From an uncultured virus (IMG/VR IMGVR_UViG_3300027283_000132) (lineage: Duplodnaviria > Heunggongvirae > Uroviricota > Caudoviricetes): a DNA stretch of 20,000 bases. The position numbers were made by a program, and so were the translations under genes. Below the pieces are notes generated by a model, which was given only the letters and a program-made list of their open reading frames with translations, did no database searches and was not told the DNA's origin. The DNA lies in the IMG/VR virus record IMGVR_UViG_3300027283_000132, positions 61,497 through 81,496 of that record; one strand, 5' to 3'. Below, piece after piece: positions 1-20,000 of this stretch; within the stretch, counting starts at the first letter, position 1; each line of letters starts with the position of its first letter.

Positions 1-1
1 C

Positions 2-109
2 GCAGCGGCCAAGCGGCTGATCAAGGACGCCGAGGCCGAAGGCCGAACGCTGAGCTTTGCGGAGGCGGCCCGGCAGATCGAAGAAACCATGGAGAGCGAC
101 GATGCCTAA
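2..109 (+). CDS. 3' end of upstream gene, probably Mu-like prohead protease/scaffold (partial)
   Basis: Open frame from the window edge, AAAKRLIKDAEAEGRTLSFAEAARQIEETMESDDA*, with TAA at 107-109 overlapping the next ATG at 102. The position before the cement and capsid genes fits a protease/scaffold C-terminus. Confidence 0.6.
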   Translation, partial: AAAKRLIKDAEAEGRTLSFAEAARQIEETMESDDA

Positions 110-467
110 TCCCGGTATGTTCATCAAATCCTACACCGCCGAGGCGGCGGTGCCCGGCCGCCGGATCGTCAAATTCGGCGCGGGCGGCGGCATCCTTGTG
201 GCCGCCTCCGCGACCAATCTCGCGATTGGCATCTCGGACCAACTGGATGCGGCCATTGGCCAGACAGCGGACGTGATCATGTCCGGCTCCGGAGAGCTCA
301 AGCTCGCGGGCACAGTCGCCGCAGGTGCGCCCGTCGCCTCGAACGCCTCGGGCCTCGGTGTGGCCGCAGTGGCCGGAGCCGGAAACATCGCCATCGGCTA
401 CGCGCTGCAGGCGGGCGTCGCTGGCGACATCATCGACGTGGCCATCGCCCGTCACTCTGTCACCTGA
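102..467 (+). CDS. Capsid cement/decoration protein (DUF2190-like)
   Basis: ATG at 102 with GGAG upstream. Small Ala/Gly-rich beta protein (RRIVKFG...GTVAAGAPVASNASGLGV...IGYALQAGVAGDIIDV) directly before the capsid gene. Confidence 0.8.
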   Translation: MPNPGMFIKSYTAEAAVPGRRIVKFGAGGGILVAASATNLAIGISDQLDAAIGQTADVIMSGSGELKLAGTVAAGAPVASNASGLGVAAVAGAGNIAIGYALQAGVAGDIIDVAIARHSVT

Positions 468-486
468 TCTTTAGGAGCGCTGATCC

Positions 487-1446
487 ATGAGCACCCCCAC
501 CCCCTTTGTCGTCGATCCGGTCCTGACCGCCATCGCCGTCAATTTCCGCAACCCCGACATCTCGTTCATTGCCGACGAGGTCATGCCGCGCGTGCCGGTC
601 ATGGCTACGGATTTCAAATGGACCTATTTCCCGCCTGAGCAGATGTTCACGGTGCCCGACACGGAAGTCGGCCGCAAAGGTCTGGTCCAACAGGTTGAGT
701 TCACCGGCGAAGAGCGCACCTCTTCGGTCAAGGACTACGGTCTCGACGACGTGGTGCCGCAGCGCGACATCGATGCCGCCCGCGCCCTGCGCGCCGCTGG
801 CAATTCGGCTTTCGATCCCGAGGCGCGCGCCGTCGAGGGTCTGGCCCATCTGATCCAGCTCGACCGCGAAAAGCGCGTGGCCGCCATGGTGCAGGACGCG
901 GCCAACTATGACGCGGACAAAAAAGTGGTGCTCTCGGGCGCGGGCCAGTTCAGCGATCCCACGTCCGATCCCATCGGCGTGATCTCTGCCGCCCTTGATG
1001 CCACCTTCATCATGCGCCCCAACGTGGCCGCGATGGGGCGTAAGGCCTGGACGGCGCTCTCGACCCATCCCGATATCCTGAAGGCCATCAACCGGACCTC
1101 GGGCGACAAGGGCCGCGCCGGCCGCGAGGCGGTGGCGGAGCTTTTCGAACTCTCTCAGATCCTCGTGGGCGACAGCTATATCAACTCGGCCCGCAAGGGT
1201 CAGACGGCTGCCTTCGAGAAGGTCTGGGGCGGCAATATCGCCCTGATCCATCGCAACACTCAGGCCGGTCCGGACGGCACCGCCCCCGCATGGGGCTGGA
1301 CGGCGCAGTTCGACGGGCGCGTCTCGGGGCGCTTCTTTGACCCCAAGGTCGGCCTCAAAGGTTCCACCACGCTCCGCGTAGGCGAGCAGGTCCGCGAAGT
1401 CATCGCGGCTCCGGCCACCGGCTATCTGATCGAGGATGCGGCATGA
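487..1446 (+). CDS. Major capsid protein (lambda gpE/HK97-fold type)
   Basis: 319 aa, AGGAG RBS, N-terminal VDPVLTAIAVNFRN...FIADEVMPRVPV, central LDREKRVA and C-terminal GYLIEDA typical of this capsid family. Confidence 0.88.
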   Translation: MSTPTPFVVDPVLTAIAVNFRNPDISFIADEVMPRVPVMATDFKWTYFPPEQMFTVPDTEVGRKGLVQQVEFTGEERTSSVKDYGLDDVVPQRDIDAARALRAAGNSAFDPEARAVEGLAHLIQLDREKRVAAMVQDAANYDADKKVVLSGAGQFSDPTSDPIGVISAALDATFIMRPNVAAMGRKAWTALSTHPDILKAINRTSGDKGRAGREAVAELFELSQILVGDSYINSARKGQTAAFEKVWGGNIALIHRNTQAGPDGTAPAWGWTAQFDGRVSGRFFDPKVGLKGSTTLRVGEQVREVIAAPATGYLIEDAA

Positions 1447-1799
1447 GCTATCTCATCAAACGCACCGTGATCGCAGCCAAGCGGCTGGAGGCGGGAACGA
1501 CCGTCCCCGCGCAAAAAATCGGCGGGGAGGCGCAGATTGCGCGCCTTCTCGCCCTGGGCGCAATCGAAGAGGCCGGGGACGCGGCAGACACCGCGCCGCC
1601 GCTTGTCCTCGACGACGCGCTGCGCGTGGCCTTGACCAATGCCATCAACGCCCTGCCCGGCGACGCCTTCGACAAGAGCGGCAAGCCCAAGGTCAAGGCA
1701 CTGCAGGACGCGCTTCCCGGTTTGGCCGACCAGATCACCGCCGCCGCGCGGGATTCGGTCTGGGCCGGGATGCAGGCCGCCGCCAACGCGGCATCCTGA
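1443..1799 (+). CDS. Mu gp35-like head-associated protein with a C-terminal helix-extension-helix-like domain
   Basis: ATGA overlap with the capsid stop. C-terminal FDKSGKPKVKAL...ITAAARDSVW motif is of the kind seen in genes following Mu-like capsids. Confidence 0.6.
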   Translation: MSYLIKRTVIAAKRLEAGTTVPAQKIGGEAQIARLLALGAIEEAGDAADTAPPLVLDDALRVALTNAINALPGDAFDKSGKPKVKALQDALPGLADQITAAARDSVWAGMQAAANAAS

Positions 1800-1950
1800 A
1801 ATTCCAGAGCGAAAGGATCAATCGCGAACCTCACGGGCACATAGGGCGACAACCAGACCCCTCCGGAGGCGATCCGAGTAGGCGCGGCCCACGCGAGTTG
1901 GAGCCTGCAACGTCTGAGGAATGGACGTGACAGCCGGGAGAGACCGGCAC
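1800..1950 (+). ncRNA. Candidate structured RNA / cis-regulatory leader
   Basis: Largest non-coding gap in the head-tail operon, with consecutive stems GTAGGC 1878-1883/GCCTGC 1903-1908, ACGTCT 1910-1915/GGACGT 1923-1928 and GCCGG 1933-1937/CCGGC 1944-1948 (loop GAGAGA). Confidence 0.45.
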
Positions 1951-1975
1951 CAAACACCCAACCCGGAGGCGCGCC

Positions 1976-2203
1976 ATGGCCGAGACGATCAAGAGCACCG
2001 ACGACACCCGGGTCGAAAACAGCCCCGTGCGGCACAGCTACCGCAAACTGGGCGACATCGAGAAGGCCCGGGTCGAGGCGATCAAGGATATCGGCCAAAG
2101 GTTTCTCGACGAGATCGCCGCCGATCAGGGCCGCGAGTTTTCCCTCGCGCGCACCAAGATCGAAGAGGCCGTCATGTGGGCCGTCAAAGGGGTGGCCCGC
2201 TGA
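1976..2203 (+). CDS. Acb2/Tad1-like helical-hairpin protein, putative cyclic-nucleotide immune-signal sponge (anti-CBASS/anti-Thoeris)
   Basis: GGAGG RBS at 1965-1969. YRKLGDIEKARVEAIKDIGQRF resembles the Acb2 YRxL..E.....VK..G..F segment, and GREFSLARTKIEEAVMW resembles the Tad1-type RE.(S/A)..TK.EEA.MW helix. Confidence 0.7.
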   Translation: MAETIKSTDDTRVENSPVRHSYRKLGDIEKARVEAIKDIGQRFLDEIAADQGREFSLARTKIEEAVMWAVKGVAR

Positions 2204-2628
2204 TGGCCTACCTGACTGTGCAAGACATGATCGACCGCTACGGCGAAGGCTTCCTCGCCGAAGTGACGGCGCGTGACACAATCCCCGGCGTGATCGGTAT
2301 GACCGCGCTGCAGGTGGCCGTGGACGACGCCGTGTCTGTCGCCGAGAGCTATGTCGCAGGGCTTTACAATGCAGACAATCCGCCCCGTGTCCTGACGATG
2401 CATACTGCGGCAATTGCCTGGTACCGGCTGCTCGGTGCGCGGGCCGCCGCCTTTGACGGGGCCGAAGAGGGCTATGAGGCCGCGATCAGCTTTCTGCGCG
2501 AAGTGCGCAAGGGCGAGGCCTCGCTCGGAGACGAGACGCCCGAGGACACAGGCCGGGGCAATCCCCAGCTACCCCAGATCAGCGCGCCGGAGGGCACCTT
2601 CACCCGCGACAGCCTGAAGGGGTTCTGA
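2203..2628 (+). CDS. Mu gp36-like head-tail adaptor (DUF1320)
   Basis: True start is the ATG at 2203 (TGATG overlap). MAYLTVQDMIDRYG...AIAWYRL...YEAAISFLREVRKGEASLG...FTRDSLKGF is the characteristic gp36 pattern. Confidence 0.88.
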   Translation: MAYLTVQDMIDRYGEGFLAEVTARDTIPGVIGMTALQVAVDDAVSVAESYVAGLYNADNPPRVLTMHTAAIAWYRLLGARAAAFDGAEEGYEAAISFLREVRKGEASLGDETPEDTGRGNPQLPQISAPEGTFTRDSLKGF

Positions 2629-2629
2629 G

Positions 2630-3133
2630 ATGGTCACCCTCACAGTCAGCCTCGACAGTCTCGACTTTGACAGCGCCATTGCCAATGGCCTGCGCCAGTT
2701 GTCCGACCTCACCCCTTTGATGCGCCGCATCGGCACCGTTCTGGAAACCTCCGTCTCGGAGCGGTTCGAGAAGGGCGAAGGCCCGGGCGGCATCGCGTGG
2801 CCCGTCTCGCACCGCGCGCGCGAGTTCGGCGGCAAGACGCTGGTCGACAGTACACGCCTGCGGGACAGCATCGTGACAGAGGCTGACAGCCAGTCCGCGC
2901 GCATCGGCACCAACGTGCCCTACGCCGCCACCCATCAGTTTGGCGCGTTCATCGAGCCGAAGGCCGCGGGCGGTGACGCCACGGCCAAACTCGCCTTCAC
3001 CCTGCCCAATGGCCAATTCATCATGGTCGACCAGGTCGAAATTCCAGCCCGGCCCTTTCTGGGCTTTGACGACAAGGACGAGACCGACATCGTGGACACG
3101 GTCGAGACCTATCTCCGCGAGGTATTCGCATGA
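2630..3133 (+). CDS. Phage virion morphogenesis protein (Mu gpG-like tail completion)
   Basis: Motifs DLTPLMRRIG, RF....GPGG..W, KTLVDSTRLRDSI, IGTNVPYAATHQFG and IPARPFLG. Confidence 0.92.
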   Translation: MVTLTVSLDSLDFDSAIANGLRQLSDLTPLMRRIGTVLETSVSERFEKGEGPGGIAWPVSHRAREFGGKTLVDSTRLRDSIVTEADSQSARIGTNVPYAATHQFGAFIEPKAAGGDATAKLAFTLPNGQFIMVDQVEIPARPFLGFDDKDETDIVDTVETYLREVFA

Positions 3134-3564
3134 ACATCTCCGATGTCATGGCCCGCCTCGCGGCTGAGGTGCCCGAACTTGGCGGTCGTATCGACGGCGG
3201 GCGCGCCTTTGTCGATCTGATCCGCTCGAAGAAACTGCCGGCGCAATCGGTCGCGGCCTATGTCTTTCCCTCCGGCATTCAGGGGGGCCGCCCGGATGCT
3301 GCGTCGGGTGTGTTCAGCCAGATGCTGACCCACCGCACGAGCGTGGTGATCTTCGCCCAAAGTTTTGATCGCACCGGGGCCGCCTCCCTCGACAAGATCG
3401 ACCAGTTCCTGATGCGCGTGGTGCGCGCCTTGGCGGGATGGGCACCGGGCGACGAGGTCGGTGTCTTCCGGTTCGAGCGCGGCCAACTCATGTCCAGCGG
3501 TGCCGGTGTGCTCGCCTACCAGCTTGATTTCTCCATCGATGACCAACTGAGGATCCTCTCATGA
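3130..3564 (+). CDS. Tail terminator protein (Mu gp37-like)
   Basis: ATGA overlap, 144 aa, AAYVFP, ALAGWAP and terminal LAYQLDF, located before the tail tube gene. Confidence 0.8.
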   Translation: MNISDVMARLAAEVPELGGRIDGGRAFVDLIRSKKLPAQSVAAYVFPSGIQGGRPDAASGVFSQMLTHRTSVVIFAQSFDRTGAASLDKIDQFLMRVVRALAGWAPGDEVGVFRFERGQLMSSGAGVLAYQLDFSIDDQLRILS

Positions 3565-3689
3565 CCAATCTTCCGACCTCCGGCGGGGCGTACACCCGCG
3601 ATGACAAGGGCGCGCTGAAGCGCGCGGATGCGTCGCCCTCAAAGCCCGCCCCCACCCCGAAACCCGAGAAGAAGGACGCTGACAAATGA
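3561..3689 (+). CDS. Small 42-aa hypothetical protein (not in the ORF track)
   Basis: MTNLPTSGGAYTRDDKGALKRADASPSKPAPTPKPEKKDADK*. It fills the gap exactly, with ATGA overlaps at both ends and GAGGA upstream. Confidence 0.7.
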   Translation: MTNLPTSGGAYTRDDKGALKRADASPSKPAPTPKPEKKDADK

Positions 3690-4621
3690 GCCTGCTCTGG
3701 AGACGCAAGGTCCTGCTGGCCAAGCAGGAAACCACCTATGGCACCGATGCCGCCCCGACCGGCACTGATGCAATCCTCGCCACGGATGTGCGCCTGTCGC
3801 CGATGCAGGGTCAGGATCTGGACCGCAATCTCGATACGCCGCACGGCGGCCCCACCGGCACGATCCCCGTCGATCTGCACCGCACGATCTCGTTCAAGGT
3901 CGAACTGGCAGGCTCCGGTACCGTCGGCACCGCGCCCCGCTGGGGCCGTCTCCTGCGCGCCTGCGGCTGTGCCGAGACCGTGACGGCGGCCACCTCCGTG
4001 GTCTACAACCGGGTCTATTCAAACCTCGAGAGCATCACACTCCACCTCAATATCGGCGGCACGCTCTATGCCATGGTGGGCGTGCGCGGCACCGCCGCCT
4101 TTGACGTCTCGGCCTCGGGCATTCCCTATATCGAGTTCGAGTTCACGGCCCTCTATGTGGCCCCGGCCGACGTGGTCCAGCCAACCCCGGACTTTATCGG
4201 CATTCCCGACCCGCTGGCCGCGTCGGATGCCAACACGCCGGTCTTCACGATTGATAGCACCTCGCTCGTGATGCGCAATTTCAAGCTCACCCTCGCCAAC
4301 CGCATCGAGGCGCAGTTTCTGATCGGCGAGGAGGAAGTGATCCTCGACGGGCATGAGAACACCATCGAGGCGCGGGTGCGCGCCGTGACGCTCTCCACCT
4401 TCAACCCGTTCACCATGGCGGCCACCCAAGAGAAGGTCGCCGTCGAGATCGAGCACGGCAAGACGGCGGGCAACATCGTCAATATCGCGGCCCCGAATGC
4501 CCAGATGCAGCGTCCCGAGGGGCTGGAGGACGGGCAAGGCCGCAAGGAATGGCCGCTGCGCCTCGTGCCACTGCCCACCGCCTCCACCGCCGCCGACCAG
4601 TGGGCGATGACGCTCACCTGA
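3686..4621 (+). CDS. Major tail tube protein
   Basis: 311 aa, LLAKQETTYGTDAAPT N-terminus and VELAGSGT.GTAP.WG.LLRACG motif, located between the terminator and the chaperone. Confidence 0.88.
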   Translation: MSLLWRRKVLLAKQETTYGTDAAPTGTDAILATDVRLSPMQGQDLDRNLDTPHGGPTGTIPVDLHRTISFKVELAGSGTVGTAPRWGRLLRACGCAETVTAATSVVYNRVYSNLESITLHLNIGGTLYAMVGVRGTAAFDVSASGIPYIEFEFTALYVAPADVVQPTPDFIGIPDPLAASDANTPVFTIDSTSLVMRNFKLTLANRIEAQFLIGEEEVILDGHENTIEARVRAVTLSTFNPFTMAATQEKVAVEIEHGKTAGNIVNIAAPNAQMQRPEGLEDGQGRKEWPLRLVPLPTASTAADQWAMTLT

Positions 4622-4626
4622 GGGGG

Positions 4627-4656
4627 TTCAACGCCCCCTTCAATGCCCCTTTGAAA
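4627..4656. repeat. 12-bp phased TTCAA/TTGAA motif
   Basis: TTCAA at 4627 and 4639 and TTGAA at 4651, separated by GC-rich spacers. Related arrays occur at 18354-18382 and 19274-19302. Confidence 0.6.
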
Positions 4657-4670
4657 GAGAGTTCACCCCC

Positions 4671-5000
4671 ATGTTCAAGATCGACCAGACGCCGACCTTC
4701 ACCCACCCTGTCGAGATCAAGGTGCCCGCCGATGGCGGCCATGATCTCCAGACGCTCAATGCCACCTTCCGCGTGCTGCCCGATGAAGAGATTGAGGCGC
4801 TCGACATGCGCACCACGCGCGGCGAGCGCGAGTTCCTGTCGGCGGCCATCGTCAGTCTCGACGACATCGAGGACGAGAAGGGCAACAAGCTGCCTTACAG
4901 CCACGGCCTGCGCGACCGGCTGATTGGACTGGCCTATGTCCGCGTCGCCCTGGTCAACGCCTATTACGCGGCGTTGGTGGGGAAACGGGTAAAAAACTGA
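4671..5000 (+). CDS. Tail assembly chaperone (gpG equivalent)
   Basis: 109 aa between the tube and tape measure genes, ending in ...KRVKN* on a slippery heptamer. Confidence 0.85.
   Translation: MFKIDQTPTFTHPVEIKVPADGGHDLQTLNATFRVLPDEEIEALDMRTTRGEREFLSAAIVSLDDIEDEKGNKLPYSHGLRDRLIGLAYVRVALVNAYYAALVGKRVKN
4991..4997 (+). other. Programmed -1 ribosomal frameshift site A AAA AAC
   Basis: X XXY YYZ heptamer in the correct phase immediately before the TGA at 4998-5000. The -1 frame is open to 5347. Confidence 0.85.
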
Positions 5001-5347
5001 AATGGGCCGGGCGGGCATGGGCGCGCGGCGACCTGATCGCAGATGACGCAGGCGGCGACCATGACGACGAGGCGGAATTCTGGGGGATCGACCCGGGTCA
5101 CCTCCGCCGCGATCCGTCCGGCTCTGGTGTTTGGCCGCAGAATGTCCCGGCGGTGCGGGCCTTTCTCGCGGTCTGCAATCAATGGCGCACCGTCTCGGCC
5201 GGGCTGGCGGGTTTCCGCGTGGTGGGCCTTGACTACACGGCCGCGCGGGCGGGCCTGCGCATGAGCGGGGTCAAGGTCACGCCCGCGCTTTGGGCCGAGG
5301 TGCAGGTGATCGAAGGCGCGGCTGTGGCCGCGATGAGGGAGAACTGA
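4997..5347 (+). CDS. Frameshift extension of the tail chaperone (gpGT equivalent, DUF1799-like)
   Basis: The -1 frame reads LKWAGRAWARGDLIADD...VWPQNVPAVRAFLAVCNQWR...GLDYTAARAGL...VIEGAAVAAMREN*. The VWP.N..A...F.....QWR and GLDY motifs fit DUF1799. Confidence 0.82.
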   Translation: MKWAGRAWARGDLIADDAGGDHDDEAEFWGIDPGHLRRDPSGSGVWPQNVPAVRAFLAVCNQWRTVSAGLAGFRVVGLDYTAARAGLRMSGVKVTPALWAEVQVIEGAAVAAMREN

Positions 5348-5348
5348 G

Positions 5349-8000
5349 ATGGCATTCCGTGTCCAGGGCGAGATCCTCATGGACGCCGATCAGGCGAAGG
5401 CGGAGTTGCAGGCCACCGGCACCGCCGCGAAATCGGCCTCCCAGGACATTCGCGGCGTCGGCACCCAAGGTGCAACCGCCGCACGCGGGGTCAAGCAGCT
5501 TGAGACGGCCGCCAGAACCTCCGCTACGGGCCTTAGGGCGGCAAGCTCGGCCGCCGAGGTCAATGCAGCGGCGACCCAGAAAATGGCCTCGGCCAATCGC
5601 CTCGCCGCAGGCTCGATGGGCAACCTCGTGGCGCAGGGCAATGACGTGTTTGTCATGCTCGCGGCGGGTCAGAACCCGCTCACGCTGGCCATTCAGCAGG
5701 GCACGCAAATCACTCAGGTGATCGGGCCGCTCGGGGCGGCGGGCGCGTTCCGGGCATTGGGCGGGGCGGTTCTCGCGATGCTGAGCCCGATCAATCTGAT
5801 CACCATCGGCGCACTGGCGGCGACCGCTACCGTGGTCAATTGGTTCATGTCCTCCTCGGAAGAGGCCGAGAGTTTCGCGGACAGCGTCGAGGCGCTCGAG
5901 AACCGGATCGACAGCCTGAGGGACAAGATCGCCGAGGCCTCATCCACCCGGCTCGAACTGGCCGACCGCTTCGGCGAAGGCTTTGTGGACCGCGCCCAAG
6001 ACCTGCTCGACCGGATCGTCGAGGCCGAGAAGCGTATCACCGCCCGTGAGACCGGCGAAAACATCGGAGATTTTCTGGGCGAAACCGGCGTGGACTTTGG
6101 GCGCATCAACCGCAACCGCAACCTCCTGCCGCAATCGGTCGACGGCGGGCTCGACGTGGCCGAGGGTCAAGCGCTCTCCACGCTCGCTTCTGAGTTCGAC
6201 CTCAGCGGTCTCTTTGGGCGGATGCGTGCCGGGAGCCGTGAACTTGTTCAAGACGTTCTCAACGATTTCGCCGCCCTTCAGGAGGCCGCGCAAGGCACGG
6301 TCGAAGAACAAGCCGCCGCCGTCGACGCGCTGATCGAGAGCTACACCCGCGCCGCGCTGGCCTCGGGGGAGACGTCCGAGGCAGAGCAAGACCGCCTCCT
6401 GACGCTTGACAAAATGCGTCTGACCCTGGCCGAAGTTGCCAAGCTGCAAGGGGAAGACCCCGCCCGAAACCGCCAGACCGAAGAAATGCTGACCTTCCTC
6501 GATCTGGTGACCAAAAGCACCGGCGAGCAGCTGAAGGCCGAGGCGGCGGCGCAGGCCACGCTCTCGACCATGATCCAGCAGAATGGCGTGGCCGAGGCTA
6601 TCGCGCGGGCAGGCGCGGACAGTGCCGAGGTGACGCGGTTGCGCGCGCAGTTCGCCCTCGATGCGGCGCTTGCGGAGGCCGACGCCTCTGGCGCGAGCGA
6701 AGAAACAAAAGAGGCCATGCGCGAGGCCGCACAACACACCTTTGAAATCGCGACGAGCGACATGTCCGGCAGCATCCGCGCGGCCGCCGACGAGGCCGCG
6801 CGGCTCTCGGCCGAGGTGCGCGGTGCCGTCGATGCCATGTTCGACCTGCAATCCCAAGGCCAGGTCGGGTTGGAGAACGCCCGTATCCGGGCGGAGTTTC
6901 GCGACGATCCGATTGGGCGCGCCGGAGCCTTGGCCGGTGCTAGGTTCGACCGCGAGACGGCGGTAATCCGGGGCGAGGCCAGCGGCGATACGGCAACAGT
7001 CGATGACCTAAATGCGCGCCGGGACGCCGTTGTCGAACTGGCCCGTGAGACATCCCGCCTCAACGAGCTAGCCCGGCCGACGCGGTCCGGCAGCGGCGCG
7101 CGTGGCGCATCGGCCAACGAGACCCTGCGCGAACAGCAGGCGCTCGACCGGCTGATCGAGAGCAAGCGGCGCGAGATCGAGGCGCTGCGCGAGAGCGACC
7201 CGGTGCAGCGCGAGATGATCCGCCTGCGCGACCGCCTGACCGCCGCGACGCCAAAGCAACGCGCGGAGATCGAGGCGCTCGTCGAGGCCCATGAGAACGA
7301 GCGCGTCGCCATGGAGCGCAAGGAGGAATTCAACAACGCCGTCGACGACGTGCTGCTCGAGGCCGAAAGCCTCCGGGACGTCTGGGAGGGGATCGGCGAC
7401 ATGGTCATCCGCGCGGCCAAGGAAGCGCTGATCCTCGGCACCGGCCCGCTCTCCGGTCTCTTTGGGGGCAGCGGTGGCGGTGGTGGCGGCCTTGGCGATC
7501 TCTTTGGTCTCCTCTCGGGCGGGTCGCTGATCAATATTGCGTCTGGCGGCTTGCCCGGCGAGATGGCGCCCGGCTTTGCCAGTGGCGGCGATCCTCTTGT
7601 CACCCGTCCCGGCCTCCTCTTGGGCGCGGGCACAGGCCGGGGGGACAGGATCCGCGCGATGGTAAGCGCCGGGGAATTCATCATGACGGCCGAGGCCACG
7701 GCCCGCAACCGCGCGGTGCTCGAGGCCATGAACGCAGGCGCGATCATTCCAGGCTTTGCCGGGGGCGGCCTGCCCCTGCCCGCGCAGGCTGCCGGTGCGA
7801 CGCGAGCCCAGAGCGGTAGCGCGGGCCCGCGCATCGAGGTCGTGGCCCGCGTCGAGAACGGCAGCATCGTCCAGGACGTGCGCCGCATATCGGGGGAAGT
7901 GGCCGTGCAGGTGACGCGGGCCGGGATTGAGCAATTCACGCGCAGCGGCCTGCCGCAGGCGGTTGATCGTATCAACAAAGACCCCCGGAGGCGCGGTTGA
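5349..8000 (+). CDS. Tail tape measure protein
   Basis: 883 aa, Ala-rich and helical, with lambda-type motif AAGQNPLTLAIQQGTQI and C-terminal GFASGG...GDRIRAMVSAGEFIM, directly after the chaperones. Confidence 0.93.
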   Translation: MAFRVQGEILMDADQAKAELQATGTAAKSASQDIRGVGTQGATAARGVKQLETAARTSATGLRAASSAAEVNAAATQKMASANRLAAGSMGNLVAQGNDVFVMLAAGQNPLTLAIQQGTQITQVIGPLGAAGAFRALGGAVLAMLSPINLITIGALAATATVVNWFMSSSEEAESFADSVEALENRIDSLRDKIAEASSTRLELADRFGEGFVDRAQDLLDRIVEAEKRITARETGENIGDFLGETGVDFGRINRNRNLLPQSVDGGLDVAEGQALSTLASEFDLSGLFGRMRAGSRELVQDVLNDFAALQEAAQGTVEEQAAAVDALIESYTRAALASGETSEAEQDRLLTLDKMRLTLAEVAKLQGEDPARNRQTEEMLTFLDLVTKSTGEQLKAEAAAQATLSTMIQQNGVAEAIARAGADSAEVTRLRAQFALDAALAEADASGASEETKEAMREAAQHTFEIATSDMSGSIRAAADEAARLSAEVRGAVDAMFDLQSQGQVGLENARIRAEFRDDPIGRAGALAGARFDRETAVIRGEASGDTATVDDLNARRDAVVELARETSRLNELARPTRSGSGARGASANETLREQQALDRLIESKRREIEALRESDPVQREMIRLRDRLTAATPKQRAEIEALVEAHENERVAMERKEEFNNAVDDVLLEAESLRDVWEGIGDMVIRAAKEALILGTGPLSGLFGGSGGGGGGLGDLFGLLSGGSLINIASGGLPGEMAPGFASGGDPLVTRPGLLLGAGTGRGDRIRAMVSAGEFIMTAEATARNRAVLEAMNAGAIIPGFAGGGLPLPAQAAGATRAQSGSAGPRIEVVARVENGSIVQDVRRISGEVAVQVTRAGIEQFTRSGLPQAVDRINKDPRRRG

Positions 8001-8662
8001 TGCCCTTGGCTTTTCCCCTCGTTCTGGCCGAGTTCCAAGACCGGCTGAAAATCTCGGTCTCGCAGCTCGTGATCAACACGCCCATGCAGATCGACCGCAC
8101 GGCCAGCGGCATTCCTCTGCCTGCGCTGCTGGGTGCGCCGGTGTGGCGCGGGTCGCTTACCCTTCCCCCCATGAGCAATCGCAGCAATGCCGCGCGGATC
8201 GACGCGCTCTTGTCCGTGCTGGACACGCCGGGGGCGTCGTTTCTGGTCTACGATCCGGCAAAGACGCATCCGGCAGATGATCCGACCGGGGCGATCCTTG
8301 GCGCGGCCACGCCCACGGTCGCACAGCTTGATGCGGCAGATGCGCGGATGATCAAGCTGCAAGGCATGCCCGGTCTCTATTGGCTGCGCGGTGGCGATTT
8401 CATGGGCGTGCAGTATGGCTCCAGCCCCGTGCGATATGGCCTGCATCGGGTGGTGAGTGATATCCAGTCCGGCGCTCCGGGCACGACCGCATGGTTTCAA
8501 GTGACGCCGCCGCTCCAGCCGGGGATTGTCGTTGGCGATCCCGTGACGCTGATCAGGCCGGTAATCAAGGCGCGGCTCGAACCAAATCCGGCCTACGGCG
8601 CACATCGCGCGGGCAGAGCCGAGGGCGCACAGTTCTCCTTTGTGCAAAGCGTGGGGGTGTAG
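8000..8662 (+). CDS. Distal tail (Dit)-like protein
   Basis: ATG at 8000 (TGATG overlap, GGAGG at 7987-7991). First gene after the tape measure, with a WRGSLTLPP...FLVYDP pattern. Confidence 0.65.
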   Translation: MPLAFPLVLAEFQDRLKISVSQLVINTPMQIDRTASGIPLPALLGAPVWRGSLTLPPMSNRSNAARIDALLSVLDTPGASFLVYDPAKTHPADDPTGAILGAATPTVAQLDAADARMIKLQGMPGLYWLRGGDFMGVQYGSSPVRYGLHRVVSDIQSGAPGTTAWFQVTPPLQPGIVVGDPVTLIRPVIKARLEPNPAYGAHRAGRAEGAQFSFVQSVGV

Positions 8663-9367
8663 ATGCGCGATTACGGCACCGCCACCGAAAATATGCTGGC
8701 CAGCCTTACGGGTGTCATATCCCGGCATCTGGTGTGGGTATCAGCGCGGCGCAAATCCACAGGGCTGATCGAGGCCGTGGGGTTCTGGAATGGGCTTGAT
8801 GTTCGGCAATTCACCGTTGGCGAGACCGCGCGCAGCTATCAGGGCGCGGGCTCAATCCTTGGGCTTGATCCGATCCGGGGCGAAGTGGGCTTGAATGTAC
8901 GAATGCACACAATCCGTTTTTCCGGCATTCCGGCTGCGGTGGTCAATCTGGTGAACCTCTATGACCTGCGCGGTGCGCCGGTCGAGGTGCACCGGGTGTT
9001 TTTCGATCCGGTCAAGGCGGTGCAGGTCGGCGTGCCCGTGCGGGTGATCAAAGGTTGGGTCGAAGAGATGCCCCTGCCGCGCGCCGCAGAGGGGCAATCG
9101 GCGGATGTCACCATGACGGTGGCAAGCGCCGCGCGGGCGTTGACCCGGACCTTGGCGCTCAAGAAGTCCAATTCCGCGCAGCGCCGGATCAACGCCACGG
9201 ACCGGGGGCGGGAGAATGCCGCCACCTCGGGCGCGGTGCCGGTGTTCTGGGGGTCAGGCAAGTCGCAGAACGGCGCGCCGCCGCCCACGAGCGTCACGCC
9301 GTCCACACCCACGGCAGACGAGCGCGCGGGCGGGGGCAGTACCAGCAACGGGGATAGTCGTGGATGA
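8663..9367 (+). CDS. Tail tip/hub component (gpL/DUF2163-like)
   Basis: 234 aa adjacent to the previous stop, with FWNG, YQGAGSIL and terminal V.WG motifs seen in this slot of alphaproteobacterial siphophage tails. Confidence 0.6.
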   Translation: MRDYGTATENMLASLTGVISRHLVWVSARRKSTGLIEAVGFWNGLDVRQFTVGETARSYQGAGSILGLDPIRGEVGLNVRMHTIRFSGIPAAVVNLVNLYDLRGAPVEVHRVFFDPVKAVQVGVPVRVIKGWVEEMPLPRAAEGQSADVTMTVASAARALTRTLALKKSNSAQRRINATDRGRENAATSGAVPVFWGSGKSQNGAPPPTSVTPSTPTADERAGGGSTSNGDSRG

Positions 9368-9747
9368 GCCGGGCACAGATGCTGATCGCCTATCTCGACA
9401 CTGTGCGGGTGATGCGCTTTCGCCCCGGCAGCCACGATTGCGGCATGTATGTCGCCGGGTGGGTCAAGGCCGCGACGGGCGTGGATCACGGCGAGCGGTG
9501 GCGCGGGCGCTATCGCAGCATGGCGGGGCTTGCCCGCGTGATGGCCGAAGACGGCTTTGCCAGCCATGTCGATTATATCGCCAGCCTCTTCCCGGAGATC
9601 CCGCCCGCCATGGCGCAGGTGGGCGATCTGGCGGTGTGCGAGGGCAGCGCCATGGGCATCTTTGCCAGCGACCGCGTGTTCGTGCTGCGCCCCGACGGGC
9701 TGGGCCATTTATCGCGCCTCAAGGCGGCGAGGGCTTTCAAGATATGA
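9364..9747 (+). CDS. NlpC/P60-like tail-associated peptidase-fold protein (DUF6950-like)
   Basis: F.PGSHDCGMYVAGWV.A.TG.D, WRGRY and AQVGDL motifs, with ATGA overlaps on both sides. Confidence 0.75.
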   Translation: MSRAQMLIAYLDTVRVMRFRPGSHDCGMYVAGWVKAATGVDHGERWRGRYRSMAGLARVMAEDGFASHVDYIASLFPEIPPAMAQVGDLAVCEGSAMGIFASDRVFVLRPDGLGHLSRLKAARAFKI

Positions 9748-12700
9748 TCCTGTTCTTTGCGTTCCTCGTAGGCTTTATCGTAGCACCCGGCGGAGCTATG
9801 GCCGAGCCGATTTCCACTGCGATTGCCGTTGCGCTGGCGGCATCAAGCGCCGGGGCTGGCACGTTTGCGGCGATTGCTGCGGGGTTCGGTGCACTGGGGG
9901 CGTTTGCGACGCGGATCATCGTGGGCGTGGGCCTCTCGCTGCTCAATCAAGCCTTTGCCAAGAAGCCCAAGGTCAATGGTCAGGGCATCCAGACCGAACA
10001 GACCACGACCGGCGACGTGACGCCGCAGAAATTCATCGTGGGCACAATGGCGGCGGAGGGCCACGCGGTTGCGCCCGCCTATAGCCGCTTCAAGAACAAC
10101 GGCATCCTGACCTACATTCTCGAGGTCTCGAACATTCCTGTGCAAGGTCTGACTGGGCGGATCGTCATAAACGGCAAATATTCCGACATCGAGGCCCCCG
10201 ACAATAGCGCGGGGCCGTTCAATGAGGTGCCCGAAAATTCTGGCCGTCGCATCCTGACCGAGTTCCGGCAGGACGACACAGACCCGACCGCGTGGATGTG
10301 GTTCTACGACGGGACGCAGACCGAGGCCGATCCAACGCTGGTGACATACTATGGCGCGCATCCTGACCGTCCTTGGACCACGGATCACGTCCTGCGCGGC
10401 ACAGCCTATGCGGTGCTGGAATTCGCGCTGGACCCCGAGATTTATCAGGGCCTGCCCTCTGTCCGGTTCGAGGTGCAGGGCATCAAGCTCTACGATCCGC
10501 GCAAGGATACCACCGTGGGCGGCTCTGGCGCGCATCGGTGGGACAATCCCGCAACTTGGGAGTTCTCAGAAAATCCGCAGGTGATCAATTACAACATCTA
10601 TCGTGGCATCACCCTGCCCACGGGCGACATCTGGGGCGGGCAGGTGTCTGCCGAGGATTTGCCACTCGATAACTGGTTTGCGGGCATGAACGAGTGCGAC
10701 GTCGATATCGGCGGGCGCAAGCAATACGTGGCGGGCTTCGAGATCAACGTCGAGGAGATGGCCCCGGTCGATGTGATCGAGGAAATGAACCGCGCCAGCT
10801 TTGCCCAGACGGCTGAGTTCGGTGGCGTGTTCCGGGTGCGCGTGGGTGCGCCCTCGGCCCCGGTGCTGGCTCTCACCGATGCGGATTTCGTAATCACGGA
10901 ATCCTCGGAGCTCACGCCGTTCCCGGCGTTCGAGAACGTGACCAACGGCATCACCGGGACTTACGTCGAGCCGAATGATATCTGGGAGGGCCGCGAGGCC
11001 GATCTGATCCTGAACGAGGATTGGGTGGCCGAGGATGGCGGGCAGCGGGTGGCAAGCGTTGGACTGCCTGCGGTGAGCGTCAAGGCGCAGGCGCAGCACC
11101 TGCTGAATTCTCTGCTGCTGGATGCGCGCCGGTTTGTGACGTTCCAAGTGACCTTGCCGCCGAGTTTCGCGCTGGTCGAGCCGCTGGATTCGATCAGCTT
11201 CACGTCCGAGATTTACGGCTACACGAACAAGGTGTTCGAGGTGATCGAGGTCGAGGACCGCACCGACACGTTGCTGCAAGTCGTGGTGATGCGCGAGCGC
11301 GAGGCCACGGATACAGATTGGGGGCCGGAGCTCGACGTGCCGGCACCTCTGCCCACCAATGGTCAGACACCGCCTGCGCCGCTTGTGGTGCCGCTGTCAG
11401 TGGCTGCGTTTGACCTGTCGGACGCAGGCGGCACTGCGCGCCGCCCGGCAATCCTGTTGACCTGGACGATTGAAAGCCTGCCCGCGATCCGCAACCTGAA
11501 ATATCAGGTGCGCGTGAAGGCCACGCAGGAGATCGTCGCAGAGGGCATCAAGCCGGTCGACGGGGGCCGCGTGCTGGTGCGGGGCGACATCATCGCCGCG
11601 ACGGAATACGAGGTCCGCGCCCGTTATGTGGCCGACAGCCCGACCGCGTGGACGCCGTGGCTGAGTGTGACCACGCCGGATTTGCGGTTGACGCAAGCGG
11701 ACCTTGCCGACGCCCTGCGCGACCAGATCGACACGGCCTTTGACCGGCATGATGCTGTGCTTGGCGATGCGAACATGCCGCGATCTGTCTCTGACCTGTT
11801 CAACCGCGTGGGTGAGGGTGCTGATGAGGTTGCCGAGGGACTGCTGCGCGGTTTCCTCGACGGGCAGGCGGTGCGCGAAACAACGGCATTTGGGCGGCGC
11901 GAGATTTCCACGCAGGTCGTGGACGGTATCAGCGCCGAGGCGAGCGAGCGGCTTCTTCTAGCCTCTAAGGTCGATCAGAACGCCGCCGTGATCACACAGG
12001 TGGCTGCAACCCGTGTGACAGCCGACGGCGCGGTGGCGGCGGTCAATCAGCAGATCGTGGCCAGCTACGGCAGTGTCACGGCGCTGGCAGAGGCTACGGC
12101 CTTTGCTGAGGCAACCATAGACGGCATATCGAGCGGCTTTGTCTGGTCACTTGGCGGCGATGATGTGTTGTCGCTGGTGCGTGTGGATGATGGTGAGACA
12201 GAGCCTGTCACGACCGCCCGGATCAAGGGCGATTACATCAAACTGGATGGCACTGTCGAAGTTTCCGGCGACTTTGTTCTCGATGGCGATCTGATCCTTG
12301 GCGGGTCAATTGTTACGGACAAGATCGAAGCAAATGCGACAGGGGCAATTAGCGCCACAACGCTTGGTTCAGATTTTCTGATCACCAGTACTTCTGCCTT
12401 TCAAGATGTTCTGACCTTGACGGCTGCGCACAGCAATCTGCCGAGTGAGCGACACATGATCCTGAACGTCAGGTTTCAGGCGGGGTCACTCAGCCCAGAT
12501 GATCTGGGCGCTGACGTGGAGTATCGCATACTTCGGAACGGGGTGCAGATGGAAGACACGCTTGTCTACCGTCAACGCGTCGAATTGGGCAAAAGGCAAC
12601 TGCTTGACAGCATGGTTTTCAAGAACCGCACGACGCCGGGGGCATCCGCGACCACCTACAAATTGCAGGCACGTTACTGGTTTCACCCCGGTGGTCTTAA

Positions 12701-12767
12701 GGGCGTGCTCGTTCTGCCGGGAACGCAGCTTTTTGCAGAGGAAAAAGCGATTGCCACATTCAGTTAA
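9744..12767 (+). CDS. Tail tip / host-specificity protein (lambda gpJ-like) with a fibronectin-III-like region
   Basis: Likely start is the ATG at 9744 (ATGA overlap) rather than 9216. Motifs LRGTAYA, FEVQGIKLYDPRKD...HRWDNPATWEFSENP and FN3-like YEVRARY...WTPW, followed by a coiled-coil segment. Confidence 0.88.
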   Translation: MILFFAFLVGFIVAPGGAMAEPISTAIAVALAASSAGAGTFAAIAAGFGALGAFATRIIVGVGLSLLNQAFAKKPKVNGQGIQTEQTTTGDVTPQKFIVGTMAAEGHAVAPAYSRFKNNGILTYILEVSNIPVQGLTGRIVINGKYSDIEAPDNSAGPFNEVPENSGRRILTEFRQDDTDPTAWMWFYDGTQTEADPTLVTYYGAHPDRPWTTDHVLRGTAYAVLEFALDPEIYQGLPSVRFEVQGIKLYDPRKDTTVGGSGAHRWDNPATWEFSENPQVINYNIYRGITLPTGDIWGGQVSAEDLPLDNWFAGMNECDVDIGGRKQYVAGFEINVEEMAPVDVIEEMNRASFAQTAEFGGVFRVRVGAPSAPVLALTDADFVITESSELTPFPAFENVTNGITGTYVEPNDIWEGREADLILNEDWVAEDGGQRVASVGLPAVSVKAQAQHLLNSLLLDARRFVTFQVTLPPSFALVEPLDSISFTSEIYGYTNKVFEVIEVEDRTDTLLQVVVMREREATDTDWGPELDVPAPLPTNGQTPPAPLVVPLSVAAFDLSDAGGTARRPAILLTWTIESLPAIRNLKYQVRVKATQEIVAEGIKPVDGGRVLVRGDIIAATEYEVRARYVADSPTAWTPWLSVTTPDLRLTQADLADALRDQIDTAFDRHDAVLGDANMPRSVSDLFNRVGEGADEVAEGLLRGFLDGQAVRETTAFGRREISTQVVDGISAEASERLLLASKVDQNAAVITQVAATRVTADGAVAAVNQQIVASYGSVTALAEATAFAEATIDGISSGFVWSLGGDDVLSLVRVDDGETEPVTTARIKGDYIKLDGTVEVSGDFVLDGDLILGGSIVTDKIEANATGAISATTLGSDFLITSTSAFQDVLTLTAAHSNLPSERHMILNVRFQAGSLSPDDLGADVEYRILRNGVQMEDTLVYRQRVELGKRQLLDSMVFKNRTTPGASATTYKLQARYWFHPGGLKGVLVLPGTQLFAEEKAIATFS

Positions 12768-12785
12768 CACAGAGCGAGGAACACC

Positions 12786-13631
12786 ATGAGCATCTGGTAT
12801 CGGACCGGCACGATCAGCATCACGAGCGGCAGCGCCGCACTGACGGGCAGCGGCACGGCATGGCTGGCCAACGCCGCACCGGGCATGATGGTGGTACGCA
12901 ATGGCGTGATTGTCGGCGAGGTTCTGACTGTCAACAGCAACACCTCGATCACGCTGGCGGTCGCCTATACCGGCACGACGATTAGCGGCGGCAGCTACGC
13001 CATTGCCAATCTCGGGGCCGTGCGCGACGGGCTGATTGCGGCGTTCAACGATGTGATGGCAATATTTGACGCGGCACAGGCTGGCCCGCTTTCTGGCCGG
13101 TTTGGCGACGGCACGCTGGCTGAGCCGGGGGTGGCGTTTCTGGCCGATCTAAACACCGGTTTTCGTCGCCCCGCTGCGGACCAGATCGGCATGGTCACGG
13201 GCGGTGTGCAGCGGGCACTTCTGTCGAGCGCGGGCCTCAACGCGATCACAAACCTGCTGCTCAACGGGTCACAGGTCTTTGCGCGCTCAAACATCCTCGG
13301 GACGGTCACTCAGGCCGCAGGTGTGCCGACCGGCGCGCTGATCGAAAGCGTGTTTGTCGGCGGCAATGGCGAATACACGCGGTTCGCCAATGGCACGCAG
13401 ATCTGTGCGACGACAGTTGCCACCTCGGATGCGGGTGAAGTCGCATGGACCTATCCGGCTGAATTCGCCGTCACCCCGCGCGTGGCGGCCGTGACCACCG
13501 GCGGCGGTTCCGTGGCCTTTGCTCGGGCGTCGAGCGTGACCACAACAACGCTGAATATGAGCACCTTTTTGACCACCAATGCGCGCGTTTCCAGTTTTGC
13601 AAACATCGTTGCTGTCGGCCGCTGGTTCTAA
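12786..13631 (+). CDS. Tail fibre protein
   Basis: GAGGA RBS, N-terminal WYRTGTISIT.GS..LTGSGTAW, central GDGTLAEPG.AF..D.NTG and C-terminal NGEYTRFANGTQIC...WTYPAEF...AVGRWF. Confidence 0.88.
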   Translation: MSIWYRTGTISITSGSAALTGSGTAWLANAAPGMMVVRNGVIVGEVLTVNSNTSITLAVAYTGTTISGGSYAIANLGAVRDGLIAAFNDVMAIFDAAQAGPLSGRFGDGTLAEPGVAFLADLNTGFRRPAADQIGMVTGGVQRALLSSAGLNAITNLLLNGSQVFARSNILGTVTQAAGVPTGALIESVFVGGNGEYTRFANGTQICATTVATSDAGEVAWTYPAEFAVTPRVAAVTTGGGSVAFARASSVTTTTLNMSTFLTTNARVSSFANIVAVGRWF

Positions 13632-13642
13632 GGAGAGACCCG

Positions 13643-13960
13643 ATGCACATCACACTGATCCCGCAGCGCCGCGCCACCCCCCTGACGGTCACGCGCAACG
13701 GCGACATTCTGACACTCAACGGTGAGACCTTCGATTTCTCGCCCCTGCCAGACGGGGCCACGCTGCCACGCGAGGCGATTGCGAGCAATTGGTTCGCCGG
13801 TCCTGTCGAGCGGATCGAGGGCGTGCTGCACCTGTCGCTGATCGTGCCGTTCGGTTCATCTGCGCCACCGCAGACGATCAATCCCGCGCCCCTCACTCTG
13901 ACCGGCAACGGCCCGGTGACCCTTCCGCCCTATGATCTGGAGATCCCCGATGCAGATTGA
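13643..13960 (+). CDS. Tail-fibre-associated hypothetical protein
   Basis: AGGAG RBS. GDILTLNGETFDFSPLPDGATLPREAI...W..GPVERI.G.L pattern is typical of the gene following such fibres. Confidence 0.7.
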   Translation: MHITLIPQRRATPLTVTRNGDILTLNGETFDFSPLPDGATLPREAIASNWFAGPVERIEGVLHLSLIVPFGSSAPPQTINPAPLTLTGNGPVTLPPYDLEIPDAD

Positions 13961-14312
13961 TTTCAGCCAGGCGGTCACCGCCGAGGCCAAAGCGCAAGCC
14001 GCCGCGTTTGAGCGTGCCACGGCGATCAGGACCGAGTGCCGCGCGCGCATCCTCGGCGTTGGCTCCGAGACGACGCAAATGAACATCGCGCAGGCGGGCA
14101 TCCTGTTCTCAACCGCGATCCTCAATGGCGCTGTGCGTGTCGACGCGCTGGCGCTGGCGGGCCTCATCGAGGGCGACCAGGAGCGCGCCGTTGCATGGAC
14201 CGCGTGGCGCAAGGCCATGCAGGCCGAGTGCCGTCGCGCCATCGAGGACGGCGATGTACCCGTCTGGCCAGACGTTCCAACCGGGGTCGCGGAATTCGCG
14301 GCCCGACACTGA
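13950..14312 (+). CDS. Tail-fibre assembly-like hypothetical protein
   Basis: Start at ATG 13950 (GGAG at 13939-13942). MQIDFSQAVTAEAK N-terminus and W...W...WP..P C-terminus. Confidence 0.65.
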   Translation: MQIDFSQAVTAEAKAQAAAFERATAIRTECRARILGVGSETTQMNIAQAGILFSTAILNGAVRVDALALAGLIEGDQERAVAWTAWRKAMQAECRRAIEDGDVPVWPDVPTGVAEFAARH

Positions 14313-14336
14313 AACCAACCCTGAAAGGAAACTGAA

Positions 14337-14741
14337 ATGTCGACCTTCTCCACCTACCTCGAAGCTGCCGTGCTCAATCACGTTTTTCGGAACACGGCGA
14401 TAACCAGCCCCGCCTCCGTGCATCTGGCGCTCTTTACGGCCGCGCCCACCGACGCAGGCGGCGGCACCGAAGTGACCGGCAGCGGCTATGCCCGCGCGGC
14501 CGTGACCTTTGGCGCGCCTGCTGCAGATCCGGCGGATGGCACCCGGCAGGCGGTGCTCAACAGCGCCGAGATTGTCTTTGCCACCACGCATGACCCGGTC
14601 CAGAGCGTCGTCGCTGTCGGCTATTACGACGCGGCGACTGCGGGTAATCTGCTGACCTGGTCGGCAATCACCGCCGCCGATCTGGGCGTGGGCGCGGAGA
14701 TCAAGTTCCCGGCTTCGAGCCTCAATGTCTTCCTGTCCTGA
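14337..14741 (+). CDS. Phage structural protein of the 'minor tail/fibre base' type
   Basis: AAGGA RBS. STYLEAAVLNHVFR...LALFTAAPTDAGGGTEVTGSGYARAAVTF...DAATAGNLL is a conserved phage virion protein pattern. Confidence 0.75.
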   Translation: MSTFSTYLEAAVLNHVFRNTAITSPASVHLALFTAAPTDAGGGTEVTGSGYARAAVTFGAPAADPADGTRQAVLNSAEIVFATTHDPVQSVVAVGYYDAATAGNLLTWSAITAADLGVGAEIKFPASSLNVFLS

Positions 14742-14959
14742 TGACCCGCGTCGCCTATGAGAGCAACGGCGGTCCGGTGGTGGATGGCGTACGCGCCATC
14801 CACGCCTGGAACGCGGCTCTCATGGCGGCAGTCGACCTGCTCGAAAAATACGAGCGTCCGAATATCAGCTTGAAAACCCTGAGTTCTGACAGTTTCGGGG
14901 CGGGCCAGTTGGACCTCGCTGCGACACTCAAACGAGAGCTTCGCGCTCTCAAGCTATGA
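14741..14959 (+). CDS. Hypothetical protein, 72 aa
   Basis: TGATG coupling to the previous gene and fills the gap before the next gene. No recognisable family. Confidence 0.5.
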   Translation: MTRVAYESNGGPVVDGVRAIHAWNAALMAAVDLLEKYERPNISLKTLSSDSFGAGQLDLAATLKRELRALKL

Positions 14960-14981
14960 CATCACATGAGGGCTGCCAACG

Positions 14982-16406
14982 ATGGCACTGATCACGACCA
15001 ATCTCAAAGTCCAGTTCGAGACAACCAATACGGTTGTGTCGCCTACTCTGTGGGTGGATGAGATTGCCGGGATCGAGCTGACGCAACTCGGGGCCATGTC
15101 CGAGCCTACGCTGCGCACGGCCGAAGAGGGGACGCCGACTGGCGCAGCTTATTTCAGTTTTGATAGCAGCAATGACGGGCTGGGGACTGTCGACCTGGCG
15201 GGCGAGGACATACCGGACGGGGTAGAGCCTCGCACAATGTATGTGGTTGTTCGTTTCCCGCCGGGGACTAGCGCCGGTAATTTCAACGGGGTCATGTATG
15301 GCGCCCCGACCACACGGCAAGCCTTTGGGACCGTGCTCAGCAACACCGAAAAGGTGCTGACCGATTTCTGGGCCGCCAGTTTCGCATCCGCTGCCAACTT
15401 TAACGACGACACCTGGCACATCATTTCGATCACTTTCAACGGGTCGGGTGTCGTCGGATACGTTGACAACGCTGGCGTCATTTCCGGCACACCCGCCACG
15501 CTCAACACCATTCTGTCCAAGCTATATATTAACTACAAACTGAGCGACAACGCAGGCGCGCTGATGGATTGCGCTGCGGTGCTGATTTATGCCGGCGCGC
15601 ACACCGCGCCGCAGCTCACTGAGATGTTCAACTACCTCAACGGTAAGTACATCACGCCTGGCGCTTCTGGCATCTCAGAGCGCACTGCGTCCAGTGGCGG
15701 CACCTTTGGTCTGACCGCCTCTCCTGCCTCTGTGCTCTTGCGGGCCGCGTCGAGCGAAGGCGCGTCGGGTGCCTCTGCGGCCTCTGTTGCCGTGCAGGGT
15801 CGCGCTGCGATCTCCGGCGGGGCTTCCGGTGCCGACGCAGCACCGACGCGCGTCTCCGGGCGCGCTGGAGCATCAGGCGGCCTCTCTGGCGCGTCCGCAA
15901 GCCCCGTCCAGATCGTCACGCGCAGCGCGTCGGGCGGCGGCGCATCCGGGGCCATCGCCACCCCTCAGACAACCGGACAGGTCGCGCGATCCGCGACCTG
16001 CGGTGGCACCTCTGGCGCGAGTGCCGCGCCGGTGTCTGTAGGATCGCGCGCTGCAGCCTCCGGGGGCGCCTCTGGCACCGGGGCCATGGCCGCGCATGTC
16101 AGCGTCAGAGAGGCCGCGTCAGGCGGGCTGTCCGGGGCAGAGGCCACACCCACCGCAATCACTCAGCGCGCAGCCAACGCGGGCGGCGTGTCCGGCGTGA
16201 TAGCCGCACCCGCGCGGATCGCGGCCCGGTCTGCGGTCTCCGGAGGCACGTCTGGGTCAGAGGCCACACCCGCTGACACGAGCCGGGTGGTGGACTTCCG
16301 GGCCACGGCCCTCTGGGATGAGCCTCAATTTACGGCCCTTTGGGATGAACCGAGCTTTACCGCCCTTTGGGATGAGCCACGTTTTGTGGCCACATGGAGA
16401 GACTGA
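14982..16406 (+). CDS. Putative fibre/adhesin: N-terminal LamG/concanavalin-like domain, 20-aa repeat stalk, 9-aa repeat C-terminus
   Basis: GAGG RBS. TMYVVVRF, NDDTWHIISITFNGS....YVDN and AAVLIY..A.......YL..KY match a LamG-like jelly roll, followed by Ala/Gly/Ser repeats. Confidence 0.75.
   Translation: MALITTNLKVQFETTNTVVSPTLWVDEIAGIELTQLGAMSEPTLRTAEEGTPTGAAYFSFDSSNDGLGTVDLAGEDIPDGVEPRTMYVVVRFPPGTSAGNFNGVMYGAPTTRQAFGTVLSNTEKVLTDFWAASFASAANFNDDTWHIISITFNGSGVVGYVDNAGVISGTPATLNTILSKLYINYKLSDNAGALMDCAAVLIYAGAHTAPQLTEMFNYLNGKYITPGASGISERTASSGGTFGLTASPASVLLRAASSEGASGASAASVAVQGRAAISGGASGADAAPTRVSGRAGASGGLSGASASPVQIVTRSASGGGASGAIATPQTTGQVARSATCGGTSGASAAPVSVGSRAAASGGASGTGAMAAHVSVREAASGGLSGAEATPTAITQRAANAGGVSGVIAAPARIAARSAVSGGTSGSEATPADTSRVVDFRATALWDEPQFTALWDEPSFTALWDEPRFVATWRD
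15675..16280 (+). repeat. About ten degenerate 20-aa (60-nt) coding repeats, consensus xxRxAxSGGxSGAxAxPxxV
   Basis: Read directly from the translation: SERTASSGGTFGLTASPASV / LLRAASSEGASGASAASVAV / QGRAAISGGASGADAAPTRV / ... / AARSAVSGGTSGSEATPADT. Confidence 0.85.
16305..16397 (+). repeat. Three-and-a-half 27-nt tandem coding repeats (TALWDEPxF)
   Basis: acggccctctgggatgagcctcaattt / acggccctttgggatgaaccgagcttt / accgccctttgggatgagccacgtttt / gtggccacatgg. Confidence 0.9.
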
Positions 16407-16699
16407 TGGATAAGATGGAGACCTTCGAGAAAAACACCTATTCCGCCGAAATCACGTTCCTCAGGAAGGACAGCACCGCGCCCGATCTCGGCGGGGCCGC
16501 TGTGGAGGCATGGGCGGTCGGCGCTGGCCCCACCATCCCCTTGGGGGCGAGTGTCCTGGACGGCGCGGCGGGTAAGGTGCGCGTGTTCTGGCCTGCGGAG
16601 ACATTCTCGGCGGGGCTCTACGAGGTCCAGCTGCGCGCCTCGAAAGGCGGCAAGACGGAAACCTATGCGGCGCGCCTGACCGTCGGCCGGTCGATCTGA
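16406..16699 (+). CDS. BppU N-terminal-like / Ig-like small structural protein
   Basis: Start at ATG 16406 (TGATG overlap, GGAGA upstream). PDLGGAAV...VLDGAAGKVRVFW......AGLYEVQL pattern. Confidence 0.6.
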   Translation: MDKMETFEKNTYSAEITFLRKDSTAPDLGGAAVEAWAVGAGPTIPLGASVLDGAAGKVRVFWPAETFSAGLYEVQLRASKGGKTETYAARLTVGRSI

Positions 16700-16886
16700 A
16701 GACATTCCCCAATGAGTGGGGATTTCCCGGTGGCCCTGAGCGGCCGCCCTACAGGAGGCCCCGAGCGCGCTGGAGGGCACGCCCGGGGACGCGGGGCCAG
16801 TCACCAAACTTCAACCCCGCCGACCAGTCAGACCTCATGGCCGCTCCCTGCCCCAAGGGGGCGGCGGGACTATGAGGCGATTCGAT
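16700..16886 (+). promoter_or_regulatory. Hairpin-rich regulatory region upstream of com
   Basis: Stems TCCCCA 16706-16711/TGGGGA 16717-16722, GCGGGG 16791-16796/CCCCGC 16815-16820 and GCCGCTCCCT 16840-16849/AGGGGGCGGC 16856-16865. Position is equivalent to the Mu Pmom region. Confidence 0.4.
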
Positions 16887-17090
16887 TTGGAAGGTCTAGA
16901 ACTGCGTTGCTGCGCCTGCGGCCGTTTGCTATTTAAATATGAGAGAGGCGCGCAAATATCCGGCGTCTCGATCAAATGCCCGCGCTGCCGGGCGATGAAT
17001 ATCCTGAGGCCAAGAGCCCTTCCCCCAACGCGCGATGCGCAGAGAGAAGGAGCCAGACTTGGCCAGATCGACCACACTCCCGAAACCTGA
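16872..17090 (+). CDS. com: Mu Com-family zinc-finger translational regulator (alternative start TTG 16887)
   Basis: ELRCCACGRLL...IKCPRCRAMN four-Cys finger, located after the tail fibre genes as in Mu. Confidence 0.88.
   Translation: MRRFDLEGLELRCCACGRLLFKYERGAQISGVSIKCPRCRAMNILRPRALPPTRDAQREGARLGQIDHTPET
17008..17064 (+). promoter_or_regulatory. Predicted translation-inhibition stem-loop masking the RBS and TTG start of the gene after com
   Basis: GGCCAAG 17008-17014 pairs with CTTGGCC 17058-17064 (contains TTG), CCTTC 17018-17022 pairs with GAAGG 17046-17050 (RBS), and GCGC-GAT-GCGC 17030-17040 caps the structure. Confidence 0.65.
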
Positions 17091-17241
17091 CCTGCCGCCC
17101 GGTGCGCCGGGCCTGCCCAAAGGCGTCCGTTACAGGCGGCAATATGGCGTCATTGTCCTCCTCGAGGACGAGGCCGCCCAAGTCGACGCCTTCGGCCGCC
17201 TGCGCCGTCAGGGCTTCAAATGCCGCGTGGTGGTGACATGA
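17059..17241 (+). CDS. Small 60-aa protein coupled to the ABC-GNAT gene
   Basis: GAAGGAG RBS 6 nt before TTG 17059. Compact C-terminal domain QYGVIVLLEDEAAQVDAFGRLRRQGFKCRVVVT, with an ATGA overlap to the next gene. Confidence 0.7.
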   Translation: MARSTTLPKPDLPPGAPGLPKGVRYRRQYGVIVLLEDEAAQVDAFGRLRRQGFKCRVVVT

Positions 17242-18347
17242 AGCTCGCCATTCACCACGCCAGCCCCATCCCGGACACCTACCGCGCGGCCCGGGTCTCC
17301 AGCCTCTTCAACGTCGAGGGCGACGCGGATTTCCGCCTCGAGGTCGAGGCTGATTTGGCGGCACGCCCGTGGCAGATCGGCCTCATCGTCGGCCCCTCGG
17401 GCAGCGGGAAATCCTCGCTCGCCCGCGAAGCCTTTGGCGCTGAGCTTGATCCGCGCCCGTGGCCCGAGGGCGCGCTGATCGACGCGATTGATCCCGAGGG
17501 GGAATTTGATGCTGTCGCGGCGGCGCTCTCGGCCGTGGGCCTTGGCACGGTGCCGAGCTGGCTGCGCCCCTTCCGCCACCTCTCGACCGGCGAGCAGTTC
17601 CGGGCCGAGCTCGCGCGCATTCTCGCCGAGCGGCCGAGCTTTGCCATTCTCGACGAGTTCACCTCGACCATCGACCGGCGCGTGGCCCAGATCGGGGCGG
17701 CCGCCTTTGCCAAGGCATGGCGACGCGGCCCCGGCCAGTTCGTCGCCGTCACCTGTCACGAGGACGTGGTGTCCTGGTTGCAGCCCGATTGGGTGATCGA
17801 CACCCGCCGGGCTGAGTTCCGCTGGAGGCGTCTTCGACGGGCACCGCGCATTGCCATGGACATTCACCAGACGGACGGCTCCTTCTGGCCCGCCTTTGAG
17901 CCGCATCACTACCTGAAGCTGCCCCGCATGATCGCGGCCAATTACTACGTGGGCTTTGTCGACGGCGCACCCGTGGCGCATCTCGCCGTCTCGACCCGAC
18001 CGGGGCTGGTCGAGGGCCGCGCCTGTCGCCTCGTCGTCATGCCCGAGTGGCAGGGCGCGGGGCTGGGCTTGCGGTTTCTCAACGAGGTCTGCGCCCTCTG
18101 GCGGCGCGGCGTGAACCGCTACGAGAGGCCCATGCCGATGCTCTTTCACACTTCGCACCCCGGCCTTGCCGCCGCCCTGCGCCGCGATCCCCTCTGGGCG
18201 CAGGTCTCGGCCATCCTCTACGCCGAATCGAAGGAGCGCAGCATGAAGACCCTCGCCGCCGCCCGGGCGCGCAAGGGGCTCAAGCCCGCCGGGTCAGGTT
18301 ATGGCGGGCATTTTCGCGCCGTGCAGGGGTTTCGCTATGTGGAGTGA
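17238..18347 (+). CDS. ABC-type ATPase fused to a GNAT (Mom-like) acyltransferase; putative DNA-modification enzyme
   Basis: Walker A GPSGSGKS, signature LSTGE, Walker B ILDEF, H-loop VTCHED and GNAT motif A RLVVMPEWQGAGLG. No transmembrane partner gene. Occupies the mom position. Confidence 0.85.
   Translation: MKLAIHHASPIPDTYRAARVSSLFNVEGDADFRLEVEADLAARPWQIGLIVGPSGSGKSSLAREAFGAELDPRPWPEGALIDAIDPEGEFDAVAAALSAVGLGTVPSWLRPFRHLSTGEQFRAELARILAERPSFAILDEFTSTIDRRVAQIGAAAFAKAWRRGPGQFVAVTCHEDVVSWLQPDWVIDTRRAEFRWRRLRRAPRIAMDIHQTDGSFWPAFEPHHYLKLPRMIAANYYVGFVDGAPVAHLAVSTRPGLVEGRACRLVVMPEWQGAGLGLRFLNEVCALWRRGVNRYERPMPMLFHTSHPGLAAALRRDPLWAQVSAILYAESKERSMKTLAAARARKGLKPAGSGYGGHFRAVQGFRYVE
18132..18347 (+). 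repeat. Direct repeat copy 1 (3' 216 nt of the ABC-GNAT gene)
   Basis: Aligns without gaps to 19050-19265, with 19 mismatches by manual count. Confidence 0.95.
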
Positions 18348-18565
18348 AAGGGGTTTAGGTGGGTGTTGAAGGGGCATTTAAAAAGGCCGCTGGGCTTTCG
18401 AAACTGCCTCCCGCGTTCCCTACCTTAAGATACCGCACCGGCGTTTCCTGAAGCGGTCAATCGCTCAAAATCGCTGCAACTCCAGCGAGATTCTGCCGGC
18501 CACTGAATGGTCATAGCACAACCAATGGTATAAGCGGCCGTTTCCATCATGCACAGGACCCACTC

Positions 18566-18991
18566 TTGCTCTATCAACTCGCCTATGTAAGCTCCGCTCG
18601 ATCACCGCTCGGTCAGGAAACTTTGTCTGACATCCTTGAGGTCTCTCAGCGCAATAACGCGAGGGATCAGATCACCGGCGTTCTCATGTATCATGACCAA
18701 CTTTTTTTCCAGGTCCTGGAGGGGGAGAAGGCTGTAGTCGAAGACTGCTATTATAGGAGGATTGTCCACGATCATCGTCACAGTAACTTGTCACTCACTT
18801 GGAGCGATGGCGTTGAAAGACGAACATTTTCGGACTGGTTGATGGGGTATGCCGGGCCTGACGAAATTGGCCAGTTTACCAGAGGCAAGTTCCACTCCTT
18901 GGAGGAATTGAAGACTGACAATGGCTTGAACGAGCCTGTCAAACATGTGGCTCTAGAGCTTGCCCTTTTAATGTTCCGCGACTCTCGATGA
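18566..18991 (+). CDS. Stand-alone BLUF blue-light (FAD) sensor protein
   Basis: TTG start with AGGA upstream. LAYVS (Tyr), ILEVSQRNN, ITGVL, FFQVLEG (Gln), DHRH and RTFSDWLM (Trp/Met) give the full set of BLUF signature residues. Confidence 0.93.
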   Translation: MLYQLAYVSSARSPLGQETLSDILEVSQRNNARDQITGVLMYHDQLFFQVLEGEKAVVEDCYYRRIVHDHRHSNLSLTWSDGVERRTFSDWLMGYAGPDEIGQFTRGKFHSLEELKTDNGLNEPVKHVALELALLMFRDSR

Positions 18992-19040
18992 CCTGAGCCC
19001 CGCATCGCTTCCATCTCAAACGCCGCGCGCTAAGCCGCAA

Positions 19041-19265
19041 GTGAAACCGATGCCGATGCTCTTTCACACCTCGCACCCCGGCCTCGCCGCAGCGCTCCGC
19101 CGCGATCCCCTCTGGGCACAGGTCTCGGCCATCCTCTACGCCGAGTCCAAGGAGCGTAGCATGAAGACCCTCGCCGCCGCCCGGGCGCGCAAAGGCCTCA
19201 AACCCGCCGGGACCGGCTACGGCGGCCATTTCCGCGCCGTGCAGGGGTTTCGGTATGTGGAGTGA
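19041..19265 (+). pseudogene. Orphan 3' fragment of a second ABC-GNAT allele (direct repeat copy 2)
   Basis: 71 codons from ATG 19050 are identical in protein to the ABC-GNAT C-terminus except one S->T. Lacks the ATPase domain and GNAT motif A, and has no clear RBS. Confidence 0.85.
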
Positions 19266-19451
19266 GGGGGGTGTTTAGGGGGGTGTTAAATGCCCGGTTA
19301 GACGGACTGTCGAACGTTGGCCGGTTTAAAACCGCTGCGGACTTTTGCGGTACACCGACACAAGGTACTCTAGTACCGATGAACGATGCATTCAAATGCT
19401 AGGCTTCAGTCGCACATCGCGAAAGCCGTCTCGCAATAAGGTAGGTTCTTT

Positions 19452-20000
19452 ATGGCAGATTTCTTTTCCTCGGACGCCGGACAATATGCGAGCATTGCAA
19501 AGCAATTCTTAGAGGGCGCTTTGGTCTTGAACGCTGCACAGCGGGATAGAGGTCGAATCCTATTTCGACCGACTTTGGCACTTGCTGGTCATGGGCTAGA
19601 GTTGATGCTCAAAGCGTGTTCCAACTTGAATGGCCAGCCGCCACCAACCAAAGGGCGAAAAGGACACGATATCGTAAGCCTATGGGGCACCGACGTATGC
19701 GAACCGGTGCGGGGTCACGTTTTTGCTAATGCACGCCTGGTGGCAGCAGAGGATCGTGCGAACGGTGACTATCCGGACGTTCCTAACGATGATGATATAC
19801 TGCCGCTTATCGAAGAGTACATCATTGCACTCGGCAATCTTCACGGCGGCCTTAGCGGTTACCCACTTCGCTACCCATCTGATCCAAGTCAAAATGCCCC
19901 CAGAACACCTTTCTTGATCAAGTCTCTCTGGGCTACGGCGGACGATTTTGTGAAACGCCCCAACGAATTCGAGCTACGTCGCTTTCGCGGTCAAATATGA
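19452..20000 (+). CDS. HEPN-like domain protein (accessory, possible defence/toxin)
   Basis: Helical pattern A.QFLEGA..L...P...LAGHGLELMLKA...GHDIVSLW...LRYP resembles HEPN-fold proteins. Codon usage is visibly more AT-rich than the structural genes. Stop TGA at 19998-20000. Confidence 0.6.
   Translation: MADFFSSDAGQYASIAKQFLEGALVLNAAQRDRGRILFRPTLALAGHGLELMLKACSNLNGQPPPTKGRKGHDIVSLWGTDVCEPVRGHVFANARLVAAEDRANGDYPDVPNDDDILPLIEEYIIALGNLHGGLSGYPLRYPSDPSQNAPRTPFLIKSLWATADDFVKRPNEFELRRFRGQI

Follow-up and report, generated by a model that had tools for sequence, protein, structure and literature searches.

TmcA and NAT10, in which an ATPase is fused to a GNAT domain, make N4-acetylcytidine in RNA. 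For phages, an excerpt of PMC7824862 places Mom in the GNAT superfamily and also gives the prediction, citing Iyer, Zhang, Burroughs and Aravind (NAR 2013), that a GNAT coupled to an ABC ATPase acts as a DNA-base acylation system. The RNA motif bound by Com has been defined experimentally as CC(N)2–3GAG (PMC6483171, excerpt), and phage T-dioxygenases have been described as dependent on ParB (PMC13229309, excerpt). We found no bench test of an ABC-ATPase::GNAT module in the literature searched, and the roseophage paper PMC5488378 does not mention the com, adaptor or enzyme genes considered here.

The module described below lies in a 20,000-nucleotide stretch of an uncultured virus (IMG/VR IMGVR_UViG_3300027283_000132, positions 61,497–81,496; hereafter the window, with all positions counted from its first letter). 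We consider it probable that it is a late operon gated by Com, whose adaptor and ABC-ATPase::GNAT enzyme acylate a base of the phage DNA and so protect it against host restriction. This reading draws on the gene anatomy, the folds and catalytic motifs, purifying selection, the homology and fusions of the adaptor, the RNA motif and structures, and the genes found in the same slot elsewhere. The original prediction, made from the sequence of the window, had called the module a novel candidate DNA-modification system, a novelty that has to be given up since DNA acylation by a GNAT plus an ABC ATPase was already predicted in print (PMC7824862, excerpt).

The 81.5-kb record contains two tandem Mu-like prophages (DDE_2 transposases scoring 161.8 and 157.2 bits), and the operon sits in a Mu-like siphovirus prophage, probably of a Roseovarius host. 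The com, adaptor and enzyme genes are all on the + strand and are the last genes in both prophage copies, and the similarity between the copies stops at 18370, 23 nt past the stop codon of the enzyme gene. Together with a comparison of end sequences, this places the right end of the prophage at about 18348–18385 (no strand assigned), where tandem GGGGYRTTNAA-like motifs are found; the prophage ends stay approximate after a search for the left end using the inverse of the right-end motif. The mom-like position claimed earlier is therefore borne out, as com and mom are likewise the last genes in Mu, where 115 nt lie between mom and the end.

The com gene (16872–17090, + strand) encodes a zinc-ribbon translational regulator of 72 aa with a CxxC...CxxC arrangement, recognised by Pfam, PHROG and BLASTP. 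The protein scores 33.2 bits against Zn_ribbon_Com (Pfam PF10122, cut-off 22.9), matches the PHROG 'translational regulator' and 'gpCom' families (phrog_6417 at 8e-11), and shares 31% identity with Mu Com (BLASTP E 1e-8); the com-like finger gene is thereby confirmed, and judged by these alignments the window protein and Mu Com are genuinely homologous. Within the CCCC zinc ribbon, C7, C10 and C30 are invariant in nine aligned Com proteins, and the fourth position (in CPRC) is Cys in eight of the nine and Arg in that of locus L030. The coupling of the three genes also holds, with com overlapping the small gene by 32 nt and the latter overlapping the enzyme gene by 4 nt (ATGA). An overlap of com with the adaptor start was seen in 13 of the 14 com-bearing loci listed, by 17–77 nt, and there is a 9-nt gap in the remaining one (L026).

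Two small RNA hairpins were identified in the 3' region of com. Hairpin 1 (AGGCCAAGAGCCC, 17007–17019, + strand) carries CCAAGAG at 17010–17016, which fits CC(N)2–3GAG, and is a candidate Com operator; its helix is conserved in ten com loci and in 63 distinct matches of our model R1, 58 of which contain the Com motif. Hairpin 2 (GCGC-GAU-GCGC, 17029–17040, + strand) has no GAG motif of Com in the window, and has a conserved helix with 97.1% of cells paired and changes on both sides in 4/4 pairs. Taken together, the two mini-hairpins have 93.2% paired cells, compared with 34–54% when the partner is slid, and compensatory changes in 7/8 pairs, figures which come from an alignment (A8) fitted to the model structure and hence biased towards pairing.

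Hairpin 1 overlaps the 5' arm of a larger, putatively inhibitory stem-loop (17008–17064, + strand) which pairs the Shine-Dalgarno sequence (17047–17052) and TTG start codon (17059–17061) of the small gene. The 68-nt hairpin fold has a minimum free energy of −25.3 kcal/mol and a z-score of −3.39, equalled by 0/200 shuffles, and it alone stands out from the wider 121-nt region (z −0.10); among nine other regions that were folded, that of L026 gave −2.24 and the remaining eight between −1.60 and +1.63. The start-hiding stem takes the same fold in four close relatives, with no covariation. No Rfam match (E <= 1) was obtained for 16700–18500, a sigma-70 promoter scan gave 0 sites, the two terminator-like sites found were no more than in shuffles, and model R1 found no match in Mu at E <= 1. 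The predicted Com hairpin competes with the stem concealing the ribosome site and TTG start of the adaptor, and we propose that hairpin 1, when bound by Com, would take up the 5' arm of the stem so that the start site is freed. The Com control of the original prediction gains in this way from the published motif lying in a hairpin adjoining the stem that conceals the start.

In the ORF listing the small gene appears as a 68-aa form beginning with the ATG at 17035. The TTG at 17059 is the likelier start, being 6 nt after AAGGAG (17047–17052) and used by a 95%-identical relative, and this gives the 60-aa protein (17059–17241, + strand) noticed earlier, which we refer to as the adaptor. It matches phrog_28816 at 2.2e-9 and is aligned by phmmer to the last ~40 residues of proteins of 170–317 aa encoded upstream in relatives; it should be noted that the single-sequence phmmer result was used for this homology because an iterated adaptor profile had swelled from 41 to 87 matches. 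A ParB_N match (E <= 0.01) was found in 35/52 of the long upstream partners, and in most relatives the ParB_N partner is encoded directly upstream of the enzyme gene and is translationally coupled to it. In 8/8 N-terminally extended forms the same tail is part of the enzyme itself and lies ~20 residues ahead of the ABC domain, and an adaptor homologue is found directly upstream of the enzyme gene in 67/75 viral loci and 65/77 genome loci. On this homology, the 60-aa gene encodes, in free-standing form, the beta-alpha-beta tail with which the ParB-like partner ends at its C terminus.

The small protein of the window has no Pfam match and no ParB_N domain, and the suggestion that it could be a DNA-targeting subunit has become less likely since its 60 aa are what remains once the ParB-like domain is missing. 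We would expect it to contact the enzyme; a complex prediction combining enzyme alignment A1 with adaptor alignment A5 had a score of 0.01, the mark being 0.32, and speaks neither for nor against this contact. The two prophage copies differ by 10 synonymous and 5 non-synonymous changes in the adaptor gene (dN/dS 0.17) and by 73 and 11 in the enzyme gene (dN/dS 0.04). The com, adaptor and enzyme genes are real, and the adaptor and enzyme genes are under purifying selection.

The enzyme gene starts at 17220 or, more likely, at 17238 and runs to 18347, encoding 369 aa from the ATGA overlap, and its product matches phrog_11143 over its full length at 2.5e-131 (residues 8–374 with profile positions 2–349 of 357). 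The ABC ATPase domain (17238–17825, + strand) contains the Walker A (17391–17414), LSTGEQ signature (17580–17597) and Walker B (17640–17657) motifs and the switch His (17757–17759), and passes the Pfam ABC_tran cut-off of 25 with 38.7 bits. The GNAT acyltransferase domain and stop codon follow at 17826–18347 (+ strand), with motif A (RLVVMPEWQGAGLG) at 18027–18068. Key residues of GPSGSGKS, LSTGEQ, FAILDE, CH and motif A are invariant across 58 aligned homologues (S54, G55, G57, K58, S116, G118, D139, E140 and H174 in the ABC domain; R264, V266, P269, Q272 and G273 in the GNAT domain), and QGAGLG agrees with the Q/RxxGxG/A acyl-CoA motif.

The structure model of the enzyme (pLDDT 91.2) has ABC nucleotide-binding domains as its best Foldseek matches, and its ABC domain is like the nucleotide-binding domains of transporters and not those of the DNA-handling Rad50/SMC/MutS type. 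Read from the sequence, the stretch from Walker A to the signature contains no glutamine, and so the ATPase cycle of the enzyme may be atypical. Relatives are named 'ABC transporter ATP-binding protein' or 'siderophore transporter' in public records, but we give next to no credence to an ordinary ABC-transporter ATPase, or to a cargo gene in decay that does nothing for the phage life-cycle, as neither permease nor substrate-binding genes are found beside the enzyme gene (its neighbours are com, the adaptor gene, tail genes and the prophage end), the GNAT fusion and adaptor are conserved across phyla, and the catalytic motifs are all intact with the low dN/dS given above.

As the matches to the full model were swamped by ABC domains, the GNAT domain was folded (pLDDT 86.6) and searched alone, and among the matches listed Foldseek then found GNATs only. 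In the VIA comparison, whose 50 listed matches are all GNAT-type chains, the domain aligned to 1y9k with a Z of 15.4 (rmsd 2.6, 131 aligned) and to RimI with a Z of 14.7, and among solved folds it is closest to acetyltransferases of protein N-termini or of small molecules (RimI, Naa10/50 and SpeG). The GNAT Pfam scores of the window enzyme are under the cut-offs (18.3 vs 20.7 and 19.2 vs 27), and 11/26 of the relatives scanned pass that of Acetyltransf_1. The predicted fusion of an ABC ATPase to a GNAT is well supported by the ABC_tran score, the GNAT fold and the invariant motifs, and sequence and model agree in making the C-terminal domain a canonical GNAT outside the Mom family. A kinship with Mom by sequence was not found, with no match of the enzyme to Pfam Mom (PF25680) at E <= 0.1 and no similarity detected by hhalign between the GNAT profile and Mu Mom (probability 0.06%); three com-linked genes elsewhere score 141–258 bits with PF25680.

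If the modelled GNAT fold were all there is to go by, a protein or a small molecule would be just as likely a target as DNA. The enzyme might then acylate a small molecule or a protein, such as one of host defence or transcription, of the virion or bound to DNA, with Com keeping a toxic activity to the late stage of infection. In keeping with this, the GNAT domain has as its best structural matches N-alpha-acetyltransferases of proteins and acetyltransferases of polyamines or antibiotics, and Pfam recognises no DNA-binding domain in the three window proteins, as follows from the ParB-like domain of the relatives being missing here. Furthermore, there are known phage GNATs acting on host proteins (phiKMV Rac is named in an excerpt of PMC7824862), and some depositors of Porphyromonas phages have labelled the adaptor gene an 'acr candidate'. 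However, we regard a protein or small-molecule target as unlikely, because the substrate cannot be predicted from a GNAT fold, the usual partner has a ParB-like domain, the gene has DNA methylase and packaging genes as neighbours in other phages (with annotated DNA methylases beside it in Streptococcus and Oenococcus phages), and because of the nature of the other genes found behind com.

The latter were surveyed in 80 com loci from IMG/VR, of which 79 had a cargo ORF behind com and one did not. DNA methyltransferases accounted for 54 of these (13 D12, 18 C5, 15 N6_N4, one Methyltransf_23 and seven of a divergent family matching phrog_1008), Mom for three and ABC-GNAT for 14 (including about 10 close relatives of the window prophage, with one record holding two of them), with seven unknown and one head protease. 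A DNA methyltransferase or Mom is therefore the cargo in 57/79 cases, and when the ABC-GNAT genes are left out, 57/65 are DNA-modifying. Through these cargo genes, and through the ParB-like partner of the relatives, the earlier DNA-modification reading is supported indirectly, while we continue to infer both the target and the chemistry. The survey suggests that Com and its hairpins are a general gate for DNA-modifying cargo, and thus looking at what sits behind com could be a practical finder of new modification enzymes.

The same com-slot evidence, along with the ParB-like partner, points away from RNA as the target. An ATP-dependent RNA or tRNA acetyltransferase retuning translation late in infection would have a precedent in the ATPase-GNAT fusion of TmcA/NAT10, and the GNAT profile does weakly match the NAT10 chains 7mq8 and 9j3c in the motif-A region (E 0.07–0.08). 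Dozens of other GNATs are matched at least as well, however, the ATPase is ABC-type, and the helicase-type ATPase, GNAT_acetyltr_2 and tRNA-binding Pfam families have no match in the window enzyme, making such an activity very unlikely.

Further analysis of the enzyme indicates that it belongs to a large family without known function, with 502 clusters (50% identity) matching at E <= 1e-30. Relatives are encoded in at least 594 stretches of species-representative genomes among the 600 matches listed (the 80 loci kept are from many phyla), in 411/582 IMG/VR stretches, and in 72 GenBank phage records which include phages of Burkholderia, Pseudomonas, Porphyromonas, Streptococcus, Lactococcus and Gordonia. 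Of the bacterial-genome loci sampled, 24/44 had a virion, packaging or transposition gene as one of their two largest flanking ORFs (the PHROG scan of flanks covered 84/142 chosen ORFs, or 44/79 loci). The enzyme gene is followed by a formyltransferase gene in 27/69 viral loci and 56/75 genome loci. No formyltransferase was found anywhere in the 81.5-kb record, and for this reason the product here may differ from that of most relatives or be an incomplete form of it. The window form is the minimal version of this widespread phage module of adaptor plus ABC-ATPase::GNAT; lacking the ParB domain and formyltransferase, and made up of just two proteins and Com, it should be the easiest form to reconstitute.

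The DNA acylation we favour could proceed as follows. The operon would be transcribed late with the tail genes, with the ribosome site and TTG start of the adaptor locked in the 17008–17064 stem until Com binds the CC(N)2–3GAG hairpin at 17007–17019. On reaching the end of the 60-aa gene, ribosomes would reinitiate at the ATGA overlap to produce the enzyme, which would bind an acyl-CoA through its canonical GNAT motif. The ABC domain, presumably in a dimer, would bind and hydrolyse ATP and so drive or gate the reaction. Together with the adaptor, the enzyme would then move the acyl group onto a base of the replicated phage DNA before packaging, and the acylated DNA would be shielded from host restriction, as by Mom and the methylases of the same slot.

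If the DNA is marked in this way, it would represent a type of DNA hypermodification yet to be explored, and likely an anti-restriction device, with a bearing on phage host range, the reading of modified DNA in sequencing data, and DNA-marking tools. A wider reading is also possible, which we advance tentatively. Adaptor and ABC-ATPase::GNAT may constitute a new class of ATP-gated nucleic-acid acyltransferase placing on replicated phage DNA an acyl mark not described so far, with the mark elaborated further where the formyltransferase is present and the ~40-residue beta-alpha-beta tail serving as a universal coupling element. The two-protein, Com-gated form may then be, of the natural versions, the simplest one for working out the chemistry, and the Com hairpin pair a portable translational switch set by phages before any toxic DNA-modifying cargo.

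Compared with known systems, the window has the same two-domain enzyme as the predicted GNAT plus ABC ATPase system and PHROG 11143. Gp29 of the Burkholderia phage phiE255 is 61% identical to it, and phiE255 likewise has the gene order com, small gene and enzyme. In phiE255 and many relatives a formyltransferase follows the enzyme gene, whereas the window copy has none, and most relatives have a ParB-like partner of which the window retains only the ~40-residue tail as a separate 60-aa protein. In having a ParB-like partner for a putative DNA-modifying enzyme, these relatives follow the theme of DndB with the ABC ATPase DndD, and of the ParB-dependent phage T-dioxygenases (PMC13229309, excerpt), though the ParB-like domain is absent in the window. 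TmcA/NAT10 likewise has an ATPase fused to a GNAT acting on a nucleic-acid base, and the window enzyme may work alike; it is not a member of that family, as the ATPase of TmcA/NAT10 is helicase-like whereas that of the window is ABC-type and is not accompanied by a tRNA-binding domain. The likeness to Mu com-mom is in a homologous Com, in com overlapping the start of the regulated gene, in a Com-type hairpin adjoining a stem with the start codon, and in the place of these genes as the last before the right end. The window enzyme shares with Mom the stated GNAT superfamily but has no sequence relation to it, and in contrast to Mom carries an ATPase domain and is predicted to need an adaptor. 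The control predicted here also differs from that in Mu, with Com acting directly on the adaptor gene and on the enzyme only through translational coupling.

The window spans the late part of a Mu-like siphovirus prophage, with major head, tape-measure and tail-fibre genes. The 81.5-kb record contains two prophages in tandem (79–91% mutual identity); both encode a DDE transposase of the Mu type (161.8 and 157.2 bits), and both are closed by the same three genes. In the window these are com (16872–17090, + strand), a small gene (17059–17241, +) whose 60-aa product we refer to as the adaptor, and a gene for an ABC-ATPase::GNAT fusion, the enzyme (17238–18347, +). The reading frames interlock, with 32 nt shared between com and the small gene and the bases ATGA shared between the small gene and the enzyme gene. 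Because the similarity between the two copies ends 23 nt past the enzyme stop codon, these are the terminal genes of the prophage, the place that com and mom occupy in Mu, and the original prediction of com, a 60-aa gene and an ABC-GNAT gene, overlapping or coupled, at a mom-like position agrees with the coordinates, overlaps and terminal location alike. A search of the record for a Mom homologue returned an empty answer, which carries limited weight. The nearest genomes among the matches listed are from Roseovarius (98% and 97%).

A 226-nt repeat of the enzyme-gene 3' end and prophage-end motif (19041–19272, 90% identity, leaving a 74-aa ORF) lies 918 nt downstream, the two prophages have a fourth end-like motif between them (41117–41150 of the whole record), and the genomes of Roseovarius mucosus and R. 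lutimaris contain only 3' parts of the enzyme gene (residues 114–369 and 120–369); right-end remnants seem to accumulate in a single orientation. Between prophage end and remnant is a BLUF blue-light sensor gene (18566–18991, Pfam 8.3e-29) with a G+C content of about 50% compared with about 68%. Following the tail-fibre genes, a 474-aa protein without a family match (14982–16406) carries Ala/Gly/Ser-rich 20-residue repeats and three C-terminal 9-residue repeats (TALWDEPxF). A tandem motif, TTCAAYRCCCC, the inverse of the right-end motif, occurs at window position 4627 and at 10118, 19383, 49114 and 60310 of the record, with copies closely preceding several operon starts in both prophages, and may serve as a regulator site or form a small hairpin.

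The Com protein is recognised by Pfam (33.2 bits against a cut-off of 22.9) and shares 31% identity with Mu Com (E 1e-8). A 68-nt stretch (17003–17070) folds as a stem pairing both the Shine-Dalgarno sequence and the TTG start of the small gene (-25.3 kcal/mol, z -3.39, with none of 200 shuffles as good); upstream of it, an alignment of ten com loci revealed a pair of small conserved hairpins. The covariance model made from this pair and searched against 80 com loci and Mu gave 70 matches at E <= 1, 68 of them at the com 3' end on the coding strand regardless of the cargo, the gene behind com; Mu itself gave no match at this threshold, and Rfam holds no family for the element. In loci L090–L169, where the cargoes include methylases, Mom and ABC-GNAT, it lies about 95–150 nt after the start of the com match. 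In the resulting alignment, which is fitted to the model and hence favours pairing, 93.2% of cells are paired (97.1% in helix 2) compared with 34–54% with slid partners, and seven of eight pairs show compensatory changes. The Com-binding motif CC(N)2-3GAG, as described in PMC6483171, occurs in 58 of the 63 distinct matches (hairpin 1 in 40, hairpin 2 in 47, both in 29). In the window, hairpin 1 (17007–17019, +) contains it as CCAAGAG (17010–17016) and hairpin 2 (17029–17040, +) lacks it. Hairpin 1 draws on bases that the start-hiding stem needs for its 5' arm, so the two structures are mutually exclusive and would form a simple translational switch.

Family matches and a comparison of the two prophage copies indicate that the genes are real and selected. 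The copies show 73 synonymous and 11 non-synonymous differences in the enzyme gene (dN/dS 0.04) and ten and five in the small gene (dN/dS 0.17); com (16872–17087) has only two and five. The roughly eight-fold lower dS of com compared with the enzyme gene (0.04 against 0.32) fits an extra RNA constraint, and is equally well explained by recent exchange between the copies.

Along its whole length the enzyme matches phrog_11143 (2.5e-131), and an AlphaFold model built from 58 homologues (pLDDT 91.2, pTM 0.85) places an ABC nucleotide-binding domain in residues 1 to about 195. This agrees with Foldseek matches to IrtAB, MalK, SufC and FtsE and with a profile search of the PDB, where the 60 matches listed are all ABC proteins. 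Aligned homologues show no variation in Walker A, the signature, the Walker B Asp-Glu or the switch His; a glutamine between Walker A and signature is absent from the enzyme sequence. One homologue (P0253, 715 aa) has an intein (Hint plus LAGLIDADG homing endonuclease) in its ATPase part. The C-terminal 173 residues, modelled separately (pLDDT 86.6), form a canonical GNAT domain: all 50 VIA matches listed are GNAT-type chains (1y9k, Z 15.4, rmsd 2.6 over 131 aligned residues; RimI, Z 14.7), Foldseek agrees, and the PDB profile search returned mostly GNATs with weak E-values (best 0.0029), alongside some unrelated chains (ClpS and glucose-6-phosphate dehydrogenase among them). Aligned homologues also keep the acyl-CoA motif RxVVxPxxQGxGxG invariant. 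Membership of the Mom family was rejected by Pfam and by hhalign against Mu Mom, placing the enzyme outside it.

Single-sequence phmmer searches matched the adaptor to the last 40 or so residues of 170–317-aa proteins whose genes immediately precede that of the enzyme in other phages (e.g. residues 151–193 of a 193-aa protein, E 2.6e-10), and 35 of 52 such long partners match ParB_N at E <= 0.01. The common piece, or tail, is a beta-alpha-beta unit with the consensus Y..QYgVIV.C.DE..Q.....L...G...kVV. An adaptor homologue adjoins the enzyme gene at 67 of the 75 viral loci with enough upstream DNA (15 short and 52 long forms, with com beside eight short forms and no long ones) and at 65/77 among the best 80 bacterial genome loci (45 short, seven intermediate and 13 long forms; com in 38, 34 of these with the short form). 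In all eight N-terminally extended family members (568–623 aa) the tail precedes the ABC domain by about 20 residues, a gene fusion which argues that tail and enzyme act together. The window thus carries the minimal form, in which the tail has outlasted the ParB-like domain as a separate gene.

We take DNA to be the most likely target of the enzyme, given the genes found behind com, the ParB-like domain of the partner in relatives, and the presence of methylase and packaging genes next to the enzyme gene in other phages. Taking the cargo as the longest same-strand ORF starting 30–700 nt after the com match in 80 IMG/VR loci, we classified 79 ORFs (one locus had none) by Pfam, PHROG and BLAST as C5 cytosine methylases (18), N6_N4 methylases (15), D12 adenine methylases (13), Methyltransf_23 (1), a divergent family matching a PHROG 'DNA methyltransferase' (7; four tested, three by BLAST likeness), Mom (3), ABC-GNAT (14), small unknowns (7) and a head protease (1). 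With ABC-GNAT set aside, 57/65 modify DNA bases. DNA as the target is an inference: proteins and small molecules are the substrates of the nearest GNAT folds, the ABC domain resembles the transporter type, and about ten of the 14 ABC-GNAT cargoes are close relatives of the window prophage. The divergent proteins (L103, L110, L111, L114, L125, L127 and L158; about 320–350 aa, 39–63% mutual identity) lie directly behind com; none of the seven has a Pfam match at E <= 0.01, and the four scanned weakly resemble PHROG 1008. They and the seven small Com-linked ORFs, which have no family, are candidates for new DNA-modifying cargo. On a Rhizobiaceae contig (L197, 2096–3289) the cassette adjoins a QueC-like 7-deazaguanine pathway gene, a further link to DNA modification.

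The gene observation is thus confirmed, and its interpretation as a DNA-modification system is supported in part. The claim of novelty is not supported, as PMC7824862, citing a 2013 NAR paper, already gives as a prediction a GNAT coupled with an ABC ATPase as a DNA-base acylation system; our full-text literature search found no bench study of the module. The family is large: at E <= 0.001 it counts 4121 representatives, of which some may be generic ABC proteins, at 1e-30 there are 502, and 72 GenBank phages carry members. The enzyme gene ends in an overlap with a formyltransferase gene in phiE255, a Pseudomonas phage and Porphyromonas phages, and more generally at 27 of 69 viral loci and 56/75 among the best 80 genome loci; the formyltransferase gene is absent from the whole 81.5-kb record and from the nearest relatives with downstream DNA. 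The window cassette differs from that of phiE255 in doing without a formyltransferase. It belongs to a kind already known by prediction, and its value is as a minimal, Com-gated form that would be easy to test.
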